A DNA stretch of 64,000 bases, from NCBI GenBank assembly GCA_964620965.1, contig CAZUHV010000003.1, forward strand, positions 226,093 to 290,092, in the 5' to 3' direction. The stretch is from an uncultured Pseudomonadales bacterium (GTDB lineage: Bacteria > Patescibacteriota > Microgenomatia > UBA1400 > PJMF01). The translations under genes were made by a program, and so were the position numbers. Of the stretch, positions 1 through 64,000 are shown one piece after another; positions within the stretch are counted from its first letter, which is position 1, and every line of letters starts with the position of its first letter. Under the pieces are notes generated by a model. The model had not been told where the DNA came from. It ran no database searches and saw only the letters and a program-made list of their open reading frames with translations.

Positions 1-90
1 AATTCCAAGTAAATATGAAATCACTTACAATTAACTGTTGTTGCTTACTTTGTACAAACCCTTGAGTGCGGCTGTTTGTGATTTTTATTT

Positions 91-114
91 CCGCCTCAGG
101 GGCGGATTTTTTTT
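91..114 (+). terminator. Rho-independent terminator for an upstream gene outside the window: hairpin CCGCC-tcagg-GGCGG followed by a T8 run
   Basis: Inverted repeat ccgcc/ggcgg at 91-105 followed directly by tttttttt at 107-114. Confidence 0.55.
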
Positions 115-232
115 GCAAGTTTGCAAAAACATACAATAAACGCGCTTTTTAATACTAGAATTTATCAAAAGCAATTAAAAAATCACAAAATAAATACGGT
201 ACAATGAAATAACTTGAAAGAATAAACAAACT

Positions 233-1714
233 ATGGAACTAAAACTATATAACACACTCACAAAATCAGTGGATACATTTGAACCAATGCATCCAAATAG
301 GGTTGGATTGTATGCATGTGGATTAACAGTGTATGATTTTACGCATTTGGGACATTTGCGAAAATATACAATGGACGATGTCTTAATTCGTGCGTTGCGT
401 TATGGTAGTGCTGAATTATCTGAAGAATTGGATCTACAGCTAAAACCATATGAAGTAAAGTTTGTGCAAAACGTTACCGATGTTGGACATCTTGCCTCCG
501 ATGCTGACACTGGCGAAGATAAGCTTGAAAAAGGGGCTAAAAAATATGGCAAAACAGTTTGGGATGTCGCGTTAGAATTTGAGGATTACTTTTTTAGAAG
601 CATGGATTTAATGGGAAACATACGACCAGATATTAGTTGCCGAGCTACAGATCATATTCAGCAACAACTAGATATGGTTATTGAACTAGAAAAAAAAGGA
701 TTTACCTACGAAATTGAGGGCGATGGAATTTATTTTGATACAAGTAAGTTTCCAGAGTATGGAAAAATGGCAGGATTGCATCTGGAAGAACAAGAAGAAG
801 GCGCTCGAATTGGGGTTGTAGAAGGAAAGAGAAACCCTTCTGATTTTGCTTTGTGGAAGTTTGAACGAGAAGGCGAAAATAGAGCAATGGTTTGGCCAAG
901 TCCTTGGCATGAAAGAAGTTTTCCAGGTTGGCATATCGAATGTTCTGCAATGTCCATACAGTATTTAGGAGATCAACTTGATATTCATACTGGTGGAATT
1001 GATCATATTCCAGTTCACCACACAAACGAGATTGCTCAAGCAGAGGCTGTAACAGGCAAAGAGCCTTTCGTGAGATATTGGGTGCATCATAACCACTTAC
1101 ACATAGCGGGTGAAAAAATGAGTAAATCATTAGGAAACTTTTTTACAATTGATGATGTGTTGGAACGTGGATATCACCCTTTGGCCTTACGCTTACTATT
1201 TTTGACTGCTCACTATCGTTCAGAAATGAACTTTACATGGGAGAATTTAGCAGGGGCTCAAAAAAGTTATGAAAAGTTACTGCGTCAATTTGTCGAATTG
1301 TCGGGTGATGGTACAACTGCAACAAACCAAGATTCAAAGAATACTGTCGCAAGTTATAAAACACAATTTTTTACTGCAATTGCAAATGATTTGAATACAG
1401 CACAAGCTGTAGGTGTAGTATGGAGTATGTTGAAGGATACTGCAATTTCGAATTTAGATAAAAGATTTGCTTTATTGGAATTTGATAAAATTTTGGGTTT
1501 GGGTTTAGAAAAGGCAGAGACTATTTTAGAAAAAATAAGTTCGGTTTCCACAAATATTCCACAAGAAGTCCTTGATTTACAAACTCAAAGAGATACTGCA
1601 CGACTTATAGAAAAAGATTACGGAAAATCAGATGCTTTAAGAGGTGCGTTACAACAAAAAGGTTGGAAAGTCGAAGATACTGCAACTGGGTCAATCTTAA
1701 AAAAGATTAGCTAG
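233..1714 (+). CDS. cysS: Cysteinyl-tRNA synthetase
   Basis: 493 aa. Class I aaRS HLGH (HIGH) motif near the N-terminus, KMSKSLGN motif and a Cys-binding core (CGLTVYD..HLGH). ATG start. Confidence 0.9.
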   Translation: MELKLYNTLTKSVDTFEPMHPNRVGLYACGLTVYDFTHLGHLRKYTMDDVLIRALRYGSAELSEELDLQLKPYEVKFVQNVTDVGHLASDADTGEDKLEKGAKKYGKTVWDVALEFEDYFFRSMDLMGNIRPDISCRATDHIQQQLDMVIELEKKGFTYEIEGDGIYFDTSKFPEYGKMAGLHLEEQEEGARIGVVEGKRNPSDFALWKFEREGENRAMVWPSPWHERSFPGWHIECSAMSIQYLGDQLDIHTGGIDHIPVHHTNEIAQAEAVTGKEPFVRYWVHHNHLHIAGEKMSKSLGNFFTIDDVLERGYHPLALRLLFLTAHYRSEMNFTWENLAGAQKSYEKLLRQFVELSGDGTTATNQDSKNTVASYKTQFFTAIANDLNTAQAVGVVWSMLKDTAISNLDKRFALLEFDKILGLGLEKAETILEKISSVSTNIPQEVLDLQTQRDTARLIEKDYGKSDALRGALQQKGWKVEDTATGSILKKIS

Positions 1715-1879
1715 TTTTTCCTTCTCGACCAAGTAAAAAATATATGTTACTATATAGGTCTTATTTTTAAGAAGCCAATACGTTGGCGATTATATAGGTA
1801 ACTATATATCTTTCGGGGAAGGGAATAAGTAAAAAAAGTACTAAGGCTCAAGCAAGAGTCTGGTTTTTGTGTATTTTGT

Positions 1880-3604
1880 ATGTTTAACGTTTATAAAAAA
1901 TACTACCAGTTTTTATGGCACTATAAGTGGCAAATGATTTTGTTCACATTCTTTTTAGTGGCATTATCTATTTCTGAATCTGTGTTACCTTATTTTTACA
2001 AACTCTTTATAGATGCAATCCCACAAATGGATCCAGTTTTGTTGCTCAAAATTTTAGTTGGGTATATTGGAATTAGATTACTTAAGCTTGCATTTGATTT
2101 AGCAACTTTCTTTTTGGGAGATAGTGCTTTACTTGCTACTGCAAGAGATATTCGTCAGGCAGTGTTCAAAAAGATTCAAGATTTAGATTTTGCTTACCAC
2201 CTTACAAAAAGCACTGGTTCTATGATCTCATCAATCAAGCGTGGTGATTTGGCGGTGTTTAACTTTTTTCATATGGTAAACATCAACCTTGTTCGTGGTT
2301 TGATCAGTTTCATAGTTTTACTCGTTTTATTTGCACAACTTAAAATTGAGATTGCCGGTTTGATGTTGTTATCAATGGTCTTAAACTCAGTTTTTGCCTA
2401 CTTCTTGATTAAAAGAAATGTTGCTGCGCGTGTTGCATTTAATAAGAGTGAAGATGATGTTTCTGAGGTTATTGTTGATAACTTAATTAACTTTGAGACA
2501 GTGAAATTTTTTGCAAAAGAGAAAGAAGAGTATCTCAGACTTGGTGGTTCTTTTGTTCCTTGGATGAAAGCTCTTTGGGGATATGCAAACTCATTTAGAG
2601 CAATTGATGTTGTAATTGGGGTCACTGGAAATATGAGCATGCTTGCCGTTTTGTATCTTGGTTTAAGATACCTTCTAAGTGGTGAGTTTTCTGCTGGTGA
2701 ATATGTGATGATACTTGGATTTGTGAATACCTTTTATGGCAGATTCTTTGATTTGGTTTTTGAAATGCGTGATGTTGCAAAAAACAATGCTGATTTGAAA
2801 TCTTATTTTAGTGTGTTTAATAAAGATACTTTAGTTCAGGATCCAAAAAATCCTATTTCAGTTGCATCCGTTGAAGGTGAAATTGTGTTTGATAGTGTTA
2901 ATTTTTCTTATCCAGAAGGTAGGTCTGATGCATTAAAAGACTTTACCTTTAAGATCAATCCTGGAGAATCTATTGCATTAGTTGGCCATTCTGGAGCTGG
3001 AAAGACAACAATAACAAAGCTGTTGATGCGTTTTTATGATGTCGAGAGTGGCGCAATTTTGATTGATGGGGTGAATATTAAGGATATGACAAAATCAAAT
3101 CTTCGTTCATTTATGGGAATAGTTCCTCAAGAACCAGTTTTATTTAATGAATCAATTGCATACAACATTGGGTATGGTGCTGGCACTACAGATTTAGAAG
3201 TCATCAAAAAAGCTGCGCAAATGGCAAACTTAGATGAATTTATTTCTGATTTACCAAAAGGCTATGATACTAAAGTTGGTGAGCGTGGTGTGAGATTGTC
3301 TGGAGGACAAAAGCAGAGATTAGCGATTGCTCGTATGATTTTATCAAACCCAGATATCATTATTTTTGATGAAGCAACAAGCCAGTTAGATAGTCAATCT
3401 GAAAAATTGATACAAGATGCATTTTGGAAAGTTTCTAAGAATAAAACAACTTTGATTATTGCTCACAGATTATCTTCAATCACTAAAGCAGATAAGATTG
3501 TTGTGATGGAAAATGGACAGATTGCAGAAGTTGGTACTCATAAATCGTTGTTAGCTAAAAAAGGTTTGTACTCAAAATTCTGGAAGTTGCAGACTGTTGG
3601 TTAA
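1880..3604 (+). CDS. ABC transporter, fused permease/ATP-binding protein (MsbA/lipid A- or multidrug-exporter type)
   Basis: 574 aa with six N-terminal TM helices, then Walker A GHSGAGKTT, ABC signature LSGGQKQR, Walker B IIIFDEATSQLD and H-loop IAHRL. Confidence 0.85.
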   Translation: MFNVYKKYYQFLWHYKWQMILFTFFLVALSISESVLPYFYKLFIDAIPQMDPVLLLKILVGYIGIRLLKLAFDLATFFLGDSALLATARDIRQAVFKKIQDLDFAYHLTKSTGSMISSIKRGDLAVFNFFHMVNINLVRGLISFIVLLVLFAQLKIEIAGLMLLSMVLNSVFAYFLIKRNVAARVAFNKSEDDVSEVIVDNLINFETVKFFAKEKEEYLRLGGSFVPWMKALWGYANSFRAIDVVIGVTGNMSMLAVLYLGLRYLLSGEFSAGEYVMILGFVNTFYGRFFDLVFEMRDVAKNNADLKSYFSVFNKDTLVQDPKNPISVASVEGEIVFDSVNFSYPEGRSDALKDFTFKINPGESIALVGHSGAGKTTITKLLMRFYDVESGAILIDGVNIKDMTKSNLRSFMGIVPQEPVLFNESIAYNIGYGAGTTDLEVIKKAAQMANLDEFISDLPKGYDTKVGERGVRLSGGQKQRLAIARMILSNPDIIIFDEATSQLDSQSEKLIQDAFWKVSKNKTTLIIAHRLSSITKADKIVVMENGQIAEVGTHKSLLAKKGLYSKFWKLQTVG

Positions 3605-3631
3605 ACATACGTGAATTGTTAGTTAGGACGC

Positions 3632-4537
3632 TTATTTAAAAACGTTTGCCAAATCCATGTTGGCAATTGTAGCATCCCAAAATTGTTGACACTCTTGCCA
3701 AGAAGCTATAATGATAGTATCTAATGGTTTTGTCTTTTCTTGATTTAATGGCACAGGTGGGGTAGTCCATATTTCTTTTGGATATTGGTTTTGCAGTTTT
3801 TGCACACTGTCTAAGACAGATGCCAAAATATAATTTCTTAGTTCAGCTGTATTTTGAGTAGGAAAGAGGGTTTTGAGAATATGATCTGTAAGGTATTTTC
3901 TCAAAAGTGCGGAGCGTATTTCATCAGCAGAATGTATGTTTTCTTTATTTCGACGAGGTAAACCCATTGCCATAGCGGTGTCGCTTAACGAAAAAAGGAA
4001 AAGTGCTACTTTATCAGAAGCACCTAGCTGGATTTTGTGTTTATCAGCAAAAAATGGGTTGAGCTTATTATCGTGAAGATATGAGAGCTGGGCCCATTTT
4101 TTTGCAGAATGTTTGGTTTTTTCAGAAGCAGTATTCGACCAGAGCTTTATAACACTTGCGCTCATGTGTGGATGAATCCAGTGGCGTGCTTTTTGATATT
4201 GAGTTCTAGTATCAGGGTGAGTCGGAAATACAATTTGTTGTGCCGTTGCTTGGTCAATGTCTGCAGCAGTTTTACCGATATCATGAAGCATCCAGAATGG
4301 AGAGCGGTTTTGTATTTCTTGAAAATGAAGAGTTGACAGAGCTGCCCTTAACTGCAGATCTCTTAATAGGTTTTGTGCCGCAAAGTGTACTGCAACAGAA
4401 TGCATGAAAGTACAATAATCCCGATTTTTAAAAGCCTCGAATAAAGGGTTTAGTTCTGGCCAGTTTAAGGTTAGCCTCTGGTAACTTGTGGGAAGAACTA
4501 TTTGTTGTTCGTGGAGTTTAGTTTCGGTATTTAGCAC
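3632..4537 (-). CDS. HD-domain phosphohydrolase-like protein, function unknown
   Basis: 301 aa. H..HDIGK motif typical of the HD superfamily. Start is GTG as drawn and there is no in-frame ATG nearby, so the true start is uncertain. Confidence 0.5.
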   Translation of the reverse strand: MLNTETKLHEQQIVLPTSYQRLTLNWPELNPLFEAFKNRDYCTFMHSVAVHFAAQNLLRDLQLRAALSTLHFQEIQNRSPFWMLHDIGKTAADIDQATAQQIVFPTHPDTRTQYQKARHWIHPHMSASVIKLWSNTASEKTKHSAKKWAQLSYLHDNKLNPFFADKHKIQLGASDKVALFLFSLSDTAMAMGLPRRNKENIHSADEIRSALLRKYLTDHILKTLFPTQNTAELRNYILASVLDSVQKLQNQYPKEIWTTPPVPLNQEKTKPLDTIIIASWQECQQFWDATIANMDLANVFK

Positions 4538-4599
4538 AGGCCAACATTATAAAGCTTTTTTTGAAAAGTGTGGTCCAAAAATGGTATAGTAATATAACT

Positions 4600-5082
4600 A
4601 TGTTAATTTCCGAACTCTATAATGAGAATGTGATCACGATTAAGAAATCTGCCACTGTTGCAGAATCTTTGAAGTTATTTTTGTCAAAAAAAATCAATGG
4701 GCTTGTAGTTGTTGATGAGAAGGATGTAGTAGTGGGGGTTTTGGCTTTGCAGGATATTGCGGCAGCCACTATTCCACGACAATTTCGGCACAACATTCAA
4801 ATGGCTGCCGCAATGTACAGAAAAGGTTTTTTCTCGGAAAGTTCTGCTGCAATAAAAGATGAACCAATTGAAAAATTCATGAGAAAAAACTTCACGATTG
4901 TTTCTTTGAGTGACAACATTATGGCAGTCACTGCAGATTTTCTTAAAAACGATCTCTATATTGTGCCTGTGATAGAAAAAGGAAAGTTAATTGGGATTGT
5001 TACTAGATCGGAAATTAAAAAAGCACTAGCTTATGGTATGCGATTACCGGGCTATTTTGACAAAGAGGACGTACAAAAATGA
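4600..5082 (+). CDS. CBS-domain protein
   Basis: Tandem CBS-like repeats (ITIKKSATVAESL...VVVD; IVSLSDNIMAV...IVPVIEKGKLIGIVTRSEI). The ORF opens at a TTG at 4561. The first ATG at 4600 gives a typical CBS protein start (MLISELYNENVITI). Confidence 0.6.
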   Translation: MLISELYNENVITIKKSATVAESLKLFLSKKINGLVVVDEKDVVVGVLALQDIAAATIPRQFRHNIQMAAAMYRKGFFSESSAAIKDEPIEKFMRKNFTIVSLSDNIMAVTADFLKNDLYIVPVIEKGKLIGIVTRSEIKKALAYGMRLPGYFDKEDVQK

Positions 5083-6419
5083 CAGAAGGCATAGGATTAT
5101 CATTTTTTTCTTTGGTTTCGTTGTTTGTTTTGGCAGTTGTGTATTTTTTTCTTATCTCTGAAAAACTAAATAAGGTTATTGTCTCAATTTTAGGAGCAGT
5201 ATTTTTGATTATGATGCAGGTGTTTAAGACTGCTGGAGCATCATCACAAGAAAATGCGTTTCAATTTATTGGACATAATCTTGATATTTTGGGATTCGTG
5301 ATAGGAATGATGGTTCTAATTGGGATTGTGAGAGAATCAGGGTTTTTTGAAGCGCTCGCAATTTGGTTGGTTCGTGCGGTTAAGGGGAACCCAAAATTTT
5401 TATTGATTGTTGTTGGGTATTTAACGCTATTCATGACAGCATTTTTCTCTAATATCCCTACAGTTTTAATTTTAACTCCAGTTTTAGTGGTGCTTATTAG
5501 ATCATTGAAGCTCCCATTTTTACCTTACTTTTTTACTCTGGTCGTTATGGCAAATCTTGGTGGGGCAATGACGCCAATTTCTGATCCAACAACTTATTAC
5601 CAAGCAAAAACAGTTGGGTTAAGTTTTTTTGAGGTTATTAGTAATTCTGGACTCATAGTTTTACTGCTCTCGGTTGTTTCGTTGTCATACATTTTACTTG
5701 TTTTTAAGAAACAACTAGAGAAAGTTACTGTAAAAGCAAGTGATGTTGCTGCATTTAAACCACAGGCTGCAATTAAAGACAAACGCATACTCTTTAGAGG
5801 AATGCCAATATTGCTCGTTATTATTTTGCTCATGATTTTTAAAGAGTTTATTTCTAAAACATTTGGAATTGGCTTGGACAACGCAACGCTTACTCTAGGC
5901 GGTTCATTCTTGGCTATGATGATTTTTCATAGAAATCCAAAAGTTGTTTTTAGGGATTTAATTGATTGGGAAATTATCTTTTTCTTCATGGGATTATTTG
6001 TGGTTGTGGGAGCGCTAGAATTTACCAGTTTGATTGATATTTTGGCAGTAGAATTGGTGAAAATTGCCAATGGAAGTGTGCCAATTTTACTTTTCTTTAC
6101 TTCTGTAGGTTCAAGTTTGATTTCAACATTTATAGATAACGTTCCCTACAACATTACTATGGTTGGAGCCATTCAGGCTATGGAAAAAGCTGGTATTGCT
6201 GTATATCCACTTTGGTGGGCTCTTAATTTAGGAACATCTATCGGTGGTTTTGGATCTCCAATTGCAGCAGCATGTAATGTGATAGTGTTTGGGCAAGCAG
6301 AAAAAGAAGAATGGAAGACAACATTCTTTTCGTACCTAAAGTTAGCAATTCCACTGATACTTATAAACAGTATTATCACTTTTGCTTTCTTGTGGGTACG
6401 GTATTTTTATTTAGTATAA
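5079..6419 (+). CDS. ArsB/NhaD (citrate transporter-like) family permease
   Basis: 446 aa polytopic membrane protein with the characteristic duplicated hydrophobic halves. GAGGA SD upstream of the ATG. The start overlaps the CBS gene stop (ATGA), which suggests translational coupling. Confidence 0.6.
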   Translation: MTEGIGLSFFSLVSLFVLAVVYFFLISEKLNKVIVSILGAVFLIMMQVFKTAGASSQENAFQFIGHNLDILGFVIGMMVLIGIVRESGFFEALAIWLVRAVKGNPKFLLIVVGYLTLFMTAFFSNIPTVLILTPVLVVLIRSLKLPFLPYFFTLVVMANLGGAMTPISDPTTYYQAKTVGLSFFEVISNSGLIVLLLSVVSLSYILLVFKKQLEKVTVKASDVAAFKPQAAIKDKRILFRGMPILLVIILLMIFKEFISKTFGIGLDNATLTLGGSFLAMMIFHRNPKVVFRDLIDWEIIFFFMGLFVVVGALEFTSLIDILAVELVKIANGSVPILLFFTSVGSSLISTFIDNVPYNITMVGAIQAMEKAGIAVYPLWWALNLGTSIGGFGSPIAAACNVIVFGQAEKEEWKTTFFSYLKLAIPLILINSIITFAFLWVRYFYLV

Positions 6420-6510
6420 ACAGTTTTTTTTAATCTGTGATAAAATACACAACAGTTACGCGTATTTTTTTTTGCGTCAAAGTCGTAAGAACGAAGTAAA
6501 AAAGGAAAAA

Positions 6511-7230
6511 ATGCCACAATATCCAATTCATCAAACCCAAAATAAGATTGCTGTTATCTCTCTTGGAGGATCAATGATTGTTCCAAAAGAAGTTGATACA
6601 CAATATCTTAAGGATTTCAGAAAATTTATTTTAACCCAGCTAGAAAACGGCTGGCGTTTTTTTATTATAACCGGTGGGGGAATTCAAGCTCGTAACTATA
6701 TTGATGCAGCTACAGAAGTAATGGGAGATGAAATCACCAAAGACGACCAAGATTGGTTAGGAATTCATGCAACCAGATTTAATGCGCATTTAGTAAGAAC
6801 AATTTTTAGAGATCAGGCACAACCTGCGATTATCACAGATCCAGAGATAGATCCAATTTCTGATGCACAAATTGTTGTCGTTTCTGGTTGGAAACCAGGC
6901 TGGTCTACAGACTTTGTTGCCGCAAAGGTTGCACAAAGAATTCATGCTCCATATTTAATTAATCTTTCAAATATTAAACAAGTCTATACTGATGATCCTG
7001 CTAAAAATCCAGATGCAAGGCCTATCGAAAAAATGACATGGAAAGACTTTAGAGCTATGGTTGGTGATGAATGGACTCCAGGAATGAACACCCCATTTGA
7101 CCCAATCGCAGCAAAACTTGCACAAGAAGAAGGTCAGACTGTTCTAGTTATGGCAGGAAAAGACTTAGACAACCTTGAAAGAGCGCTTAACGAAGGCAAA
7201 TTTTTTGGCACAGTTATTTGTGAAGAGTAG
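6511..7230 (+). CDS. pyrH: UMP kinase, archaeal type (amino-acid kinase fold)
   Basis: Matches archaeal UMP kinase motifs: ISLGGS, ITGGG..ARNYI, GIHATRFNA, GWKPGWSTDFVAAKVA, YTDDPAKNPDARPI and DPIAAKL. AAGGA SD precedes the ATG at 6511 (the listed ORF begins at an upstream TTG). Confidence 0.75.
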   Translation: MPQYPIHQTQNKIAVISLGGSMIVPKEVDTQYLKDFRKFILTQLENGWRFFIITGGGIQARNYIDAATEVMGDEITKDDQDWLGIHATRFNAHLVRTIFRDQAQPAIITDPEIDPISDAQIVVVSGWKPGWSTDFVAAKVAQRIHAPYLINLSNIKQVYTDDPAKNPDARPIEKMTWKDFRAMVGDEWTPGMNTPFDPIAAKLAQEEGQTVLVMAGKDLDNLERALNEGKFFGTVICEE

Positions 7231-7312
7231 GTATACTTTCGAAGTACACTGGTCATAGTTTTGTTCTCTAGTTGGAACAGGTTTTTATTAAATTTACGGT
7301 ATAATACATCTC

Positions 7313-8392
7313 ATGAGTTTATCTGTTGGAATCGTTGGTTTGCCTAATGTTGGTAAATCTACACTATTTAATGCACTACTAAAAAGACAAGCTGCACTTG
7401 CAGCTAATTATCCGTTTGCCACGATTGATCCGAACACAGGAATTGTTCCAGTTCCTGACAAAAGATTGGTTGAACTAGCAAAAGTTGTTGGTACAGAAAC
7501 GATAAAACCTGCTACCGTAGAGTTTGTAGATATTGCAGGATTGGTCAAAGGCGCAAGTGAAGGTGAGGGTTTAGGAAATAAATTTTTGGCAAATATTCGG
7601 GAGACAGATTTGATCGTTCATGTGGTTCGTGGGTTCACAGATTCTTCAATTTTACGTGAGGGAAGTGTTGATCCAAAGTCTGACAGAGAAATCATAGAGA
7701 TGGAACTGTTATTAGCAGACATAAATACTTTAGAAAAACAAAAAGCCCCTAAAGTTCCAGACAAAGAACTGCAGTTTAAATGGACTGTAGTACAAAAAAT
7801 GCAAGAAGTAGCAGCTAGAGGCCAACTTGTGCAAACTGCTTTGCATTCAGATGAGGAACAAAAAGTTGCAAGAGAACTTGGATTGCTCACTTCTAAAAAA
7901 ATACTTTATGTCATTAATGTCGATGAAGCAGTAGTTGGTAACCAAACAGAAGAAACAAAGAAATATGCAGAATTACTTTCTGTTCCAGAAGATCAAATTG
8001 TGATTATTAGTGCAAAAATTGAGTCGGAAGTTTCTGTTTTAGCAGAAGAAGATGCTCAACTTTTTTTAGAAGAACTAGGCTTACAGACTTCTGGTTTAGA
8101 GAGACTAATTCAAAAAGCTTTTCACTATCTAGATTTACAAACATATTTAACAGCAGGTGAATTAGAAGTTCGTGCGTGGACAATCACAAAAGGCACGAAA
8201 GCCCCACAAGCAGCTGGCGTGATCCATACTGATTTTGAGAAAAAATTTATTAAAGCAAAAGTAGTTTCTTATCAAGACTTTATTGAACTTGGTGGCTGGA
8301 AGGGCACCAAAGAAAAAGGCAAACAAAGGCTTGAAGGTAAAGACTACGTGATGCAATCCGACGATATTGTTGAGTTCATGATTGGGGCATAG
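7313..8392 (+). CDS. ychF: Ribosome-binding ATPase YchF (Obg-like ATPase)
   Basis: N-terminal G1 motif GIVGLPNVGKSTLFNAL, then the YchF coiled-coil region and a C-terminal TGS domain. Confidence 0.9.
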   Translation: MSLSVGIVGLPNVGKSTLFNALLKRQAALAANYPFATIDPNTGIVPVPDKRLVELAKVVGTETIKPATVEFVDIAGLVKGASEGEGLGNKFLANIRETDLIVHVVRGFTDSSILREGSVDPKSDREIIEMELLLADINTLEKQKAPKVPDKELQFKWTVVQKMQEVAARGQLVQTALHSDEEQKVARELGLLTSKKILYVINVDEAVVGNQTEETKKYAELLSVPEDQIVIISAKIESEVSVLAEEDAQLFLEELGLQTSGLERLIQKAFHYLDLQTYLTAGELEVRAWTITKGTKAPQAAGVIHTDFEKKFIKAKVVSYQDFIELGGWKGTKEKGKQRLEGKDYVMQSDDIVEFMIGA

Positions 8393-8574
8393 TTGTCAGC
8401 AGAATGTAGATGAGTTTGGTTGTGTCTTAATGTGAGTAGGGCGTAGCGATATATAATATTTGTGATATAATACCTCAAGTTAAATAATAAGTATGTTTTG
8501 TCCATTTGCTATTCAAGTTTTTACTTGAATTTGCAAATACCACAGCTCTAGGGCAGAACAAGAAAGGAGCAGTT

Positions 8575-8916
8575 ATGATGAAACTCGTCAAAGACAAGAG
8601 AGTTCGTACTTACGAACTTACCTATCTTTTGCCAGAGGCATTCACTTCTTCAGAAGTTGCACAAACAAAAGAAGCAATTGAGCAATTGCTTAAAAAACAT
8701 AAAGTAAAAATTCTTTCCCAAGAAGACTGGGGCAAGAAGGCTTTAGCGTACCCAATTAAGTACAAAAGCAAGAAACAATATGAGGCATACTATACCTTCA
8801 TGGTATTAGAGGCTGATTCTTCAGAGATGCCAAAATTTGAAAATGATTTGTACTTAAAACAGGACATTATTCGCCACCTTTTAGTAGTAGCAGAGAACGT
8901 TAATATAGAGGAATAG
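8575..8916 (+). CDS. rpsF: 30S ribosomal protein S6
   Basis: YELTYLL...DWGKKALAYPI...YYTFMVLEA matches S6. AAAGGAG SD 5 nt upstream of the ATG at 8575. Gene order rpsF-ssb-rpsR. Confidence 0.85.
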   Translation: MMKLVKDKRVRTYELTYLLPEAFTSSEVAQTKEAIEQLLKKHKVKILSQEDWGKKALAYPIKYKSKKQYEAYYTFMVLEADSSEMPKFENDLYLKQDIIRHLLVVAENVNIEE

Positions 8917-9022
8917 GGTTAGGAATAGGACTTGAGTAATCTACAGTTTATGTAAGAATTGTAGGTAGAATCAAGTAAGTAATAGACTTAAAAATTGTTT
9001 TGAAGGTCAAGAAAGGGAAAAT

Positions 9023-9466
9023 ATGTCTACTAGATCGCTCAATAAAGTTATGTTAATTGGTAATTTAACCAGAGACCCAGCGCTCAGGTTTACACCAAAT
9101 AATACTGCAGTTTGTTCTTTTAGTATCGCAACAAACCGTTCATGGATTAATAACGATACAAACGAAAAGCAAGAGCAGGTTGAGTTTCATAACATTGTTG
9201 CATGGTCAAAGTTGGCTGAAATTTGTGGATCAATGCTTCACAAAGGCGACAAAGTATATGTCGAAGGTCGTCTCCAAACCAGAAAATGGGAAGGTGAAGA
9301 CAAAGTCGAGCGTAGAACCACAGAAATAGTAATTGAGAACATGATTCTGATTAAATCCGTCTCAGACGCTGTTACAGATGATGATGACGACAATCTTAAA
9401 GATGTCAAAGCTCCAGAAGAGGATACCTTTGATGCTGAAGATGTTTCAGATGATGTTCCATTTTAG
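9023..9466 (+). CDS. ssb: Single-stranded DNA-binding protein
   Basis: OB-fold N-terminus (KVMLIGNLTRDPALRFTPNNTAVCSFSIATNRSW) and acidic C-terminal tail ending DDVPF. Confidence 0.9.
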   Translation: MSTRSLNKVMLIGNLTRDPALRFTPNNTAVCSFSIATNRSWINNDTNEKQEQVEFHNIVAWSKLAEICGSMLHKGDKVYVEGRLQTRKWEGEDKVERRTTEIVIENMILIKSVSDAVTDDDDDNLKDVKAPEEDTFDAEDVSDDVPF

Positions 9467-9486
9467 TCTAAAAAAGGAATAAAACT

Positions 9487-9714
9487 ATGATTAAAAAGAA
9501 GAAAAAAATTAGAGTTAAAAGAGCTCCAAGAGTTTCAGCAGATGTAACTTTTTCATACAAAGATACAGATATGCTTAACAAATTCATTACAGAGCAAGGT
9601 TCAATTCTTTCAAGAGAAGAAACCGGTTTATCTCAAAAACAACAAAGACAACTCGCAAGAGAAGTCAAACGTGCTAGACACTTAGCACTCTTACCTTTCA
9701 CACAAGTTATGTAA
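9487..9714 (+). CDS. rpsR: 30S ribosomal protein S18
   Basis: 75 aa. Conserved S18 core [39 protein letters not shown]. Confidence 0.9.
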
Positions 9715-9742
9715 TGTGCTGAATTGGAATTAAAAATAGAAA

Positions 9743-9766
9743 CCCAGTCGAAAGACTGGGTTTTTT
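9743..9766 (+). terminator. Rho-independent terminator of the rpsF-ssb-rpsR operon
   Basis: cccagtc-gaaa-gactggg hairpin followed by tttttt. Confidence 0.7.
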
Positions 9767-9824
9767 ATATTTTATGATTTCCATGCTTTAAAGTTACAGG
9801 CGATTCAGATAGAATAAACATCTG

Positions 9825-11117
9825 ATGAAAAACCTATTTAAAAAAGAAAATCAAACATTCAAACTCGATATGAGCCACATCAATAAAGTTGCAATGGTTT
9901 TACTGTTCCTCTTTATCGGTGCATTTGCAGAATATAAATTTCAATTTTTAAATAGATACTCCAGAATTAGTTCGACTGCAATTCAAAGTGGAGAAGGTAC
10001 AGAGTTATCAAAGCTCATTAAAAGTTCTAATCCAGATGATAAAAAAGATGTAGATTTTTCAATTTTTTGGGAAGTTTGGAATCTTCTTGAAAGAGATTAT
10101 GTGTATCCAGAGAAACTTGATGCAACAAAAATGGTTGATGGAGCAATTAGTGGTTTAGCATCATCTGTTGAAGATCCATACACAATGTATTTGCCAAAAG
10201 AAGCAAACGAAAGAAGTGCTCAAGATTTAGCTGGTGCTTTCTATGGGGTTGGTATAGAACTTGGATATAATAAAGAGGGTATTTTAACAGCAGTGTCTCC
10301 TTTAGAAGGTACGCCAGCATTCGAAGCTGGTGTTCAGGCGGGCGACATGATTATCAATGTCAAAGATGAAGCAAAAGGTATTGACGAAGATAGTTCTCAG
10401 TGGCCATTAAACAAGGCTGTTGACGCAATTAGGGGGCCAAAAGGTACTCCAGTCATTCTTACCTTATACAGAGAAGGTGTTCAAGCACCATTTGATGTTT
10501 CTATTAATCGTGGTGAGATTGTTGTTAAGTCTGTTACTTTAGAGTTTGTTGAGTATGCTGGTAAAAGAGTTGCACATTTGAAAGTCTCGCGCTTTGGAGA
10601 AAGAACAGACGCAGAATGGAACGATGCTGTAACAGAAATTATTTCTCAAAAAAATTCAATTAATGGAATCATTCTTGATATGAGAAACAATCCAGGTGGC
10701 TTCTTTGATGGAGCAATCAACATTGCAAGTGACTTCGTAGATCAAGGAACAGTTGTGTCTCAAAAAGATAGACTTTTCAAACAAGATTTTGCAGCACGAG
10801 GAAAAGCACGTTTAGCGGGAATTCCTGTTGAAGTGCTGGTGAACAAAGGTTCAGCCTCTGCATCAGAAATTGTTGCGGGTGCACTGCGTGACAGAATTGG
10901 TGCAAAACTAGTTGGTACTAAAACCTTTGGAAAAGGTACTGTTCAAGACAGACGAGAACTTTCTAATGGAGCAGGTATTCATATAACTGTCGCACGTTGG
11001 ATGCTTCCTGGTGGAGATTGGATTCACGAAGAAGGTATTCCAGTTGATGTTGAAATAGAGTCTAATCCAGAGACAGAAGAAGACGTTCAGCTGCATAAAG
11101 CAATTGAGGTTCTTTAG
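9825..11117 (+). CDS. ctpA: Carboxyl-terminal processing protease (S41 peptidase with PDZ domain)
   Basis: N-terminal membrane anchor, PDZ region (GVGIELGYNKEGILTAVSPLEGTPAFEAGVQAGDMII) and S41 catalytic motifs (ILDMRNNPGG...NKGSASASEI). Confidence 0.85.
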   Translation: MKNLFKKENQTFKLDMSHINKVAMVLLFLFIGAFAEYKFQFLNRYSRISSTAIQSGEGTELSKLIKSSNPDDKKDVDFSIFWEVWNLLERDYVYPEKLDATKMVDGAISGLASSVEDPYTMYLPKEANERSAQDLAGAFYGVGIELGYNKEGILTAVSPLEGTPAFEAGVQAGDMIINVKDEAKGIDEDSSQWPLNKAVDAIRGPKGTPVILTLYREGVQAPFDVSINRGEIVVKSVTLEFVEYAGKRVAHLKVSRFGERTDAEWNDAVTEIISQKNSINGIILDMRNNPGGFFDGAINIASDFVDQGTVVSQKDRLFKQDFAARGKARLAGIPVEVLVNKGSASASEIVAGALRDRIGAKLVGTKTFGKGTVQDRRELSNGAGIHITVARWMLPGGDWIHEEGIPVDVEIESNPETEEDVQLHKAIEVL

Positions 11118-11216
11118 TTAGAAATCTCGGCTGTGCTACTTCGTAAGGGTTTTCGAATTAGGTTTGTGGAGTGTTTAACAAAAGATTTTACAAGCAATTC
11201 TGTTTGATTGTTTATT

Positions 11217-12212
11217 TTATTCTTCAGAATCGTCAGAATTTGTTACTGGAGCACTATCAGGGTCAGAATAGAGCGTATCAAGTGCTGGATGAAGCTCAAG
11301 CATCATTTTTTCCATGTATCCATCCATAATATTTGGAAGATCATACCAAGATTGCTTTGATCTGTGATCTGTAATTCTGTTTTGTGGGTAGTTGTATGTT
11401 CTGATTTTTTCTGCGCGTTGTGCACGGCCAATTGCGCTTCTAGCTTTACCAAGTTCTTTTTCTTTCTTTTCTTCTTCAATTTCCCAAAGTTGTGCACGGA
11501 GTAATTCCATCGCAATTTTACGATTTTGTTCTTGCTTTTTTTCTTGTCTAGAAACAATGGTTATTCCTGTTGGTTTATGAATTAAGCGAGCAGCACTGCT
11601 TGTTTTGTTCACAGATTGTCCACCAGCCCCGCTAGCGCGCATGAATTGCCACTCTAAGTCTTCTTCTTTAATCTCAATTTCTTTTGAGTGAATTTCTGGA
11701 AGAACTGCAACAGATGCTGTTGAGGTATGAATTCTTCCTTGAGCTTCTGTTTCTGGGACACGTTGCACTCTGTGAACACCAGATTCATATTTTAAAAGTT
11801 CATACGCAGAAATATAACTCTTACCGTCTTTGTGGATTTCTGGAAGAGTAGTGGTTTTTCCACTAATTTTAACTACCATGTCATCGATAGCAGTTATTTT
11901 GAGTTTATGCATTTCTGCAAAGCGAACATACATTCTTAAAAGGTCATTTCCCCAGATTTTTGCTTCGTCCCCACCAGCACCTGAGCGAATTTCTATAGTA
12001 CAGTTAACTCTTTCTTCGTTTGCGTCTGATGAATCTCCTTCAAGGCCTTGTTCGTATTGCAAAGCAGCTTCTAGTAAAGCGTTTTTTTGTTGGTTAAGTG
12101 ATTCAAGCTCAAGTTGTGCAAGCTCGGCGAAATCAGGATCGGAAATTAAAGCCTCAGTTTCTGCGATCTTGGCTTCTAGTTCATCGATTTGAGTTTGGTA
12201 TGGATTAAACAT
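11217..12212 (-). CDS. prfA: Peptide chain release factor 1
   Basis: GGQ motif (SGAGGQSVNKT) and RF1-type P-E-T tripeptide context (RVQRVPETEAQGRIHTS). Uninterrupted full-length frame, no prfB-type frameshift site. Confidence 0.8.
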   Translation of the reverse strand: MFNPYQTQIDELEAKIAETEALISDPDFAELAQLELESLNQQKNALLEAALQYEQGLEGDSSDANEERVNCTIEIRSGAGGDEAKIWGNDLLRMYVRFAEMHKLKITAIDDMVVKISGKTTTLPEIHKDGKSYISAYELLKYESGVHRVQRVPETEAQGRIHTSTASVAVLPEIHSKEIEIKEEDLEWQFMRASGAGGQSVNKTSSAARLIHKPTGITIVSRQEKKQEQNRKIAMELLRAQLWEIEEEKKEKELGKARSAIGRAQRAEKIRTYNYPQNRITDHRSKQSWYDLPNIMDGYMEKMMLELHPALDTLYSDPDSAPVTNSDDSEE

Positions 12213-12288
12213 GATTTCTTCTTACTTATAGAGTACCACAATAGCCCTTGAATTTCTCAAGGGTAGGTGAGTTCTTGCTATTGGGATG

Positions 12289-12636
12289 TTATGCAGCTTG
12301 TTCTGCTTTTGTAGCTTTTTCAGCTTTTTTTACCGCAGTTTGCTGTTCACGTAAGATGTCTTGATAAGATTTAGAATCTTCATCTGAGGCATCTGACTTA
12401 GCTTTTTTGCTTTTTTTGTTAGCTTGAATAGCTTGCGCAGCTTGCATTTTTTTCAAGAATTTATCAACACGACCTTGTCTGTCAACAAATTTCATTTCTC
12501 CAGTAAAGAATGGGTGACATTTGTTACAGATATCAACTGTTAAGGTGTCGTTAACTGAACCAACAGTAAATACGTTGCCACAGCTACAGGTGACTTGTGC
12601 TTTATTGTTATAATTTGGGTGTATTCCGTTTTTCAT
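12289..12636 (-). CDS. rpmE: 50S ribosomal protein L31 with a Lys/Ala-rich C-terminal extension
   Basis: MKNGIHPNY...[11 protein letters not shown]...[10 protein letters not shown] matches the L31 zinc-ribbon core. About 45 aa of low-complexity tail follows. Confidence 0.8.
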
Positions 12637-12879
12637 AATTTTTGTCCTGTTATTTTCGTAATGATCGCACTTTACAAATCAATGCGTACAAGAGTGCTAT
12701 TGTATCACAATTTATGATGTAGTGTAGAGGTAATTTAGTTTTTACTTACTGATTTTAAGCTAATTATTTTGACGAATATTTAAAGAATACGTAAAAAACT
12801 TGCTTTTTGGGTATAGTTAGTGCGATACTAATAAAAATACACAACAGAAAGGATTCCTCTTTATGATGTAAAACAATAA

Positions 12880-13080
12880 TTGAGCGTGTGGCCCTACTAT
12901 TTTGTTTGCACTTATTGTAAATAAGATTGAGGGAGACGAGGAAGAAGGATGTTTGCCTAAAAAACAAACGGTCGAACCAAAATTATTCCTGCATAATTGC
13001 CGAATTATTTCCGCATAATCTGGAAATAAGTTCAAAAGAAGTAACACAATCATGCAAAGAATAGTTTTGAGTATCTACGG
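12880..13080 (+). ncRNA. Possible glmS-ribozyme-like leader element in the long 5' UTR of glmS (speculative)
   Basis: A 650-nt non-coding gap precedes glmS. It contains GACGAGGAAGAAGGATG, which resembles the glmS ribozyme core GACGAGGAUGGAGG. Other ribozyme segments are not convincingly recognisable by eye. Confidence 0.2.
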
Positions 13081-13284
13081 AGACCTTCTGGGCACCTGAT
13101 TGTCCAATTAACAGATGTATGAAACCTAAACAGTAATGTTTAGCTTGTAAAGCAAGAAAAGTACAGACTGAGTTCAGTTTTCAAATGAAGTATATATGTG
13201 TGCTGATCCATTTTTTGATGGTTTGTTTTTGCAGGGCAAGCAAGCTGTTAGAAAATGGAACGAAGCAAAAAAGAAAGAAAAAAT

Positions 13285-15084
13285 ATGTGTGGAATATATA
13301 TGACTTCCCAAAGTGGAAGTGAAAAAGCTGGAACTAAAGTTTTTGAAGGTTTAAAAAGAATTGAATATAGAGGATATGACTCATGGGGTGTGGTAGTTTT
13401 AAATGCTTCTGGATTTCATTTAGAAAAAAGAGTTGGAAAATTAAGTTCAGTTGCAACTATGAAGTTTAAGGCGGGAGGTTTTGCTTTAGGGCACACCAGA
13501 TGGGCAACTCACGGTGGAGTAACTGAGGTGAATGCTCACCCTCATTTAGCAAAAAATGGCTCATTTGCTTTAGCTCAAAATGGAGTAGTAGAAAATTACC
13601 AAGAGTTAGCAGAAAAGTTGCTTGATGCAGGGTATATATTTGATTCTCAAACAGATACAGAAGTAATTGTAGGAATTATTGAAACAGAGCTTGCTCGCAA
13701 GAAAAAAGATGAGCCAGATCTAGAAACTGTTAAAGACTCTTTTTTGAAACTTGATGGACGAAACACAATTGCTCTAATTACAAAGTCGGGAAATCTTTTT
13801 GCAGTAAGGAATGGCTCTCCACTTGTGGTTGGAAAAGATTCAAAGACTGGAGCGATTTATTTTTCTTCTGATGTGGTATCCATGAGTGGTGATGCTGATG
13901 AATACATGATTATTCAGTCAGGGCAAATAGTTTCGTATGTTGATACGAAACTTACGGTTTTTGATTTAAAAACTCTAAAGAAAATTCCACTTAAATTTAC
14001 AGAAATGAGTTTAGCAAGACTGGTGATTGATAAAGAAGGCTATGACTCGTTTATGCTTAAGGAAATTCATGAGCAGAGTAGGGTTTTAAACAGAGTTATT
14101 GCAGGTAAAGAAAAGGAATTTAAAAAAGCAGTGAGCCTTGTTAAAAAAGCTCAGCATGTTTTTACACTAGGGGCCGGAACTGCAAGTTTTGCTGCTGGTC
14201 ATACTGCATATTTACTCAGGAAGATTGGGATTTCTGCTTCTGCAATTGCTTCGTATGAAGCTGATTCGTATAAAAAACTATTTTCCAAAGAATGTGTTTG
14301 TATCGTCTATAGCCAGAGTGGTGAAACTGCAGATACAAATGAAGTTGTAGAGTGGATGAAACAGCAGAGAGTAAAAATTATCAGTGCTGTAAACATGCCG
14401 GGAAGTACACTAACACAACTTTCTGATGCCCCATTTATGCTTGATGTTGGACCAGAACTTGCAGTGGCTTCAACAAAAGCATTTTTTGGACAGATGCTCT
14501 GGGGGATGACTTTATGTGAGTTATTATCTAGGGGAAAATTTAAAGATATAGAGGAACATATATCTTTATTCGAACAAGAAATAAATAAGTGGTTTGCAGA
14601 CATAGAAGTACAAGAAAAAATCCGAAAGCTAGCAAAAAGCTTAGCTCATAAACAGCATTTATTTGTACTAGGAAGGGGAGATTTATATAGTTCTAGTTTG
14701 GAAAGTGCACTCAAACTAAAGGAAATTTCTTACATTCACGCGGAAGGTTTTTCTGGTGGTGAGTTAAAACATGGGGTGATTGCTCTGATAGAACCTGGAA
14801 CACCAGTGCTATGTTTAGTTGCTGAAGACGAAAACAAGGCAAATATGTTAAGCGCTATAGCAGAAGTTAACGCAAGAGGTGGGTATACCATTGTAGTTGC
14901 AAGCAATGACAATGAACTCTACAAAGAGTGGATTGAAGTCCCAGAGATTAGTTTGGGAACAGTGAATCTACTAACTTTAATGTCTATTATTCCTTCACAA
15001 TTGCTTACTTGTTATATGGCTATGGAAAAAAAGTATGATGTGGATAAACCAAGAAACTTAGCAAAGAGCGTTACTGTTAAATAA
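13285..15084 (+). CDS. glmS: Glutamine--fructose-6-phosphate aminotransferase
   Basis: N-terminal MCGI (Ntn glutaminase Cys after Met removal), class II amidotransferase domain and two SIS domains. The C-terminal region is consistent with GlmS. The upstream in-frame ATG at 13255 is unlikely to be used. Confidence 0.9.
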   Translation: MCGIYMTSQSGSEKAGTKVFEGLKRIEYRGYDSWGVVVLNASGFHLEKRVGKLSSVATMKFKAGGFALGHTRWATHGGVTEVNAHPHLAKNGSFALAQNGVVENYQELAEKLLDAGYIFDSQTDTEVIVGIIETELARKKKDEPDLETVKDSFLKLDGRNTIALITKSGNLFAVRNGSPLVVGKDSKTGAIYFSSDVVSMSGDADEYMIIQSGQIVSYVDTKLTVFDLKTLKKIPLKFTEMSLARLVIDKEGYDSFMLKEIHEQSRVLNRVIAGKEKEFKKAVSLVKKAQHVFTLGAGTASFAAGHTAYLLRKIGISASAIASYEADSYKKLFSKECVCIVYSQSGETADTNEVVEWMKQQRVKIISAVNMPGSTLTQLSDAPFMLDVGPELAVASTKAFFGQMLWGMTLCELLSRGKFKDIEEHISLFEQEINKWFADIEVQEKIRKLAKSLAHKQHLFVLGRGDLYSSSLESALKLKEISYIHAEGFSGGELKHGVIALIEPGTPVLCLVAEDENKANMLSAIAEVNARGGYTIVVASNDNELYKEWIEVPEISLGTVNLLTLMSIIPSQLLTCYMAMEKKYDVDKPRNLAKSVTVK

Positions 15085-15086
15085 AG

Positions 15087-16055
15087 TCATTTTCTTTTTT
15101 TTGAAACTCTTTTTTCAGCTATATACACACCTAAAAATATGAGGATCATGGAAATTATTTGTAGTGGATGAACAGTCTCTTTCAAGAAGAATATTCCTGC
15201 AGGAACAAAAACGAGTGGCTGTAAGTACCAAAAGAGACTTGCTTCTGATGCTTCAATGCCTTCTTGACCTTTAATGTAGGCAGTTAACCCAATAATTGAA
15301 CCAAAAATTGCCATATAAATTGCTGCAATTACTACTGATTGGTGAGAAAGATCATTCTGAACTGTTTGCAAAAATTGTTGAGGAAGTTGGGTGAGATTCA
15401 TATCAATTTTGGTAGTAAATAACTCATAGAGGCTGAGGCTAAGAAAGGTCAATATACCAAGATAAAAACTTAAACTGGTTATAAATAATTTTGGGATATT
15501 TTTGTAGTATTTTTTTGCGAGAACCATTGCAACTGCAGTAGCAATATTTTGCATGATGATGAGAATATTGCCTTCTAGTGAGAGCCCTTTTGGAGTCATC
15601 CCATTTAGAATTACTGGTATAAACGTGAGAAGTGTTGTACCTAAAAATGCAATGAGTAAACCAATAACTTCATGTTTTTCTTCTTTTTCTTTAAGATAGA
15701 AAATACCAGCTAATACAACAAAAATTGGGGTAGTCGTAGTCAGAAAGCTTGCTTCTATAGCTGATGTTTTTGCAAGGCCTACATAGAGCAAACTTAATGC
15801 AATCACAGTTCCAAAAAATTCTACAAAAGCAACTCTTCTGATAACTTTTAGTTTGTTTTTAATTTTTTTCCAGTAGTAAATAAGGATTGGTAACGAGCAA
15901 ATTGCAGCGATAATATAGCGATAGAGTAGATATCTAAATGGAGTTGTAATTTCTAAGCTTGGTTTAACGATTATGAGCGCCAATCCCCAAGTTATTGTAT
16001 TGATAAGTAAAAAAAAGTAGGATTGATATCTAATCTTTAGGGCAGTTTTTATCAC
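15087..16055 (-). CDS. EamA/DMT-family transporter
   Basis: 322 aa with about 10 TM helices in two EamA-like halves. Only a GTG start is available at the top of the ORF. Confidence 0.65.
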   Translation of the reverse strand: MIKTALKIRYQSYFFLLINTITWGLALIIVKPSLEITTPFRYLLYRYIIAAICSLPILIYYWKKIKNKLKVIRRVAFVEFFGTVIALSLLYVGLAKTSAIEASFLTTTTPIFVVLAGIFYLKEKEEKHEVIGLLIAFLGTTLLTFIPVILNGMTPKGLSLEGNILIIMQNIATAVAMVLAKKYYKNIPKLFITSLSFYLGILTFLSLSLYELFTTKIDMNLTQLPQQFLQTVQNDLSHQSVVIAAIYMAIFGSIIGLTAYIKGQEGIEASEASLFWYLQPLVFVPAGIFFLKETVHPLQIISMILIFLGVYIAEKRVSKKRK

Positions 16056-16128
16056 ACTATTTAGAGTATCACAAAAGCATTTAGTCTAGAATTATTAGTT
16101 ATTTATTTTTCAATGTATAATTGCAAAC

Positions 16129-16968
16129 ATGACAATTTCGCTTATAAAAAAAGCATGTGAGAGTTTGGGAATTTCATTCGAAGTTCTAGATACTGGTGGA
16201 GTTTTTATTAAAGCAAACTTTAAAGATGATAGATTTCACTACTTTATTGCTAATAATTTTGGATTAAATGATGAATGTATAGAAAAAATTTGTTTAGACA
16301 AAACTTATTTGCATGACTCACTTGGCAAATATATTCAAATGCCTAACTCTGTTTCTTATGTAGATTCTGACCCACCAGAGTTATACGTGACGCACTCCAG
16401 TTTTCAATCTCACCAAGAAATTGCTCAGGATATTTCAAAAAAAATGAGTTTTCCTGTTATCTTGAAACCAAATAGTAAGTCAATGGGTATGAATGTTTTC
16501 TTGTGTGAGAATGCAGAACAGTTGCAAAAAGCGGTCGAAACTATTTTTAACAAAAATTCATTTAAATACGATCACGTTTTATTAGCACAAGAAAAAATCA
16601 ATATAAAGAAAGAGTACAGAGTTGTGGTTTATAAAGGTGAAATCCAGTTTGCATATCAAAAAGATAATACAGAACATGATGCAAAATTTATTGGAAATGT
16701 GAGCCCGTTACATTTCGAAAACGCAAAAGCAGTTCTTATTTCTAATGAACTATTCTTAAAAAAAGTAGAACAGTTTATTCAGCCAATTTTTGAACAAATG
16801 CAGTTAATTTATGGCGGCTTAGATATTGCAGAAGATGCCTCTGGACAATTGTACTTGATTGAAATAAACTCTAAACCTGGTTATAGCTACTTTGTGAGGG
16901 ACAACGGTGAGGACAGAGTAGTTGAACTATTTAAGAAAATTTTAAAGGACTTAGCTGCCCAATCATAG
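16129..16968 (+). CDS. ATP-grasp fold ligase-like protein (RimK/glutathione-synthetase-like), substrate unknown
   Basis: C-terminal ATP-grasp signature (GGLDIAEDASGQLYLIEINSKPGYSYF) and central PVILKP..G motif. An extended -10 (tgtataat) lies upstream. Confidence 0.5.
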   Translation: MTISLIKKACESLGISFEVLDTGGVFIKANFKDDRFHYFIANNFGLNDECIEKICLDKTYLHDSLGKYIQMPNSVSYVDSDPPELYVTHSSFQSHQEIAQDISKKMSFPVILKPNSKSMGMNVFLCENAEQLQKAVETIFNKNSFKYDHVLLAQEKINIKKEYRVVVYKGEIQFAYQKDNTEHDAKFIGNVSPLHFENAKAVLISNELFLKKVEQFIQPIFEQMQLIYGGLDIAEDASGQLYLIEINSKPGYSYFVRDNGEDRVVELFKKILKDLAAQS

Positions 16969-16971
16969 CTA

Positions 16972-17721
16972 ATGAGACGAAAGAAAGCAGAGCTTCCATT
17001 GCGCCACTGGCTCGAAGAAAAAAATATCAGTGGGATTCTTTTTGATTTAGACGATACCCTTATTAAAACAACAGAAATTTTCAAATCAGCGGTACAAAAA
17101 GTTATCGCTTTGTATGCACAGGCTTTACCACATTTAGATTCAACAACTGTTGCAGAAACATTTTCAAGAATCGACATGAAAAACCATTTGATTTATGCAG
17201 TTAATCCAAATCGATGGGAACCAATTCTTTCTGATTTTGAGGCAGAAGTTAAATTACAAAGATCAAAAGTCACTGAGGCCTTGAAAATTCTGGCAAAGAT
17301 TTATACACAACATCCTGAATATGAGGCAGGAGTACAAGAAGTCCTACAAATTTTAAAAAAGTGGGGTTTACTCATGGGTTTGGTAACACATGCGAATGTA
17401 GAGTGGACAGCGTTTAAGTTAGCAAGTTTAGGTCTGGATTCTTTTTTTGACCATGTTGAGATCGTTGATGAAAATCAGATTCATAAAGCAAGTACTGATT
17501 GGCAGGCTGCAGCACAACAAATACAAGTTGCCCCAGCAAACTTATTTGCAATTGGAGACAATGTAAAAGGAGATGTCCAAGCTGCATATGAGGCAGGAAT
17601 TGGTACAGTAGGTTGGGTTGACAAAAAGCATGGTTGGCAACTGTACAGACAAGGAGAACTACCCTCTGGAATTGTGGTTGTAGAAAATATTGGCCAAATA
17701 CTTAAGCTGGGTGAGGCTTAA
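16972..17721 (+). CDS. HAD-superfamily hydrolase
   Basis: Motif I GILFDLDDTLI near the N-terminus and a downstream motif (AIGDNVKGDVQAAYEAGI). Confidence 0.7.
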   Translation: MRRKKAELPLRHWLEEKNISGILFDLDDTLIKTTEIFKSAVQKVIALYAQALPHLDSTTVAETFSRIDMKNHLIYAVNPNRWEPILSDFEAEVKLQRSKVTEALKILAKIYTQHPEYEAGVQEVLQILKKWGLLMGLVTHANVEWTAFKLASLGLDSFFDHVEIVDENQIHKASTDWQAAAQQIQVAPANLFAIGDNVKGDVQAAYEAGIGTVGWVDKKHGWQLYRQGELPSGIVVVENIGQILKLGEA

Positions 17722-18962
17722 GCTTTTTGAATTTCGGTAATTGCTGATTTTAGATCTAACAGTTTTTGTTCTCCAGAAATCATGTTTTTAAGTTGAACTT
17801 TATTTTCTGCAGCTTCTGAATCTCCGACAACGATAACAAATGGGATACCTTTTTGGTTTGCCAGTTTAAACTGTTTCCCAATTTTATCTGGAATAGGGTA
17901 CACCTCTGTTTTGATTTTATTTTCTCTTAATTCTTTTGCAATTTGCAAAGAAGTATTTGTTAGTGTTTCATCAAAAATTGTCACCAAAACTTGGCTTGAA
18001 GTTGTTGCAGATTCTGGAACTAGACCAAGCTCTATGACAGCTTCTACTGTTCTATCAAAGCCAATTGCAAAACCGTTAGCTGCGATATCACGACCACAAA
18101 GTTCTCCAATTAGTTTGTCATATCTACCTCCACCACCAACAGAGCCACCAGAATATTCTGGAATCTTACCTTCAAAAATAATTCCGGTATAGTAATCAAG
18201 TCCACGAGCTAGAGTGGGGGTAAAAACTAAAGCTTCTGGTTCAACACCTAACTCAATTGCTTGTTGTACTGTTTGTGCAAGTGATTTGGACATTTGTGCA
18301 TTCGTAATTTCTTTTAATACTTCTTGGGCATCGGCTTCATAGAGTCCTTTAGCCACGAGTTCTTTAACAACAGCAGCTTCTGTGAGTTTGTCCAACTTAT
18401 CAATACTTTGGATAATAGAAAATTCGTTTACCTCATCTGTAGCAAATGGGGTAATGGTGTTCATCAAAGTAGTTCGGTCATTTATGTACAGCTTAATAGA
18501 AGTCAGCCCAAGTTTTTGGTAGACAGAATAGTAGACAGCTAAAAGTTCAGCATCTACAACCGTACTGGTACTTTCAAATATGTCGCAGTCACACTGAGTA
18601 AACTCTCTAAATCGACCTTTTTGAGGTTTGTCTGCACGAAAGACACTTTGTATTTGATATCTTCTAAAATACTTAGGTAGTTCATTTTGATATTGTGAGA
18701 GTACGCGACTTGTTGGCACTGTTTGGTCATATCTCAACGCAATCTTTCTGCCACCTTGGTCTTCAAATGAGTAAACTAATTTATCTGCTTCATCACCATA
18801 TTTTCCCATAAGTAAGCTTGCATATTCTAGAGTTGGAGTTTGAATTGGTTCGAATCCAAAAAGCTCGAATGTTTCTTTGATCGTTTCTTCAACAAAATTT
18901 CTAACACGCTTATCTTTTGGTAGAAAATCGCGAAATCCTTTTAATGTTTGTACTGTTTGCAT
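17718..18962 (-). CDS. hisS: Histidyl-tRNA synthetase
   Basis: Class II motifs, HisRS signature GGGRYD..L and AIGFDR, plus the C-terminal anticodon-binding domain. Confidence 0.9.
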   Translation of the reverse strand: MQTVQTLKGFRDFLPKDKRVRNFVEETIKETFELFGFEPIQTPTLEYASLLMGKYGDEADKLVYSFEDQGGRKIALRYDQTVPTSRVLSQYQNELPKYFRRYQIQSVFRADKPQKGRFREFTQCDCDIFESTSTVVDAELLAVYYSVYQKLGLTSIKLYINDRTTLMNTITPFATDEVNEFSIIQSIDKLDKLTEAAVVKELVAKGLYEADAQEVLKEITNAQMSKSLAQTVQQAIELGVEPEALVFTPTLARGLDYYTGIIFEGKIPEYSGGSVGGGGRYDKLIGELCGRDIAANGFAIGFDRTVEAVIELGLVPESATTSSQVLVTIFDETLTNTSLQIAKELRENKIKTEVYPIPDKIGKQFKLANQKGIPFVIVVGDSEAAENKVQLKNMISGEQKLLDLKSAITEIQKA

Positions 18963-19065
18963 AATAATTCCTTTTTTTTAATTGTAACATTTATAAGAGG
19001 TGGGGAGTATGTGTTTTGCATCTTTCATACCTACGACTTTTTTTACAAAAAAGATCGGGTCTGAA

Positions 19066-19090
19066 ATAAAAAAACCCCCATTTTTGGGAG
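19066..19090 (-). terminator. Probable intrinsic terminator downstream of the M24 peptidase gene (minus strand)
   Basis: On the minus strand, a short GC stem (ctccca/tggggg) is followed by a T7 run. Confidence 0.35.
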
Positions 19091-19183
19091 TTTGATACGC
19101 TTTTAGCCACTAAAATCAACTCCCTAAATATGAGAGTGATGATGAAGTGCTTGTAAGCTTATTTTTTTTAACATTGTGGTTGA

Positions 19184-20278
19184 TTATAACACAGGATATT
19201 TCGTTAAGACTTCAATCCCATCTTTTGTAATAAGAATAGTATTCTCGTGCCGATAACCTAAGTTTCCCTCAAGGTAAATACCCGGTTCAATAGTAATCAC
19301 CATGTTATTTTCAATTTGAGTTCCATTTTGCCAGCTAATAGAAGGGGTTTCATGAATATCTATTCCAAGTCCATGTCCAGTCGTATGTATAAAGTTGTCC
19401 CCAAAACCTTGATTCGAAATATGAGTTCGAGCTGCATTATCAATGTTTTTTGCTAAGATTTTTTGTGAAGTGTGTTTTTCTGCAGTTTGCTGTGCTAGTT
19501 CGTATGCCTCAAGCACAATTTTTTCGATATTAAGGAATTCTGAGGAAGCGTTGGGTCCAAACCAAAATGTTCTGGTCATATCAGCACAGTATTGTTCGAA
19601 TTTTGCCCCCATGTCAATAAGTATTGGCATATTTTCTTCAAGCACAGTATCATCAGGTTGATGATGTGGTTTTGCACAGTTAGCTCCAAAGGCAACAATT
19701 GTGGGAAATGCAGTTTCAGTAATTTGATGCTTTTTAAATTCAAGAGCAATCAGTTCTTTTATGGCAAGCTCTGTCATGCCTTTTTGTATTTTTTCTTTTA
19801 CTGTGAGAAACACTGAATAAGAAATTTTGCATGCTTTCTTAATACATGCGATTTCTTCGGAATCTTTTATTGCAACCAGTGGAGCGACGAAATTTTCTGT
19901 ACTAGGGACAACTATGAGTTCTGGAATTGAATTAATTGCAGAAAGTTCAGAGACAAATAAAGTAGTATCATCAAAAATAATTTTTTTACTATTTGTTTCT
20001 GACGTAATTTTTTCTATATGTTGTTTTAGTTGTGTAGGAAAAGTACCTGGTTTATAGTCTAGAAAATTGAAGCTAGAAGTAGGGGAAAAGCTTGAATAAA
20101 TAAGCGTTGCAGTTTTTTTTCCACAAACGAAAAAAGCTTCGCGCTCATTTGGAACCAAAAAACGAAAGTCAGTAAAATAGGTTATATGGCTTGGTTTTGA
20201 AATGATATATAAAGTATTTGGCTCAAGTGCTTGTTGTAGTTTTTTAATTCTTTTTTCAAACGTTTTTTCTTGAAACAT
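19184..20278 (-). CDS. Xaa-Pro aminopeptidase / M24 family metallopeptidase
   Basis: C-terminal pita-bread fold motifs (HGLGIDIHE, ITIEPGIY, GYRHENTILIT) with metal-ligand residues. Confidence 0.8.
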   Translation of the reverse strand: MFQEKTFEKRIKKLQQALEPNTLYIISKPSHITYFTDFRFLVPNEREAFFVCGKKTATLIYSSFSPTSSFNFLDYKPGTFPTQLKQHIEKITSETNSKKIIFDDTTLFVSELSAINSIPELIVVPSTENFVAPLVAIKDSEEIACIKKACKISYSVFLTVKEKIQKGMTELAIKELIALEFKKHQITETAFPTIVAFGANCAKPHHQPDDTVLEENMPILIDMGAKFEQYCADMTRTFWFGPNASSEFLNIEKIVLEAYELAQQTAEKHTSQKILAKNIDNAARTHISNQGFGDNFIHTTGHGLGIDIHETPSISWQNGTQIENNMVITIEPGIYLEGNLGYRHENTILITKDGIEVLTKYPVL

Positions 20279-20283
20279 TATAG

Positions 20284-20964
20284 TTAATTCTCTGTAATAA
20301 CAGGTGCAAGTGATCTTATTGTGAGGGCGTCAACCTTAGATTCATTCTCATGCCCAGAAATAAGAACAGTAATATCTTCTTCTAGATCATTAAGTGTAAT
20401 TTCAACTCCATTAAGATCTTCAAATGCAGTATTTTTTGAAACTGTAATAACTTTTTCATCTGTGCCAGAACGAGGAATAATAGTGATACTAGTTTTGGAA
20501 ATTTCTGTGATAGTTCCAACAGCAACGTACTGTGTTTTTGGAAGTAAACTTTCTGTGTATACGTAAAAGAAAACCGGACTAAAAGTATCATCAACAATTT
20601 TTCCAAGTACAGTGACCCAGTTTTCAACAGCTACTTCTGTTAATTCTATTTTTTTATTATCTTTAGTAATAGAAATTGCATTATCAATTGGAATAATTCT
20701 TGTGCCTTTTCTTGTGTTTAAGGTGATAGTTTCATCTGTGACACGAGCAACTTCTCCAAGTACTGCTTCTTTTTTTTCAGAAGATAAACCAAGTACATTT
20801 TTAACGCCATTAATAGTCAGTAATTGCTTAATGTCTAATTTTTTTTCTGCACTTGCAGATTCGGTTGCTTCACTTGTTTGAGCATAGCTTGTCGTAACGG
20901 TAATACACGATGCTCCGAAAAAGAGGAGTAAAAAAATAAGTAATTTCAAATTGCTGTTTTTCAT
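20284..20964 (-). CDS. Secreted protein or lipoprotein, hypothetical
   Basis: N-terminal signal peptide MKNSNLKLLIFLLLFFGASC with a lipobox-like GASC. No recognisable catalytic motifs. Confidence 0.5.
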   Translation of the reverse strand: MKNSNLKLLIFLLLFFGASCITVTTSYAQTSEATESASAEKKLDIKQLLTINGVKNVLGLSSEKKEAVLGEVARVTDETITLNTRKGTRIIPIDNAISITKDNKKIELTEVAVENWVTVLGKIVDDTFSPVFFYVYTESLLPKTQYVAVGTITEISKTSITIIPRSGTDEKVITVSKNTAFEDLNGVEITLNDLEEDITVLISGHENESKVDALTIRSLAPVITEN

Positions 20965-20986
20965 TTAAACAATACCTTTAACTGTT

Positions 20987-21481
20987 TTACAGTTGTTCTT
21001 CTTTTGTTTCTGCGGATGCAGTTGCTTCTAAAGCTTCTTTTGTTGCTTGTTCAGCTGCTAGTTTTTCAAAGGCATCAGTTACAACGACAAGTCGTTCTTC
21101 TATAACTGAACCACCATCTTCATTTACGATATGGACTCTAATAATATTTTCGCCGTCTTCAAGCTCAACTTTTACAGAAAAGTTTCCTGATTCGTCTGAA
21201 TTTGAAAGATAATCCTCATCATTCACAAATGTAACAACAAATGTGTTTGGAATTGTTGTACCAGTAATAATGAGTTCTTTCTCTGTTTGAATAGAATTAT
21301 CTTCTGGATTATGAAGCGCCAAGACAGTTGGGGTTGCAACAACTTCGTCTTTTTGTGCTGTTTCAACAAAATCAGCAACAGGCTGTTCTGTGATAGAACT
21401 TTTAACTCTATATACGCCAAAAGTGATGATTAAGCCCATGCTTAACCCCACAAAAATAGCAATTAAAACTTCCTTTTTCAT
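20987..21481 (-). CDS. Membrane-anchored hypothetical protein
   Basis: Single N-terminal TM helix (VLIAIFVGLSMGLIITFGVY) followed by a soluble domain. Co-directional with the preceding lipoprotein. Confidence 0.45.
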   Translation of the reverse strand: MKKEVLIAIFVGLSMGLIITFGVYRVKSSITEQPVADFVETAQKDEVVATPTVLALHNPEDNSIQTEKELIITGTTIPNTFVVTFVNDEDYLSNSDESGNFSVKVELEDGENIIRVHIVNEDGGSVIEERLVVVTDAFEKLAAEQATKEALEATASAETKEEQL

Positions 21482-21611
21482 ACTTGTTTGGCAGACCCTT
21501 GTGACTTCATTATACCTTAATTAGAGTGATTAATCTTAAGGCTCTTTATTGTAAATCAAACCTATGATAGCATAAGGCAGACAAAAGCAAAGCATAAGAA
21601 AGAGCTAGTAT

Positions 21612-22274
21612 ATGACTATTACCTATCATGGACACTCAACATTCAAAATTAAGGGAAAAGCTGGAACTGTAGTAACAGATCCTTTTGATGATTACATTGG
21701 CCTCACTTTGCCAAAAATGAGTGCTGATATTGTAACTGTCAGTCACGATCATAAAGATCACAATGCAATAAAAACAATTACTGGTACTGCAAGAAGAAAT
21801 AATCCATTTATCGTTACAGATGCTGGAGAGTATGAGGTCGGTGGTATTTCCGTATTTGGAGTTCAGACTTTTCATGATGCAAATGAAGGCGTTGAAAGAG
21901 GAAAAAACTTAGTTTTTACAACTTTAGTTGATGGAGTGAGAATTTGTCATCTTGGAGATCTTGGTCATGAATTAACCCCAAAACAGCTTGAAGAAATTGG
22001 TTCGGTTGATGTATTGCTTTGCCCAGTTGGAGGAGTGTACACAATAGACCCTGAATTAGCGGTTAAAACAATTCGTGCAATCGAGCCAGGAATTGCAATT
22101 CCAATGCATTACAGAACTACGAAGCATAACCCAGATGTATTTGGAGATCTCAAAGCACTTGAAGATTTCTTAAAAGTATATGGAGTTTCTCCAACTCCTG
22201 TGCCTTCATTCACTTTGGCAGGACAATCTTCTGTCCCAGAAGAGACAGAACTAGTAGTTTTGAGTGAAGTATAG
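21612..22274 (+). CDS. Metallo-beta-lactamase-fold metal-dependent hydrolase (UPF0173-like)
   Basis: MTITYHGHSTFKI...VSHDHKDH motif pattern of the MBL superfamily. Confidence 0.65.
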   Translation: MTITYHGHSTFKIKGKAGTVVTDPFDDYIGLTLPKMSADIVTVSHDHKDHNAIKTITGTARRNNPFIVTDAGEYEVGGISVFGVQTFHDANEGVERGKNLVFTTLVDGVRICHLGDLGHELTPKQLEEIGSVDVLLCPVGGVYTIDPELAVKTIRAIEPGIAIPMHYRTTKHNPDVFGDLKALEDFLKVYGVSPTPVPSFTLAGQSSVPEETELVVLSEV

Positions 22275-22315
22275 AAAAATAGCAGAGCTAGGGCGAAGAA
22301 GTAAAAAAGGACAGT

Positions 22316-23644
22316 ATGGCAAATCATCAGGATGTTTCTGGAAGGATTCCTCCACAAAATTTAGATGCTGAGAAATCTGTTTTGGGTGCAATTTTGCTTG
22401 ATAGTGACGCCATTATTAACGTTGCTGATATTTTAAGTTCAGAGAGTTTTTATTTACCAGCACACCAACACATCTATGCAGCTATGGAGGCGTTGTATGA
22501 AAAGCGCCAGCCAATTGACGTTGTGACACTCACAAACCAGATTAAGAAAATGAAAAATCTGAAGGCAATTGGTGGAGCAACAGCAGTTGCTGAGCTTTCG
22601 AATGTTGTTTCTACAGCTGCAAATGCAAAGCATTATGCGCAACTGGTTTCTGAAGCATTTGTAAAACGTCGTTTGATTTCTATGTCTGCAGAAATGAATG
22701 AGCTAGCATTTGATCCTTCAAAAGATGTAACCGATATTATGGATTTAGCAGAGCAAAGAGTGTTTACTTTGTCTCAAACTCAGAACAAAAAAGCATTTTT
22801 ACCAATTAAAGATACATTAGTTGAAAGTTTTGAGCGTCTTGATGAATTACAAAAAAATTCTGGAGAGCTGCGTGGTGTCCCAACGGGGTTTGCCGATCTA
22901 GATAGATGTTTGGCAGGTTTTCAAAAGTCTAACTTAATTATTTTGGCAGCTCGACCTGGTACTGGTAAGACCGCATTTTCCTTGAACATGGCGCAACACA
23001 TGACTGTGGTTTCTAAAAAGAAAGTCGGATTTTTCTCACTTGAAATGAGTAGAGAAGAGTTGGTAGACCGTTTGCTGGTTTCTCAAGCAGACATTGATGC
23101 CTGGAAACTCAAAACTGGTCGTCTAGATCAACAAGACTTTCTAAAGTTGTCAGATGCAATGGGCGTTTTAGCAGATGCAAACATTTTTATTGATGACACT
23201 CCAGCGCTCACTGTTTTTGAGATGAGGACTCGAGCCCGTAGGCTAAAAATGGAGCACGATATCGACATGTTGATTGTTGACTACTTGCAGCTTGCACATG
23301 GACGTACCAAAGACAACCGTGTAACAGAAGTCGCTGAAATTTCTCAGGGACTTAAAAATATTGCTCGTGAGCTTAAAATACCTGTTTTGGCCCTCGCACA
23401 GCTTTCTCGTGCTGTAGAAAGTAGAACAGAGAAGATGCCTCAACTTTCTGATCTTCGTGAATCTGGTTCTATTGAACAGGATGCTGACGTTGTTATGTTC
23501 TTGTATCGAAAAGACGATAATATTCGTGAAGCTGTGAACTTAAAGATTGCTAAGCATCGTAATGGTGGAATGGCAGATATTGATCTCTACTTTAGAGGAG
23601 ACCGTATCAAGTTTTATGGTATGGAAACCCAAAGGGAGATATAA
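22316..23644 (+). CDS. dnaB: Replicative DNA helicase
   Basis: N-terminal DnaB domain (NLDAEKSVLGAILLD) and RecA-like domain with Walker A ARPGTGKT, Walker B LIVDYLQL and arginine finger region. Confidence 0.9.
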   Translation: MANHQDVSGRIPPQNLDAEKSVLGAILLDSDAIINVADILSSESFYLPAHQHIYAAMEALYEKRQPIDVVTLTNQIKKMKNLKAIGGATAVAELSNVVSTAANAKHYAQLVSEAFVKRRLISMSAEMNELAFDPSKDVTDIMDLAEQRVFTLSQTQNKKAFLPIKDTLVESFERLDELQKNSGELRGVPTGFADLDRCLAGFQKSNLIILAARPGTGKTAFSLNMAQHMTVVSKKKVGFFSLEMSREELVDRLLVSQADIDAWKLKTGRLDQQDFLKLSDAMGVLADANIFIDDTPALTVFEMRTRARRLKMEHDIDMLIVDYLQLAHGRTKDNRVTEVAEISQGLKNIARELKIPVLALAQLSRAVESRTEKMPQLSDLRESGSIEQDADVVMFLYRKDDNIREAVNLKIAKHRNGGMADIDLYFRGDRIKFYGMETQREI

Positions 23645-23718
23645 AAATTGAAAAAAGTTGTATAATTCAAGCAGATTGTTCAATTTTAAACCCAACCTAA
23701 CTCTCTAAAGGTGATAAG

Positions 23719-23883
23719 ATGCTTGGAAAATTTTTAGAAAAATTTGTAAAAGCATTCCCATATTTCTTAGGGGGAGGAATGTTGGGACTGCTGTTCCTAG
23801 TATTCCTGGAGGTATTTTTTAATAGTCTTCCAGGATTTGGAACAACAACGGTGGTTATCTATCTACCGTTGGTTTTTAAATAA
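23719..23883 (+). CDS. Small membrane protein (54 aa), hypothetical
   Basis: AAGGTGA SD 7 nt upstream of the ATG, two hydrophobic segments and an extended -10 (TGTATAAT) upstream. Too short to appear in the ORF track. Confidence 0.4.
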   Translation: MLGKFLEKFVKAFPYFLGGGMLGLLFLVFLEVFFNSLPGFGTTTVVIYLPLVFK

Positions 23884-24002
23884 TCTCTTGTGAGGTTGAG
23901 TATGGAGAAACGACTCTTCATAAATCGACCAAAGAAAGAGATCTGAACAATGAAAGCCATCAGCTCAAAACTGGTGGCTTTTTTAATTGTCACGGAAAAA
24001 AA

Positions 24003-24251
24003 TTATGCTCCTGGCTGATATCCAAAGAGTAAATAGACAAGCCCTCCAGAAAGAACTAAAAACATAGCCAAAAAGCCTAGATTAGACTTGAGGTCTTTTA
24101 GTGATTTTTCTGAGTTAGGATTATCGACGCTAATTATTACTACTGTTGCAACTACAAACCAAACTACAGCACGAGCTACAACAGACCAGATGCTATCTAC
24201 TCTAAATATCGATCCAAGGATGTTTTGTAAAATATCCATACCCTTCATCAT
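24003..24251 (-). CDS. Small two-TM membrane protein, hypothetical
   Basis: Two clear TM helices. Start taken as MMKGMD, the largest plausible frame, with a weak RBS. Confidence 0.35.
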   Translation of the reverse strand: MMKGMDILQNILGSIFRVDSIWSVVARAVVWFVVATVVIISVDNPNSEKSLKDLKSNLGFLAMFLVLSGGLVYLLFGYQPGA

Positions 24252-24335
24252 GCTATATATCTTCCAAAAAAGCAAGTTTTTTGCTATACTACCAATCTAC
24301 CTACTTGAGAAAATGGTATTTTTCTCTTTTTGCTT

Positions 24336-24419
24336 GCCGAGGTGGCGGAATTGGTAGACGCGTGGGTCTCAAAAACCCATGAGACAAAATCTCGTGCGGG
24401 TTCGATTCCCGCCCTCGGC
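24336..24419 (+). tRNA. tRNA-Leu (anticodon CAA)
   Basis: Cloverleaf read by hand: acceptor GCCGAGG/CCTCGGC, D-arm, anticodon stem TGGGT/ACCCA with loop CTCAAAA (anticodon CAA), long variable arm, T-arm GCGGG-TTCGATT-CCCGC and discriminator A. CCA is not encoded. Confidence 0.85.
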
Positions 24420-24514
24420 ACACCACAAAAGCATAGGGTCTTTTTTTTATACACTTTTTGTAAGGATACTTTGTTATATTTACACAAATACAGAAGCACC
24501 TGTATAAAGGAAGT

Positions 24515-24673
24515 ATGCTTACAAATAGAGACATTTCAAAGTTAGAAGAAAAATTTGTTACAAAAGAGGAATTTTTGAGGGGTTTTGATGCTTTAATGCA
24601 TGAATTAAAATCTTTAAGGGAAGAAATAACTGTGATGTTTTATAGGCAATCAGAGAATTCTTCAAAAATCTAA
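24515..24673 (+). CDS. Small predicted coiled-coil protein (52 aa), hypothetical
   Basis: AGGAAG immediately upstream of the ATG. Sequence MLTNRDISKLEEKFVTKEEFLRGFDALMHELKSLREEITVMF. Could be non-coding. Confidence 0.25.
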   Translation: MLTNRDISKLEEKFVTKEEFLRGFDALMHELKSLREEITVMFYRQSENSSKI

Positions 24674-24723
24674 AACAACAGTAAGAGAATTACAACTCTA
24701 GAAGATAAATTATCTTTTTAAAT

Positions 24724-25224
24724 TTATTTGAGTAACCAAATCACAAAAACCAGGATCACTTGAGGTAAAAGCCCAAGTGCAATATTTGGTGTAGAATGAT
24801 GAAACATACCATGAAACTTATTGAATGGTTTAATAAACCAAGGTTCCCATTTAAGAAAATTTCTTGGAGCTTCAACAAGATCTGGGGCAATGCCAGTTAA
24901 AGCCCCAATCCCAATATGCCAAGTGTAGGCACTATTAAAATCAATTGGTTGTCCAAAATCTTTAAAGAAAAACCAGTAAATTAGAATGCCGGTAATTCCT
25001 AGTTCAAAAAGTTCTAAAATAATGGCAGTACTTCGCTTTCGTTTTCCATTAGAAAGGCCTGTGCCAACATCCCAATGAGGGATCCAGTCGCATAAATAGT
25101 GCATTCCAAGAGTTAAAGGAATATACAAAATTGGGTGTGGCAACTTACTTGCAATAAAGGCACCTGTAAGTGAATGTGGTATCGATAACATGACAAATTT
25201 TAGTATACTAATTAAGGAGTGCAT
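24724..25224 (-). CDS. Integral membrane protein, possibly a YdjM/DUF457-like membrane-bound metal-dependent hydrolase
   Basis: 166 aa with four hydrophobic segments and conserved His and Asp residues (HYLCDWIPHWD). Confidence 0.35.
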   Translation of the reverse strand: MHSLISILKFVMLSIPHSLTGAFIASKLPHPILYIPLTLGMHYLCDWIPHWDVGTGLSNGKRKRSTAIILELFELGITGILIYWFFFKDFGQPIDFNSAYTWHIGIGALTGIAPDLVEAPRNFLKWEPWFIKPFNKFHGMFHHSTPNIALGLLPQVILVFVIWLLK

Positions 25225-25266
25225 TGTACAATGTACAAGTTAATGGTCAAGAGATAAAGCAAAAAT

Positions 25267-26100
25267 ATGTTTCCAGTATTATTTTCAGTAGGTCCGATAG
25301 ATTTTAAGACACAAACGTTATTTGTGCTGTTTGCATTCTTTTTTGCAAGTTTTATTTTTTGGAAAAAAGGGAGAGAAGAGCATTATTCTGAAGCGGATGT
25401 TTTTGACAGTTTTTTGATTTCAACACTTCTTGGCGCGGTTGTTGCTAGAGTTATTTTTATTCTATTTAACTTTCATGTTTTTGGTTTTCATTTTTTGAGT
25501 TGGTTAGATTTTAATACATATCCTGGAATTAATTTAATTGCCGGTTTAGTAGCAGCAGCTATTTACATGTATAAAATTGCTTCCAGAAATAAGTGGGATC
25601 AGTATGAAGTTTTGGATTTTTGGGTTACCAGTATTTCACTTGGATTATCAATCTATTATGTTGGTACTTTTTTTGATGGAACAGGATATGGATTTGGAAC
25701 GAGCCTTCCATGGGGTGTGGTTTTTCCTCAGTTAGTTGAGCCTCATCATCCGGTTCAGATGTATTTCTCACTTTTTTACATCTTGCTCTATGTGTATCTC
25801 TTTAAAGTTGAGTATTCATATAGAACATTTCTTTGGTATAGACATGGAAAGAAAACAGCTCAAACAGGTTTTTTAACTTCTAGCTTTTTAATTGCAGTTG
25901 GTCTTTTTACTATTTTCATGGCGTTTTTAAAGCCAGCAACAATAGAGTTTGTTGGCATAAATCTTGATATGGTGATTGGATTTATAACAGCGTTCTTTGG
26001 AATGAGTATTTTATATTCTAGATCTGGGAGATCGATCCCAATTCTTTCTAGCAAAAAACCAAGACCAATGAGAACAAAACTTGAAAATCTAAATGAATAA
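25267..26100 (+). CDS. lgt: Prolipoprotein diacylglyceryl transferase
   Basis: Lgt topology, an Lgt-like motif (GLSIYYVGTFFDGTGYG) and conserved His/Tyr residues. Adjacent to lspA. Confidence 0.8.
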   Translation: MFPVLFSVGPIDFKTQTLFVLFAFFFASFIFWKKGREEHYSEADVFDSFLISTLLGAVVARVIFILFNFHVFGFHFLSWLDFNTYPGINLIAGLVAAAIYMYKIASRNKWDQYEVLDFWVTSISLGLSIYYVGTFFDGTGYGFGTSLPWGVVFPQLVEPHHPVQMYFSLFYILLYVYLFKVEYSYRTFLWYRHGKKTAQTGFLTSSFLIAVGLFTIFMAFLKPATIEFVGINLDMVIGFITAFFGMSILYSRSGRSIPILSSKKPRPMRTKLENLNE

Positions 26101-26506
26101 ACATAAAAGTTTTTTTCCAGTATTCTTAATCACCATATTTGTAGATCAAGCATCAAAGTTTTTGGCTACAATACTAGGTTTTCAAATTACATATAACACC
26201 GGCATATCTTTTAGCACATTTGCAGCAAGTGATCCGAAATTTCTTACGCTTGTATTAGGTGTAGCAATGTATTTGCTATTTAATTACTTTAAAAGTTTTT
26301 GGAAAGAGAATAGTTTAGCTGCTGGGCTATTTTTTGGTGGGGCAGTGGCAAATATATTTGACAGATTGCTGTTTGATGCTGTGAGAGATTGGATTACGAT
26401 TCCGTTTAGCAACATTCATAATAATTTGGCTGATTGGGCTATTTTTGCTGGTTTATTTTTACTTTTATTCCCGTTTGTTTCACAAAAAACAGCAAAAAAA
26501 CAATAA
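26093..26506 (+). CDS. lspA: Lipoprotein signal peptidase (signal peptidase II)
   Basis: Four TM helices, NTGISFS and FNIADW-like (ADWAIFAGL) motifs. Its start overlaps the lgt stop. Confidence 0.8.
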   Translation: MNKHKSFFPVFLITIFVDQASKFLATILGFQITYNTGISFSTFAASDPKFLTLVLGVAMYLLFNYFKSFWKENSLAAGLFFGGAVANIFDRLLFDAVRDWITIPFSNIHNNLADWAIFAGLFLLLFPFVSQKTAKKQ

Positions 26507-26523
26507 TAGGGTAAAATATACCT

Positions 26524-27369
26524 ATGCATTCAATCGAAGAAATTACAATTATATATCAAGACGAAGATATTGTTGCTGTTAATAAACCAGCGGGAGTTAT
26601 TGTAAATCGTGCACAAACGGTAAAAGGTGAGACACTACAAGATTGGTTAGAAACAAATATCCCAGAAATTAGAGATATTGTTACAAAAGGAATATATCCA
26701 GATGGATGGATGTCGCAAATTCCAGATGAATTTAGTGATGAATTTGGATCTCCACAAGAAATATTTTTGCAACGTTCTGGCATTGCTCACAGATTAGATA
26801 AAGAGACGAGTGGTATTCTATTAGTTGCAAAGCATCCAGGTTCTTTATTAGAGCTTTTGCGACAATTTAAGCAACGTGAGATACAAAAACAGTATCTCTG
26901 TTTAGTTCATGGAAAATTTGCTTTACCAACAGGAGAAGTTGTTGCTCCATTGGGAAGAAGAAGTGGAAATCGTAAACTTTTTGGAGTTGTCGCAGAAGGA
27001 AGACCTGCTATTACACACTATGCAGTTCAAAACTTTTTTCCAGAATTTAACATAGATCGTGTGATGCAAGAAACGGGTGAAAAAAGCAAGAGATTTTCCT
27101 TGTATCAAGGTTTTTCTCTAGTTAAGTGTTGGCCAAAAACTGGAAGAACTCATCAAATTAGGGTGCACATGGCACATATTTCGCATCCAATTGTGGGGGA
27201 CAAGCTCTATGTTGGTAAAAAGAGAAATAAACTAGATTTTCTTTGGTGCAAAAGACACTTTTTACATGCCCATTCAATCGAATTTACACATCCAAGAACT
27301 CATGAAAAATTGCAGCTAGAAGCACAGCTTAGCGCAGATTTACAAACAGTTCTTGAATATATTCGGTAG
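26524..27369 (+). CDS. rluD: RluA-family pseudouridine synthase (RluD-like)
   Basis: Catalytic motif HRLDKETSGILLVAK and C-terminal PUS domain. Confidence 0.8.
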   Translation: MHSIEEITIIYQDEDIVAVNKPAGVIVNRAQTVKGETLQDWLETNIPEIRDIVTKGIYPDGWMSQIPDEFSDEFGSPQEIFLQRSGIAHRLDKETSGILLVAKHPGSLLELLRQFKQREIQKQYLCLVHGKFALPTGEVVAPLGRRSGNRKLFGVVAEGRPAITHYAVQNFFPEFNIDRVMQETGEKSKRFSLYQGFSLVKCWPKTGRTHQIRVHMAHISHPIVGDKLYVGKKRNKLDFLWCKRHFLHAHSIEFTHPRTHEKLQLEAQLSADLQTVLEYIR

Positions 27370-27387
27370 TAGGATGTATAATCCATT

Positions 27388-28002
27388 ATGGAACTATCCA
27401 CAACAACCTTTTCCAATGATCCGATTGCTTATTTAGCCCCATCTTGGGATGACATGGATCGTTTGGCGTTTTTAATTTCAAAAAAAATAATAGAAGACGG
27501 ACTAGAATTTGACAGAATTGTTACTATGGCAAAAGGTGGCTGGCCTATGGCAAGGCCACTTGTTGATTACGTGCAAGCAAAAGAAGTTGCAAGCATTGGT
27601 TTAAAACTATACAAGGGCATTAACGAACGAGAATTAGAGCCAGAAGTATATCAAGATCTGAATGCAGATGTATCTGGTGAAACAATATTATTGTTCGATG
27701 ATGTTGCAGATACTGGTGAAACGTTAGCGTTTGTGAAACAGTATCTTCAAGAAAAAGGTGCCAAGAAAATCATTACTGCAACATTATTTTATAAACCACA
27801 TTCTAGTATCAAGCCAGATTACTATGGAATGGAAACGATTGCATGGATTATCTTTCCTTATGAGCTTCGAGAAACAATGGATGTTTTGGTAGACAAGTGG
27901 GAGAGTGAAGGACTTGGGGAAACTCAAGTTATTGATCGGTTTGTAGAGTTAGGGTTTAAGAAAAAAATGGTTGAGTATTTTTACTCAACTTTGTATAGGT
28001 AG
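27388..28002 (+). CDS. Phosphoribosyltransferase-domain protein (type I PRTase, purine/xanthine-like)
   Basis: PRPP-binding motif ILLFDDVADTGETL. Confidence 0.6.
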   Translation: MELSTTTFSNDPIAYLAPSWDDMDRLAFLISKKIIEDGLEFDRIVTMAKGGWPMARPLVDYVQAKEVASIGLKLYKGINERELEPEVYQDLNADVSGETILLFDDVADTGETLAFVKQYLQEKGAKKIITATLFYKPHSSIKPDYYGMETIAWIIFPYELRETMDVLVDKWESEGLGETQVIDRFVELGFKKKMVEYFYSTLYR

Positions 28003-28065
28003 GAGGTATGCGTTTGTAATGGTTCAGGGGAAACCACCTAAAGTTATATTTTTATATAGTAATAT

Positions 28066-28094
28066 TTGACAAATATAAAAATATAGGATATAAT
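28066..28094 (+). promoter_or_regulatory. Consensus sigma70-type promoter (TTGACA-N17-TATAAT) facing the HD-domain gene, with a leader of about 220 nt
   Basis: TTGACA at 28066-28071, exactly 17 nt of spacer, then TATAAT at 28089-28094. Confidence 0.55.
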
Positions 28095-28323
28095 AAACCC
28101 TCATTGAAAACAACAATGTAAAAAAATATAACAATTAAATAAAATCGCGTTAAAGCACCTAGTACGGCTTTTTCGCTCCCAAGTAACAACAGTTTTACTT
28201 GATTGAGATCAAATAAAGATTTCAAAAAGTAAAACGGAAACCAAGTTGAGTAGAAAAGCTTCAATGGGTGTTTTTTTATTTCTATTTTTAGAATTTCAGA
28301 ACACTCATTGATTAGAAAAATAT

Positions 28324-29463
28324 ATGAGTACAGATACAAAATCGTTAGAGGCCCGAATCCCACGTTGGCAAACTGATCCAACTAATTCTGAAGTACAAAC
28401 AGCTTATAGGTATCCTGCCCATGAAAATAATTGGGTGTATGTATCGGATATTTTAGGTGACACTGGTTTTGATGTTGGCATATACAATTTTAGAGGGCAG
28501 TCAGAATTTGGTATCGCATGGCCTAGTGAAGCATTACAAAAGAAAGATTATTTTCAATTTTTTAATATCGCGAAAATTGTAATATCAACATTAAGACTCA
28601 ATGATGAAGTTTATACAACAAAGGTTTTACCTCAGATTTATACTTTTTTAGAAAAAACAACGGTCTACGAATTACTTTCAAAGAAAGAAAGCATTTCACA
28701 AGGGAACTCAGTTGTTCATCATATCCAAGAAGTTCCAAAGCTTGTAAATACGGCAGAATGTTCTATTCGAGAAAAGTTTGTTTTAAGAATGTCAGCAATT
28801 TTTCATGATTTTGGAAAAATGTTTGATATTGGTAGAGATCAATTACATTTCCATGCGTTGGTTTCTGCAGATATCTTTAAAAGATTTATGGCAGAGTACG
28901 AAGAACAAATTTTTGTACACCTTTTGGAAGTTGAAAAAAGAAACAATGGGCAGCAAGACGAGGCCATATTAAAAAAATCTTTTAGAGATGCAATTACTGA
29001 TACAACAGAAATTATTAGATTGCACCATGTGTTAGAACAAATTGATAAGAAAAGATTAGATCCAGAATTTGTCGCAGAGCTTTTTACACTTACAGGAGAT
29101 GAGGCTTTTGGATTTTTGCTTGGGTTATTTGTTGTCGCAGACGGTGGAAGTGTTATTCCAGATAATGAAAAATATGCGGTGTTTTTGGCACAGAACTTAG
29201 ATGCTTTAGCAAAAGTGATAGCAGTTTTGGAAACTGAAAACCAGTTTACTGAAGCAGAAGAGAGAAGTCCAGACAGTATAAAGTATATGTTTGTTCAGGC
29301 ATTGCAATATTTAATAGAACGACTCTCCAATATTCAAATTTCTGTGAAAGATCTAGCAGAGAAAATCAAAGCGAAAATTAGGGAAATTCAAGATACTTTA
29401 GATAGAGTTCTTGTTGTAGCTCTTTTGAGCTTGGAAGTGAGCGAAGAACCTGTGGTATCATAA
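28324..29463 (+). CDS. HD-domain protein, function unknown
   Basis: HD motif IFHDFGKMFDIGRD..H..H and a long helical C-terminal region. Confidence 0.5.
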   Translation: MSTDTKSLEARIPRWQTDPTNSEVQTAYRYPAHENNWVYVSDILGDTGFDVGIYNFRGQSEFGIAWPSEALQKKDYFQFFNIAKIVISTLRLNDEVYTTKVLPQIYTFLEKTTVYELLSKKESISQGNSVVHHIQEVPKLVNTAECSIREKFVLRMSAIFHDFGKMFDIGRDQLHFHALVSADIFKRFMAEYEEQIFVHLLEVEKRNNGQQDEAILKKSFRDAITDTTEIIRLHHVLEQIDKKRLDPEFVAELFTLTGDEAFGFLLGLFVVADGGSVIPDNEKYAVFLAQNLDALAKVIAVLETENQFTEAEERSPDSIKYMFVQALQYLIERLSNIQISVKDLAEKIKAKIREIQDTLDRVLVVALLSLEVSEEPVVS

Positions 29464-29529
29464 CAGTTGCTATGATTAAATCACGTATTTCACAATTATC
29501 AGCATTTTCAACACTTTAATGTGTTTTTA

Positions 29530-29553
29530 GCGCATGAATAGTGCGTTTTTTTT
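29530..29553 (+). terminator. Rho-independent terminator after the HD-domain gene
   Basis: gcgca-tgaatag-tgcgt hairpin followed by a T8 run. Confidence 0.5.
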
Positions 29554-29690
29554 GTACAAAGTATGCAAAGCTTCCATACTTGCATTCAGTGGACAGATAT
29601 ATTTTTTTACACTACACTTGAGTCATTAAGAAGAGTACAAGCAGAAAAAATTAGGGTAGGTTGCAAAATACCTTTTCCCAGAAAGAAAAC

Positions 29691-31010
29691 ATGAAAGATC
29701 AAATTTTTAAATTAATTGAAGAAGAGCTACAAAGACAAAAGGAAATGATTGGGTTAATCCCTTCGGAAAACATTGTTTCTCCAGAAGTTTCTGAAGTTTT
29801 GTCTAGTTGTCTATCAAATAAATACTCAGAAGGCTATGCGGGAAGAAGGTATTATGAGGGGAGCCAAGTTGTTGATCAAATCGAGCTAATGGCAATTGAG
29901 CGCGTTAAAAAACTGTTTGGCGTTCCATATGTGAATGTTCAACCATACTCTGGATCTCCAGCCAACATGGCAATTTATTTTGCGTTGATGCAACCAGGAG
30001 AAACTTTAATGGGATTAAAACTTGCAATGGGAGGGCATCTTACTCACGGGCACCCAAAAGTGACCGGTTCGGGAAGGTTTTATAACTCTGTTCAGTATGG
30101 TTTGGGAAGTGACGCAAGAATTGATTTTGCTGAAGTGGGAAGGCTAGCATTAGAACATAAACCAACTGTGATTGTTGCAGGAAACACCGCCTATCCATTT
30201 GAGTTAGATTTTAAAAAGTTTAGAGAGATTGCTGATGAGGTTGGAGCTTGGTTAGTAGCGGATATTTCTCATGTCACAGGGCTTGTTGTTGCGGGAGAAC
30301 ATATGTCTCCGGTGCCATATGCAGATGTCATCATGACTACAACTCACAAGACATTTAGAGGTCCAAGAGGAGCAATGATTTTGGTTTCTGATCGTGGACT
30401 AAAAAGAGATCCAAAACTAGGTACAAAAATTGATTCTGCAATTATTCCAGGACTTCAGGGTGGACCACACAATGCAACTACTGCTGCAATCGCAATTGCT
30501 GCCGCTCAAGCTGCAACACCAGAATTTAAGAAGTATGCGAAGCAAATTAGAGTAAATGCTCAGGCGCTTGCAGCAGCCCTTAAGAAAAAAGGCTTACAGC
30601 TTGTTGGAGGTGGAACAGAAAATCACTTACTTTTAATTGATTTAACTCCATATGGAGTTGGATTTGGTACACAAGCAGCCTTTGCTATGGACGTAGCGGG
30701 AATGTATGCCAATAGAAATACTGTTCCAGACGAGCAGGGAAGCCCATTTTATCCAAGTGGTGTTCGTATTGGTACACCGTTGGTAACTACCAGAGGAATG
30801 AAAGAACCAGAGATGGAAAAAATTGCAGACTGGATTTATAGAGCAATAGATGCAGTAAAGAAATACCAACTTCCAGAAGATAAAAAAGCACGAACAAAGT
30901 TTCTTTCAAAGTTCAGAAGTGATGCACTGCAAAATACAGAATTGCTCGCTATTAGGGAAGAAGTGAAAGCACTTACAAAAAATTTTGAGATGTTCTGCAG
31001 TAAGGTTTAG
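29691..31010 (+). CDS. glyA: Serine hydroxymethyltransferase
   Basis: PLP-lysine region TTTHKTFRGPRG, the SENIVS N-terminal region and the GQQGGP-equivalent (GLQGGPHN). ATG at 29691 (the listed ORF starts at an upstream TTG). Confidence 0.9.
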   Translation: MKDQIFKLIEEELQRQKEMIGLIPSENIVSPEVSEVLSSCLSNKYSEGYAGRRYYEGSQVVDQIELMAIERVKKLFGVPYVNVQPYSGSPANMAIYFALMQPGETLMGLKLAMGGHLTHGHPKVTGSGRFYNSVQYGLGSDARIDFAEVGRLALEHKPTVIVAGNTAYPFELDFKKFREIADEVGAWLVADISHVTGLVVAGEHMSPVPYADVIMTTTHKTFRGPRGAMILVSDRGLKRDPKLGTKIDSAIIPGLQGGPHNATTAAIAIAAAQAATPEFKKYAKQIRVNAQALAAALKKKGLQLVGGGTENHLLLIDLTPYGVGFGTQAAFAMDVAGMYANRNTVPDEQGSPFYPSGVRIGTPLVTTRGMKEPEMEKIADWIYRAIDAVKKYQLPEDKKARTKFLSKFRSDALQNTELLAIREEVKALTKNFEMFCSKV

Positions 31011-31015
31011 CGAAG

Positions 31016-31759
31016 TTAAGCTTTTGAACGTTTATACGCTCTAATTTGAATGAGGCCGCTGGTTTTGTGGATTTTCTCTTTAAGAATAGGAGTAGTGTTT
31101 TTGTAGAGTTCAACTTTGTGTGTTTGCTCAAGTAAATCGAGTAGTTTTTTAAGAGATTGAGTAGCATGAGTATGAAATTCAATATGCATTTCTTTGATAA
31201 GATGTAGAGAGTTTTTTGCTTCAAACAGTACTTTTTGTTCTGAACCCTCAATGTCTAGTTTTAGAAAATCAACTGGTTTTGTGACAAATTCGCTCAGTGT
31301 ATGTGTTGAAACAGTGACGCTGGTAGTTTTTTGAGAACCAACCCAAGATCCTTTATGAAAGCTTGCTGTAGAGTGCCATTGTTCGTTGGTTTCGTCTAAA
31401 AAGAGCTGTTCTTGGCCGGTTTGTTCAGAAAGGGCAGCCTGTATTGTGGTGACACCTGTAATTTGGTTTTCAAAGATATTTTTTTCAAGAAGCTGAAAAC
31501 TGCCTGGATTTGGCTCTATGGCAAGGATCTCAGCTCCAGGAAATAACTGTTTAAAATACAGTGTTGAGAGTCCAATGTGGGCTCCAGCATCAATGATATA
31601 CGGGGTAGGGTTTTCTGTTTCGAAATAGTAGCAGTCAGCAGTAAAAACTTCGCGCTTGAGCGTATGATACTCTTCGGAGTTATTGTAGTAGATAGTATAG
31701 TTTTGAAGGCGACTATTTTGCATTGTAGATAGAGCTATTATATTGGATTGCTTCAGCAT
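31016..31759 (-). CDS. FkbM-family SAM-dependent methyltransferase
   Basis: FkbM signature region (IIDAGAHIGLSTLYF...AIEPNP...LKLDIEGSE). Confidence 0.65.
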   Translation of the reverse strand: MLKQSNIIALSTMQNSRLQNYTIYYNNSEEYHTLKREVFTADCYYFETENPTPYIIDAGAHIGLSTLYFKQLFPGAEILAIEPNPGSFQLLEKNIFENQITGVTTIQAALSEQTGQEQLFLDETNEQWHSTASFHKGSWVGSQKTTSVTVSTHTLSEFVTKPVDFLKLDIEGSEQKVLFEAKNSLHLIKEMHIEFHTHATQSLKKLLDLLEQTHKVELYKNTTPILKEKIHKTSGLIQIRAYKRSKA

Positions 31760-32369
31760 TGTGTGGCAACTTTAGTTCTCCAAGCATGTGAAGCAGTGCA
31801 GGGATGTAACCCATTTTTTGTATAATCATTTCAGTCTCATGTAAGAGCTGAATTTGATGTGTGCGCTCAGTTTCTTGTTTTATGTGTGCTCGAGCACGTA
31901 GTAATTCTATTTCAGTTGAAATTAAATCTAAAATCTCTCCATGATCTTGAAGTGGTCGGTATGAAGTAACAGGTATTCCTAGATTTTTTCTTTTTCTATA
32001 GATATGAAATTCGGCAGGGTCAGCAACCGTACCAGCTAGCTCTCCGGTGAGCACTAAGTAGGTTGACTCATAAAAAGAATACGTTGTGCTTTTACCAAGT
32101 GATAGTCGCTCACTAAGGGATGTTTTTAAAATTCCCGTTGCATCAAGTGTTTTATCTGAATTATAGCTATAAATAAGTAGAGGTCTTACTACTTTTTGTT
32201 CCAGTTTTTTGTTCTTCTTTGAAATTTTATTGAGAAGAATAAGAAATGATAGAAATCTATGCTCAGCATAGGTACAAGCGGGTGAAGGATAACGGTGTTC
32301 CTTAGTTTCAGTATCTCGTACCCACCAAAGTTTTGGTTGTACTATTTCCGTATGACTAGTTGTTTTCAT
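31713..32369 (-). CDS. Hypothetical protein (218 aa), no recognisable motif
   Basis: Long ORF co-directional with the FkbM methyltransferase and overlapping it by 47 nt. No SD. Function unknown. Confidence 0.4.
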   Translation of the reverse strand: MKTTSHTEIVQPKLWWVRDTETKEHRYPSPACTYAEHRFLSFLILLNKISKKNKKLEQKVVRPLLIYSYNSDKTLDATGILKTSLSERLSLGKSTTYSFYESTYLVLTGELAGTVADPAEFHIYRKRKNLGIPVTSYRPLQDHGEILDLISTEIELLRARAHIKQETERTHQIQLLHETEMIIQKMGYIPALLHMLGELKLPHNAEAIQYNSSIYNAK

Positions 32370-32513
32370 AAAAGGTAAATTATATCACAATATTGAAATT
32401 ATTGGGATATAAAAATATTTTTTTTCTAATAAATTGATTCTGATTTGGTTGAATGAACTATGTTTGATAGAATAAAAAATACGAAGTTTTATAGAACAAA
32501 AAAAGGAAAAAAT

Positions 32514-33374
32514 ATGGATAGAAAAATTGGGGCACATGTTTCTGCGAGTGGAGGATTAGATTTAGCAATAGAAAGAGCACATGCTATTGGGGCAAATTGC
32601 GCCCAAATTTTTTCCGGAAGTCCGCGTGTTTGGAAAAGAAAACCTTTAGCTGAATTTGATGTAAAAAAAATGTTTTCAAAAATTGATGAATTAAATGTTA
32701 AACCAATCTTTACTCACTCGCTCTATTTGGTTAATTTAGCAAGCGAAAAGCCAGATTTACTACGGAAAAGTTTCGATGTTTTAAAATATGATTTAGAGTT
32801 TGATAGCTTAATTAAGGGTTCGGGCATCATTGTGCATTTGGGAAGCCACACTGGTAGAGGTTGGGACGCAGTGAAAGAACAGGTCTCGCAGCAAATTGCA
32901 GAACTACTCAAGTTAACCCCAGATGATTCAACTTTTTTAATTGAAAATTCTGCAGGGCAGAGTGGGAAACTTTGTAGTGATCTGGCAGAAATCAAGTGGT
33001 TGCTTGACAGAGTGGCAATTGGTTCTTCTAGACTAGGCTGGTGCTTTGATACTTGTCATGGACATGCTGCAGGTTACAGTTTGGGTAAGGAACCAAGATC
33101 TCTAACAGGAAAGCTGTTGATTGAAGAAATCACTAAATATAGCCTCTGGGATACTTTAAAGTGTATTCATGTGAATGATAGCAAAGATACTTTTGATTCT
33201 GGAAGAGATCGACATGAAAATTTAGGAGAAGGAAATATCCCTACAGAAGATTTGCGCTACTTTTTGAACTACGAAAAAGTAAAAGAGATACCTCTTTTAC
33301 TTGAGGTACCAGGATTTGAAGGCACTGGTCCAGATGCAAAAAACGTTACATATTTAAAAAGTTTGTGTGAGTAA
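32514..33374 (+). CDS. nfo: Endonuclease IV (AP endonuclease family 2, TIM-barrel)
   Basis: Nfo motifs HSLYLVNLAS, HLGSH, ENSAGQ and CFDTCH. AAGGAAAA SD before the ATG at 32514. The listed ORF start at 32460 would add 18 aa. Confidence 0.85.
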   Translation: MDRKIGAHVSASGGLDLAIERAHAIGANCAQIFSGSPRVWKRKPLAEFDVKKMFSKIDELNVKPIFTHSLYLVNLASEKPDLLRKSFDVLKYDLEFDSLIKGSGIIVHLGSHTGRGWDAVKEQVSQQIAELLKLTPDDSTFLIENSAGQSGKLCSDLAEIKWLLDRVAIGSSRLGWCFDTCHGHAAGYSLGKEPRSLTGKLLIEEITKYSLWDTLKCIHVNDSKDTFDSGRDRHENLGEGNIPTEDLRYFLNYEKVKEIPLLLEVPGFEGTGPDAKNVTYLKSLCE

Positions 33375-33437
33375 ACACAGTATTTTTTTGTATTCAAGAA
33401 AGAATTATTCTTCTTCTTGAGATATACTATAGTTCCT

Positions 33438-34421
33438 ATGATTATTTTTGATGGAATTGCGTCAGCAAAACTGCGTGAAGAAAAATTAAAAGAAAAAATG
33501 AGTCAGCATATGTCTGACTCTAAACCTGTAATTGCTGCTATTTTGTTTATTGAAGATGCCGGCAGTAGACTTTATACAAACCTCAAGAGTGAAGCTGCAA
33601 AACGACTTGGAATAGAGTACAGGGTTTTTGAGTTTTCACTCAAGGATAGTGTCGAGACAATACAAACAAAGCTCGAAGAGCTTGGCAGAGATCCAGAAAT
33701 AACTGGAATAATTATTCAAAAACCATGGAGAAAGACTTGGTTAAGGGCTCAGAATGAAAATTTTTTGAAAGTAGTTGCCAACCAACCAGATCCAAGACGG
33801 TTTGAAAGAGATCAATATGCATCATGGTGGACAAAATTAACCTCATATATTGAAGAAACTAAAGATGTTGATGGTTTACATCCTATTACCATCCAACAAA
33901 TCTCAGAGGAAAACTGGCAAGAAATGGATAAGGTTTTGCCTGCAACAGCTCAGGCTGTTTTGGACATTCTTGATGAGGCTTTTGAACTGATTTCAAGAGA
34001 ACTCAAACTTGAAAAGACCCAGCAAATCTTTAATGGAAAATATATCATTCTTGGTAAGTCGGATTTGGTTGGTATTCCGTTGTTTTATGAGTTGAGAAGA
34101 CAAAATAAGGAAGTTGAAATTATCGCAAGCAAAGAACTTGAAGAAAGAAATAAGTCTGGACAAAAATTACTCGATGCATCTGTGATTATTTCTGCTACAG
34201 GAATTAAAGGACTAATAACTGGGGATATGGTTTCGGATAATGTTGTGATTATTGATGTTGGGGAACCACATGGAGATGTTGATTTAGAATCTGTAAAAAA
34301 TAAAGCTGCTTTCGTGACCCCTGTGCCTGGTGGAGTCGGTCCAATGACTGTTATTAGTTTATTGGGAAATTGTTCTAAGTTATGCGAATATAAAAGGCAG
34401 AGGGCTAAAACCCAGATTTAG
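33438..34421 (+). CDS. folD: Bifunctional methylenetetrahydrofolate dehydrogenase/cyclohydrolase, atypically long
   Basis: N-terminal MIIFDGIASAKLRE resembles the FolD start. C-terminal NAD(P)-binding and TPVPGGVGPMTV motifs are present. The central region carries insertions relative to canonical FolD of about 285 aa. Confidence 0.65.
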   Translation: MIIFDGIASAKLREEKLKEKMSQHMSDSKPVIAAILFIEDAGSRLYTNLKSEAAKRLGIEYRVFEFSLKDSVETIQTKLEELGRDPEITGIIIQKPWRKTWLRAQNENFLKVVANQPDPRRFERDQYASWWTKLTSYIEETKDVDGLHPITIQQISEENWQEMDKVLPATAQAVLDILDEAFELISRELKLEKTQQIFNGKYIILGKSDLVGIPLFYELRRQNKEVEIIASKELEERNKSGQKLLDASVIISATGIKGLITGDMVSDNVVIIDVGEPHGDVDLESVKNKAAFVTPVPGGVGPMTVISLLGNCSKLCEYKRQRAKTQI

Positions 34422-34447
34422 TTTCAATAGTTTTTTTTAAATCTTTG

Positions 34448-34456
34448 TGATACAAT
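34448..34456 (+). promoter_or_regulatory. Extended -10 promoter element (TGaTACAAT) for rpsB-tsf, with a leader of about 140 nt
   Basis: TG dinucleotide one nt upstream of TACAAT. A long leader is typical of S2 autoregulation. Confidence 0.35.
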
Positions 34457-34596
34457 ACACCTCTAGTAAAAAATATTTGCGAGCGAGTTGAGACAGAAGT
34501 CCTGAATTACTCACTTAATCGCACTCTTTGCAGATTTGCTACGTTGGTTTAAATAACCCAAGTACAACTGCAAAAACAGAGAGGAAATAAGGACGT

Positions 34597-35355
34597 ATGA
34601 AAATAGATTTTTCTAAACTTCCTAATTCAGCACCAGAGTATGACTTGATGACTCTACTCGAGGCTGGTTGTCACTTTGGACATCAAAAGGCTAAAAGACA
34701 TCCAAGAATGAATGAATACATCTTTGCTGAAAAAGATGGCGTTCACATTTTTGACTTGGCAATTACTGCAAAGCAATTACAAGTTGCATATAACTTTGTT
34801 TTTGATCAAGCTGTTAAAGGCAAGACCATGGTTATGGTTGGAACAAAGAAACAGGCGAAAGAATTGATTGAAGATGCAGCTAAAGAATGTGGAGCAGGTT
34901 ATATTACTTCAAGATGGCTTGGTGGTTTCTTAACCAACTGGTCTCAAGTCAAACGCTCGCTTAAAAGAATGCTTGATATTGAAGCAGGTTTAAAAACCGG
35001 TAAGTTTGATGGATACACCAAATTTGAAAAAGTTCAACTTGAAAAAGAAAGAATAAAATTATCTCGCTTTTTTGATGGTTTAAGAGATCTTAAAAAATCT
35101 CCAGACTTTTTGTTTGTTGTTGATATTAAAAGAGAAAAGAATGCTATTAAAGAAGCTCAGAGCATGGGTGTTCCTGTGGTAGCAATTGTTGACTCTAACT
35201 CTGATCCAGAAGGTATCGATATTGTTATTCCAGCAAATGATGACGCTTTAAGAAGTCTCTCATTCCTTATTGGTGAAATTAAAAAAGCTTACCAAGAAGG
35301 TCAAAAGGAAGCTGGCAAAGGTGGTAAAAAAGTAGAGGAAAAGGAAACAGAATAA
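34597..35355 (+). CDS. rpsB: 30S ribosomal protein S2
   Basis: LLEAGCHFGHQKAKRHPRM and the conserved S2 core. GAGGAAATAAGGA SD. Confidence 0.9.
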   Translation: MKIDFSKLPNSAPEYDLMTLLEAGCHFGHQKAKRHPRMNEYIFAEKDGVHIFDLAITAKQLQVAYNFVFDQAVKGKTMVMVGTKKQAKELIEDAAKECGAGYITSRWLGGFLTNWSQVKRSLKRMLDIEAGLKTGKFDGYTKFEKVQLEKERIKLSRFFDGLRDLKKSPDFLFVVDIKREKNAIKEAQSMGVPVVAIVDSNSDPEGIDIVIPANDDALRSLSFLIGEIKKAYQEGQKEAGKGGKKVEEKETE

Positions 35356-35822
35356 TGGCAAGTTACACTGCTCAAGACGTTAAAAAATTAAGAGAAGAAA
35401 CCGGTGCTGGAATGATGGATTGTAAAAAAGCATTAGACCAAGCAGATGGTAACTATGAAGAAGCAAAAGAGTTTGTCCGACAAAGAGGTTTAGCTATTGC
35501 AGAAAAGAAATCTGATAGAGAAACCAATGAAGGATATATTGCTTCATACGTTCACGCAAATAACAAAGTAGCTGCATTAGTTGAAATTCTTTGTGAAACA
35601 GACTTTGTTGCTAAGAATAGTGATTTTCAAGAAATGGCAAAAAATGTTGCAATGCACGTTGTCGCTATGAATCCAGAAACTGTCGAAGCGTTACTTTCAG
35701 ACCAATTTGTTAAAAACCCAGATATAACAGTTGAAGAACTTGTTAAAGGTGTTTCAGGCAAAATTGGAGAGAAATTTGTTGTTAACAGATTTGTTCGATA
35801 CGAAGTCGGAGAAGAAAAATAA
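35355..35822 (+). CDS. tsf: Elongation factor Ts (short form)
   Basis: N-terminal UBA-like TAQDVKKLREETGAGMMDCKKAL and the dimerisation core. The start overlaps the rpsB stop. Confidence 0.85.
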   Translation: MASYTAQDVKKLREETGAGMMDCKKALDQADGNYEEAKEFVRQRGLAIAEKKSDRETNEGYIASYVHANNKVAALVEILCETDFVAKNSDFQEMAKNVAMHVVAMNPETVEALLSDQFVKNPDITVEELVKGVSGKIGEKFVVNRFVRYEVGEEK

Positions 35823-35847
35823 TTGCAAATTAATTTAAAAAGAGAAG

Positions 35848-35879
35848 GGCCCCGAAATCTGAAAGATGAGGGGCCTTTT
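35848..35879 (+). terminator. Terminator-like hairpin after tsf
   Basis: ggcccc...ggggcc stem with a 16-nt loop followed by tttt. Confidence 0.4.
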
Positions 35880-35920
35880 CATTATTTTGGGTCCGTTTTT
35901 TTGCAAAAAAATATGAATAC

Positions 35921-37597
35921 TTACTTCAATTTATATAAACACTTTTCTTGTGCACAGCTAATGAGTTGTAGGGCAGGTTGCAACTGTACCTGTTCTTTTA
36001 ATTTGGTTCTTGATGGTGCAAATATTTCTCCATGTTTGAACGAAGAGAGATTCATTTCGTCAAATAAGTCATAGTGGATTATTACAAGCTCGATATCTGC
36101 TTCTTTAAAGAGGTGGATAGTTTTGTTACTTGGAAACTCACTCCAAATAAGCGTATCGATATCATATTCTCTTGTTGGTGGAGCAAAACCACTGACTCCG
36201 TTGTATAGTTTTTTTTTATGAACTAATTGGTACAGCAAACGATCGTTTTCAAGGTATGCATATGGTGCCATTGACCAAGTAAATATCGGCAATTCAACAA
36301 GGTTTTTTTCTTGACGTTCCGCAACTTGCTCATATATTTGAGGGTGTTCGAGTGGAATAGGGTAGAGGTCTATACTTTTTTTACTGAACAGATACAAAAG
36401 AACTAGAATAGTAACAAAAAAAAGAATTTGCGATTTTTTATTTAGTTTTGTATGAGTAAAGAAATAGCCAAAAAGTATTGAAAGTCCAAAGTTAAATAAA
36501 ACTATCCATCGTGAACTATCTCTAAACGCTTTAAATCCTGGAACAATATAATACAAAACAGCATAGGGTAAGGGAATAGGAAGTGTTTCAAATAATTTGT
36601 ATGTTGCTCCATGTATTTTTAAAACGGGTCCTAATGAAAGCAGTGCTCCAGTTAGGGTGATTGCAATAATTGTGCTAAAGGACAGTATAGAGTTAGTTGC
36701 TAATTGTTCTTTTGTTTTCTTTTTTTGTGTAATGAAAAGTATTGTAAGAGCTATATAAAAGAGAATTTTTTCAAAGCTGAAAAAGTACTCAAAATTTTGA
36801 GAAAAATGAGCTGTATCTTGTATTGTTCTTACGTACATAAATGTTTTTGAATTTATAAAGTATGGCACATATATTGGTAATAAAAATATCAAGCTAATTG
36901 TCGAATAATATAAAATCAGAAATTTATTTTCAACAATTCTTAATTTCCATACATTCATTTTTTTTGAAATAAAAATTGAAACAAGTAATGGAATAAAAGC
37001 AAAAATGAGGAAAAATCCTGACATTGGAGAGTTGAGCATTTGGTATAAGAATCCAAAAAATACTAAGAGTAGCCAATACCAAGCATCAGTTTTGAGCCAC
37101 TTTATAAAAAAACAAAGTGTGAGAGGCAGACCGGCTAATAAATAAGATTGTAGGTGAACAATATAGTGTAGGTGCATTGATGAAAAGGTAAAAAAGAGGG
37201 CAGTGAGATGTGAAGCTAAAGTTGAAAACTTTAACTCTTTTGCAAGTAAATATGCAGAGATATACATGATCACTGTCCCAAAAAACAGATGCAGATTACT
37301 AATCAAAATTGGATTATTAGTGAAGTATAAAAATGGAATTGAGGATAGTGCAGTTGGAAGGAATGGATCAGAATAGGTAAGCGTATTTAAGTATGGGTAG
37401 AAAATTGGTAGGTTAAAGATGTTTTTTCCTTCGGAAATAAAAGATGCCACTGTATAAATTGTCCATGAAATAAAAACACCATCAGCTCTAGAAGCCAAGT
37501 GCGTTGAAAGAGTTTGTAAGACCGGGAATAAAAATGCACAACTAAAACAGAGTGCAACCATAAAAACGAAAGCGAGCTTAGATACTTTTTGTTTCAT
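35921..37597 (-). CDS. Large polytopic membrane protein (at least 12 TM helices, soluble C-terminal domain), possibly a glycosyltransferase-C/YfhO-like glycosyl or oligosaccharyl transferase
   Basis: 558 aa and very hydrophobic, with a C-terminal globular domain of about 130 aa. No catalytic motif recognised, so the family assignment is inference. Confidence 0.4.
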   Translation of the reverse strand: MKQKVSKLAFVFMVALCFSCAFLFPVLQTLSTHLASRADGVFISWTIYTVASFISEGKNIFNLPIFYPYLNTLTYSDPFLPTALSSIPFLYFTNNPILISNLHLFFGTVIMYISAYLLAKELKFSTLASHLTALFFTFSSMHLHYIVHLQSYLLAGLPLTLCFFIKWLKTDAWYWLLLVFFGFLYQMLNSPMSGFFLIFAFIPLLVSIFISKKMNVWKLRIVENKFLILYYSTISLIFLLPIYVPYFINSKTFMYVRTIQDTAHFSQNFEYFFSFEKILFYIALTILFITQKKKTKEQLATNSILSFSTIIAITLTGALLSLGPVLKIHGATYKLFETLPIPLPYAVLYYIVPGFKAFRDSSRWIVLFNFGLSILFGYFFTHTKLNKKSQILFFVTILVLLYLFSKKSIDLYPIPLEHPQIYEQVAERQEKNLVELPIFTWSMAPYAYLENDRLLYQLVHKKKLYNGVSGFAPPTREYDIDTLIWSEFPSNKTIHLFKEADIELVIIHYDLFDEMNLSSFKHGEIFAPSRTKLKEQVQLQPALQLISCAQEKCLYKLK

Positions 37598-37678
37598 TCT
37601 TATTCTTTTCTATTTTAATTTTTCTTTTGGAATATACCAAATAAATACGTATTGCTCAATGTTGTATAGTGTTTATGT

Positions 37679-38533
37679 ATGGCAAAAAAAGAGTCAAAAG
37701 AGCATATAAAAAAGATCACACTTTTAGGAATTCCTGTTGGGAAACTAATGGCTTGGCGATCGAAGTTTCCAAATGATGAAGTAAGTGCACAAGGAATTGC
37801 AGAGGCAGCAAAAATTATTGGCGATGATCCAGAAGGAATGGCAGTTTTATTTGCACACTTGGGTTTGCTTGACGCATTTGGTACTGTGGCGGTTATGGAA
37901 CGGTTGCTTCCCGAATTTAAAGCGCTTTTTCCTGCAGCAGGATCTTTTTATCATTTTCCCATTTTGAACTCAATTTTTGAAAAACTAAACAAACAGTTAC
38001 CATATGAGTTTGCACCTGTGTTTAGAAAAGAAGATTTAGGAAAAATGAAGCTCCATGTAAAAGTAATAGATTTTTCTGGTTTGAGCGGTGAAGAAAAAAA
38101 ACAAGCAAATCAGAGATATTCAGTTGCTGCATCAGAAACGTTGCGTCAGCAAGGGGGGATTGTAATGTTAAATCCTTATGCTGGGAGAGCTCCAAAACTA
38201 GAATATTTTAGAGGAGGTCCACTAAAGTTGATTCAAACTGGAAGACCAGTATTATTAAGTTTTACAATTTGGAACTGGAAAAAGTTAAAGTATGACGTGT
38301 ATTTTTCTAGGGTTATGAAGTTTGACGAAAACATAACAGCACAAGAAGCACACGAGCAAATATTTGCAGAATACATGAGGATGGCTGATTTAAGTGGAGT
38401 TTCAGAAAAACAAGTTTTGGAAGCAAAGAGTGGCACGCCAACGGGAAAAATTATTTGGGGAGCTATTTCTTTAGTGCTCACAGCGTATTTATTGCGGGTT
38501 GCTAGTAAAAGAAAAAATCAGCAAAAAAATTAG
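37679..38533 (+). CDS. Hypothetical tail-anchored protein
   Basis: 284 aa soluble domain followed by a single C-terminal TM helix (IIWGAISLVLTAYLLRV) and a basic tail. Confidence 0.4.
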   Translation: MAKKESKEHIKKITLLGIPVGKLMAWRSKFPNDEVSAQGIAEAAKIIGDDPEGMAVLFAHLGLLDAFGTVAVMERLLPEFKALFPAAGSFYHFPILNSIFEKLNKQLPYEFAPVFRKEDLGKMKLHVKVIDFSGLSGEEKKQANQRYSVAASETLRQQGGIVMLNPYAGRAPKLEYFRGGPLKLIQTGRPVLLSFTIWNWKKLKYDVYFSRVMKFDENITAQEAHEQIFAEYMRMADLSGVSEKQVLEAKSGTPTGKIIWGAISLVLTAYLLRVASKRKNQQKN

Positions 38534-38584
38534 ATCTCTAAATATAACGGTGTTATACTGAATATCAACAGAAAGACCTGCTTT

Positions 38585-39871
38585 ATGAAAATTGTTAAAA
38601 TTTTTGCTGATGAAATCCTTGATTCTCGTGGAAATCCAACTGTAGAAGCAAAAGTTAAATTAGAAAATGGTATGTATGGTGTGGCTTCAGTCCCAAGTGG
38701 AGCCTCAACTGGTTCCCATGAAGCATTAGAATTAAGAGACGAAGAAAGCAAAAGATATTTGGGCAAAGATGTGCAACAGGCAATCGAAAACGTGAATACG
38801 TGGATTGCAGCGGAACTTACTGGAATGGAAGTGACAGACCAAAGAGCAATCGACGAAAAGATGATTGCGCTAGATGGTACTGAAACAAAAAGTAAGTTAG
38901 GTGCTAACGCAATTCTTGCAGTTTCGATGGCTGTTACAAAAGCTGCAGCAGAATCTTTAGAAATGCCTTTATATCAATATGTTGCACGGCTTTTTGGAAA
39001 TTCAGAAACAGAGTACACGATTCCTATTCCAATGATGAATGTTTTAAACGGTGGTAAGCATGCGATTGGCTCAACAGACATGCAAGAGTATATGCTAATG
39101 CCAATTGGAGCGCCAACAGTGGAAGAAGCAGTCCGTTGGGGATCTGAAGTTTTTCATATCATGGGTTCAATGCTTAAAGAAAAAGGGTTTCAAACAACAG
39201 TAGGAGATGAGGGTGGGTACGCGCCTTCCTTAAAGCATAATGAAGAGCCATTTCGTTTGATGATTGCGGCAATTAAAGAAGCTGGGTATAAGCCAGGTGA
39301 AGAAATTGCGATTGCACAGGATCCTGCAGCAAGTGAGTTTTATGAAGACGGAAAGTATCAGTTGAAGACAGAGAGTAGAGCACTCACAAGTTCTGAAATG
39401 GTTGCTTTATATGCAGACTGGATAGAAAAATACCCAATTGTTTCTATTGAAGATGGTTTGGCAGAAGACGATTGGGATGGATTTGTAGCATTAAATAAAG
39501 CGATTGGAGATAAAGTTCAGTTAGTTGGAGATGATTTATATGTGACTAATGTTGAGCGTCTCAAAAAAGGAATTGATCTTGAGGCAAGTAACTCGATTCT
39601 TATTAAGTTAAATCAAATTGGGACTGTAACAGAAACTATCGATGCAATTCGACTAGCAAAACAAAACAGAATGACGGCAATTGTTTCACACCGATCTGGA
39701 GAAACTGAAGATACATTTATTGCCGATTTTGTTGTTGGAGCAGGGACTGGTCAAATAAAAACAGGGTCGCTGAGTAGAAGTGAACGTGTTGCAAAGTATA
39801 ATCGGTTGATGAGAATAGAACGCGAGCTTGGCGAGCGTGCTCATATGGCGGTGTTTCCGTTTAAGAGGTAA
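38585..39871 (+). CDS. eno: Enolase
   Basis: Enolase signature [14 protein letters not shown], the SHRSGETED motif and the N-terminal VEAKV domain. Confidence 0.95.
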
Positions 39872-39885
39872 AAGGACAGAACCTA

Positions 39886-42406
<2,521 letters not shown>

Positions 42407-42430
42407 ATTCTGTTTCCTCTATACTCATAT

Positions 42431-43372
42431 ATGCGAAATAAGGGTATGAAAAGACAGAGTCATAAAAAAATAAAACGAGAAGGTTCAATAAAACAACCTT
42501 CTGTTTTTGTACAATTTTTAAAGCGATTTTTCTACCTATTTTTATGTATAGTTTCATTGCCACTTGTGTGTTATTTTTTCGTTTTTCCTTCGATTATTGA
42601 GAGCGATATTTCAAACAAAAATATTGTAATCGTTTCAGATAAATTAGATGTACAAAGCAAATATATTTATTTTGCACATATTTCAGAAAATCAAGGAGAT
42701 AATGGTATTTTTTCTATTCCATCTCAGCAAGAAGTTATAGTTCCAAAAGGGTATGGAAGTTATGCATTACAGTCGGTATTTCAACTTTTAAAAATCGACA
42801 AAAAAGACGATCAATTCATTCGTGCAGCTTTTTCAGAATTGCTTGGAACATCTGTTGATGAAGTGATATCTATTACAGAGCAATTTACGGAAATGAATGA
42901 GTCAAAACTTTCTCAGTTATTTTTGCAAAATGCAGTACATAACCTTGTAGCTTTTAAATGGCATAAAGTGTATGAACCACTGTATTTGCATTACAAACTA
43001 AAGAACATAGACGTTGAAATGCTTGAATCTCCAGAATCATTAAAGAAATATTCAGAACAGATATTTACAATCAAGGGAGATGTCTATCAATACTGCTCGG
43101 TTGCTGTTGTCAATGCATCAGAGACGAATGGGCTTGCAAGAAAAAAAGCAGATGAAATTGAGAATACAGGGGCATTAGTTGTACGAGTCGATGATGCTCA
43201 AGAAAAACAAGAAAAGACGACAATTTATTACGGGCAAGAGCCTGTTAATTGCAGAGTACTTGCAGAAAAGATTTCTAATATTTTTTATGAAAAACCAGAA
43301 ATTTTTGACATCTCGAAACTAGAAAATACACAGCAATATCGAGCAAAAGTAGTAGTTATTGTTGGAGAGTAG
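42431..43372 (+). CDS. LytR/CpsA/Psr-like envelope protein with a C-terminal LytR_C-type domain
   Basis: N-terminal TM anchor. The C-terminal segment VAVVNASETNGLARKKADEIENTGALVVRVDD...TTIYYG matches the LytR_C pattern. Confidence 0.45.
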   Translation: MRNKGMKRQSHKKIKREGSIKQPSVFVQFLKRFFYLFLCIVSLPLVCYFFVFPSIIESDISNKNIVIVSDKLDVQSKYIYFAHISENQGDNGIFSIPSQQEVIVPKGYGSYALQSVFQLLKIDKKDDQFIRAAFSELLGTSVDEVISITEQFTEMNESKLSQLFLQNAVHNLVAFKWHKVYEPLYLHYKLKNIDVEMLESPESLKKYSEQIFTIKGDVYQYCSVAVVNASETNGLARKKADEIENTGALVVRVDDAQEKQEKTTIYYGQEPVNCRVLAEKISNIFYEKPEIFDISKLENTQQYRAKVVVIVGE

Positions 43373-43378
43373 AATTTT

Positions 43379-44119
43379 TTAGTCTAGTTCCATTTCGTCT
43401 GAATCGACGTGGTCTAGGGTTCGTTCTGTGTCGTTATCTGTTTCAACGATTTCAACAGGAATATTTTCTTCCAACACGACTGCTTCATCGAGTTCACTCA
43501 AAGGATTAAGTGCCATTTTATTTGGTGGGAATGAATGAGTTCCTGTATTTTCTTGAGATTTGAAAATTTCTTTAAGAAAAACTTCACAGTTTTTTTGGTT
43601 ACAAGAACGAATCAAACATTTATATCTGTTTCCAGATTTTATAAATTTTGTCAGTCTAAACGAAAGATCCTCTGGAAGAGCACCTACATAATTGCCATCA
43701 ACTTCTACAGAAAGAAAACGATTTTTCATTTTGAGTTCGCACTCTTTTCCAACAGTGATAGTATCCAGAACATTTTTACCTGCAAGTCTAAATAATGAAA
43801 CAGTTTTTGTTTTTCCTGGTTCTTCTATAAAATAGCCTTTGGCGAATGAAGGGGCATGACAAGCCTGGTTTTTTTGAAGTTTTTCGTAGTGTTTATTTGC
43901 AATTTTGTTATTTTTATCAAGCTCCAGAACTTGTTCAAAGGTTTTTTTTGCTTGTTTTACTTCGTTTAGTTGCACATATGCAATACCAAGTCTATTAAGC
44001 GCGTTTGTATTATCTGGATCTAGTTCTAAAAGTTGAGAATTGTGTTCGACAGCCTGTTCCCAGTTGCCGTCTTTTGCATCTTTGATTGCTAAAATTTTTA
44101 AATCAGCTTGTACACTCAT
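43379..44119 (-). CDS. TPR-repeat protein with an uncharacterised C-terminal domain and acidic tail
   Basis: Two or three TPR-like repeats at the N-terminus (WEQAVEHNSQLLELDPDNTNALNRLGIAYVQLNEVKQAKKTFEQVLELD). Confidence 0.5.
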   Translation of the reverse strand: MSVQADLKILAIKDAKDGNWEQAVEHNSQLLELDPDNTNALNRLGIAYVQLNEVKQAKKTFEQVLELDKNNKIANKHYEKLQKNQACHAPSFAKGYFIEEPGKTKTVSLFRLAGKNVLDTITVGKECELKMKNRFLSVEVDGNYVGALPEDLSFRLTKFIKSGNRYKCLIRSCNQKNCEVFLKEIFKSQENTGTHSFPPNKMALNPLSELDEAVVLEENIPVEIVETDNDTERTLDHVDSDEMELD

Positions 44120-44252
44120 GTGGTTGATACTCCTGACTATAATTATATATTCGTCGTCGAGAAAGAATACCTTTGAATAAGAGTTATGTCAACATTCAAA
44201 ACAGGGCTTTATGGTGTAGAATAGTACCTGCAGTCTGAAAGGATTTTACACT

Positions 44253-44822
44253 ATGGCAGGTCATAGCAAATGGAATAATATTAAGAATAGAAAAGGCGCA
44301 CAAGATACGAAACGTGCACAAGTTTTTGGTCAAATTTCAAAGTTGATTAGAATTGCAGTAAAAGAAGGTGCATCTGGAGACCCAAAGTTTAATCCAGGTC
44401 TTCGTGTTGTTTTAGATAAAGCTCGGGCAGCAAACATGCCTACAACAAACATTGATAAAGCTATTCAAAGAGGTTTAGGAAAATCAGCAACTGGAGCCTC
44501 AATTCAAGAAATTGTATATGAGGGTTTTGGACCAGGAGGTGTTGCAGTGTTGGCTGTTGCACATACAGATAACCCAAACAGAACTTCTGGAGAAATTAAG
44601 TTTGCATTTAGTAGAAACAACGGTTCTCTTGGGGGTCCTGGAAGTGCAATGTATATGTTTAAGCGTGATTCGCAAGGTGGTTATGTATGCACAATGCCTT
44701 TAGAAATTGACGAAGATACTGCTGGGTTGTTACTAGACCTAGTAGATGCAGTACGTGAGCTTGATGATGTTGAAGATGTGTATGTTGCTACCGATCTTGA
44801 AGAAGATGAGGGTGAAGAATAA
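44253..44822 (+). CDS. YebC/PmpR-family probable transcriptional regulator (short variant)
   Basis: MAGHSKWNNIKNRKGAQDTKRAQVF N-terminus is diagnostic. At 189 aa it is shorter than the canonical form of about 240 aa. Confidence 0.75.
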   Translation: MAGHSKWNNIKNRKGAQDTKRAQVFGQISKLIRIAVKEGASGDPKFNPGLRVVLDKARAANMPTTNIDKAIQRGLGKSATGASIQEIVYEGFGPGGVAVLAVAHTDNPNRTSGEIKFAFSRNNGSLGGPGSAMYMFKRDSQGGYVCTMPLEIDEDTAGLLLDLVDAVRELDDVEDVYVATDLEEDEGEE

Positions 44823-44841
44823 TTAAATCAAACTAAAAAAT

Positions 44842-45609
44842 ATGAGGCGTAGAGAAAAATTTGTTGTTGCATCAATTATTTCAACACTTGGTTTACTTGG
44901 TGTGCAGTATGTTACTCTAGATATTAGATATATCGCAATCGCGATTTTTGTTGTGTTTACTTATCTTATTTCTACTTGGGCGCTTGCTGATGACTTGCAG
45001 CTACACGAGAGGGTGACTATAATTCCATTTCCGTCTTTATTTGCCGCAGCTGTATCTTTGTTTTATTTCTTATTACCTGAAAGCTTTTTTTCACAATTAG
45101 TGATAGTTTTGTTATTTGGTGTTGGCATGTATGCGATTTATTTAACGGCAAACATTTTTTCTGTAGCAAAAGGTAGAACAATTCAGCTAGTACATGCGGC
45201 TAACGCCATAGCAGGTATTTTTGGTGTTTTTATTTCTTTGCTACTGTCTAATACAATTTTTTCCTTAAAATTACCGTTTTATTTTAATATGTTGCTTGTT
45301 GGTTTGGTTCATTTTCCTCTGGTATTTATGTTGCTTTGGTCGGTGAATTTAGAAAACAGAGTTGAACGTGACATCATAGGTTTTTCGCTTGTTTTAACCT
45401 TAGTCTTGATGGAGCTTGCACTTATTTTGTCATTTTTTCCTTTGGGAGTCTGGTTTTATGCCTTGTTTATTATGTCATTTTTCTATATCGGGATTGGTTT
45501 AATGCAGAGCTTTATCAGAGGCAGACTCTTTGTTCGTACTCTGGTGGAGTACTCTTTAGTAGCCATTTTTATTGGCTTGATGTTTTTGGGCGCAGTTCCA
45601 TTTAAGTAG
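44842..45609 (+). CDS. Integral membrane protein, hypothetical
   Basis: 255 aa with about 8 hydrophobic helices and no motif. Confidence 0.45.
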   Translation: MRRREKFVVASIISTLGLLGVQYVTLDIRYIAIAIFVVFTYLISTWALADDLQLHERVTIIPFPSLFAAAVSLFYFLLPESFFSQLVIVLLFGVGMYAIYLTANIFSVAKGRTIQLVHAANAIAGIFGVFISLLLSNTIFSLKLPFYFNMLLVGLVHFPLVFMLLWSVNLENRVERDIIGFSLVLTLVLMELALILSFFPLGVWFYALFIMSFFYIGIGLMQSFIRGRLFVRTLVEYSLVAIFIGLMFLGAVPFK

Positions 45610-45934
45610 GGTTTTCTTTATTTTCTAATATAGCTTCTTCTGTAGGCTAAAACTTATTGTTTTTGAAAGTTTTTATCAGGAGAAGAGAATAGTAAGCCTG
45701 GTAGGGCCTAATAACATCCTATAATATGTGAGGAGTAGACAGGGGTAGTTTAGCCTGTTTGCTCCTGGAAAAGCATAGTGGAATTAAAAGTTGTAAATCT
45801 TGAGGATCTTCAGTATGGTCTTGAAATATTTTATATTTAAATAAAATTTACACGATAAAACAAGAATTTTTAAAGAAAAACTAGAGAAGAGGGGTCAAAA
45901 ATTTTTTATATGTACCAGGCGGAGAAGGGAGAAG

Positions 45935-45974
45935 TGATATAGTTTGATACAGTATAAATGATATAGTTTGATAT
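45935..45974 (+). repeat. Iteron-like direct repeat: TGATATAGTTTGATA(C/T) twice, with 24-bp spacing
   Basis: 16-nt copies at 45935-45950 and 45959-45974 inside the non-coding part of the accessory segment. A perfect DnaA box (TGTGGATAA = TTATCCACA on the complement) lies 22 bp downstream at 45996-46004. Confidence 0.5.
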
Positions 45975-46939
45975 AGAGTAGAGGCCTATAATAAATGTGG
46001 ATAACTTTAAACTTATAGGACTTATTTATTAAACATTTAGCCTGGTATAAAGGGCGAGAAATGTATTTTTTGTTTTAAGCTTTCAGGAATATGCAAGAAT
46101 AATTTTGAGCCTCAAGCCTGGTGGTGGAGAGTGTTCTGTTTCAGACATATATGCCTGGAATTTTTTATTTCTAGGTGTGTCGTGAAAAGAGTGTGAAAAA
46201 GAATAAAACCCGAATGTGTTTTTCGGCATATTGAGTAAAAAAAGTCATTTTTGCGAGAGACCCAAGAGAGGTAATTTTGCCAGAGTACACAGAGAGCTAA
46301 AAGGGACGAGCACTACTGTTCTTAGTACAGTGATGTACCATGTATTTCAAAAATGCAATGAGCCACAACCGTCTCATTCTCTCTTTGTGAGTGGGGTATG
46401 ATTTTTCGATTTGCATTATGTCGCACAATATTACTTTTACGACGTAAACTAAAATTTTAAGATTGGAGTAGTTTTAGCAGTTCTTTTATTATTTCTCTAT
46501 ATATCCGGGCAATTTTTAGTATTTATTTATTTTTATTCTTTTTTTATCTTTTTAATTCTCTGTTTGCTTGTCTCTCATATAATTTATTTTTTTGCGATTT
46601 TCACTATTATCGTTTTCTTAAATTTTGGAAACTTTATGATTTTTTCTTGTGAGTTTGTCAATCTATTTATTAACTATGTTTTGATTGCATTTGAGGCTAT
46701 TTGAGCCTCTTAAAACCGGTTTTTTAATGAATACTAAGCCGTTTGTACAATAAAAAGCCGTTTTTGAGCCTCTGACATGTTTTAGCCTGGTAGACTTGTT
46801 AATTTTGGTGATTTTGGCGTTAAAATGAGTATTTTTAAACGGTTTTAGTAAAATTTCTTTCAATGTGTAGTAAAAAATGCTTTCTAACTATTTTTTTGTG
46901 GTACAATCCTTTAAAACTTTTAAAAAAGGAGTTTTTGAT

Positions 46940-47389
46940 ATGCAACTGACACATAGTTTAGAAACTGGCGAAAAAAGAAATTTTAACGAGGTGCGAACTT
47001 GTGAACGAAGAAATCTTTTGGCAAGAAGGCTTGATAAGCAATCAGGAAGATTCAAGCGTATGTGGGCTTTGCATAAGGAGCATTTAAGGCTTAGAAATAT
47101 AAATGAAGCTCAGGAACAAAAGGAATTAGTTTTCGATTCTTTATATGAATTTTTAATTCAGGTTTATGACGCTGGTTTATTGATTTATCCAGAAGTAAAT
47201 ATGGAGTTTGCGGACAACTTTACTGAAGATCTCTTCGCCTGGTTTGCACTCACTTTAGGTTTAATTGAGCAGGATGAAATTGCAGAGATGGCTGGGTATA
47301 TTACTCGAAAAATTGAGGAAACTATTCCAGGCAATCTTGTTGTTGCGGATTTAGGGTTATCTTCTACAACCATTGTAAATTTGAATTAA
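46940..47389 (+). CDS. Hypothetical protein (150 aa) with a basic N-terminus and acidic C-terminal half, island-encoded
   Basis: AGGAG SD 8 nt upstream of the ATG at 46940. No recognisable domain. Confidence 0.5.
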   Translation: MQLTHSLETGEKRNFNEVRTCERRNLLARRLDKQSGRFKRMWALHKEHLRLRNINEAQEQKELVFDSLYEFLIQVYDAGLLIYPEVNMEFADNFTEDLFAWFALTLGLIEQDEIAEMAGYITRKIEETIPGNLVVADLGLSSTTIVNLN

Positions 47390-47601
47390 CTTTTAACTAG
47401 ACTTTTTTGTGTCGCAAAATAATTTTACATTTTCCTCCAAAAAGCTTTAAAGGTTGTTTTTTTCTGTAATTAATTGGAGCCTTGATTTTAGGACTCTTAC
47501 TTAAGGACTCCCCTCTTATACTGCTGGGGGAGAGATCAAGTAAAATTTAGAATTCATTATATTTATGAAAAATCTATCTGAAAGAGTAAGGTCTTCTATA
47601 G

Positions 47602-47934
47602 TTATAGCTCCTGAAGTTTCGAAAGATATTTTTCAACAAGTTCCTCAAAGATCGCTTTGAAAGTTTTTTGGAAGGAACTCCCCTCCTTTGATAAAAGTGA
47701 GTTTATTTTAGTATTGAATGTTTCAAGATCTGTTTCTGACTCGATATTCTGAATTTCTGCAGGAATATCCTCAGATTTGAATTGTTCTTCCATGTTTTCC
47801 GGCTTGGTAATTTCTAAAGCTTGCATTAAGGCGGATGAAATGAGCATAGATAATCCTAGTTGGATGTCTTTTTGGTCAATACCTTTTTCTGTTGCTATTT
47901 CTTGTATACTAGTGAGGTTTTGTTGAATGTTCAT
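47602..47934 (-). CDS. Small acidic helical hypothetical protein (110 aa), second gene of a two-gene minus-strand cassette
   Basis: Follows the upstream gene after a 7-nt gap, which fits an operon. Highly acidic and predicted alpha-helical. Confidence 0.5.
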   Translation of the reverse strand: MNIQQNLTSIQEIATEKGIDQKDIQLGLSMLISSALMQALEITKPENMEEQFKSEDIPAEIQNIESETDLETFNTKINSLLSKEGSSFQKTFKAIFEELVEKYLSKLQEL

Positions 47935-47941
47935 AGGTTTT

Positions 47942-48394
47942 TTAATTAATATTTGTTACCTGATTTATTAGATGTGGAATAAAGCTGGCTCCCATTGAAT
48001 GACCCATCATAACGATTTGATAGGTTGCATACCATAATGCTGCTCTAGCTACGTACCTTGTTTTATCATGGTTCTTAAAGAATATTCCAGGAAGTACCCA
48101 TCCTGCTGCCGCGCCAAAAATTCCAATGAGTCCTGGTAGTCCCCAAATTTCTATATTGTGCAGTAGCTCTCTTAATTTTTCACCAAGAGTTCCAATGTCT
48201 ACTCCAGGAATTGGTTCACCAAGCTTATTAATTTGGTTAAACATTCCTGCTAAAAACATTGCACTGAGTTGCTTTGAATGATGTTCTGGTAAGACATCTA
48301 GAGCTGCTTGAACAGCCGCAGGAATGTTTGCTTCAACCTCTAAGTTATCAGTTGTTTCATTTAAATTTGTTAGGTCTGTAAATTCTCTATTCAT
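47942..48394 (-). CDS. Hypothetical protein (150 aa) with a glycine-zipper-like membrane segment (GLPGLIGIFGAAAGWVLPGIFF)
   Basis: Soluble N-terminal region, then a GxxxG-rich hydrophobic helix, then a Trp/Tyr/His/Met-rich C-terminus. First gene of the cassette. Confidence 0.5.
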   Translation of the reverse strand: MNREFTDLTNLNETTDNLEVEANIPAAVQAALDVLPEHHSKQLSAMFLAGMFNQINKLGEPIPGVDIGTLGEKLRELLHNIEIWGLPGLIGIFGAAAGWVLPGIFFKNHDKTRYVARAALWYATYQIVMMGHSMGASFIPHLINQVTNIN

Positions 48395-48775
48395 GTTTTC
48401 AGTGTATCACATTTTTACAAATTTTATTTTATGTCGCAAAAAAATAATGTATTTGCTATACTGCTTCTTAGTAATTGATTTTTTGTTCCTTAAAAATACT
48501 TTGAAGTAGAAGCAGAGTTTGAAACTATAGTTGCATAGCGCTCTACTCTATTCTTATAAAAAATAAAGTTGCTTAAAGATTTTGTAAAGTCCTTTTTTTA
48601 AAATAAATATATACTAAGTATATCAAAGTATATCTAAATATATATAATAAAAAGCATTGATTTAGCAACATTTATTGTTTTAAACACAAATTAGCAGTAT
48701 TTACTATTGTCTGCTAAAAACTCATAGTATTTTGTCATATAAAAAATCATATAGTCGAGGTGAAATATATACTTT

Positions 48776-49711
48776 ATGGCACTTTCAACAAATCCTCACA
48801 AGGCTTTATTGACTTTTGTAGAACATTTAGAAGTTGAGCGTAATGTAAGCCGTTTAACAATTCGAAATTACTCTCATTATTTGAGACGTTTTAACGATTG
48901 GTTTTTAAATGAAGGTCACAAAGATTTAAAAGAATTGGACCAAGATATTGTAAGAAGTTATCGTGTATATTTGTCACGATTTGTTGATGATGTTGGAAGA
49001 ACTTTGTCAAAAAAAACTCAAAGTTATTACATCATTGCGCTTCGTTCTTTGCTCAAATTTATGGTAAAAAATGATGCTCCAGTTTTGCATCCAGAAAAAA
49101 TTGATTTGCCAAAAGCAGAATCTCAACACATGAAATTTTTGAATTTGGAACGTATTGAAAGACTCCTCAATCAGCCGCTACTTTCACAAAAAGGTGGGCT
49201 TCGTGATAAAGCAATTTTGGAAGTTTTATTTTCGACAGGCTTGCGTGTCAGTGAATTAGTTGGATTGAATCGTGATCAAATCGATATTGAAAAACGCGAG
49301 TTTGGAGTGATTGGTAAAGGTCGTAGACCACGTGTAGTTTTTCTGAGTGAACGTGCTGCATATTGGTTAGATAAGTATATGAACTCTCGTTCTGATAATT
49401 GGGACCCTGTGTTTATTAGATATTCTGGAACCAAGCCGGAGCTTTTGGCCGATGGTGAAGAGATGCGTTTAACTACTAGAAGTGTGCAACGCTTGGTAGA
49501 CAAGTATTGTAGAAAAGCAAAATTGCCAATCAAGATTAGCCCTCATGGTATTAGACATAGTTTTGCCACTGATTTATTGAGTAATGGAGCTTCGCTAAGA
49601 GATGTTCAAGAGATGTTGGGACACAAAAATATTGCTACAACGCAGATTTACACCCATGTCACCAGGCCAGAATTAAGAAAATCTCACGAAAAACACCATT
49701 CTGGGTTATAG
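48776..49711 (+). CDS. Tyrosine site-specific recombinase (XerC/XerD / phage-integrase family)
   Basis: N-terminal core-binding (SAM-like) domain and a C-terminal catalytic domain with R...HxxR...Y (GLRVSEL; HGIRHSFATDLL; TTQIYTHV). GAGGTGA SD upstream. Confidence 0.85.
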   Translation: MALSTNPHKALLTFVEHLEVERNVSRLTIRNYSHYLRRFNDWFLNEGHKDLKELDQDIVRSYRVYLSRFVDDVGRTLSKKTQSYYIIALRSLLKFMVKNDAPVLHPEKIDLPKAESQHMKFLNLERIERLLNQPLLSQKGGLRDKAILEVLFSTGLRVSELVGLNRDQIDIEKREFGVIGKGRRPRVVFLSERAAYWLDKYMNSRSDNWDPVFIRYSGTKPELLADGEEMRLTTRSVQRLVDKYCRKAKLPIKISPHGIRHSFATDLLSNGASLRDVQEMLGHKNIATTQIYTHVTRPELRKSHEKHHSGL

Positions 49712-50036
49712 ATTTGTTAAGATTTGAGACAGTTTATTTGTTTTGTTGATTTTTTATGAGTGTGTTTTTTGGAAGATTCGCTTTTTTTAATTAATTCCAG
49801 AAAATAGTTCTTCTTCTTTTAGATCTTTATCTATATCAAAAAGTAAATTAAGATATAAAAATATATAGGATTTTAACCTAAATTAGCACTTTTAGCCTGG
49901 ATTTCTCCCCTTCTCTGCTGTGCTTTGGGTTAAATTGTTAGTGATATACTTTAAATTATTATTTGCTATTTTGATATATAGTTATGGGATTTTAAGATGA
50001 GAGCTTTGCAAGAATAAAATGGTTAAAAGGGTTTTT

Positions 50037-50059
50037 CCCCCGCACATTTAGTGCGGGGG
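50037..50059. other. Perfect 9-bp GC-rich inverted repeat (CCCCCGCAC-attta-GTGCGGGGG), a terminator or protein-binding hairpin
   Basis: Lies between the recombinase gene and the small peptide gene. Weak T-run (gttttct) on the plus side. Confidence 0.5.
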
Positions 50060-50076
50060 AAGTTTTCTAAAAAAGA

Positions 50077-50196
50077 TTAGTTACCAGCTTGTGCGAGGAC
50101 TTGTGCTACAGCTATACCAAGAGGTATAACCACAACAACAACTACGACCAGGCAAACAAACATGGCAACTGCAGCTTTGGCTATAAAAGTACCCAT
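50077..50196 (-). CDS. 39-aa ultra-hydrophobic single-TM peptide (MGTFIAKAAVAMFVCLVVVVVVVIPLGIAVAQVLAQAGN), a candidate small membrane toxin or small membrane protein
   Basis: Strong AAGGTGA SD 5 nt upstream of the ATG. Not in the ORF track because it is below the 60-aa threshold. Followed on the minus strand by the GC hairpin. Confidence 0.45.
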   Translation of the reverse strand: MGTFIAKAAVAMFVCLVVVVVVVIPLGIAVAQVLAQAGN

Positions 50197-50484
50197 TGCA
50201 ATCACCTTTTTTTTGAATTTCTCCAAGAATTACGCTTTCGCCACTCGGAGTGAAGTTATCTCTATTTGATATTCGGATCGCGTAGACCCGACATCCTCAT
50301 AGAGATGCTCAAAAAACCAGACTTTAGTTTCTTAAGGATCTCTATGCAAGAAGCTCTGTTAATGTGCAATTAAAACTACTTTATCAGTAATTATGAGACA
50401 TATCAATAGTTTTTTGCTTAAATGTGGGTCTCTCCTCGTTGTGTTTTTGAGGCAACTTGGGTAACATATGCAGTATACAGAAAT

Positions 50485-50558
50485 GGGCCTGTAGCGCAGC
50501 TGGTTAGCGCGTTTGTATGGCATACAAAAGGTCAGGGGTTCGAATCCCCTCAGGTCCA
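50485..50558 (+). tRNA. tRNA-Ala (anticodon GGC)
   Basis: Hand-folded cloverleaf: acceptor GGGCCTG/CAGGTCC with the G3:U70 pair characteristic of tRNA-Ala, D-arm GCGC-AGCTGGTTA-GCGC, anticodon stem TTTGT/ACAAA with loop ATGGCAT (GGC), T-arm AGGGG-TTCGAAT-CCCCT and discriminator A. Confidence 0.85.
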
Positions 50559-50705
50559 CAAAAATTTTTTGATATAAAATACTTGAATTTCTTCAAAAGT
50601 CTTTTGATTACTCTTGCGTTTTCTTTGAGGTTTACTCTTTGATAAGAGTGGCTTATGTGGACTTGTTTGTTATTTATTGCAAAAAAAGGTATTTAAATGG
50701 CAAAA

Positions 50706-50731
50706 GGCCGGGTAAACCCGGCCTTTTTTTT
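50706..50731 (+). terminator. Rho-independent terminator (GGCCGGG-taaa-CCCGGCC + T8), partly bidirectional
   Basis: Perfect 7-bp GC stem followed by tttttttt on the plus strand. Four A's precede it, giving a weaker minus-strand function for the downstream small membrane protein gene. Confidence 0.7.
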
Positions 50732-50760
50732 GGCGTTTTTATACGCCCCCCCTCTGGTTT

Positions 50761-51000
50761 CTAATAACGTCCTGTCCTGCTACGCAGGAACAGAAATATT
50801 CCAATAAAAATGATTCCACAGACTGCTATACCGATTTTCTCCAGTATATTCAGAGTGGGAACTGTTAAAAATCCGCAAATTCCCAACATAATTCCTAATA
50901 GGATTATGGCGAACATATTTCGCATTCTGACTACAGCCCAAGAATTCACGGTTGTGCCACTACTGTGGCTTGCCATTTGTCGACCTTGTGAGTCTTTCAT
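50761..51000 (-). CDS. Small two-TM membrane protein, hypothetical
   Basis: AAGGGTGA SD 6 nt upstream of the internal ATG (MKDSQGRQ...). Two hydrophobic helices. Confidence 0.45.
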   Translation of the reverse strand: MKDSQGRQMASHSSGTTVNSWAVVRMRNMFAIILLGIMLGICGFLTVPTLNILEKIGIAVCGIIFIGIFLFLRSRTGRY

Positions 51001-51261
51001 TTTTTCACCCTTATAATTAGATATAGATTTTGTTGACAAAATTCCCCAAGAGGGGGTGAATAATCAAATTAGCTGATCTAATGGGCATGGGAAAAGTCGC
51101 GTTGACTTTCTTATCCCTCTAGGGCCTTTTTAATTATTCGCTACTCCTGGAGATCTGTTCAATTTTTAATGTGCTTTGCATTCTTTCAAATGTAACTAAA
51201 TTATCCTATAATATGATAATTTTGTCAATGATTAAAAGGCTAAATCGTAGTAATATCATAG

Positions 51262-51292
51262 CAAAAAGGCCTAGTATGTTGCAACTAGGCCT
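51262..51292 (-). terminator. Rho-independent terminator of gyrA (minus strand)
   Basis: AGGCCTAG...CTAGGCCT 8-bp stem followed, on the minus strand, by a T5 run. Confidence 0.6.
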
Positions 51293-51323
51293 CAATTTTC
51301 GAGTCAAAAGCTCCCCAAATCCC

Positions 51324-54134
51324 CTACTCCTCTTCCTTTTGCAAGGTTAAAGCTACTGCAGCGACCTTGTTATCACCTTTAAGACGCATCAAAATCACGC
51401 CTTGAGTTGGTCTGGTGAGTATTGGGATAGATTTTTTTGTAATTGGCATTTTAAGCGTCTGGCCGTCTAGAGTGGTAATAACCAAATCTGAGTGTTCATC
51501 TGTGTTCACTTTACGTGCGCTTGCAACCATACCAGTTCGTTTGGTAATATCTGCCACTTTGACACCCATTCCAGAACGTTTTTGTTTAGGATACTGATCA
51601 AGTTTGGTTCTCTTACCCATACCGTTTTCGGTGACAATCAAAAGTTGTGTTTTGTCGTTAGCTTTCTCGAGATCTTCAGGATGTAAAACTTCAAATCCAA
51701 CAACGGAATCTTCTTTCTTGAGAGTTATTCCTTTAACACCTTTGGTATCACGGTTGCTTGCCTTAACTTCAGACTCATCAAATCTAATACACTTGCCTTC
51801 GTGAGTGATCATCATGAGCTCGTCATCGCCAGTAGTGAGGGTTCCTTTAACCACTGCATCCCCGTCATTTAAAGTAATAGCAATGATGCCATTTTGGCGG
51901 ATGTTATCGTATAATTTAACAGCAGTTTTCTTGACCAAACCTTGAACAGTTGCAAAAGTGATGTATTTTTCTGCATCTTTTGCTTCATCAACGATCAAGA
52001 TGGAAAGTACTCTTTCATCTTGTTGCAGGTTGATGATATTAACAATAGCAGTTCCTTTTGCTGTTCTTGAGGATTCTGGAATCTCAAATGCTTTAAGTTT
52101 GAAAACTCTTCCTGTGTTGGTGAACACCATGAGTGTGTCGTGAGTGTTTACTGTCAAAAGGGTTTGGACCACGTCTTCTGCCTTCATCTTGAGGCCAACA
52201 CTACCCTTTCCACCTCTACTTTGAGTTCTAAACGCACTTGGAAGCATTCTCTTGATGTATCCAGTTTCTGTTAATGTGATGACTACTTCTTCACTTGGAA
52301 CGAGGTCTTGTTCAGAGAACTCACCAATCTTACCTTTAACAAGCTTAGTTTTTCTTTCGTCTCCATATAGTTCTACAAGCTCATTTGCTTCGCCAACGAT
52401 TACATCGAGGATATCTTGGGTGTTACTGAGCAATTTGATCAATTCATCAAGTGTTTTCTTGATTTGTTCATACTCTTCTTCAATTTTAAGGCGTTCAAGA
52501 GCAGCTAAACGTTTAAGCTGCATGTCTAAAATTGCCAAAGATTGAGGTTCAGAAAGTCCAAATTTTTTCATTAATGCGTTTTTTGCGTCTTCTTGAGTTT
52601 TGGACTTTCGAATGGTTTCGATAACTGCATCAAGATTTGCGAGTGCAATGAGCAAGCCTTCTAAAATATGAGCACGATTTCTTGCGGCCTCGAGTTCATT
52701 TTGGCTTCTGCGAACAACCATAAGCTGTCTGTGCTTGATGTACTCCATTAAGATCTGGCGGATGTTCATGAGCTGTGGAGTGCCTTCAGAATTGAGAGCA
52801 ACCATGTTCATGGAAAATGTCGTTTGCAGTTCTGAGTATTTGAAAAGTTTGTTTAGAACAACTTTTGGAATTGCGTCTTTTTTGAGGTCGATAGTGATTT
52901 GCAAACCATTCCTGTCGGAGTCATCATTAAGGTCTTTAATACCTTCAATTTTTTTGTCGCGAACTAATTGCGCGATTTTTTCGAGTAATCTTGCTTTGTT
53001 AACCTGGTAAGGGATTTCTGTGACAATAATGTGGAATCTACCTTTTTTATCTTCGACAATATCGGTTTTTGCTCGAGTAACTACTCTCCCCTTTCCGGTT
53101 CTGTAGCCTTCTTTTATTGCATTGAAGTCATACATAATACCGCCGGTTGGGAAGTCTGGACCTTGAATGTACTCCATAATTTCATCGATTGTGATGCTAG
53201 AGTCGAAGTTTCCAGCTAAAACTTGAGAATTTGTAGCCAATAATGCATCGATTTGTGCATGCATTGCCTTGATTTCTTCATCTTTTTTAGCGGCTTTTTT
53301 GCGTTCTGGAAGGGTAAATTTTGCATCTGCAGGAACTTCAGATTTACCTGCTTTGATCATTGCCACAATTGCGGCGACAACTTCATTCAAGTTATGAGGT
53401 GGGATTTTTGTTGCCATACCAACAGCAATACCTTCCGAACCCATTAAGAGAAGATTTGGCAGTTTTGCAGGCAAAACATCTGGTTCTTGAAGCGAACCAT
53501 CGAAGTTATCAGAAAATGGTACAGTATTTTTATCAATATCTTGCAGTAATTCTCTAGTAATTTTGGCCATTCTTGCTTCGGTATAACGCATAGCAGCAGG
53601 GCTGTCTCCGTCAACAGAACCAAAGTTACCTTGCCCATCGATGAGTTCGTATCTCATACTAAAGTCTTGAGCTAAACGAACCATTGCCATATACACAGGG
53701 GCGTCACCATGTGGGTGGTACTTACCAAGCACGTCACCAACAATACGAGCAGATTTTTTATAGGAGGAGTTCCAGTGGATACCACTTCTGTGCATGGAGT
53801 ATAAAATACGTCTGTGAACTGGCTTAAGACCATCACGCACATCTGGAAGTGCACGAGAAACGATAACGCTCATTGCATAGTCGAGATAGCTTTTTTCCAT
53901 TTCCGATTTGATAGAAATGAACTTAAGTTTTCCGTATTTGCTATCTTCGATTGTGCCAATTAAAGATTGATTATTTTCTTCAGAATTTGATTGCTCGGAA
54001 CCTTTGTTTTCGGAGTCAGCTTCTTCTGCATTTTTTTCACGTACAGCGTCTGCTTCTACGATATCTGCAACTTCTTGCTTGATTTCATCAATTTTTTCTT
54101 GTTTTGGGTCTTTGTTTTCGTTTGGGTCTGCCAT
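51324..54134 (-). CDS. gyrA: DNA gyrase subunit A
   Basis: 936 aa. Active-site region [12 protein letters not shown]-region equivalent, GyrA-box-like QSRGGKGS in the C-terminal beta-pinwheel. Acidic N-terminal extension of about 60 aa. Confidence 0.9.
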
Positions 54135-54156
54135 ATATATACTTCTAAATTACTAA

Positions 54157-55107
54157 TTACTTCAATGCAGTTTCTATAGCAGGTGCAATTTCTTTTTTAC
54201 GAGACATTTTTGGACCAATATCAAGAATATTGTCCACGACTGTGCCTCCAAATGCTTTTTCTGCTACTACTTTTTCGCTGTCAGATAAAATTAAGAGTTT
54301 GGTGTTAACTTTGAGGATATCAGTGATTGCAACAAATAATAATGGAACTTGTAGTTCGTCTTTTACTTTTTGCATTGCAGTCAACAAGCTTGCTTTCTTT
54401 AGAGTTAAAACCATATCTTGTTCGACAGTTTCAAGTTGGTCTATCATTGCTTTTTGACCAAACTCAAAAACTTTATAGTCGTTTTTAACAATTTGTTCAT
54501 CTGTAAGCTTTGAAATATCTGATTTTGCCTTGAAAATTTCTAAAGTAAATGCATCTACATCTCCTATTTCTGCAATTTCAGCTAATTCTGCCCCAAATTT
54601 TTTATCTTGAGGTGTGCAAGTTGCGGATTTATAACCAACGGTATCAGATAAAATTGCAGCTAACATAAGGCTTGCAACGGTTTTATCTGGAGTAACTCCA
54701 AATTTTTTCATTAAATAATAGACAATTGTTGAAGTAGAACCCCAAGGTTTGAATGTTAAAAATACTGGGTTGTTAAAGTTGATGTTTGCTTTATGGTGAT
54801 CTACAACTTCAACGATTTTTGATTCCAATTCGCTATCAAGACCTGCCATTCTTTGTGAAGCTTCATTGTGGTCAACCAAAACGACTTGGCTATCTGATTC
54901 TAAATCGGAGGCACTCACTAATCTTGGCGCTGTGACACCAAATTTTTCGAATAAAAAGGTTGTTTCTGGGTTGAGAGGATCACTAATAACTGCTTCTGTA
55001 TCGCTGTAGCCCATGTCTGGCCAGTTTTTGCAAAGGTACTCAAATGCCATTGCGGCAACAACTGCGTCTGTATCTGGTTTAGTGTGTCCAATAATGTAGG
55101 TTTTCAT
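54157..55107 (-). CDS. ppaC: DHH-family phosphoesterase, probably a manganese-dependent inorganic pyrophosphatase (family II PPase)
   Basis: N-terminal HxxPDxD (GHTKPDTDAV), a DHH-like motif (LVDHNE), a DHHA2-like C-terminal half and a length of about 316 aa typical of PpaC. An NrnA-type nanoRNase is the alternative. Confidence 0.55.
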   Translation of the reverse strand: MKTYIIGHTKPDTDAVVAAMAFEYLCKNWPDMGYSDTEAVISDPLNPETTFLFEKFGVTAPRLVSASDLESDSQVVLVDHNEASQRMAGLDSELESKIVEVVDHHKANINFNNPVFLTFKPWGSTSTIVYYLMKKFGVTPDKTVASLMLAAILSDTVGYKSATCTPQDKKFGAELAEIAEIGDVDAFTLEIFKAKSDISKLTDEQIVKNDYKVFEFGQKAMIDQLETVEQDMVLTLKKASLLTAMQKVKDELQVPLLFVAITDILKVNTKLLILSDSEKVVAEKAFGGTVVDNILDIGPKMSRKKEIAPAIETALK

Positions 55108-55139
55108 AATTTTCCTTTCTCGATCACAAAGTATCAGTT

Positions 55140-57173
<2,034 letters not shown>

Positions 57174-57530
57174 TTACTATTAGTATGTTTTTCAATCTAA
57201 ATAATGAGACACTTTTTATATCACATTCACAAAAACTAATCAAAGTTGTTGGGCAGAAACTAAGTACTGAATCTATACTAGTGACTTGTGAATCGGTACT
57301 CATAATACTATAATTTCAAATACATGGATAGTGGCATTTGGGTAAATAAAAACCTGTTTTTGCTGTATTTAAAAAGCTCCTAGTATACTCACTCGACTAA
57401 AAAATAAATTATCGGATTTTAGCAGAGTGTTAAAATGATTGCTAAATTGTTGCGGAAAATAAAAAAGTTGACTCATCAGTCTATATTACTATATATAAAA
57501 TACTATTATTATATATTTTGATATATATTG

Positions 57531-58067
57531 ATGTATGATAAAATAAGAAAAAACTATATACGGGAATATTTTACTATGAAAACACATGCAGGTAGACATG
57601 AAGAAGAAACAAGTTTAGGTGTTGGTGCACAACATGCTGTTGATTGGGAGAAGCCAACTGAAATCGCTAATATTATTGAGAGATTAAAAAGTGCTGGAAA
57701 ACTTGGTAATGAAGTTTCAGATCTTATTCTTTTAATTTCTGATAGAGCAGTTCACTTTGCTACTTTGGATAAACCTCAATACATTGAATATTTGTATGCA
57801 TGCACGATAAGAGTTCAAGCACTTTTTGAGTTGTATTTAACACAAACCCGAAAGGGTGAGCAAAGTAAAACCATTAGAAATATTACTACCCAGTTGGGGC
57901 AGCTTGATCTTTTTTGTGACCAGCTAGCTATTGAGTGTTTTGCACATCAAGCAATTCAAGGAAAAATCGAAAGACTACGAGTTGTGATTCATTCTTTAAG
58001 TGCAAAAACTAATTTGAGAAGAAAAGCTTTCCTTGAAAGTATGGGTTACACTCCAAAGTCTAAATAA
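57531..58067 (+). CDS. Hypothetical protein (178 aa)
   Basis: No motif recognised. Convergent with holB and overlapping it by 8 nt. AT-rich promoter-like region upstream. Confidence 0.4.
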   Translation: MYDKIRKNYIREYFTMKTHAGRHEEETSLGVGAQHAVDWEKPTEIANIIERLKSAGKLGNEVSDLILLISDRAVHFATLDKPQYIEYLYACTIRVQALFELYLTQTRKGEQSKTIRNITTQLGQLDLFCDQLAIECFAHQAIQGKIERLRVVIHSLSAKTNLRRKAFLESMGYTPKSK

Positions 58068-58764
58068 GCTCTATAAAACAGTTTTCCAAAGCTAAGAGTG
58101 GATTTACATTCGCTTCTAAGTGTTTGACTGTTTCAAGAATTCTCATAGAATTCTGTGTGATTTGTTTTGTGGTAAGGTTGAGAGTTTTGTTTGTTAGTTC
58201 AGAGTGTAAAAGAGATACCAGCATATTGCATACATTCAAGGCATCTTCTCTTTCTTTGTATTGCGCTGCAAGTGTAAGACGTTTTCCTGGATTGCTGGAA
58301 ATAATTTCTAAGTAGAGCTGTGCAAGCTCTGAAAAATCTGTCTGTTTTGCTGTGTCTTTGCTTTGAAGAGTTACGTTTACGAGTTGGCATCGTGAAAGTA
58401 TTGTGTCTAATAATTTGTTTGGAAGATGTGAGACAAGGACAATTTGCGTATTTTGTGGTGGCTCTTCTATTGTTTTAAGAAGTGCATTCTGGGCGGCTGT
58501 TGTTGCAAGGTGGGCATTAAGAAAAACAATGTATCGAGTTTGGTTGGGCTGATATGCCCCATATGCAAGTTGTTCTTTAATTTCGCGGACAGTTTCTATT
58601 TTGATACTCTCCCCTGTTTGGTTGAGCAAAAGAATATTCGGCTGATTTATGATAGATTCAGCAGTTATTGATTGGCTGTTGGAGTCATTAAACCACTTGA
58701 TAAATAGGTCAATAGGAGTTTGATCTGCACTGGTTTTTAGTATTATTGATGGTTTAAATGTCAT
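58060..58764 (-). CDS. holB: DNA polymerase III delta-prime-like clamp-loader subunit
   Basis: Sensor/SRC-type motif LSRCQ in an AAA+-like fold without a canonical Walker A, as expected for delta-prime. Confidence 0.6.
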   Translation of the reverse strand: MTFKPSIILKTSADQTPIDLFIKWFNDSNSQSITAESIINQPNILLLNQTGESIKIETVREIKEQLAYGAYQPNQTRYIVFLNAHLATTAAQNALLKTIEEPPQNTQIVLVSHLPNKLLDTILSRCQLVNVTLQSKDTAKQTDFSELAQLYLEIISSNPGKRLTLAAQYKEREDALNVCNMLVSLLHSELTNKTLNLTTKQITQNSMRILETVKHLEANVNPLLALENCFIELI

Positions 58765-58835
58765 TGTATGTATTAGTTGTCTAGGCTTTAAATTTACTTT
58801 ATAGTATTACAAGAAGTACTAAAAGAGTATAACCT

Positions 58836-61076
58836 ATGATTGATTCTGCCCAGTCAACAAACCCTATTCAAATTCCTCAATCAGATCCTGTAAAGATAAG
58901 TGGTCCCTCTGGTGCTACTCCTACTGGAAGTGCTATGGGCACTGCTGGCATGGATACTACAACCGTTGATACAAATGTAATGGCGACAACTCCTCCGGCT
59001 ACTGCAATGGATATGGTCTCTGCGGAGCAAACGGCTGAAGCTCAAACTGCTCTTTCTGGTACAGACCTTTCTAAGATTGCAGATTCACTTGAACATGAAA
59101 CAGAAAATTTAGCAGCAAATGTTACAGAAGCAGTTGCAAGTGCTGAAGGGGTTGCACCTGAAGCTCAAACTGTTCCAGTTGCTACTGCAACTGATCCTGC
59201 CTCACCTCAACAAGATGGTCAGCAAGCTTCAGAACCAATACAAGGGGCTCAAACACAATCTGCACAATCGACCAATTCTGGTGCAATAAATGAGGCTGCG
59301 GTACATCAACCTCAAGAAGCACCTGGTATTGATCCAGACAAAAATTATTCTAATGTCGTAGAAGCTCTGAAAGACGCTGGAGCTATAACTCAAGATGAAG
59401 CTAACCAAATTTTAGTAGAAAATGTGAGTTCGGGAAAAAGCTTTGAAACTATTTTGGAAGACAATAAGTTTGCAGACGAAGAACAACTGACTCAAGCAAA
59501 GTCTGTTGTGAACAGAATTCCATTTGTGAAAATTTCTGAATATGGAAACGATCCGCAGGCTTTAACTCAGTTGCCAGAAGGTGTTGCGCGTAACTACAAC
59601 ATGTTACCACTCACTTTTGATAAGGAAAAAAATTCTTTAACAGTTGCTATGAAAAATCCGTTGGATTTATCGGCAATTGATTTTGCAGAACAAAAATCTG
59701 GATTAAAAATTATTGCTTACTATGCAATGCCTTCAGAACTTGAGCGTAAGATTGCAGAAAATTATTCTCAAAGCTTATCTACAGAAGTTACACAAGCTTT
59801 GGAACAGACTTCGCAGGTCGCGGAAGCAAAAGCTCAGAAGCAAGACTTAAGCGGTCTTTCTGGAGAGACAATTAGACAAGCCCCAATTACTAAAATTGTA
59901 CAGACTGTTGTTGCTTTTGCTATGAAAGCACGTGCATCAGATATTCACATTGAACCTCAAGAACAACGCACTCGTGTGCGCTATCGTATTGATGGTATTT
60001 TGGTTGAAAAGTTGATTCTTCCAAGAAGTGTGCATGAAGCAGTCGTTTCTCGTGTCAAAATTTTGTCTGGTTTGAAGATTGATGAGAAGCGTATTCCTCA
60101 AGATGGACGTTTTAACTTTGTTTCTGGAGATCAAGAAGTTGATCTTCGTGTCTCTACTCTTCCAACGATTCATGGTGAGAAAATCGTTATGCGTTTATTA
60201 AAGAAAGATGCCTCTGTTCCTGCCCTTGAAGAACTTGGATTGACTGGAATTGCGTTGCGACGGGTAAATGATGCAATTAAAGTGCCTCATGGAATTGTGC
60301 TGGTTACTGGTCCTACTGGATCTGGTAAAACAACAACGCTCTACTCTGTTTTACATACTATTAATACTCCAAAAGTGAATATTATGACTCTAGAAGACCC
60401 TGTTGAGTACCAGATGTCCGGGATCAATCAGGTGCAGATTAATCCTCAGGCAGGATTAACCTTTGCGTCTGGACTTCGTTCGTTTTTGCGTCAAGACCCT
60501 AACATTATCATGGTGGGAGAAATTCGTGACTCAGAAACGGCTGAACTTGCTATTCAGGCTTCTTTGACTGGTCACTTGGTGTTCTCTACTTTACACACTT
60601 CTAGTGCTGCGGGAGCTATTCCCCGTTTGTTAGACATGGGAGCTGAGCCATTTTTGCTTGCTTCTTCCATGACTTTAACTATGGCTCAGCGTGTGGTTCG
60701 TAAAATAAATGAAGAGTTTAAAGAAGAATATCAACCAGAAAAAGCAGTTTTGGAGGATATTAAAAAAGTACTTGGACCAAAACTGCAAGAATGGATGAAA
60801 CGAAAAAGTATTTCTTCTGAAGCAGAAATAAAGTTGTATCGAGCTAAAAAAGAGAGGCCTCAGACAGAACCTGAATATAAAGGTCGTGTTGCTATTTTTG
60901 AAGTTATGCCAGTTTCAGAGCCAATAGGAAAGCTGATTTTAGACAGAAAACCAGCAACTGAGATGGAGAAACTTGCAGTTGATGATGGTATGCTATTAAT
61001 GAAGCAAGATGGATATATAAAAGCATTAGAAGGAATAACTACGATAGAAGAAGTCTTACGTGTTGCTGAAATTTAG
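58836..61076 (+). CDS. pilB: Type IV pilus assembly ATPase PilB (GspE family) with a Thr/Ala/Pro/Gln-rich N-terminal extension of about 180 aa
   Basis: GspE N-terminal domain region, Walker A GPTGSGKTT, Asp box, Walker B IIMVGEIRD and His box. The first roughly 180 aa are low-complexity (TPTGSAMGTAGMDTTTVDT...). Confidence 0.85.
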   Translation: MIDSAQSTNPIQIPQSDPVKISGPSGATPTGSAMGTAGMDTTTVDTNVMATTPPATAMDMVSAEQTAEAQTALSGTDLSKIADSLEHETENLAANVTEAVASAEGVAPEAQTVPVATATDPASPQQDGQQASEPIQGAQTQSAQSTNSGAINEAAVHQPQEAPGIDPDKNYSNVVEALKDAGAITQDEANQILVENVSSGKSFETILEDNKFADEEQLTQAKSVVNRIPFVKISEYGNDPQALTQLPEGVARNYNMLPLTFDKEKNSLTVAMKNPLDLSAIDFAEQKSGLKIIAYYAMPSELERKIAENYSQSLSTEVTQALEQTSQVAEAKAQKQDLSGLSGETIRQAPITKIVQTVVAFAMKARASDIHIEPQEQRTRVRYRIDGILVEKLILPRSVHEAVVSRVKILSGLKIDEKRIPQDGRFNFVSGDQEVDLRVSTLPTIHGEKIVMRLLKKDASVPALEELGLTGIALRRVNDAIKVPHGIVLVTGPTGSGKTTTLYSVLHTINTPKVNIMTLEDPVEYQMSGINQVQINPQAGLTFASGLRSFLRQDPNIIMVGEIRDSETAELAIQASLTGHLVFSTLHTSSAAGAIPRLLDMGAEPFLLASSMTLTMAQRVVRKINEEFKEEYQPEKAVLEDIKKVLGPKLQEWMKRKSISSEAEIKLYRAKKERPQTEPEYKGRVAIFEVMPVSEPIGKLILDRKPATEMEKLAVDDGMLLMKQDGYIKALEGITTIEEVLRVAEI

Positions 61077-61108
61077 TACGCAAGATACAGAAAAGTTAAG
61101 GAAAAACT

Positions 61109-62164
61109 ATGAACATACATGACATCATGGAAATGCTTATTACACAGAATGGTTCGGATATCCACGTTATTGTAGGAACTCCTCCAATGATTCGTATTCA
61201 CGGAGATCTTACTGCAGTTGAAGGAACTCCAGCTCTTAACTCTGAACAAGCAGAAAACTTGATTTTTCCTATTATGACTCAAGAGCAAAAAGACTTTGTA
61301 AAGGTTAATAAAGAGTTAGATTTTGGGTATCAGTATAAAGATAAAGGTAGGTTTCGTGTGAACGTATACCATTCTCAGGGAGCTATTGCCGCAGCAATGC
61401 GTTTGATTCCCACAAAGATTAAGGCAATCGAAGAACTACAGTTACCTCCAGTTATTCATGAATTTACCAGATATAGTCAGGGTTTAGTGTTACTCACTGG
61501 CCCTACCGGTGAAGGTAAGTCTACTACTCTTGCAGCAATGATTGAAGAAATTAATGCAACTAGAAGTGAGCATATTGTTACTATCGAAGACCCTGTCGAG
61601 TTTTTATATTCACCAAAACGAAGTATTATTTCTCAAAGGGAAATAAATCATGATACTCATTCCTGGAGCGTTGCTCTTAAATCTGTATTGCGTGAGGACC
61701 CAGATGTTGTGCTTATTGGCGAAATGCGTGATTACGAGACTATTGCTTCTGCAATTACTATTGCTGAAACTGGTCACTTAGTTTTTGCAACTTTACACAC
61801 ATCTAGTGCCGCACAAACAATTGATCGTATTATCGACGTTTTTCCTGCGCATCAACAGAGCCAAGTTCGTCAACAATTAGCAGCAACGATTAAAGCTATT
61901 GTGGCACAAAGACTTTTACCAGCAGTTGGTGGTGGTCGCGTGCCTGCTTTAGAAATCTTAGTTGCAACTCCAGCTATGGCAAACTTAGTTCGTGAACAAA
62001 AAACACATCAAATTGATTCTGTGATTCAAACTTCAGCTGATCAAGGAATGGTGCTTTTTGAAACGTATTTACAACAATTAGTTCAAAGAGGAGCAATTAC
62101 AAAGGAAACCGCAATACAACATGCATTTAGACCTGATGACATGCATAGATTATTAGGTAAATAA
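61109..62164 (+). CDS. pilT: Twitching-motility (retraction) ATPase PilT
   Basis: Walker A GPTGEGKST, Walker B VVLIGEMRD, a GHLVFATLHT His box and the PilT-type C-terminus. Confidence 0.85.
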   Translation: MNIHDIMEMLITQNGSDIHVIVGTPPMIRIHGDLTAVEGTPALNSEQAENLIFPIMTQEQKDFVKVNKELDFGYQYKDKGRFRVNVYHSQGAIAAAMRLIPTKIKAIEELQLPPVIHEFTRYSQGLVLLTGPTGEGKSTTLAAMIEEINATRSEHIVTIEDPVEFLYSPKRSIISQREINHDTHSWSVALKSVLREDPDVVLIGEMRDYETIASAITIAETGHLVFATLHTSSAAQTIDRIIDVFPAHQQSQVRQQLAATIKAIVAQRLLPAVGGGRVPALEILVATPAMANLVREQKTHQIDSVIQTSADQGMVLFETYLQQLVQRGAITKETAIQHAFRPDDMHRLLGK

Positions 62165-62166
62165 AT

Positions 62167-63369
62167 ATGCCATTTTTTAAATATATAGCAAAAAATAAAT
62201 TTGGTGAGAATGTTACTGGAAAAGTTGAAGCTCAAACAATTCAACAGGCTGCCACGTTGCTTGGTACTCGTGGTTTATTGGTTATTAAACTTAATCCTCT
62301 CACAGAAGACTCATTTGCTTTTATTAAAAAAATGTTTGGCGGAGTTAAGTTTGATGATATTGTGAATTTTACCCGTCAGCTTTCTACAATGATTACTGCT
62401 GGATTACCACTTGCTGGAGCTTTAGCTATCTTAGTTCGTGATGGAAAGCCAGAAGTTACTAGAATGATGGCAGTTATTTTGCAAGATGTTGAGGGAGGTA
62501 ACGCGTTTGCTGATGCTCTTTCAAAACACAAAAAGATCTTTTCTAGATTGTACATTCAGCTTGTTCGAGCTGGTGAAACAGGAGGTGTGTTAGATACCGT
62601 TCTAGAGCGTTTGGCAGATAACATGGAAAAAGAGAAAGAGTTTAAAGCTAAAACAAAAGGTGCTTTGATTTATCCAGTTATTGTTATTATAGCGATGCTT
62701 GCTGTTGGTGCAATTATGATGATTTTTGTGATTCCAAAACTAACAGAAATGTACAAGGATTTTGGTGCCGAATTGCCGTTTGCTACACAGATTTTGATTA
62801 GTATTTCTAATGCAATGGTAAATTTCTGGTGGATTTTCGCAATTGCAATTGGAGGCTTAATCTTTGCTTTCAAGCAGTACTACAAAACTTCGATTGGAAG
62901 ATACAAAATTGATGAAATCAAGCTAAAACTACCAATTTTTGGAGAACTTACTAAAAAGGTAATTTTAACTGAGTTTTCTAGAACTTTAGCATTACTTTTA
63001 AGTTCTGGTATTACTCTTTTGGAAGCAATTTCTATTGTTACAGACTCTGTTGAGAACGTGGTGTATAGAACTGCCCTAGAAGAGGTCTCAAAGCAAGTTG
63101 AAAAAGGTTCTTCTTTATCTGGAGCATTGAGCCATTATGAGCAATTTCCTACAATTTTGCATCAAATGATGAGTGTTGGTGAAGAAACTGGTAAGTTAGA
63201 TGAGGTTCTCAAAAAGCTCTCTGTGTATTTTGAGCAGGAAAGTGAGCACGCAATTAAAAACATGACAACCGCTATTGAGCCTATGATCATGATTGTGCTT
63301 GGTTTAGGAGTTGGCGCTATGGTGATTGCTATCATTATGCCTATTTACAACTTGACGAGCCAATTCTAA
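62167..63369 (+). CDS. pilC: Type IV pilus inner-membrane platform protein PilC (GspF family)
   Basis: Two GspF repeats and three TM segments. Confidence 0.85.
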   Translation: MPFFKYIAKNKFGENVTGKVEAQTIQQAATLLGTRGLLVIKLNPLTEDSFAFIKKMFGGVKFDDIVNFTRQLSTMITAGLPLAGALAILVRDGKPEVTRMMAVILQDVEGGNAFADALSKHKKIFSRLYIQLVRAGETGGVLDTVLERLADNMEKEKEFKAKTKGALIYPVIVIIAMLAVGAIMMIFVIPKLTEMYKDFGAELPFATQILISISNAMVNFWWIFAIAIGGLIFAFKQYYKTSIGRYKIDEIKLKLPIFGELTKKVILTEFSRTLALLLSSGITLLEAISIVTDSVENVVYRTALEEVSKQVEKGSSLSGALSHYEQFPTILHQMMSVGEETGKLDEVLKKLSVYFEQESEHAIKNMTTAIEPMIMIVLGLGVGAMVIAIIMPIYNLTSQF

Positions 63370-63433
63370 TTACTGTAAAGTATTACTTAAGTATATTTAT
63401 TGACAAATAAGGAAATAAATAAAAAGGAAAAAT

Positions 63434-64000
63434 ATGATGAGAAAACTTTTCGCTCAGTTGGGTAAGTTTCGATCTCAAGCCGGTTTTACAATGATCGAGC
63501 TTTTGATTGTTATCGCTATATTAGGTATTTTGGCTGTTGCTGTTCTTTCTGCAATCAACCCTGTTGAGCAGATTAACAGAGGTCGTGATACTGGTTCACG
63601 TTCTGATGCTGAGCAGTTACTCAGTGCTATTGACCGTTACAATGCCTTTGCAGGTTATTACCCATGGCAAAATGGTGCTTCTGATGATGTTTATGATGTT
63701 GCCTGGACAACTTGGGATGCAATAGATGCTTTCACACAAAACACAACAGGCTGTAATGTCTCTGATTTGTTAAGTGCTGGTAATGGGGCTTGTACAGGAT
63801 CAAATGAGTTGAAAATAACTTTCTTTAACAGAATTTTTGATACTGGATATAACCACCTCATGATTTATCATGGTACTGAAGCATCAAACAGCACCTATGT
63901 TTGTTTTGCTCCAAAGTCCGATGCTTTCAAAACAGAAGCAACAAATAGAGTTACCGCAGGTGTCCCTGCTGATTATCCAGCTGAAGCTGTAGATAATGCT
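63434..64000 (+). CDS. Type IV pilin / pseudopilin (prepilin-type N-terminal cleavage/methylation domain), 3'-partial at the window end
   Basis: Class III signal peptide MMRKLFAQLGKFRSQAG|FTMIELLIVIAILGILAVAV, translated by hand in frame 2. Absent from the ORF track because it has no stop in the window. Two Cys pairs in the C-terminal region. Confidence 0.85.
   Translation, partial: MMRKLFAQLGKFRSQAGFTMIELLIVIAILGILAVAVLSAINPVEQINRGRDTGSRSDAEQLLSAIDRYNAFAGYYPWQNGASDDVYDVAWTTWDAIDAFTQNTTGCNVSDLLSAGNGACTGSNELKITFFNRIFDTGYNHLMIYHGTEASNSTYVCFAPKSDAFKTEATNRVTAGVPADYPAEAVDNA

Follow-up and report, generated by a model that had tools for sequence, protein, structure and literature searches.

Sites of the dif type, on which Xer recombinases act, are defined by an 11-6-11 geometry (PMC5357621). 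In the XerS/difSL system, the xer gene and its site form one module (PMC5357621). The cer site joins to its core an accessory region of 280 bp, and the accessory sequences that accompany the Xer core of cer and psi are bound by PepA with ArgR or ArcA, an arrangement in which resolution is independent of chromosomal position (PMC5357621). Archaeal XerA is an example of FtsK-independent dif away from 180 degrees, where the site need neither lie opposite the origin nor depend on FtsK (PMC5357621).

Here, we describe a segment of 5 kb (45610-50570) in a 64-kb window (the whole stretch of DNA that was analysed). We identify it as the ancestral xer locus on a Microgenomates chromosome (Pacebacteria/Woesebacteria-like, Patescibacteria; tiny, uncultured bacteria), and an integrated mobile element is excluded. 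The locus combines a deeply conserved non-coding stretch of 1.2 kb, in which a candidate recombination site lies, with a small slot where short, fast-evolving genes are gained and lost (Table 1). Our best explanation overall joins the ancestral xer locus to a mechanism in which the conserved DNA would provide the Xer core site; we give it a probability of about 0.5.

Table 1. Coordinates of the features of the xer locus and its flanks.
Feature	Position	Strand	Remarks
DUF5656 membrane-protein gene	44842..45609	+	Pfam PF18900, 3.5e-06; conserved left anchor
Conserved ORF-free region	45610..46876	.	candidate accessory/cis-acting DNA of the xer locus; blastn, fixed motif order
Near-invariant motif TGATATAGTTTGATA, two copies	45935-45949, 45959-45973	+	column identity 0.86
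DnaA-box-like 10-mer TGTGGATAAC (reverse complement GTTATCCACA)	45996..46005	-	single, conserved
Invariant motif AAAACCCGAA	46205..46214	+	alignment, motif maps
P-site, 28-bp palindrome	46418..46445	+	candidate Xer core (dif-like) site; ATGTCGCACAA / TATTAC / TTTTACGACGT
AT-rich stretch	46480..46700	.	GC 0.28-0.31; directly after P-site
Conserved motif AAAAAGCCGTTTTTGAGCC	46752..46770	+	column identity 0.82; left edge of variable slot
orf170	46877-47389; true start 46940 (46940..47389)	+	149 aa; ATG after AAGGAG ribosome-binding site
S2, left copy of 28-nt direct repeat	47405..47432	+	half-site TGTCGCAAAA; putative left junction of orf110-orf150 insertion
orf110	47602..47934	-	acidic helical protein; second gene of two-gene module
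orf150	47942..48394	-	first gene of module; C-terminal half hydrophobic, glycine-rich
S3, right repeat copy, likely xer promoter	48427..48462	+	half-site ATGTCGCAAAAA 48431-48442, 14 nt, TATACT 48457-48462
xer, Xer-family tyrosine recombinase	48776..49711	+	PF00589, 1.9e-40
Bidirectional terminator hairpin	50034..50062	.	12-bp stem; between xer and 39-aa peptide ORF
39-aa hydrophobic peptide ORF	50077..50196	-	putative, window-specific; GGTGA-type ribosome-binding site
tRNA-Ala(GGC)	50485..50559	+	ancestral neighbour of xer, not integration target
gyrA	51324..54134	-	conserved right anchor; then DHH-family gene, gyrB

Gene order around xer

The genes xer, tRNA-Ala(GGC), yebC, DUF5656 and gyrA-gyrB are core and syntenic. 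About 50 Microgenomates relatives share the order yebC, DUF5656, ORF-poor gap, xer, tRNA-Ala(GGC), gyrA, gyrB, and xer lies between DUF5656/yebC and gyrA in every relative with enough flank. The tRNA separates xer from gyrA in 44 of 53 relatives, and DUF5656 matches (tblastn, 34-72% identical) sit directly left of the gap in about 50. Among these relatives, Xer identity ranges from 59 to 94% and tracks that of GyrA. For example, Xer and GyrA are 71 and 70% identical in L001 and 59 and 53% identical in L002. The xer gene is, in other words, core and vertically inherited.

As the first-pass annotation had recognized, xer codes for a tyrosine recombinase of the XerC/XerD type. The predicted catalytic residues are R157, K181, H257, R260, H283 and Y292. 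The protein scores 241 bits on both the XerD and XerC models, 122 bits on XerS and 210 bits on archaeal XerA (just below the cut-off of 220). Its closest solved structure is E. coli XerD (1A0P, 4.7e-41), and it also matches the XerA structures 4A8E and 5HXY. More than 6,000 homologs were retrieved at E<=1e-80, the closest named sources being Woesebacteria and Pacebacteria.

The annotation had read the segment as one accessory unit of about 5 kb, a tRNA-targeting integrative element in which Xer would be the integrase, tRNA-Ala would provide the attachment site, and the repeat-rich DNA with its small ORFs would make up the cargo. The features that it listed are all present, at or close to the positions given. 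The coding fraction is 0.48 in 45610-50570 versus 0.90 in the rest of the window, whose largest gap between ORFs of >=100 aa is 45610-48775, and the 1.3 kb said to hold no convincing ORF (45610-46876, 1,267 nt) has none above 66 aa. Three small ORFs without recognizable motifs occur on two strands, and the short repeats exceed chance (the window has six copies of AGCCTGGT, four of which fall within 45695-46791; none of 100 shuffles gave as many). The 39-aa hydrophobic ORF with its ribosome-binding site exists as a putative gene, and tblastn gave no homolog of it in any relative searched. The recombinase gene is upstream of and co-oriented with tRNA-Ala(GGC), but it is not immediately adjacent, as 773 nt separate the two.

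A tyrosine recombinase near a tRNA, orphan small ORFs and low coding density all suit such an element, as do Logan contigs that end at the tRNA 3' end. However, the comparison with relatives refutes the single accessory unit: the xer and tRNA-Ala(GGC) genes hold the same position and order across the whole lineage, and Xer divergence matches that of GyrA. The composition is native, with the GC and GC3 of xer and the small ORFs inside the core-gene range; the GC of the non-coding part (0.31) is slightly low, as expected for intergenic DNA. Parts of the tRNA (16-24 nt) have no second copy within 40-56 kb that could represent an att-type repeat. Furthermore, tRNA-targeting elements are located at the tRNA 3' end, whereas the segment lies on the 5' side. 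The supposed non-coding cargo is conserved chromosomal DNA found in about 50 relatives, and the near-tRNA insertions of other relatives are ordinary genes without an integrase. An element of this kind is hardly credible here. What stands of the accessory reading is three small genes that make up variable, uncharacterised cargo of 1.0-1.5 kb rather than a 5-kb island; the slot that holds them is empty in L120, whose Xer is 92% identical.

Conserved non-coding DNA and a candidate Xer core site

The ORF-free stretch of 1.27 kb is conserved DNA that acts in cis and bears its motifs in a fixed series. Dozens of relatives share blastn blocks with it (e.g., L038, 69% over 1,143 nt), and the alignment and motif maps of relatives show one motif order. 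The motif TGATATAGTTTGATA, which can be read as TGATA-N5-TGATA or as an extended -10 (TGnTATAGT), precedes the palindrome in 48 of 52 relatives. A DnaA box (<=1 mismatch) is found <=120 nt from the TGATATAG motif in 36 of 52 relatives, 21 of them with a perfect box; the window has two perfect copies of TGTGGATAA, one being the conserved box. CCWGG is enriched 6-fold (5.5 versus 0.9 per kb). The 200 nt after the P-site are 79% AT in the window, and average 67% in relatives versus 62% for the region. Because CCWGG, TATAGG and the P-site occur in either orientation depending on the lineage, the stretch folds no better than shuffles on either strand (z-scores -0.91 and +0.17) and an Rfam search of it returned no family, the region likely acts at the level of DNA rather than RNA.

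The P-site has 11-bp inverted arms around an asymmetric 6-bp centre; among 60 non-redundant relatives, 52 carry it at a distance of 0.5-2.4 kb upstream of xer. In the family consensus its arms match at 10 of 11 positions, compared to 9 of 11 for the window copy, and they carry 1.2-2.0 bits of information, with 0.8-1.6 in the centre, which varies by lineage (TATAAC, TATTAC, TAATAC and others). The whole site is inverted in L115 and L116. TGTCGCA-type 12-mers occur in the window at 46418, 47409 and 48431, and 47 of the 76 matches to the P-site 12-mer in 21-kb loci fall within 1 kb upstream of xer.

These features suggest that the P-site is the Xer core site of the adjacent xer gene and is accompanied by accessory sequence. 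Each of the near-identical arms would be occupied by one of two Xer monomers, with strand exchange taking place over the 6-bp centre. The conserved motifs that span approximately 480 bp to one side of it (TGATATAGTTTGATA, TGTGGATAAC, AAAACCCGAA) would serve as accessory sequence, as in cer and psi, and could allow chromosome dimer resolution without a terminus position. A lone P-site arm over the -35 position of the xer promoter may, in addition, let Xer regulate its own expression. Against the core-site reading, the P-site does not adjoin xer, the promoter half-site is found in only about half of the relatives and it co-varies weakly with the palindrome arm. A dimeric transcription factor could also bind the palindrome. 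The P-site shares no significant identity with the dif sites of E. coli or B. subtilis (13-17 of 28 positions, equalled by hundreds of positions in the window). Classical dif sites are located at the skew switch. The P-site is not a classical terminus dif, because GC3 skew does not flip at the locus but keeps the same sign on both sides (window and 27 relatives).

The motifs could instead be promoter and operator elements for a transcript that lacks annotation or for the xer and slot genes, or belong to a non-coding RNA gene, with no part in recombination. For example, TGATATAGT would then be an extended -10, while the DnaA box and the palindrome would serve as operators. The compatibility of TGATATAGT with an extended -10, the overlap of the half-site with the xer promoter and a hairpin-like pair around the DnaA box in several relatives agree with such a role. 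However, the missing Rfam family, fold energies equal to those of shuffles on both strands, motif orientations that flip between lineages and candidate hairpins without compensatory changes argue against this reading. Furthermore, 1.2 kb is long for a promoter region, and the 11-6-11 geometry would be left without explanation. We regard the regulatory or RNA role as rather unlikely.

The same motifs also resemble a replication origin (DnaA box, iteron-like repeats, AT-rich stretch), possibly beside the terminus of a chromosome replicated in one direction, with the palindrome and xer serving dimer resolution. For the related order UBA1400, the cumulative GC skew of complete genomes (Ch65, Collierbacteria, Beckwithbacteria) runs monotonically, and the authors of those genomes proposed an adjacent origin and terminus whose positions were not located (PMC7143001). 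A perfect, conserved DnaA box, a direct-repeat motif and an AT-rich stretch adjoining the palindrome are consistent with an origin, as are the proximity of gyrB and gyrA, the GC3 skew of one sign on both sides and the G-richness of one strand throughout the window (G 20.2%, C 15.8%). The same locus is also present in L104 and L109, which have a Ch65-like skew (0.35 and 0.27). However, each region has one DnaA box (2 at <=1 mismatch in 4.6 kb), it is 420 nt from the AT-rich stretch, and L104 has neither the box nor the repeat motif. The 64-kb window holds no dnaA signature, the left-hand genes are directed into the region, and any locus in the middle of a replichore would show unchanged skew. 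Skew follows an ordinary pattern in PJMF01, the only family of UBA1400 at about 36% GC (PMC7143001). We consider an origin very unlikely.

A variable slot upstream of xer

The accessory part is limited to orf170, orf110 and orf150, which lie in a hypervariable slot bounded by the conserved stretch and the xer promoter. In close relatives the slot is empty (L120) or contains orf170 only, orf110-orf150 only, both, two orf170 paralogs or other small families (L118, L128, L038 and L130 carry other small genes), and in more distant relatives it contains ordinary metabolic genes. The three are real genes whose substitutions show purifying selection, with no recognizable function: none matched Pfam, NCBIfam, PHROGs or PADLOC, and a search for viral or plasmid relatives of the slot cargo found none.

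The orf170 family is small, fast-evolving, all-helical and recurrent in this slot. Six homologs were found among 1.84 billion representatives, including P0003, which is the 158-aa slot gene of L118; P0004 and P0006 come from this slot upstream of xer as well. Substitutions relative to strain L033 are enriched at third codon positions, and the AF2 model (pLDDT 75.5) had no fold match in the PDB. The single diverged homolog of orf110 (P0129, 68%) comes from another species, where it occupies the same slot and again has an orf150 homolog as its partner. Compared to strain L124, orf110 has 4 synonymous and 2 non-synonymous changes and orf150 has 15 and 6. The orf150 product is probably a membrane protein; it had no homolog beyond those of 96% identity in 5.8 billion proteins, its partner-gene counterpart in L126 is 42% identical, and its single-sequence AF2 model (pLDDT 48) is unusable.

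The orf110-orf150 pair appears to be an insertion of 1,022 bp, with a direct repeat of the half-site on either side. The repeat copies S2 and S3 (repeat D5) are 79% identical and spaced by 1,022 bp. By alignment, the left flank of S2 corresponds to the end of orf158 and the half-site of L118, and S2 is mutated in strain L033. By contrast with the surrounding intergenic DNA, which is 6% divergent, S3 has zero substitutions relative to L124. The arrangement of half-site, approximately 14-19 nt and TATACT is common to L118, L120, L038, L039, L123, L128 and L129; close relatives have TG-N before TATACT, unlike the window (GCTATACT). The module may have inserted at the half-site and left the duplicates S2 and S3, as would be expected from a small circle with such a site recombining with the chromosome. 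A lone half-site is an incomplete recombination site, so the duplication could have another origin.

An Xer-linked cassette platform similar to an integron or a pdif-module/IMEX system would make the slot a dedicated capture site for small half-site-ended gene modules that Xer inserts, excises and swaps. The combinatorial slot content of close relatives, the half-site copy between the two modules of the window, the direct repeats flanking one of them and the bracketing of the slot by palindrome and promoter half-site in the same orientation point in this direction. However, flanking repeats occur at one module in one genome only, the tandem genes of L123 and L128 have no half-site between them, and the half-sites lack a recognizable second arm. 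Ordinary metabolic genes fill the slot of more distant relatives, and Xer scores 108 bits on the integron-integrase model, below the cut-off of 265. Furthermore, strain mosaicism indicates that homologous recombination is active at the locus and could produce the same turnover. A cassette platform is, on this evidence, an unlikely explanation.

Comparison with known systems

The locus shares with tRNA-targeting islands, ICEs and prophages a tyrosine recombinase gene near a tRNA gene and orphan genes. It differs in that recombinase and tRNA are ancestral neighbours, the composition is native, att repeats are lacking, the segment occupies the wrong side of the tRNA and the DNA taken for "cargo" is conserved. 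Small modules bounded by copies of a tyrosine-recombinase site near a resident site are also known from IMEX, Acinetobacter pdif modules and integron cassettes. Here, the module is flanked by half-sites rather than full sites, in one example, with cargo for which no viral or plasmid relatives were found and, compared to integron cassettes, with neither an attC-like structure nor an IntI signature.

Archaeal XerA/dif resembles the candidate Xer core site in its 11-6-11 geometry and single recombinase (PMC5357621). However, the lineage here is bacterial, with E. coli XerD as the best solved-structure match, and descriptions of archaeal dif include neither linkage to xerA nor a long conserved flank. 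The cer and psi sites are similar in having a 28-30-bp Xer core with a few hundred bp of non-coding accessory DNA on one side (PMC5357621). In contrast, the locus described here is chromosomal, with an accessory stretch of about twice their length and unrelated motifs. We know of no ArgR, PepA or ArcA sites in this lineage.

XerS/difSL (streptococci, lactococci) and XerH/difH (Helicobacter, Campylobacter) likewise have one Xer gene linked to a palindromic site with arms of about 11 bp, and gene and site are inherited as a module (PMC5357621). The near-identical arms are, as in these single-recombinase modules, compatible with one protein acting on both. Their sites are immediately adjacent to the gene, whereas the P-site lies 0.5-2.4 kb away; its centre is 6 bp instead of the 11 bp of difSL, and the protein does not resemble XerS (122 bits) more closely than XerD/XerC (241 bits). 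Unlike these systems, the locus is not at a GC-skew switch and carries approximately 480 bp of conserved motifs beside its site.

Layout and synteny of the xer locus

The window, which has a low GC content (36%), is part of the chromosome of a Patescibacteria (CPR) bacterium, and its proteins have their nearest named homologs in Candidatus Woesebacteria and Candidatus Pacebacteria (Microgenomates). The first-pass annotation drew attention to a segment of low coding density (45610-50570), and this description was confirmed: coding density falls to 0.48 here, versus 0.90 elsewhere in the window, and short repeats occur above chance expectation. The segment includes an ORF-free stretch, three small genes (orf170, orf110 and orf150) and a gene for a Xer-type tyrosine recombinase (xer).

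Features of the xer locus and its flanks (window coordinates)
Feature	Strand	Position	Remark
DUF5656 membrane-protein gene		44842-45609	its end opens the low-density segment
ORF-free stretch		1,267 nt after DUF5656	no ORF >66 aa
Motif 1, TGATATAGTTTGATA		45935 and 45959	
Motif 2, TGTGGATAAC		45996	perfect DnaA box on other strand
Motif 3, AAAACCCGAA		46205	
Motif 4, palindrome: ATGTCGCACAA, TATTAC, TTTTACGACGT		46418-46445	28 bp
Motif 5, AT-rich stretch		between palindrome and 46752 motif	
Motif 6, AAAAAGCCGTTTTTGAGCC		46752	
orf170	+	next after ORF-free stretch	
Direct repeat S2		47405-47432	contains half-site
orf110, orf150	both -	between orf170 and xer	
Direct repeat S3		48427-48454	contains half-site
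TTAGCAG-N13-CTGCTAA		48690-48716	inverted repeat
xer	+	48776-49711	
39-aa hydrophobic ORF	-	50034-50196 region	behind strong bidirectional terminator
tRNA-Ala(GGC)	+	50485-50559	
92-aa ORF	-	between tRNA-Ala(GGC) and gyrA	
gyrA, DHH-family gene, gyrB	all -	right end	

The same annotation interpreted the segment as a candidate 5-kb integrative mobile element ending at tRNA-Ala. We gathered more than 80 related loci by scanning a genome collection with GyrA and metagenomes with a Xer alignment, and read their gene order by tblastn with the window's proteins wherever the contig was long enough. The order is invariant: queA, tgt, lytR-C, TPR, yebC, DUF5656, gap, xer, variable stretch, gyrA, an optional DHH gene and gyrB. 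Every relative with enough flank (approximately 50 loci) carries xer between DUF5656 and gyrA, so that an empty site for the recombinase was never found; what some relatives (e.g., L120) lack is limited to the three small ORFs. Xer identity over the related loci ranges from 59% to 94% and moves in step with that of GyrA (71% vs 70% in L001 and 59% vs 53% in L002). Furthermore, 44 of 53 relatives have tRNA-Ala(GGC) placed between xer and gyrA.

Attachment sites and composition gave no sign of such an element. No 16-24-nt piece of the tRNA was matched anywhere in 40-56 kb, even with 1-2 mismatches allowed, and a repeat search revealed no family built on the tRNA 3' part. The xer gene and small ORFs (GC 0.34-0.37, GC3 0.24-0.32) are typical of the genome, whose core genes have a GC of 0.364+/-0.023 and a GC3 of 0.261+/-0.041. 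Elements that target tRNA genes sit 3' of them; the segment lies upstream (5') of the plus-strand tRNA and is therefore on the wrong side. We rejected the tRNA-targeting element on grounds that include these (no empty site for xer, no att repeat, 5' side and native composition). What survives of the accessory cargo is 1.0-1.5 kb of small genes rather than a 5-kb unit. The recombinase beside the tRNA here is ancestral synteny and not an island, which removes one false positive of the recombinase-next-to-tRNA signature. Some other relatives have larger insertions close to the tRNA. These carry ordinary genes (response regulators, a SIMPL-like protein and glycosyltransferase-like membrane proteins) and encode no integrase, and we rejected islands at the tRNA in those relatives as well.

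The catalytic residues of the recombinase are all present (R157, K181, H257, R260, H283 and Y292) and, K181 excepted, invariant in a three-way alignment. The XerD and XerC models score 241 bits each and the XerA model 210 bits, all under the equivalog cut-offs (just short of the cut-off of 220 for XerA), and the best PDB match is E. coli XerD (1A0P, 4.7e-41). Integron-integrase models, on the other hand, reach only 108 and 55 bits versus cut-offs of 265 and 435. The window protein is the resident Xer of the lineage. In one distant relative (L108, 7467-9892), the DUF5656-xer gap holds another Xer-like recombinase gene (334 aa) alongside a 159-aa ORF and a HAD-like gene.

Several other features of the locus vary. 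The tRNA-Ala(GGC) gene is inverted relative to xer, and still located between xer and gyrA, in L041-L043, L057, L058, L064, L068 and L080. The xer-tRNA spacer of the window is 300-700 nt longer than in most relatives. Its very hydrophobic 39-aa ORF has a GGTGA ribosome-binding site and lies behind the terminator, whose stem is 12 bp, and we found no homolog of it in any relative. Independent short-read assemblies (L032, L034, L128, L130, L129 and L033) break at varying points around xer: at the exact tRNA-Ala 3' end (window 50557-50559), 300-360 nt past xer or in the intergenic DNA upstream of it. These breaks suggest strain-level variation on both sides of xer. The YebC/TACO1 protein (44253-44822) is just 186-189 aa long in the window and close relatives, compared to 256 aa in the distant L002, and for its second and third domains the Pfam match is confined to the first third of the model. 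Rfam gives a weak match, below threshold, to the Brucella sRNA BSnc120 in the spacer between the tRNA and the 92-aa ORF (50682-50761, minus strand; 29.7 bits versus a gathering score of 114), which is probably due to chance.

Conserved non-coding DNA and strand composition

The gap between DUF5656 and xer measures 0.9-1.7 kb and contains few or no ORFs in almost all relatives, dozens of which have blocks of it in common by blastn. A recently decayed pseudogene in the 1.27 kb was rejected because relatives share the ORF-free gap. Aligning the gap revealed short near-invariant motifs in a fixed order, with variable, indel-bearing sequence in between. Motifs with CCWGG (AGCCTGGTA or TACCAGGCT) and TATAGG(C/A)C occur at scattered places in both orientations, and TGATATAGT is a candidate promoter motif of the region, alongside S3. 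A second variable position, empty in the window, lies between DUF5656 and the TGATATAG motif. It is occupied in L118 (7426-8163), L122 (221-877), L038 (9-1997) and L057/L064/L068 by genes for a 218-245-aa protein family (three tandem paralogs in L038) or for a UDP-glucose dehydrogenase and an epimerase.

The palindrome has the general form ATGTCGCACAA-N6-TTTTGCGACAT and was found in 52 of 60 non-redundant relatives. Its geometry is 11-6-11: the 11-nt arms agree at 10/11 positions in the family consensus (9/11 in the window copy), and the 6-nt centre is asymmetric and differs between lineages. The whole palindrome is inverted in two distant relatives. Within 21-kb loci, the arm 12-mer is essentially restricted to the 1 kb upstream of xer, which led us to reject a global regulator or promoter motif. 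The sole other concentration of half-site motifs (lone arm copies) in the window is a cluster of three TGTCGCA-type 10-mers (one exact, on the minus strand) within 280 bp (26711-26997) in an ORF (26524-27369). Across a large uncultured group of Microgenomates, xer stays coupled to 1-1.6 kb of non-coding DNA that contains a recombinase-type core site of almost invariant sequence.

Could the stretch operate as RNA or as a purely regulatory region? Rfam, at gathering and E-value thresholds, has no family in the stretch, and neither strand folds better than shuffled sequences (z -0.91 and +0.17). Furthermore, candidate hairpins are not maintained by compensatory changes across relatives, and the motifs flip strand. 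A large structured RNA was therefore rejected, and a purely regulatory or RNA role lacks positive support. The combination of no Rfam family, no fold signal and strand-flipping motifs points to a function at the level of the DNA.

One such function could be replication. The plus strand of the window is G-rich throughout 1-64000 (G 20.2%, C 15.8%), and raw skew seemed to peak near 50 kb. GC3 skew nonetheless stays positive to the left and to the right of the locus, on genes of either strand, both in the window and in 27 relatives. Because it does not change sign, the locus is neither the origin nor the terminus of a bidirectionally replicated chromosome. Genes gyrA and gyrB, on the minus strand, still have positive GC3 skew and would run head-on to the inferred fork direction.

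Related genomes among the UBA1400 Microgenomates have a monotonic cumulative GC skew, and an adjacent origin and terminus were proposed for them but not located (Kadnikov et al., PMC7143001). The non-coding region could be where the two meet on a chromosome copied in one direction. The DnaA box, iteron-like repeat and AT-rich stretch would then fire replication rightwards, and the 28-bp site and Xer would resolve dimers at the single fork's return. These sequence elements are indeed present, gyrB/gyrA adjoin, the skew is unchanged and one strand is G-rich. The same xer locus is also found in two relatives with extreme GC skew over 15-21 kb (0.35 in L104 and 0.27 in L109), on a par with the published strand disparity of the Microgenomates genome Ch65 (PMC7143001). 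However, each region has one conserved DnaA box (two with <=1 mismatch in 4.6 kb, and no cluster), the AT-rich stretch lies 420 nt from it, and one of the extreme-skew relatives lacks the box. Moreover, an unchanged skew is what any mid-replichore locus shows. No DnaA signature was detected within the window. We consider this reading quite improbable; if true, it would locate the origin and terminus postulated for UBA1400 and explain the G excess of one strand reported for related genomes.

A small-gene slot upstream of xer

The accessory DNA occupies a slot bordered by AAAAAGCCGTTTTTGAGCC and the half-site at the xer promoter, and its contents differ even among loci whose Xer proteins are at least 90% identical to that of the window.

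Contents of the slot in the window and its relatives
Locus	Xer identity	Slot contents
Window		orf170 and orf110-orf150
L118	94%	only an orf170 homolog (158 aa)
L128	93%	different small-gene family, two copies
L120	92%	empty (196 nt)
L038	91%	L128-type family, one copy
L130	90%	unrelated 247-aa gene
L122		orf170-family gene
L123		two orf170-family genes in tandem
L126		only the orf110-orf150 pair

Direct repeats S2 and S3 both align to the sole half-site of L118; S2 retains the left flank (orf170 end) and S3 the right flank (promoter). This identifies orf110-orf150 as inserted DNA of 1,022 bp between 28-nt direct repeats, which are 79% identical and include an exact 10-mer (TGTCGCAAAA) found once elsewhere in the 64 kb. 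A small circle recombining at the half-site would leave such a duplication, although a half-site falls short of a full recombination site and this is the single case seen.

Judging from their sequences, the small genes are real. Synonymous changes outnumber non-synonymous changes against a 95.6%-identical strain in orf150 (15/6) and orf110 (4/2), as in xer (25/4), and orf170 changes against a 98% strain are enriched at third codon positions. The orf170 homologs start at ATG 46940, after an AAGGAG ribosome-binding site. As the first-pass annotation noted, the cargo is uncharacterised: the small proteins have no matches in Pfam, NCBIfam, PHROGs or PADLOC, and three scans found no relatives in viral contigs. 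The predicted model of the orf170 product is all-helical (pLDDT 75.5) and has no PDB fold match. The orf110 protein is acidic and helical, and that of orf150 has a glycine-rich hydrophobic C-terminal half, its single-sequence model being unusable for fold search. Our guess is that orf150 and orf110 encode a membrane protein and its partner.

The combinatorial content of the slot among close relatives is compatible with a cassette platform of the integron or pdif type, as is the one flanked module, the orf110-orf150 pair bounded by S2 and S3. However, the tandem genes in L123 and L128 have no sites between them, and the slot of distant relatives holds ordinary metabolic genes. Nor is there an IntI-type integrase for an integron, given the low integron-integrase scores of the window Xer.

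Comparison of the window (37936-48625) with a 98%-identical strain (L033) revealed a mosaic: divergence is 4.5% in enolase and queA, about 0% from tgt to DUF5656 and 5-12% over 46475-47481, and orf110 and orf150 are identical. The mosaic indicates frequent homologous recombination between co-existing strains. For genomes that are otherwise streamlined, the slot turns over its tiny genes unusually fast, and it is a natural place to seek host-interaction or addiction functions.

The candidate core site and known Xer systems

Two 11-bp inverted arms and a 6-bp centre are the defining geometry of Xer core sites, and in the XerS/difSL system the xer gene and its site are inherited as a single module (PMC5357621). 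From this precedent, the arm-centre geometry and the near-identical arms, we infer that the adjacent Xer acts on the palindrome, which is as such a candidate core site. Near-identical arms would suit a single recombinase binding both.

A lone arm copy is also present upstream of xer, followed by TATACT 14 nt on in the window and approximately 14-19 nt on in close relatives. The latter have TG-N before TATACT, forming an extended -10, where the window instead reads GCTATACT. This arrangement, shared by the window's subclade and by roughly half of the relatives overall, is probably the xer promoter, and the arm copy could allow autoregulation. The palindrome arm and the promoter half-site offer few variants among the relatives, and their co-variation is weak. 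The inverted repeat TTAGCAG-N13-CTGCTAA precedes the start codon of xer by approximately 70 nt and is kept in the closest relatives (about 3913-3940 in L038 and 6032-6058 in L039), where it may serve as a leader or operator.

Our literature search turned up no paper that connects Xer or dif with CPR/Patescibacteria. What the segment contains is a conserved xer locus: a candidate Xer core site that would work independently of position, next to a slot where genes turn over. It represents a new Xer/dif variant in an unstudied lineage. A canonical dif was rejected: scanning with the dif sequences of E. coli and B. subtilis gave background matches only (13-17/28 identities). Furthermore, classical dif is at the GC-skew switch, whereas the window palindrome is away from any. 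Terminus location is not required for archaeal XerA/dif, which needs no FtsK and works away from 180 degrees, or for cer-type sites (PMC5357621). In the plasmid sites cer and psi, a few hundred bp of accessory sequence make resolution independent of position and FtsK (PMC5357621). The palindrome is flanked on one side by approximately 480 bp with three conserved motifs, which may serve as accessory sequence. If the palindrome is a dimer-resolution site, these bacteria would resolve dimers position-independently, as in cer and archaeal XerA.

Follow-up and report, generated by a model that had tools for sequence, protein, structure and literature searches.

The short repeated motifs upstream of a tyrosine recombinase gene in this Microgenomates DNA are best explained as the recombination and control region of a housekeeping XerC/D-family recombinase, that is, as a linked xer/dif-like module, and we give this explanation a probability of about 55%. 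On the best reading, a dif-like core linked to xer is accompanied at the locus by one-armed sites and, in its flanks, by accessory or regulatory elements. The motifs are conserved parts of an ORF-free non-coding module of about 1-1.2 kb, which lies upstream of the housekeeping Xer gene in a large group of ultra-small CPR/Microgenomates bacteria.

Repeated motifs upstream of xer

Three families of short motifs had been described in an initial annotation of the window, a stretch of 64 kb. All three were found where they had been placed, barring one copy that was 10 nt off: a partial family 2 copy assigned to 49884-49890 is the AGCCTGG at 49894-49900. The motifs were counted over the 64-kb window and compared with the chance expectation and with 100 shuffles. 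TTTGAGCCTC (family 1) occurred at 46104, 46700 and 46763, each time on the + strand (3 copies versus 0.21 expected), AGCCTGGTR (family 2) at 45695, 46039, 46115 and 46784 (4 versus 0.41) and RTGTCGCAMAA (family 3) at 46418, 47409 and 48431 (3 versus 0.18). For each family, 0/100 shuffles reached this number, and no further exact copies of the three families were present in the 64 kb. The repeats had been called far above chance, which is borne out by the 3-4 exact copies of each family versus 0.2-0.4 expected. Families 1 and 2 merge as variants of TTKAGCCT(S). TTKAGCCT was found 14 times in the window, where 5.8 copies are expected, and 7 of them fall in 45644-46788. Taken together with the conservation described below, the data support the earlier view that these are not random AT-rich sequence but DNA elements with a function, kept in evolution.

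A candidate dif-like core site linked to xer

Family 3 is the arm of a candidate 28-bp dif-like recombination site that is new for this group. The putative site is located at 46418-46445 on the + strand and has an 11-6-11 layout with the left arm ATGTCGCACAA (46418-46428), the centre TATTAC (46429-46434) and the right arm TTTTACGACGT (46435-46445). Core sites of tyrosine recombinases are built in this way, in an 11-6-11 layout whose 6-bp centre is asymmetric and conserved. The family 3 copy at 46419 is the left arm and hence half of a 28-bp palindrome that the initial annotation had overlooked.

The site is conserved in sequence and geometry. Among 61 loci the block had sharp edges at 28-29 bp and unconserved flanks, and its consensus ATGTCGYACAA-TAWWAC-TTTTRCGACRT was found in 61 genome loci and at least 120 metagenome contigs. 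The core site matches its own mirror image at 10/11 arm positions. At the single degenerate mirrored position all four Y/R combinations were present, a pattern that suits half-sites for a protein and speaks against an RNA stem. In the window, only 46418-46445 gave a full PWM match (50.7 bits). The exact pattern was observed once per contig in the at least 120 metagenome contigs and was absent from 1.1 Mb of flanks.

Linkage and orientation are conserved as well. It had been proposed to look for the motifs beside homologous recombinases in other genomes, and this search located the 28-bp site between DUF5656 and xer in 61/80 genome loci. The xer gene was downstream of the core site in 37 of the 39 testable contigs (at least 3 kb of sequence). 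Site and gene were co-oriented in 53/53 contigs, with a median distance of 1077 bp and a range of 0.2-5.5 kb. YebC and DUF5656 were linked to the site in 37/37 contigs, as tightly as xer. A phage or plasmid origin of the core site was rejected, since a search of viral contigs gave no match to it. In the searched literature we found neither a dif site described for CPR bacteria nor an account of how Xer sites are used in them.

We infer that Xer is the protein that binds here. The 28-bp site would then be the core, to which one Xer monomer would bind per arm, and strand exchange would occur at the edges of TATTAC.

The xer gene and its chromosomal setting

The recombinase gene (48776-49711, + strand) is intact and encodes an XerC/D-family tyrosine recombinase of 311 aa. 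The protein matched Pfam Phage_integrase (1.9e-40) and aligned end to end with E. coli XerD (4.7e-41) with LRVSE, GKG, HxxR, GH and IYTH kept; the catalytic set R-K-H-R-H-Y of the XerC/D/A family is complete. An arm-binding N-domain is absent in the end-to-end XerD alignment. With NCBIfam, the scores were 241.3 bits for XerD, 241.1 bits for XerC and 210 bits for XerA, all under the equivalog cut-offs. An integron identity was rejected, as the integron-integrase models matched only the C-terminal 60-65 residues (108 and 55 bits versus cut-offs of 265 and 435), and attC-like palindromes of 60-140 bp were not seen.

In 80 Patescibacteria genomes the gene order is YebC, DUF5656, the non-coding module, Xer, tRNA-Ala, GyrA and GyrB, with an Xer identity of 60-94% and a conservation at about the gyrase level. 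The tRNA-Ala gene follows the recombinase gene at a distance of 770 bp and occurs in either orientation in different genomes. The GC content of the region is slightly low. The region had been regarded as an island, a premise contradicted by a vertically inherited, gyrase-level conserved Xer, a fixed synteny and a non-coding block conserved across the Microgenomates.

Neither a replication terminus nor an origin coincides with the locus. The GC skew at four-fold sites of the + strand was +0.14 and +0.29 on the left and +0.12 and +0.52 on the right, its sign being unchanged across the locus, and the bulk GC skew showed no switch there. On large contigs the locus was 85-160 kb from the contig end. 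To our knowledge, every characterised chromosomal dif is at the replication terminus, unlike the present locus.

Conserved flanks of the core site

Conserved blocks lie on either side of the core, a left one of about 480 bp and a right one of about 350 bp. In the left block, words follow each other in a fixed order as short invariant islands with spacers of variable length. The block starts with two direct repeats TGATATAGTTTGATA at 45935-45949 and 45959-45973 (+ strand, 24 bp apart), which are invariant in a 24-locus alignment and resemble an extended -10-like TGATATAGT plus TTGATA. GATATAGT was enriched 28x in the gaps between DUF5656 and Xer versus the flanks, and the only exact copies of TGATATAGT in the window are the two in 45935-45973. 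Because TCCTATAAT and TGATATAGT are restricted to the locus within the window, they are not general promoter motifs, and their reading as generic promoter words was rejected.

The next conserved words, all on the + strand, are TGTGGATAAC at 45997-46006, which includes the only local perfect DnaA-box 9-mer (about 45996-46004), and TTATAGGAC at 46013-46021. TGTGGAWAAC and TTATAGGAC were invariant or near-invariant in the 24-locus alignment, and TATAGGAC was enriched 52x in the gaps between DUF5656 and Xer. They are followed by TTTAGCCTGGTA (46036-46047), a family 2 copy with a complementary ACCAGGC at 45912-45918. TAGCCTGG, enriched 17x in the gaps, occurs in both orientations; a fixed -35-type spacing of it to TGATATAGT was dropped, as the left block fits and the other copies do not. 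After ATGCAAGAATAA (46091-46102), families 1 and 2 abut in TTTGAGCCTC-A-AGCCTGGTG (46104-46123), where the GCAAGAATAA word is conserved and the TTTGAGCCTC copy at 46104 is not conserved in relatives. The final words of the left block are CGTGAAAAG-AG-TGTGAAAAAG and then AAAACCCGAATG (46181-46216). AACCCGAA and CGTGAAAA were each enriched 28x, and their position ahead of the 28-bp site is conserved. Of these locus-specific words, TGATATAGTTTGATA (twice), TGTGGATAAC, TTATAGGAC, ATGCAAGAATAA and AAAACCCGAATG had been overlooked in the initial annotation.

To the right of the core site, a T-rich and AT-rich spacer (46450-46690, + strand) extends to the right-hand conserved element. In 44 loci the + strand of the spacer was T-rich with a T-A skew of 0.0 to 0.48, regardless of the orientation of the next element. 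The GAGGCT-ATTTG-AGCCTC hairpin with the family 1 copy at 46700 and the palindrome AAAACCGGTTTT were both found as described, at 46693-46709 and 46712-46723 on the + strand, and this segment (46693-46723) is conserved only in the closest relative L003. The element B3-F2 at 46752-46793 (+ strand), AAAAAGCCGTTTTTGAGCCTC-tgacatg-TTTTAGCCTGGTAG, combines families 1 and 2 and was present in 44 loci in either orientation, at 160-440 bp from the core. No conserved sequence follows it before the cassette zone, and the homology between close relatives ends directly after it. Among the TTKAGCCT(S) copies only this one is conserved widely. The cassette zone has this copy as its left border and a half-site as its right border. 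For two of the three TTTGAGCCTC copies, conservation does not extend beyond the closest relative.

Further words are found on both sides of the recombinase gene. An inverted TGATATAnTTTGATA word lies about 140 bp upstream of xer (48618-48634, - strand), at the same position in at least 9 relatives. Downstream of xer, a mini-block (49891-50066, + strand) carries the same words TTTAGCCTGG, GTGATATAC and GCAAGAATAA. It is closed by an intrinsic terminator (50034-50062, + strand) whose stem shows compensatory changes relative to the stem in L003. The flanks bearing TTKAGCCT(S) may bind accessory or regulatory proteins, as the flanks of cer/psi and the arms of attP do, or may carry locus-specific promoters.

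One-armed sites and a variable cassette zone

The other two family 3 copies are half-sites on the + strand: S2 at 47409-47419 (GTGTCGCAAAA, right-arm PWM 17.0) and S3 at 48431-48441 (ATGTCGCAAAA, right-arm PWM 19.8). They are one-armed sites, each of which would be bound by a single monomer. Half-sites are enriched in the gaps, with 60 in 142 kb versus 11 in 1110 kb of flanks, and most of them are direct repeats. They cluster beside xer and not beside the yebC promoter.

A -10-like TATACT (48457-48462, + strand), which faces xer, lies 15 nt downstream of S3. In general, half-sites upstream of xer adjoin a -35 TTGACA or precede TATACT by 15-17 nt. The arrangement half-site-N-TGTGTATACT is kept in L003-L007, while other clades show ATGTCGCACAAT-NN-TTGACA. 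S3 is also 36-38 nt upstream of a divergent 150-aa ORF on the minus strand (47942-48394), whose start codon is 38 nt away from the 48432 copy, the distance given in the initial annotation. The xer-proximal half-site overlaps a promoter-like element facing xer, so Xer probably uses it to control transcription of both its own gene and the divergent ORFs. The central bases of half-sites did not co-vary with the full-site centre of the same genome, which fits binding-only operators better than recombination partners.

The initial annotation had taken the motifs for operator, arm-type recombinase or partition/iteron binding sites. Recombinase-binding and operator sites do account best for TGTCGCAMAA, but the arm-type label has to be replaced: the 11-6-11 palindrome with its one-armed copies points to core-type arms.

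Only a short zone of about 0.1-5 kb is variable, which follows the 46752-46793 element and is bounded on its right by the xer-proximal half-site. In the window this zone contains the p150 ORF (46940-47389, + strand, 149 aa) and, on the - strand within the S2-S3 segment, two ORFs of 110 and 150 aa (47602-48394). The p150 product had no family hits in Pfam, PHROG, NCBIfam or PADLOC and had relatives only in L003 and L004 (39-46% identity). It had been suggested as a protein that binds the motifs, which is not tenable for a protein with relatives in 2/80 related loci when the motifs are class-wide. The other cassette products were also without hits in Pfam, PHROGs, NCBIfam and PADLOC, and a toxin or defence function was rejected. 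The 47602-48394 cassette had been called toxin-like; this label is dropped, and 47942-48394 is an ORFan, its 150-aa product having a single match in a search of 5.8 billion proteins; the match is a 96% strain variant that shares the arrangement of the window.

The borders of the cassettes coincide with half-sites. The S2-S3 segment of 1022 bp is bracketed exactly by the two half-sites and is absent from the nearest relatives L003 and L004. These have a single site there, whose flanks are homologous to the outer flanks of the cassette, its left flank being homologous to that of S2. In the pairs L048/L184 and L089/L109, non-homologous DNA stops 0-2 bp from a half-site, and in four comparisons the left border follows the 46752-46793-type element. 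The cargo is unrelated between loci (82/93 ORFs are singletons) and consists mostly of ORFans or ordinary genes without phage or conjugation functions. The position of the one-armed sites at the exact right border of this hyper-variable zone suggests that they probably also serve, at least occasionally, as recombination junctions. An active inversion or excision was rejected: among 185 oriented loci, the 17 close pairs contained no inverted HSPs and no inversion or excision polymorphism, and the strain variant has the same arrangement.

Alternative explanations

We consider it unlikely that the left block (about 45935-46400) is an unclassified non-coding RNA gene of about 400 nt, in which the motif words would be sequence elements of the RNA and whose 3' end the 28-bp palindrome would merely adjoin, as att sites do with tRNA or tmRNA genes. 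Such a gene would agree with the invariant islands in fixed order with variable-length spacers and with the promoter geometry of TTGATA-N16-18-TGTGG-AWAACT in many loci. It would also agree with the G/A-rich hairpin and T-run 40-60 nt ahead of the 28-bp site in many Pacebacteria and with the related mini-unit downstream of xer, which closes with a terminator bearing compensatory changes. The left block has no conserved ORF, and small conserved peptides were not found there beyond within-clade nucleotide conservation. However, Rfam gave tRNAs only, at the gathering threshold for the window and 12 relatives and with E up to 10 for 45400-50600, and ARAGORN found no tmRNA in the window and 34 loci. 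MFE z-scores were just -0.4 to -1.0 and alike on both strands, with segment-wise means of -0.4 to -0.8 on both strands in 33 loci and with -1.0 (+ strand) and +0.64 (- strand) for 45993-46420. The RNAalifold energies were weak, and the four clades share no helix set. A long-range ACCAGGC/GCCTGGT helix around the GATA-BOX words, covariation-like in few loci, was rejected because it paired no better within loci than between them (p = 0.69), and TAGCCTGG is found in both orientations. The evidence for a structured RNA at the locus is weak. It is also rather unlikely that the TGTCGCA palindrome and the half-sites are operators of an ordinary transcription factor, be it the neighbouring YebC-family protein or one encoded elsewhere, with Xer inactive on them. 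The promoter positions of the half-sites, the difference between the bases downstream of them and the central region of the full site, the off-terminus locus and the linkage of YebC and DUF5656, which is as tight as that of xer, would all be consistent with operators. Against them stand the core-site design with its asymmetric centre, the fixed orientation relative to xer in all 53 contigs, the half-sites within 0-2 bp of non-homologous DNA breakpoints and their concentration near xer rather than the yebC promoter.

A mobile island or prophage remnant, with the recombinase as an integrase and the motifs as att or arm-type sites, is very improbable. The tRNA-Ala gene close behind the recombinase gene, the nearby ORFan cargo and the slightly low GC would suit it, but it is contradicted by synteny, which links the recombinase to both the non-coding block and the tRNA in 80 species-level genomes. 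In addition, the variation is limited to about 0.1-5 kb between two borders, Xer aligns with XerD end to end without an arm-binding domain, and no phage contig matches the site. Most improbable of all is a replication origin, terminus or partition locus, in which the motifs would be iterons, DnaA boxes or parS. A large AT-rich, ORF-free conserved region adjoining gyrBA, one perfect DnaA box and direct repeats 24 bp apart are what such a locus could offer. Yet DnaA boxes numbered 18 versus 19.6 expected, with one in the region, parS was not found, and a dnaA gene was not found among the window proteins tested. The sign of the four-fold-site skew is constant across the locus, with + strand genes on either side. 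The partition/iteron function proposed before is thus not supported, as there is no parS, only one DnaA box and no switch in replication direction.

Comparison with known Xer systems

XerS/difSL is found in streptococci and lactococci and XerH/difH in Helicobacter and Campylobacter. Like these systems, the xer/dif-like module has an xer gene linked to a near-symmetric dif-like palindrome with near-identical arms, as expected when one recombinase binds both. The recombinase is likewise conserved and chromosomal. The site would also be unique, being found once per contig examined, and the coverage for Xer paralogues was 64 kb here and 21-kb pieces of relatives. The linkage of xer and its dif site is stated to be a hallmark of single-recombinase systems (PMC5357621). 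Unlike XerS and XerH, the 311-aa protein is of the XerC/D/XerA type with equal XerC and XerD scores, and the XerS model gave an E of 1.6e-35 only. The site differs in sequence from difSL and difH and has the classical 11-6-11 layout. Its distance to xer is 0.2-5.5 kb, conserved blocks flank it on either side, and the locus is off-terminus.

The plasmid resolution sites cer and psi consist of an Xer core with about 180 bp of accessory sequence. As in cer/psi and lambda attP, the short core is located here within hundreds of bp of ordered, orientation-fixed conserved words. A core with such conserved flanks could act independently of its chromosomal position. Unlike cer and psi, the locus is chromosomal and class-wide and has longer flanks (about 480 bp left, about 350 bp right), which may have an accessory role; ArgR, PepA, ArcA or IHF-type motifs were not recognised in them.

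In IMEX (CTX-phi, TLC-phi, GGI) and in the pdif/dif modules of Acinetobacter, variable genes are bracketed by Xer sites with one degenerate arm (PMC5357621). The cassette zone resembles them in having variable genes beside an Xer site and bracketing sites with one conserved arm. It differs in its tiny cargo of 0.1-5 kb, in which ORFans or ordinary genes predominate and phage or conjugation functions are missing, and in that the cassettes abut one-armed sites near xer and not the full site. In a search of viral contigs no free or extrachromosomal form was seen.

In the R64 shufflon with sfx and Rci and in the mycoplasma Xer1/vpma loci, a tyrosine recombinase gene lies beside several sites with one conserved arm; a Ureaplasma counterpart of the Xer1/vpma-type phase-variation loci has been described (PMC3599477). 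The locus likewise has a tyrosine recombinase gene adjoining several short one-arm-conserved sites, and the neighbouring segments (the 46752-type element, tRNA-Ala) are found in either orientation between genomes. Unlike in these systems, the half-sites are mostly direct and not inverted repeats, a family of paralogous genes that could be shuffled is absent, and no inversion within a population was detected.

A broader and more tentative proposal is possible but on balance doubtful. It states that the locus is a class-wide, undescribed Microgenomates Xer module, in which a single housekeeping Xer would act on an off-terminus core with cer/attP-like accessory arms in a position-independent manner. 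The same Xer would use the one-armed, sfx-like sites for self-regulation and for the capture or exchange of small ORFan cassettes beside its own gene.

Implications for CPR bacteria

CPR bacteria account for much of bacterial diversity, and we know of no established mechanism by which they resolve chromosome dimers. The 28-bp site is a candidate CPR Xer site, tightly linked to xer and open to direct testing. By the current rule, a chromosomal dif must lie in the terminus zone controlled by FtsK; if the site works off-terminus, this rule would be called into question. For annotation, a conserved block of about 1 kb without ORFs is a useful landmark in genomes with almost no other intergenic DNA. 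The cassette zone with its half-site and TTKAGCCT borders would be a hotspot for lineage-specific gene gain in reduced genomes and, if the capture reading is true, a minimal platform for gene acquisition, integron-like in kind and derived from the machinery for dimer resolution.

Repeated motifs in the window

The positions of the three motif families named in the initial annotation were confirmed by an exact-copy search of the window. Family 1, TTTGAGCCTC, occurs at 46104, 46700 and 46763 (3 exact copies vs 0.21 expected; three or more in 0 of 100 shuffles), family 2, AGCCTGGTR, at 45695, 46039, 46115 and 46784 (4 vs 0.41 expected) and family 3, RTGTCGCAMAA, at 46418, 47409 and 48431 (3 vs 0.18 expected). 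No further exact copies were found in the rest of the 64 kb. The hairpin at 46693-46709 and the palindrome at 46712-46723 were both found, and the partial family 2 copy AGCCTGG, first placed at 49884-49890, lies at 49894-49900. Behind families 1 and 2 stands a single word, TTKAGCCT, with 14 copies vs 5.8 expected, seven of them within 1.15 kb. The repeats are genuine and of greater interest than a chance repeat cluster. Outside the main cluster, the spacer beside the gyrA 3' end (51200-51245) carries a pair of locus-type words, ATCCTATAAT at 51203 and TTTAGCCT on the minus strand at 51237.

The xer gene and its neighbourhood

The window belongs to a genome of the Patescibacteria (Microgenomates/Pacebacteria). 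The gene at 48776-49711 was assigned to the XerC/D family of recombinases with the XerD and XerC models and an alignment with E. coli XerD. The product scored 241 bits against either model, under both equivalog cut-offs, and the alignment shows every catalytic motif to be intact. Xer relatives with 60-94% identity are encoded in at least 80 species-level genomes, which share the gene order TGT, LytR_C, TPR, YebC, DUF5656, a gap of at least 1 kb, Xer, (tRNA-Ala), GyrA, DHH and GyrB. Xer is conserved about as well as gyrase, for example in the related locus L082 with identities of 61% for Xer, 53% for GyrA and 58% for GyrB. This synteny and the gyrase-level conservation contradict the proposed island setting and show a conserved chromosomal module. 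Many of these elsewhere compact genomes have no ORF over about 1 kb or more of the DUF5656-xer gap, and even distant members share blocks at about 90% identity (blastn).

A tRNA-Ala(GGC) gene downstream of xer (50485-50559) is kept in Pacebacteria-type loci, as observed in the window and in L008, L011, L013, L017 and L020. Since 5 of 23 loci have this gene on the other strand, the xer-gyrA stretch also undergoes inversions. After the xer 3' region, a strong intrinsic terminator (50034-50062) shows compensatory stem changes relative to the nearest relative L003 at about 11200 (CCCCCGCAC/GTGCGGGGG vs GCCCCCTGAC/GTCAGGGGGC). A 49-aa ORF on the minus strand (50077-50226), almost wholly hydrophobic (…VCLVVVVVVVIPLGIAVAQVLAQAGN) and with no family hits, converges on this terminator. 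Many public records (L004, L006, L015, L053, L060 and others) appear mislabelled, being titled 'uncultured Pseudomonadales', 'Gammaproteobacteria', 'candidate division TM6' or 'Bathyarchaeia' despite an unmistakable Patescibacteria-type locus.

A 28-bp dif-like core site

Alignment of the most conserved block over 61 loci defined a core site, at 46418-46445 in the window, with the consensus ATGTCGYACAA-TAWWAC-TTTTRCGACRT, sharp edges and unconserved flanks. The family 3 copy at 46418 is one of its arms. The two 11-bp arms match as mirror images at 10 of 11 positions and enclose an asymmetric 6-bp centre, which is the layout of classical dif. At the one degenerate mirrored arm position all four Y/R combinations were seen, which fits two protein half-sites and not an RNA stem on either strand.

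When metagenome contigs were scanned for the exact pattern, more than 120 carried the core site, each in a single copy. Viral contigs gave no match. Gene content was analysed in the first 80. Xer is encoded in 37 of the 39 contigs having at least 3 kb downstream of the site. The 53 Xer genes detected are all co-oriented with the site, at a distance of 229-5534 bp (median 1077). DUF5656 is present in each of the 37 contigs whose upstream sequence reaches 2 kb or more. In 37 of 37 contigs with enough upstream sequence, the DUF5656 membrane-protein gene (44842-45609 in the window) and the YebC-family gene accompany the non-coding module, a linkage as tight as that of xer. For the single-recombinase systems of XerS and XerH, linkage of dif and xer is described as a hallmark (PMC5357621). 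In the searched literature, no description of a dif site or of Xer-site usage in CPR bacteria was found. The core agrees with dif in sequence, geometry and linkage, and may do so in uniqueness (once in the window, once per contig); its location off the terminus is the main obstacle to naming it a classical dif.

In L011 and L019 a second full-length site, degenerate and inverted, was observed at about 9949-9977 just upstream of xer. The two sites bracket about 470 bp with an inverted half-site and an inverted 46752-type element, a layout that would be expected of an invertible segment.

Conserved words around the core

An unbiased 8-mer comparison of gaps and flanks in 70 loci found the gap words TATAGGAC (52x enriched), TGTCGCAC (49x), AACCCGAA, CGTGAAAA and GATATAGT (28x each), TTAGCCTG (20x), TAGCCTGG (17x), AGCCTGGT (12x) and TTTGAGGC (8x). 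The word order is fixed: left of the core stand GATA repeats, TGTGGAWAAC, TTATAGGAC, (TAGCCTGG), ATGCAAGAATAA and AAACCCGAA, and the 28-bp site is followed by a T-rich spacer, AAAAAGCCGWTTTTGRGSC...TTTTAGCCTGGT, the variable cargo ORFs, a half-site and xer. The conserved flanks, about 480 bp on the left and 350 bp on the right, could serve as accessory or regulatory arms, for which cer/psi and attP are the closest analogies.

Of families 1 and 2, only what lies in the 46752-46793 element is widely conserved. This element was found in 44 loci, at 160-440 bp from the core and in either orientation; the TTTGAGCCTC copies at 46104 and 46700 are kept at most in the closest relative. Any role of the TTKAGCCT words is proposed with low confidence. 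The 150-aa protein of 46940-47389, suggested as a motif binder, was ruled out because only 2 of 80 relatives have it. Homology between close relatives ends directly after the 46752-46793-type element (window's clade, L089/L109, L150/L157 and L110/L157), which places the left edge of the variable zone at this element. A conserved word, (A/T/G)TG-CRR-GAA-TAA, at 46091-46102, 50006-50018 and in many loci, often abuts AAAACCCGAAT. It reads as M-Q/R-E/K-stop, with a start codon that varies, and may be a mini-ORF of three codons or a DNA/RNA word.

One-armed half-sites and the cassette zone

A window scan with a PWM from the core site returned one full match and two one-armed matches, the half-sites S2 (47409) and S3 (48431), which are the other two family 3 copies. 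In 70 related loci, 60 half-sites occur in 142 kb of DUF5656-xer gaps vs 11 in 1.1 Mb of flanks. The half-site upstream of xer has a fixed relation to promoter-like elements, ATGTCGCACAAT-NN-TTGACA in many Gottesman-, Levy- and Woesebacteria-type loci and ATGTCGCACAA-N15-17-(TGTG)TATACT in the window's clade (S3 and L003-L007). S3 occupies 48431-48441 with TATACT at 48457-48462. A Xer monomer on the half-site would sit on or beside the -35 region and thereby form a simple self-regulation loop; on S3 it would also lie 36-38 nt ahead of the 150-aa ORF that diverges from there. In L048 (about 5479-5530) and L184, tandem half-sites 23 bp apart, ATGTCGCAAAA then ATGTCGCACAA, lie directly upstream of the TTGACA -35 before xer, which suggests cooperative occupancy by two monomers.

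S2 and S3 enclose 1022 bp with two ORFs, whereas L003 and L004, the nearest relatives, have one site each, whose flanks are homologous to the outer flanks of S2/S3. Two independent close pairs, L048/L184 and L089/L109, have non-homologous or extra DNA that stops 0-2 bp from the outer edge of a half-site. From the conserved part to the xer-proximal half-site the DNA is unrelated between genomes, and singletons make up 82 of its 93 ORFs. Among the cargo are ORFans, a GDSL lipase, BacA, an AP-endonuclease-like protein, an IS200-like transposase and a LytR_C protein. A search of 5.8 billion proteins with the product of the window's divergent 150-aa ORF gave one match, a strain variant at 96% with the same arrangement. 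In L063, the IS200-like (Y1_Tnp) transposase gene (7629-8342) is carried as cargo, with the full site on one side and the xer-proximal half-site on the other. The bases after the half-site arms did not track the central region of the same genome's full site, and no inversion or excision polymorphism was seen in 17 close pairs. The data therefore reach only as far as half-sites that are putative binding-only operators with occasional recombination.

Alternative functions and assignment

A structured RNA in the gap block appears unlikely: Rfam and ARAGORN gave no match, the folding z-scores were weak and alike on both strands, no helices were common to different clades and the single attractive long-range helix failed the covariation test (p = 0.69). 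Since many loci have promoter-like and terminator-like features, an unstructured transcript may still run over the block, in which no conserved peptide is encoded. An origin, terminus or partition locus was also considered and rejected, with a single DnaA box, no parS and genes on the plus strand on both sides. At four-fold sites the plus strand has a positive GC skew on both sides, and four contigs of about 1 Mb have the locus 85-160 kb from a contig end.

The proposed island with arm-type or iteron sites gives way to an xer-linked dif-like module. Action of Xer itself on the TGTCGCA sites is somewhat favoured, with a probability of roughly 0.55. The dif-like site is linked to xer, as in the XerS/XerH systems, and the module is classed as a probable variant of the single-recombinase xer/dif module. 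The region is best read as dif-like and xer-linked, present class-wide and serving recombination and control, with one-armed sites and a small cassette hotspot.

Follow-up and report, generated by a model that had tools for sequence, protein, structure and literature searches.

An accessory and polymorphic two-gene module beside a Xer-family recombinase gene and a dif-like site in an uncultured Patescibacteria bacterium

The Patescibacteria (CPR) have tiny genomes, and little is known of their mobile DNA, of the way in which they resolve chromosome dimers or of their systems of cell conflict. Polymorphic cognate two-gene systems include bacteriocins or contact-dependent toxins with their immunity proteins, type II toxin-antitoxin pairs and the agr and com specificity groups. 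Where Xer recombination depends on a single recombinase, a dif site linked to xer is described as a hallmark of the system (PMC5357621). In the attachment sites of IMEX elements one arm and the centre are kept and the second arm is degenerate (PMC5357621).

The locus described here lies in a window of 64,000 nucleotides, by which we mean the whole stretch of DNA that was analysed. It contains p1 and p2, which form an accessory operon of two genes in an uncultured member of the Patescibacteria, of the Pacebacteria/Microgenomates type (Table 1). The initial annotation had read two tightly coupled open reading frames on the minus strand, and both points hold: the frames are present, the ATG of p2 follows the stop codon of p1 after 7 nt, and the two genes remain adjacent in other lineages and strains, with gaps of 8 nt in L008 and of 5-6 nt in L093 and L097. 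This junction has the form that is typical of type II toxin-antitoxin systems, namely two small neighbouring genes that are read in one direction and are separated by a short gap or overlap. The order of elements in the window is the 28-nt Xer-type site, a gene for a 170-aa protein, a copy of one arm of the site (arm B), the module itself (3' hairpin, p2, p1 and promoter), a second arm copy (arm C) and xer.

Table 1. Position of the features of the p1/p2 locus in the window
Feature	Coordinates	Strand	Description	Evidence
28-nt Xer-type core site	46418..46445	(+)	ATGTCGCACAA-TATTAC-TTTTACGACGT; two 11-nt imperfect inverted arms, 6-nt centre	
170-aa ORF	46877..47389	(+)	orphan helical protein between the 28-nt site and arm B	
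Arm copy B	47409..47419	(+)	GTGTCGCAAAA; left insertion boundary; 19 nt after the stop codon of the 170-aa gene	
3' non-coding part of the module	47420..47601	(-)	CTCCCC...GGGGAG hairpin at ~47505-47531	
p2	47602..47934	(-)	110-aa acidic (pI 4.4), all-helical soluble protein	ORF list, pI, AF2 model
p1	47942..48394	(-)	150-aa membrane protein	ORF list, hydropathy, homologous alleles B, C and D
Putative p1-p2 promoter	48411..48439	(-)	TTGCGA, 16-17 nt spacer, TAAAAAT	read from the sequence
Arm copy C	48431..48441	(+)	ATGTCGCAAAA; right insertion boundary; positional equivalent of the single dif-like site of L011 and L012	
Xer-family tyrosine recombinase, 311 aa	48776..49711	(+)	divergent from p1/p2; conserved locus anchor	Pfam

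The pair had at first been assigned to an island, with a divergent promoter common to it and the recombinase gene. Neither point could be maintained. A genomic island or prophage is ruled out by the neighbours (gyrA, gyrB, YebC, TGT, enolase, Pol III delta' and type IV pilus ATPases), which are housekeeping genes with no defence gene among those adjoining the pair. Downstream of xer there is a tRNA-Ala gene, followed by nothing that resembles an integrase. The recombinase is not an integrase of a mobile element: it belongs to the Xer family, and its gene, with 60-94% identity across 80 Patescibacteria species, is vertically inherited. The NCBIfam models for XerC, XerD and XerA score it about equally and all under their own cut-offs (241 bits with the XerC and XerD models). 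A promoter shared by the pair and xer was not found. In the 381-nt spacer between p1 and xer the pair-proximal part is conserved among alleles, and the xer-proximal part of about 200 nt is common to species without the pair.

The 28-nt site is sharply bounded and near-invariant across 64 sources, most of its positions being invariant. Its layout (11-6-11) is that of a dif site, i.e. about 28 bp with imperfect inverted arms of about 11 bp, a centre of 6-8 bp and conservation across taxa. In 63 loci the site stands upstream of xer, at a distance of 362-5,959 nt. Like XerS/difSL of streptococci and XerH/difH of Helicobacter, the arrangement combines a near-palindromic conserved site with a single linked Xer-family gene (PMC5357621). 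It differs from those modules in that the site is not immediately adjacent to xer but 0.36-6 kb away, with variable cargo between, in that the recombinase (311 aa) is of XerC/D/A length and type, and in that the 28-nt site lacks a skew switch. In the window, which offers 46 kb on the left of the site and 17 kb on its right, GC3 skew is positive on either side, and no change of sign occurs there or in 54 loci inspected over about +/-10 kb each. Lying away from the replication skew switch, the site is not a classical dif.

Raw skew falls at the site in 44 of 47 loci, and a terminus or origin at this position was considered. It was rejected because the fall is an effect of gene orientation, third-position skew keeping its sign. 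A DnaA-box-like TGTGGATAA adjoins the 28-nt site; for the same reason it is not regarded as a marker of oriC. Two further readings of the site were discarded. An RNA hairpin is ruled out by the counts of pair states: pair 7-22 is a C.A mismatch in 31 of the 64 sites, so that the sequence is to be taken as a DNA site. A phage attachment site is ruled out by the absence of the sequence from viral contigs. Conserved blocks to the left of the site gave no match in Rfam and no consensus RNA structure.

p1 and p2 lie within a segment of 1,022 bp that is missing from the nearest species and whose ends are direct copies of an 11-nt arm. This arm belongs to the 28-nt dif-like site that is conserved clade-wide upstream of xer. 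Only three exact matches to the arm are present in the 64 kb, against 0.18 expected. Of their 11 positions, arm B shares 9 and arm C 10 with the arm of the 28-nt site, arm C being the reverse complement of the right-arm variant TTTTGCGACAT. Both copies retain one arm only, and their centres differ (TAATTT in B, AAATAA in C). In L011 and L012 a single dif-like site follows the stop codon of the 170-aa gene after 19 nt; the window has these 19 nt too, ending here at arm B, and the sequence to the right of arm C aligns with that on the right of the L011/L012 site. In other words, one site in L011 and L012 corresponds to B-module-C in the window. As in IMEX elements and dif modules, presence and absence end at the sites, and the module is flanked by Xer-site-like sequences related to the site of the host, with one arm per copy. 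In L008 the pair adjoins the full site and no arm B can be recognised. The 170-aa gene is present in L011 and L012 and missing in L008; its true start is probably an internal Met at ~46940, and its region is covered by a strain mosaic block (46475-47481).

The pair is accessory. Besides being missing from the nearest species, it had no homologs in 80 syntenic loci searched with tblastn and profiles, including those in which Xer is 94% and 89% identical. The third-position GC skew of p1/p2 is about 0, against +0.25 to +0.37 in the immediate neighbours. In the interval between site and xer, 40 secondary arm copies were counted over 63 loci, where 0.68 were expected, and their orientation is biased 32:8. 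The p1/p2 module may have been gained or lost as a unit through recombination between arm copies, probably by the adjacent Xer, a step that would resemble the behaviour of dif-bounded modules and IMEX elements. We put the chances of a Xer-mediated origin of the module at about even.

At least four allelic types of the pair can be distinguished; they are ancient, and p1 and p2 co-vary in them. Types A, C and D occur within one species-level group, and type B was found in another species (L008). L093 and L096-L098 have one common Xer protein, yet their p1/p2 alleles encode proteins of 165+109 aa and 171+109 aa, whose identity is 31-40% with A and 65-66% with one another. Among the strains carrying A, C and D, Xer is identical or nearly so. 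Nucleotide identity amounts to 96-100% in the flanks and collapses only from the stop codon of p2 to the ATG of p1. The 3' region (which is confined to this species), the arm copies and the stretch of the putative promoter are nearly identical across A, C and D. This promoter, which lies about 16 nt upstream of the p1 ATG with its -35 element within arm C, scored under the threshold of a promoter scan. Synonymous divergence (dS) between alleles is about 1.0-1.6, compared with 0.17-0.21 for flanking genes, and the trees of p1 and p2 are congruent, A grouping with B and C with D.

Divergent, co-varying types within one species and in conserved flanks are characteristic of polymorphic toxin-immunity loci. 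Swapping of whole modules at arms B and C can be dismissed as the source of the diversity, the 3' region, promoter and arms being common to A, C and D. Since the boundaries fall at the ends of the coding sequences and not at arms B and C, the exchange of alleles between strains looks like homologous recombination in the flanks. Both genes are real and are kept as a pair under purifying selection: the comparison of allele A with B gave a dN/dS of 0.33 (p1) and 0.13 (p2), that of C with D 0.25 and 0.21, respectively (omega 0.13-0.33). No sliding window with pN > pS was detected. The comparison of alleles supports the view that p1 and p2 may be a co-adapted cognate pair long kept polymorphic. We are confident of the architecture of the locus and of its polymorphism.

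Only one segment of p1 is clearly hydrophobic, at residues ~83-107, where the Kyte-Doolittle 19-mer value peaks at 1.82; a region rich in K and R comes next. Residues 114-131 form a second, weak stretch of amphipathic character. The protein can be divided into a soluble N-terminal domain (~1-80), the Gly-rich transmembrane segment (~83-107), a basic loop and a C-terminal part that is rich in aromatic residues and weakly hydrophobic. Comparison of the alleles showed that the N-terminal domain is the most conserved and that the membrane and C-terminal half is variable. The description of p1 as a glycine-zipper membrane protein is only partly apt: the Gly-rich transmembrane segment is there, but G94-G98 is its only GxxxG kept in allele B. 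In the p1 sequences of C and D a GxxxG is seen by eye at a different position. Structure prediction for p1 was poor (pLDDT 41). p2 had been described as a small acidic helical protein, and this was confirmed by a pI of 4.38, a D+E to K+R count of 20 to 10 and an AlphaFold2 model with six helices (mean pLDDT 83.7). It has neither a signal peptide nor a transmembrane segment. A secretion signal, leader peptide, delivery domain or N-terminal hydrophobic signal segment was found in neither protein.

The initial annotation had further stated that neither protein carries a recognisable family motif, and all library, profile and fold searches agree. Pfam, PHROGs, PADLOC, NCBIfam, sequence and fold searches of the PDB, BFVD and two very large protein searches assigned neither p1 nor p2 to a family. 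The protein searches comprised word-indexed and alignment methods and an exhaustive phmmer run over 1.8 billion representatives; metagenome and genome contigs and PDB sequence profiles were scanned as well. Protein and contig searches returned near-identical copies, P0003 and P0004 only. P0003, a homolog of p2 with 68% identity, was the sole such relative beyond near-identical copies in the protein searches, and the match to the repeat protein P0004 was judged to be due to chance. Relatives of p1 or p2 were absent from phage records (tblastn) and from viral contigs. Neither in sequence nor in fold did the pair show similarity to toxin, antitoxin, immunity, abortive-infection or exclusion families, and no allele contained a recognisable toxin domain. 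Foldseek gave no match for the six-helix model of p2, and Pfam at E<=1 gave no DNA-binding domain (RHH, HTH or AbrB, as expected of type II antitoxins).

The mechanism that fits best would be a membrane-acting toxin, p1, checked by p2 as its cognate antidote or immunity protein, or the same with roles reversed. The Gly-rich helix would anchor p1 in the membrane, and the acidic, cytosolic p2 would bind it specifically. Selection may then hold matched p1/p2 combinations together and maintain several specificity types. A toxin-antidote function is our leading guess and a doubtful one; the acidic p2 with no DNA-binding domain, atypical for a type II antitoxin, counts against it. To the explanation as a whole, comprising architecture, polymorphism, Xer origin and toxin-antidote function, we give somewhat less than an even chance.

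Alternatively, p1 may be an ordinary membrane protein specific to the lineage and p2 its soluble partner, neither having a part in toxicity or conflict, and divergent copies of the pair may now and then have been imported from related species by homologous recombination in the flanks. The arm copies would then be operators at which transcription is controlled by Xer or another regulator, and the absence of the segment would be due to ordinary deletion between 11-nt direct repeats. Because arm copies upstream of xer often lie directly before a TTGACA -35 box, they could indeed be regulatory operators, and arm C overlaps the putative -35 element of p1. The absence of a toxin or immunity signature from all libraries, an omega below 1 throughout and allele boundaries at coding-sequence ends are equally in keeping with ordinary proteins, as is the cargo between site and xer in other lineages, where mundane enzymes are encoded (TIM barrel, GNAT, HAD and GDSL lipase). 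Alleles of 31-40% identity in identical or near-identical flanks, with breaks at start and stop codons, would however be hard to maintain without selection for matched types, and the closest species dispense with the pair. As a whole this alternative is conceivable, if rather unlikely.

A wider proposal would see in the off-terminus 28-nt dif-like site, xer and the variable interval between them a clade-wide, Xer-linked cassette platform in Microgenomates-type Patescibacteria. At one-armed site copies small gene modules would be picked up, lost and exchanged, and p1/p2 would be one such cassette, encoding a self/non-self pair of a new toxin-immunity type that natural populations of these ultra-small and mostly epibiotic bacteria maintain in several specificity types. 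Taken together, these suppositions are unlikely to be correct in full. An anti-phage module (abortive infection or superinfection exclusion), with p1 as membrane effector, p2 as sensor or inhibitor and a phage arms race as the source of diversity, appears quite unlikely. A membrane effector with a small soluble partner is a common design among defence systems, and the locus is accessory, hypervariable and adjoins a recombination site; but neither PADLOC nor PHROG gave a match, relatives are lacking in phage records and viral contigs, the adjoining genes are for housekeeping and not for defence, and omega remains below 1 with no positively selected window. Least probable of all is a determinant of specificity in cell-cell or host interaction in epibiotic Patescibacteria (surface recognition or a signalling pair, with alleles as recognition types): recognition and pherotype loci also show long-lived polymorphism of co-varying partners, and by the positive-inside rule the basic stretch behind the transmembrane segment would be cytoplasmic and the 80-aa N-terminal domain of p1 would face the outside of the cell, but it is this presumably exposed domain that is most conserved while the membrane and C-terminal half varies, p2 has no signal peptide or transmembrane segment, and homology to adhesin, pilin or signalling families was not found for either protein.

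If the favoured explanation is true, the 28-nt sequence would give an entire class of CPR a candidate site for Xer recombination, situated beside xer and off the terminus, which is unusual in bacteria. One-armed site copies bordering small variable modules would carry the idea of IMEX elements and dif modules beyond the Proteobacteria. p1/p2 would represent an orphan two-gene family with the signature of co-adapted, long-polymorphic partners, available as four natural allele pairs. Even if its function should prove mundane, the locus would be useful as a strain marker and recombination hotspot in these genomes.

How does the locus compare with known systems? With integron cassettes it has in common a tyrosine recombinase gene beside small, variable and mostly orphan modules, each followed by a short site-like repeat, and the divergent orientation of p1/p2 relative to the recombinase gene. 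Unlike an integron, it has a recombinase without the IntI signature (108 bits with TIGR02249, cut-off 265), its repeats are not imperfect palindromes of the attC kind, p1/p2 seem to have a putative promoter of their own, and the full site is not next to the recombinase gene but farthest from it.

From polymorphic cognate systems the pair differs in several respects: it has no homology to such families and no secretion signal, leader or delivery domain, p2 has no DNA-binding domain, and the putative effector, of 150 aa, is a membrane protein of bitopic or hairpin type. The likeness lies in the organisation, p1 and p2 being adjacent, coupled, accessory and co-varying, with several deeply divergent types in conserved flanks.

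In IMEX elements integration targets the dimer-resolution site of the chromosome, in the terminus region, whereas the full site described here is off the replication terminus. The p1/p2 module is only 1 kb long, phage, resistance and recombination-factor genes are missing from it, and Xer activity at this locus is putative. The dif modules of Acinetobacter plasmids have complete 28-nt pdif sites in alternating orientation, in contrast to the direct 11-nt arms found here. With IMEX elements (CTX-phi, TLC-phi and the gonococcal genetic island) and the Acinetobacter modules the p1/p2 module has in common that it is bounded by copies of a Xer-type site which keep one arm, with or without part of the centre, while the other arm is degenerate. 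It is also like them in lying next to a full 28-nt site and in a presence/absence pattern that ends at copies of the site (PMC5357621).

The p1-p2 pair is an accessory, orphan and tightly coupled operon, and it occupies an arm-bounded segment beside a conserved Xer-type site and the recombinase gene xer. Both minus-strand ORFs reported in the initial annotation were present, with an intergenic gap of 7 nt. Residues ~83-107 of the p1 protein form its single strong hydrophobic segment, which is Gly-rich (Kyte-Doolittle maximum 1.82) and is followed by a basic stretch (KNHDKTRYVAR) and an aromatic-rich, weakly hydrophobic C-terminal part. The p2 protein is acidic (pI 4.38) and was modelled by AlphaFold2 as six helices with a mean pLDDT of 83.7; the structure model of p1 reached a pLDDT of only 41. 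Both p1 and p2 are genuine genes: they recur side by side in other lineages, and their dN/dS is 0.13-0.33.

Features of the pair and its surroundings (window coordinates)
Feature	Position	Strand	Remarks
Motif region left of the 28-nt site	45870-46220		
28-nt Xer-type site	46418-46445	+	ATGTCGCACAA-TATTAC-TTTTACGACGT; conserved in 64 sources
Arm copy in full site	46418	+	exact match
170-aa gene	46877-47389	+	orphan ORF
Arm B	47409	+	exact match
p2	47602-47934	minus	110-aa ORF
p1	47942-48394	minus	150-aa ORF
Arm C	48431	+	exact match
xer	48776-49711		tyrosine recombinase, divergent from the pair
Small ORF	50077-50226	minus	49 aa, predicted membrane protein
tRNA-Ala	50485-50559		
Small ORF	50761-51039	minus	92 aa, predicted membrane protein

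No allele of the pair gave a significant match in Pfam, PHROGs, PADLOC, NCBIfam or PDB sequence profiles, in Foldseek searches of PDB and BFVD, or in tblastn against phage records. Two word-indexed protein searches (5.8 billion proteins), one alignment search and an exhaustive phmmer search (1.84 billion representatives) returned nothing but near-identical copies, a p2 homologue of 68% identity (P0003) and one chance match. The N-domain of p1 and p2 are unrelated to each other. The description of the proteins as lacking a recognisable family was thus correct, and neither sequence nor fold searches found the toxin or immunity homology that a toxin/immunity reading might call on.

The coding sequences of the pair are inherited in matched types that are far more persistent than their flanks. 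Further strains came to light through variants of the 170-aa protein and of Xer, and four allelic types are known: A (p1 + p2 of 150 + 110 aa; the window and loci L001-L006 and L095), B (144 + 110 aa; L007-L010, from another species), C (165 + 109 aa; L093 and L100) and D (171 + 109 aa; L096-L098). A and B are 43% identical in p1 and 68% in p2, C and D 65% and 66%, and between the A/B and C/D clades both proteins are 31-40% identical. The strains with alleles A, C and D are closely related. Their flanks show 96-100% nucleotide identity, their 170-aa genes are 87-93% identical, the Xer protein is the same in C and D strains, and xer of the window and of L097 differ with dN 0.001 and dS 0.21. 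These strains have the 3' hairpin region, the promoter stretch and the three arm copies in common, and identity falls to 40-60% only from the p2 stop codon to the p1 ATG. Since dS between alleles is ~1.0-1.6, compared with 0.17-0.21 in flanking genes, the alleles are old as judged by synonymous divergence. They are under purifying selection, with pN above pS in none of the sliding windows over them, and every allele keeps the conserved N-domain (where the invariant residues of p1 are concentrated), the transmembrane segment rich in Gly, a further hydrophobic stretch and an acidic p2. Strains seem to exchange alleles by homologous recombination in the conserved flanks.

At its 5' end, p1 of allele D (MNREFTDQTNV...; L097:3500-3619, compared with window 48275-48394) is like allele A and unlike its closer relative C (MNEISTHLKTD...), which points to recombination breakpoints inside p1. 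At their 3' ends, p1 and p2 have also diverged much less between C and D (pS 0.10-0.21).

The 170-aa ORF is itself a real orphan gene, found also at L011:9162-9638, L012:47-322 and L097:2154-2603, with the conserved core YDxGLLIY...DNFTxDLFxWFALTLGL. Translation probably begins at an internal Met near 46940, given the 149-aa version in L097. This module is mosaic between strains: the window and L003 differ at 68 positions within 46475-47481, a block that begins 30 nt past the 28-nt site and stops just beyond arm B, compared with 4 differences in 5.4 kb leftward and 1 in ~1 kb rightward.

The 11-nt arm RTGTCGCAMAA occurs exactly three times in the 64 kb (0.18 expected). The nearest species, represented by L011 and L012, lack the pair and show the order full site, 170-aa homologue, 19 nt, one dif-like site (GTCGCACAATATT...), spacer and xer. 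The window has these 19 nt too, running from the stop codon of the 170-aa gene into arm B, and past arm C on the right its sequence aligns with the right-hand flank of that dif-like site; on this alignment a duplicated arm bounds a 1,022-bp segment that contains the pair. An insertion fits several observations. The non-coding parts of the segment are unique to the window species, ~200 nt upstream of xer being common to relatives, and the pair, with a GC3 skew of ~0, is an outlier among neighbouring genes. Secondary arm copies number 40 in the site-to-xer interval of 63 loci, compared with 0.68 expected, a 59-fold enrichment; they favour one orientation 32:8 and are often found where cargo genes end. 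The cargo is heterogeneous (TIM-barrel, GNAT, HAD, GDSL lipase, IS200-type transposase and orphans). Single retained arms are also found at IMEX attachment sites, which keep one arm and the centre while the second arm is degenerate (PMC5357621). The central regions of arms B and C are unlike each other, and in L008, which carries allele B, the pair adjoins the full site with neither a 170-aa gene nor a recognisable arm B. That the arm copies are operators is a live alternative, because many of them directly adjoin a -35 box (TTGACA) upstream of xer, and the putative -35 of p1 overlaps arm C. It is plausible, at about even chances, that Xer recombination at arm copies added or removed the module as a whole.

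In many species an arm copy, ATGTCGCACAAT, stands directly before a -35-like TTGACA box that lies ~100 nt upstream of xer (L056:5502, L066:9892, L067:1686, L072:9873, L087:9907, L089:286 and others), suggesting that the recombinase may regulate its own promoter. In other species the site-to-xer interval has grown to 1.5-6 kb (L037:4014-9990, L074:4652-9930, L034:6036-9990, L062:7328-9930, L071:6942-8470) and contains unrelated cargo, whose genes often have an arm copy at their end: orphan paralogue sets, a lysyl-oxidase-like protein, a GDSL lipase, an AP_endonuc_2 TIM barrel and an IS200-type Y1 transposase.

The 28-nt site, single-copy within the window, is near-invariant in the 64 sources, the window and L008 included, with sharp edges and completely divergent flanks. 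It lies upstream of xer in Pacebacteria, Woesebacteria, Gottesmanbacteria, Levybacteria and related MAGs (e.g. L011:8786-8813), at 362-5,959 nt (median 888; measured in 63 of the sources), and was absent from 2.9 million viral contigs. Linkage of site and recombinase gene has been described as a hallmark of single-recombinase Xer systems (PMC5357621). Like dif sites, the 28-nt site has an 11-6-11 layout, in which position 9/20 shows a fixed asymmetry. A C.A mismatch at pair 7-22 in 31/64 excludes an RNA hairpin and identifies a DNA site. GC3 skew (+ strand) is +0.21 to +0.29 on both sides in the window, for genes of either strand, and stays positive across the site in 54 loci; the drop in raw skew at the site is a gene-orientation effect. 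As the site thus lacks the skew switch expected of a replication terminus, we use the name dif-like Xer-type site rather than treating it as a proven dif. No dif site is described for Patescibacteria in the literature searched. In four loci (L053, L054, L055 and L084; ~9046-9304, minus) the site is inverted relative to xer, perhaps through an inversion between the full site and an arm copy of opposite orientation. The region to its left contains, in 20-61 loci, invariant short motifs at variable spacing: TGATATAGTTTGATA (sometimes tandem), TGTGGA[TA]AACT (a DnaA-box match), ACTATAGGAC, CGTGAAA repeats, ACCAGGCTAAAT and AGCCTGG (mutually complementary), ATGCAAGAATAA and AAAACCCGAAT. It gave no Rfam match, consensus RNA structure or long ORF, and may be a region bound by several proteins or an RNA that aligns poorly.

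The window derives from a Patescibacteria genome: it encodes DUF5656, and its nearest relatives include "Patescibacteria group bacterium BroJett025" as well as Pacebacteria MAGs. The neighbourhood is not the genomic island that was proposed: genes around the pair serve housekeeping functions (TGT, QueA, enolase, YebC, gyrA, gyrB, DHH phosphoesterase, Pol III delta', type IV pilus ATPases), and xer is syntenic in 80 species. The xer product, 60-94% identical across those species, scores equally as XerC, XerD and XerA, below every equivalog cut-off, and the 64 kb hold no second tyrosine recombinase. By conservation and synteny it is a vertically inherited Xer-family enzyme and not an element integrase; the promoter it was said to share with the pair was judged wrong. 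The two small ORFs flanking tRNA-Ala lie between xer and gyrA, where L011 has similar small hydrophobic ORFs.

We infer that p1 and p2 would interact specifically and that selection would keep matched combinations and maintain several types. The function we tentatively favour is a membrane-acting toxin (p1) with its cognate antidote (p2), because a membrane-inserted, Gly-rich partner is combined with a soluble, acidic one. Among the other readings, an unremarkable membrane complex with imported alleles is about as likely, anti-phage exclusion improbable, and host or cell recognition more improbable still. The toxin-immunity proposal is partly supported: the polymorphism backs the pairing and the cognate reading indirectly, and there is no homology to toxins or immunity proteins. 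Neither a dif-module/IMEX-like architecture nor a polymorphic cognate pair is described for this phylum in the literature searched; the locus combines these two known kinds of system. The upkeep of matched combinations in several types is known from toxin-immunity and antidote pairs, from loci governing recognition or pherotype, and from some defence systems.

Follow-up and report, generated by a model that had tools for sequence, protein, structure and literature searches.

The window, by which we mean the whole 64-kb stretch of DNA analysed here, derives from a low-GC Patescibacteria (Pacebacteria-like) chromosome. A gene for a Xer-type tyrosine recombinase (48776..49711, + strand), assigned by Pfam matches and by synteny with tRNA-Ala, is followed by tRNA-Ala(GGC) (50485..50559, + strand), and the interval between them holds a minus-strand cassette of ~420 bp (~50016..50435) comprising a 3' hairpin, an ORF, a leader and a promoter. 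Read on the ORF strand, the cassette runs from a sigma-70-like promoter through a 175-nt structured leader, a Shine-Dalgarno (SD) sequence with its ORF and a pyrimidine-rich 3'UTR to a GC hairpin, H1. It is bounded by an ancestral promoter-like site on the + strand and by the likely proximal promoter of tRNA-Ala. The ancestral site (49992..50020, + strand; TTAAGA-17-TAAAAT) points into H1 and lies 30–90 nt upstream of it in the window and in the relative L115 (TTTGCA-17-TAAAAT, 1827–1855); it is kept, as TTAAGG-N17(TTTGCRRGAA)-TAnnnT, in relatives with and without the cassette. The likely tRNA promoter (50439..50467, + strand; TTGTGT-17-TAACAT) was read from the sequence, below the scan threshold, and a motif TTGTTT-17-TAAAAT/TAGAAT occupies the same position in L003, L115, L117, L140 and L143. 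Given this proximal promoter, tRNA-Ala would be expressed independently of read-through across the cassette. An 11-nt direct repeat is also present in the window, with one copy upstream of H1 (CTTTGCAAGAA, 50004–50014) and one in the leader (CTATGCAAGAA, 50342–50352); the upstream copy sits in the promoter spacer and may not be transcribed, and a two-copy repeat can be chance.

The pairing of an integrase with a tRNA had been taken in the first-pass annotation as a setting typical of plasmid and island addiction modules. Relatives of the recombinase number 592 in genome contigs and 4064 among proteins at E ≤ 1e-100; the nearest are 94% identical and are named XerD by NCBI and JGI. Across 80+ Patescibacteria the protein retains 59–94% identity, with tRNA-Ala downstream in insert-free relatives too and no sign of an att-like tRNA repeat. 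The neighbour is a conserved, housekeeping-type chromosomal Xer recombinase rather than an island integrase, so the argument from islands and addiction modules does not apply as stated. The xer–tRNA gap itself is hypervariable: it spans 58–2626 nt and its contents differ among relatives, including ORFs of 501 aa in L004 and 329 aa in L106, both lacking a Pfam match. These differences in length and content mark the site as a variable hotspot. An SD-preceded hydrophobic small ORF was found in none of the other xer–tRNA gaps among the 20 of 25 listed gaps that were scanned. Insertion of the cassette by Xer at a dif-like site was considered and rejected, as no dif-like arm flanks the cassette, and a location at the replication terminus was likewise rejected, as the GC-skew turn is absent.

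The ORF (50077..50196, − strand) comprises 39 codons and encodes an ultra-hydrophobic, single-TM peptide of 39 aa, MGTFIAKAAVAMFVCLVVVVVVVIPLGIAVAQVLAQAGN, with seven consecutive valines. It is preceded by the SD sequence AAGGUGA (50202..50208, − strand), separated from the ATG by a 5-nt spacer (TTGCA) and with an A-rich tract on its upstream side. Initiation at a TTG in the same frame, at 50226, would extend the product to 49 aa, but this codon falls within leader helix P4 and lacks an SD. Across the 64-kb window a strong SD accompanies just four ATG ORFs of 20–70 aa, and the 39-aa ORF is the most hydrophobic of these by a clear margin (mean Kyte-Doolittle 3.31 over 18 aa vs 2.18 for the next best). 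The ORF, its SD, the spacer and the valine run are thus present as first described, and far above chance expectation. The earlier remark that automated annotation would miss the gene also held: gene calling on identical Logan contigs left the ORF uncalled, and an exact-sequence look-up across 153 billion gene positions did not contain its product. In size (<60 aa) and in having a single TM helix, this peptide and its sister peptides (30–50 aa) fall within the definition of type I toxins.

Homologous cassettes were identified in four copies from three genomes, all at the same site. Besides the window, the closest relative, L003 (BroJett025), carries two cassettes, c1 and c2, in tandem between xer and tRNA-Ala, and L115/L116, two Logan assemblies, carry one cassette at the same position. 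The sister units share a layout on the minus strand, with a promoter, a leader of ~170 nt, SD and ATG, a small hydrophobic ORF, a short 3'UTR and a GC hairpin. The flanks of the window cassette match the cassette-free xer–tRNA spacers of L102, L104, L112, L117, L140 and L143, and this alignment sets the limits of the insert at ~50016–50435. In relatives at 88–93% Xer identity the cassette is absent, and the ancestral + strand promoter-like element soon precedes the tRNA promoter and the tRNA; even within the clade of ≥93% Xer identity its presence is patchy. Between the window and L003, BLAST homology takes in the leader as far as the ATG and picks up again from the hairpin, leaving the ORF uncovered. 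L115 and L116 show 0 differences over the ~400-nt cassette but differ at 13 positions in the 200 nt to its left and at 4 in the 50 nt to its right; identity inside the cassette beside 17 flank differences suggests constraint on the cassette or its recent spread. Further members were sought with degenerate-pattern scans of JGI metagenomes (0 hits, then 18 chance hits partly in coding regions), a viral scan (chance hits only) and a covariance model run over ~1 Mb of the relatives' xer neighbourhoods plus 13 further contigs, which returned no new member. That the family comprises four copies in three closely related genomes limits both the statistics and how far the finding extends. Alignment of the four copies nevertheless establishes as conserved the cassette, the structure of its leader and the strand on which that structure reads, the hairpin, and the position of the SD and small TM ORF.

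At the level of the peptide, conservation takes a different form. The positional homologues in L003 and L115 are 50, 30 and 33 aa long and all small single-TM peptides. An SD with a GGUGA core stands 5–8 nt before the ATG in all four cassettes, and the hydrophobic frame is open at the same position, with its sequence almost wholly turned over. Homology is clear between the c2 and L115 peptides (z=8.1), and their divergence is of coding type (pN 0.41 vs pS 0.71; identity at codon positions 1, 2 and 3 of 15, 19 and 11 out of 29). None of the other three is significantly similar to the window peptide, which is their homologue by position only; a resemblance to the c1 peptide seen by eye (AVAQVLAQAGN vs AVSQFFTANPGG) proved not significant (z=0.95). 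The conservation of a coding frame among relatives, on which the first-pass annotation had made its proposal depend, therefore holds for the SD, ATG and ORF in all four copies and for the coding-type change in the c2/L115 pair; the window ORF has homologues by position, not by sequence. On this comparison the ORF is very probably a genuine small single-TM peptide gene, as first proposed, and the ORF of the cassette is probably translated.

Database searches added no relative. Neither a word-indexed search of 5.8 billion proteins nor a full HMMER search of 1.84 billion representative proteins matched the window peptide, and tblastn against 82 loci, the check proposed for related genomes, recovered identical contigs only. 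Pfam yielded no family for the window peptide (E ≤ 1) or for the other three (E ≤ 10); NCBIfam and PHROGs gave only sub-threshold noise for the cassette peptides, the sole weak match being CbdX (E=0.01, 15.6 bits vs a cut-off of 57). Rfam at the gathering threshold reported the tRNA only, with no toxin or antitoxin family at E ≤ 10. Models of Hok/Gef, Fst, TisB, Ldr, Ibs, ShoB, TxpA/BsrG and AapA were unmatched in Pfam, NCBIfam and Rfam. Assignment to the Hok/Fst/TisB class consequently stands for size, hydrophobicity and the single TM helix, and falls for homology, which the searches failed to show to these three or to any further family.

Upstream of the ORF, a sigma-70-like promoter is predicted at 50378..50406 (− strand; TTGATA-17 nt-TAAAGT, with a TG upstream of the −10), placing the transcription start near 50371. 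Its equivalents in L003 (TTGACA-17-TAGAAT) and L115 (TTTACA-17-TATAAT) each agree at 11/12 positions, and the minus-strand sites upstream of the leader are the best promoter-like matches in each cassette region. The leader (50197..50371, 175 nt, − strand), defined by alignments, a helix table and a covariance model, opens with the motif GCACAUUAACA (50367 to 50357). Helix P1 (50346–50338 with 50306–50298) is followed inward by P1b (50336–50325 with 50319–50308), which bears an invariant CUUAAGA; P3 (50295–50285 with 50279–50268) and P4 (50250–50244 with 50227–50221) complete the fold on the same strand. Numerous compensatory changes preserve the pairing of P1, P1b, P3 (inner and outer parts) and P4 across the four copies. 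Between P3 and P4, segment C (50265–50258, − strand) can form an alternative helix, P2, with the 3' strand of P1; P2 is pairable in every copy and does not involve the SD.

A covariance model of the leader, R1, built from the window, c2 and c1, recovered the L115 leader at 35.9 bits (E=7e-5 in 1 Mb), whereas nhmmer on the same element reached only E=1.3. In an alignment fitted to the model and comprising four sequences from one narrow clade, pairing holds in 94.4% of cells, both partners have changed in 11 of 32 pairs and none of 500 shuffles was as good; slid registers on the leader alignment paired at only 37–45%. The helices contain many G·U pairs, one of them invariant, that are valid on the ORF strand only. 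Since these pairs fit the minus sense alone, the 50226–50480 spacer, suggested earlier as a possible antitoxin RNA, is instead the promoter and sense 5' leader of the peptide mRNA. Folding of the mRNA, also proposed at that stage, bore out the expectation of structure: in addition to the conserved leader helices, the whole predicted mRNA reaches −119.8 kcal/mol (z=−7.15). Taken together, we consider it highly likely that this small membrane-peptide cassette is genuine and expressed and that its conserved leader RNA is new.

The hairpin H1 (50035..50061) is conserved in all four cassettes, reading UUCCCCCGCAC-UAAAU-GUGCGGGGGAA. Its core, CCCCCGCAC-ATTTA-GTGCGGGGG at 50037–50059, extends to 11–12 bp (50034–50062). 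Perfect GC-rich hairpins of at least 9 bp occur at only two places in the window, against a mean of 0.03 in Markov-1 random sequences; the perfect 9-bp GC hairpin originally noted beside the ORF is therefore real beyond chance, and it proves to be a conserved part of the cassette with compensatory changes. Read on the + strand, H1 runs into GTTTTCT and has the form of an intrinsic terminator. In the window its − strand continues with AAAAACCC, without a U-tract, and in both the window and c2 the sequence next to it on the mRNA strand is A-rich. Both c1 and L115 possess separate canonical minus-strand terminators downstream of H1, which argues against a role of H1 as the mRNA terminator alone. 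Each copy also carries, on the opposite strand, a hairpin (H1 or a stop-adjacent one) with a T-tract ending within a few nucleotides of the stop codon, flagged by the scan in the window, c1 and L115 and read from the sequence in c2.

The stop codon and the pyrimidine tract of the 3'UTR, UAAUCUUUUUUAGAAAAC (50062..50079, − strand), emerge from partition-function calculations as a long-distance partner of the SD. In three of the four copies (window, c2 and L115) the most probable ensemble partner of the SD is this 3'UTR motif just before H1, as a thermodynamic prediction in AU-rich sequence; c1 has no such pairing in the partition-function prediction. A compensatory change accompanies it, from AAGG:CCUU in c2 to GAGG:CCUC in L115. 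Shuffles of the 3'UTR segment reached the observed SD pairing in 7/100 cases for the window, 3/100 for c2 and 4/100 for L115. Both the SD–3'UTR pairing and the terminator role of H1 on the + strand are to be read as predictions.

These features suggest a working model in which the cassette encodes a small membrane-inserting peptide under the control of mRNA folding and, because its expression would be held in check in this way, works like a type I toxin gene. Transcription from the predicted sigma-70-like promoter (50406 to 50378) would yield an mRNA of ~340 nt, whose 175-nt leader would fold into the conserved hairpins P1/P1b, P3 and P4 ahead of the strong SD and the 39-codon ORF. In the full-length RNA, the 3'UTR pyrimidine tract would pair with the SD and keep the message translationally quiet until it is processed or refolded, and H1 would cap and stabilise the 3' end. 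On the opposite strand, H1 would act as an intrinsic terminator, stopping transcripts of the ancestral + strand promoter, which lies just upstream. Two outcomes are conceivable. If that promoter is used, a convergent RNA of ~40 nt (about 50027–50070), complementary to the mRNA 3' end, may be made and would be the candidate antitoxin. Alternatively, the ORF may simply be insulated from antisense read-through, and the fact that the + strand promoter predates the cassette fits H1 as a mere insulator of the ORF against antisense transcription. An antisense RNA over the 5' end in the manner of Sok or IsoA was considered and rejected, as scans of the window, L003 and L115 cassettes found no conserved + strand promoter over the ORF, the start region or the leader. 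We put the probability of the type I toxin-like reading at roughly 40%; within it, toxicity and membrane targeting of the peptide are putative. Of the original proposal of a type I toxin-like locus, what persists is reinforced by the structured leader, the SD–3'UTR pairing predicted in three of four copies, the tandem in L003 and the opposite-strand terminator abutting the stop codon; the antitoxin in the spacer and the island integrase drop out.

Several properties of this model have precedents. Long structured leaders, tandem duplication, SD sequestration and 3'-overlapping antisense RNAs are established for type I systems (PMC5416894, PMC8309996). In aapA1/IsoA1 of Helicobacter pylori, a hydrophobic peptide of ~30 aa is encoded by an mRNA that is inactive at full length, its SD being sequestered via 5'–3' pairing; the family is recognised by conserved mRNA structure rather than peptide sequence, occurs in multi-copy loci and forms alternative or metastable 5' helices (PMC5416894). 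The cassette resembles it in its small hydrophobic peptide, predicted SD–3' pairing, alternative leader helices, structure-based recognition and multiple copies. It differs in that IsoA1 is antisense to the leader and start region, and the cassettes contain no conserved promoter for such an RNA, and in having no sequence or Rfam similarity. In bsrG/SR4, txpA/RatA and sprG/SprF, toxin mRNA and antitoxin RNA are convergent and overlap at their 3' ends (PMC8309996). The cassette is similar in its opposite-strand hairpin and T-tract beside the stop codon and in the + strand promoter-like site 30–90 nt upstream; unlike these systems, the overlap in the window would be only ~40 nt, mostly hairpin, and would involve a putative RNA, the + strand promoter is an ancestral element from outside the cassette, and homology is lacking.

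The par locus (fst RNA I/RNA II) of the Enterococcus plasmid pAD1 produces convergent RNAs that share a terminator hairpin, and short direct repeats add complementarity at the 5' ends. The window has its own direct repeat of 11 nt, upstream of H1 and in the leader, but H1 is not bidirectional there, lacking a U-tract on the mRNA strand, and the Fst Pfam family is unmatched. Tandem duplication is a feature of ldr. It is likewise known for zor (PMC8309996). With hok/sok, tisB/istR-1, zorO/orzO, dinQ/agrB and shoB/ohsC the cassette shares a small single-TM peptide and a long structured 5' UTR, which in those systems leaves the primary transcript untranslated; their antitoxins overlap the 5' region or are divergently encoded, and no equivalent was found in the cassette (PMC8309996 and general background). 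The cassette peptides also differ from Hok_Gef, TisB, Ldr and Ibs in having no homology to these models.

A tenable second reading, to which we give somewhat less credence, is that the product is an ordinary, non-toxic small membrane protein of the transporter or sensor-kinase micro-protein type. The leader would then tune stability or translation, the hairpin would stabilise the 3' end and block read-through from xer and the ancestral promoter, and there would be no antitoxin. All the evidence that the gene is real fits this reading equally, the antisense RNA is putative, and the + strand promoter is older than the cassette. Most known small hydrophobic bacterial proteins are non-toxins, and the cassette peptides end in neutral tails, where many type I toxins have a charged C-terminus. 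Regulatory membrane proteins of the MgtS, AcrZ and CydX type are conserved in sequence and usually linked to the operon or regulon of their partner. The cassette peptide is like them in being small, having one TM helix and escaping annotation; unlike them, it turns over freely in sequence and its gene is a stand-alone cassette. Near-complete turnover of the peptide while the RNA parts are kept would be unusual for a protein with a specific partner, and no linked partner gene is present, the cassette standing alone between xer and the tRNA. The tandem duplication in L003, the patchy occurrence among close relatives and the predicted sequestration of the SD by the 3'UTR also speak against a non-toxic protein of this kind.

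The two mutually exclusive helices raise the question of whether the leader is instead a ligand- or condition-sensing cis-regulator, riboswitch-like or a thermosensor, that switches between P1 (A:B) and P2 (B:C). Both helices share strand B and are pairable in all four copies, and the loop motif CUUAAGA is conserved together with an invariant G·U pair; with no match to an Rfam riboswitch or other family, such an element would be a new class. Neither alternative helix, however, reaches the SD or forms a terminator, so that no expression platform is visible and the leader does not qualify as a riboswitch. P2 is moreover short in c1 (6 bp) and L115 (5 bp), segments A and C may have arisen by nothing more than a small duplication, and the family is too narrow to reveal a conserved ligand pocket. 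We regard sensing by the leader as improbable.

That the locus is a non-coding RNA with an incidental ORF is very improbable. The leader and H1 are indeed better conserved than the ORF sequence, and the window peptide has no homologue, but an SD, an ATG and an uninterrupted hydrophobic ORF of 30–50 codons recur at the same position in 4/4 copies, the c2/L115 pair shows coding-type substitution, and strong-SD small ORFs number only four in 64 kb. A chance ORF beside the xer terminator, as which the hairpin does read on the + strand downstream of xer, can be set aside almost entirely, as cassette-free relatives lack such a hairpin after xer, the hairpin accompanies ORF and leader in every copy, the internal tandem copy included, and its chance expectation is 0.03 per window. 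Even jointly, these last two explanations carry little probability.

If the type I toxin-like reading is correct, the locus could mark the first recognition of a type I toxin-antitoxin-like system in Patescibacteria (candidate phyla radiation); a full-text literature search returned no paper mentioning type I systems together with Patescibacteria. It would represent a new and fast-evolving family defined by mRNA architecture (a new leader RNA, SD–3'UTR pairing and a conserved 3' hairpin), with a very short convergent antitoxin drawn from a captured host promoter and terminated by H1, and it would be a tiny mobile or duplicating unit at the xer–tRNA-Ala hotspot. We consider this fuller proposal doubtful.

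The distribution of the cassette is very narrow, at three genomes, which sets a practical limit to the finding. Within that range, the locus illustrates that such a cassette can be recognised from RNA architecture alone in an uncultured, reduced-genome lineage, and the covariance model R1 can be used on other genomes. Should the peptide not be toxic, the cassette would still provide a new small-protein gene and a new structured leader, missed entirely by annotation pipelines. Should it be toxic, these bacteria, whose life is spent attached to host cells, would have in it a membrane-active effector or a stabilising element.

The xer gene, which encodes a Xer-type tyrosine recombinase (48776-49711, + strand), is preceded by a 28-bp invariant island at 46418-46445 (+; ATGTCGCACAA-TATTAC-TTTTACGACGT). 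Its near-perfect inverted arms of 11 bp around a 6-bp centre (11+6+11) give it the organisation of a Xer dif site. Equivalents of the dif-like site, such as L003 4786-4813, were identified at 57 distinct loci linked to xer, always 0.5–6 kb upstream of xer and in the same orientation as the gene; the site is kept across Patescibacteria loci, and its flanks are not conserved. Judged from sequence, the site and xer look like a single-recombinase Xer/dif pair in which the site is linked to its own gene, a linkage resembling that of XerS/difSL, likewise a single-recombinase pair with a gene-linked site (PMC1914069). Placement of the dif-like site at a replication terminus is unsupported, because cumulative GC skew across the window makes no turn at 46418-46445.

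The left-arm half-site of this motif, ATGTCGCA[AC]AATAT, lies closer to xer at 48431-48444 (+). It recurs ~280–350 nt upstream of xer in the window, L104, L106, L112 and L006, and is inverted at the equivalent position in L008, L019 and L020; within the window, the half-site count is not above chance. The interval separating the half-site from the full site holds ORFan genes that differ from relative to relative, those of the window (46877-48394) encoding 170, 110 and 150 aa. Pfam searches of these three returned no match at E ≤ 1 for two and sub-threshold matches only for the third. The half-site near xer could reflect Xer autoregulation or be a scar of Xer-dependent insertions.

A possible large non-coding region is the 1.27-kb stretch 45610-46876, which is devoid of ORFs of at least 90 aa. 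Close relatives conserve about 930 nt of this stretch (45860-46800) at 68–72%, and distant relatives keep short islands, namely 45915-45980 and the dif-like site. The stretch contains a perfect DnaA-box-like motif (TGTGGATAA, ~45997-46005) and a recurrent TAGCCTGGTA-like motif, with a GC skew of +0.40 at 45600-46200. An Rfam search of 45610-46876 gave no match. Elsewhere in the window, a second unannotated-looking small ORF (23719-23883, +; 54 aa, MLGKFLEKFVKAFPYFLGGGMLGLLFLVFLEVFFNSLPGFGTTTVVIYLPLVFK; SD AAAGGTGAT) is unrelated to the cassette, the promoter–leader–hydrophobic ORF–hairpin unit between xer and tRNA-Ala, and had no Pfam match. Its product is hydrophobic, and a tRNA-Leu lies ~450 nt downstream.

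Beyond tRNA-Ala, the perfect hairpin at 50702-50727 (AAAAGGCCGGGT-aa-ACCCGGCCTTTT) is the sole perfect GC-rich hairpin in the window besides that of the cassette (H1). Flanked by A- and T-runs and kept in L003, it is a predicted bidirectional terminator, with tRNA-Ala (+) on one side and a 92-aa membrane ORF (50761-51039, −) on the other. Several sRNA matches were obtained in Rfam, all sub-threshold. The gene directly past tRNA-Ala differs in L140, where a 64-aa Flp-type pilin-like protein (…GQGLFEYAMILILVGIAVVV…; 2228-2422, −), unrelated to the 92-aa ORF, is encoded. Many short-read contigs stop at or within the tRNA-Ala that follows xer.

An 11-nt direct repeat (+) is present as CTTTGCAAGAA at 50004-50014, within the ancestral promoter that lies directly outside the cassette, and as CTATGCAAGAA at 50342-50352, at the foot of the leader's P1 helix; TTAAGR precedes both copies. 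The repeat could have been left behind by recombination at the insertion, could provide sRNA–mRNA complementarity, or could be due to chance.

Among relatives, xer and tRNA-Ala lie 58 to 2626 nt apart, and the intervening DNA holds ORFan genes that are unrelated from one relative to another, including one of 501 aa (L004 1748-3253) and one of 329 aa (L106 3950-4939), neither of which matched Pfam. Comparison of these loci marks the xer–tRNA-Ala spacer as a hotspot of gene gain.
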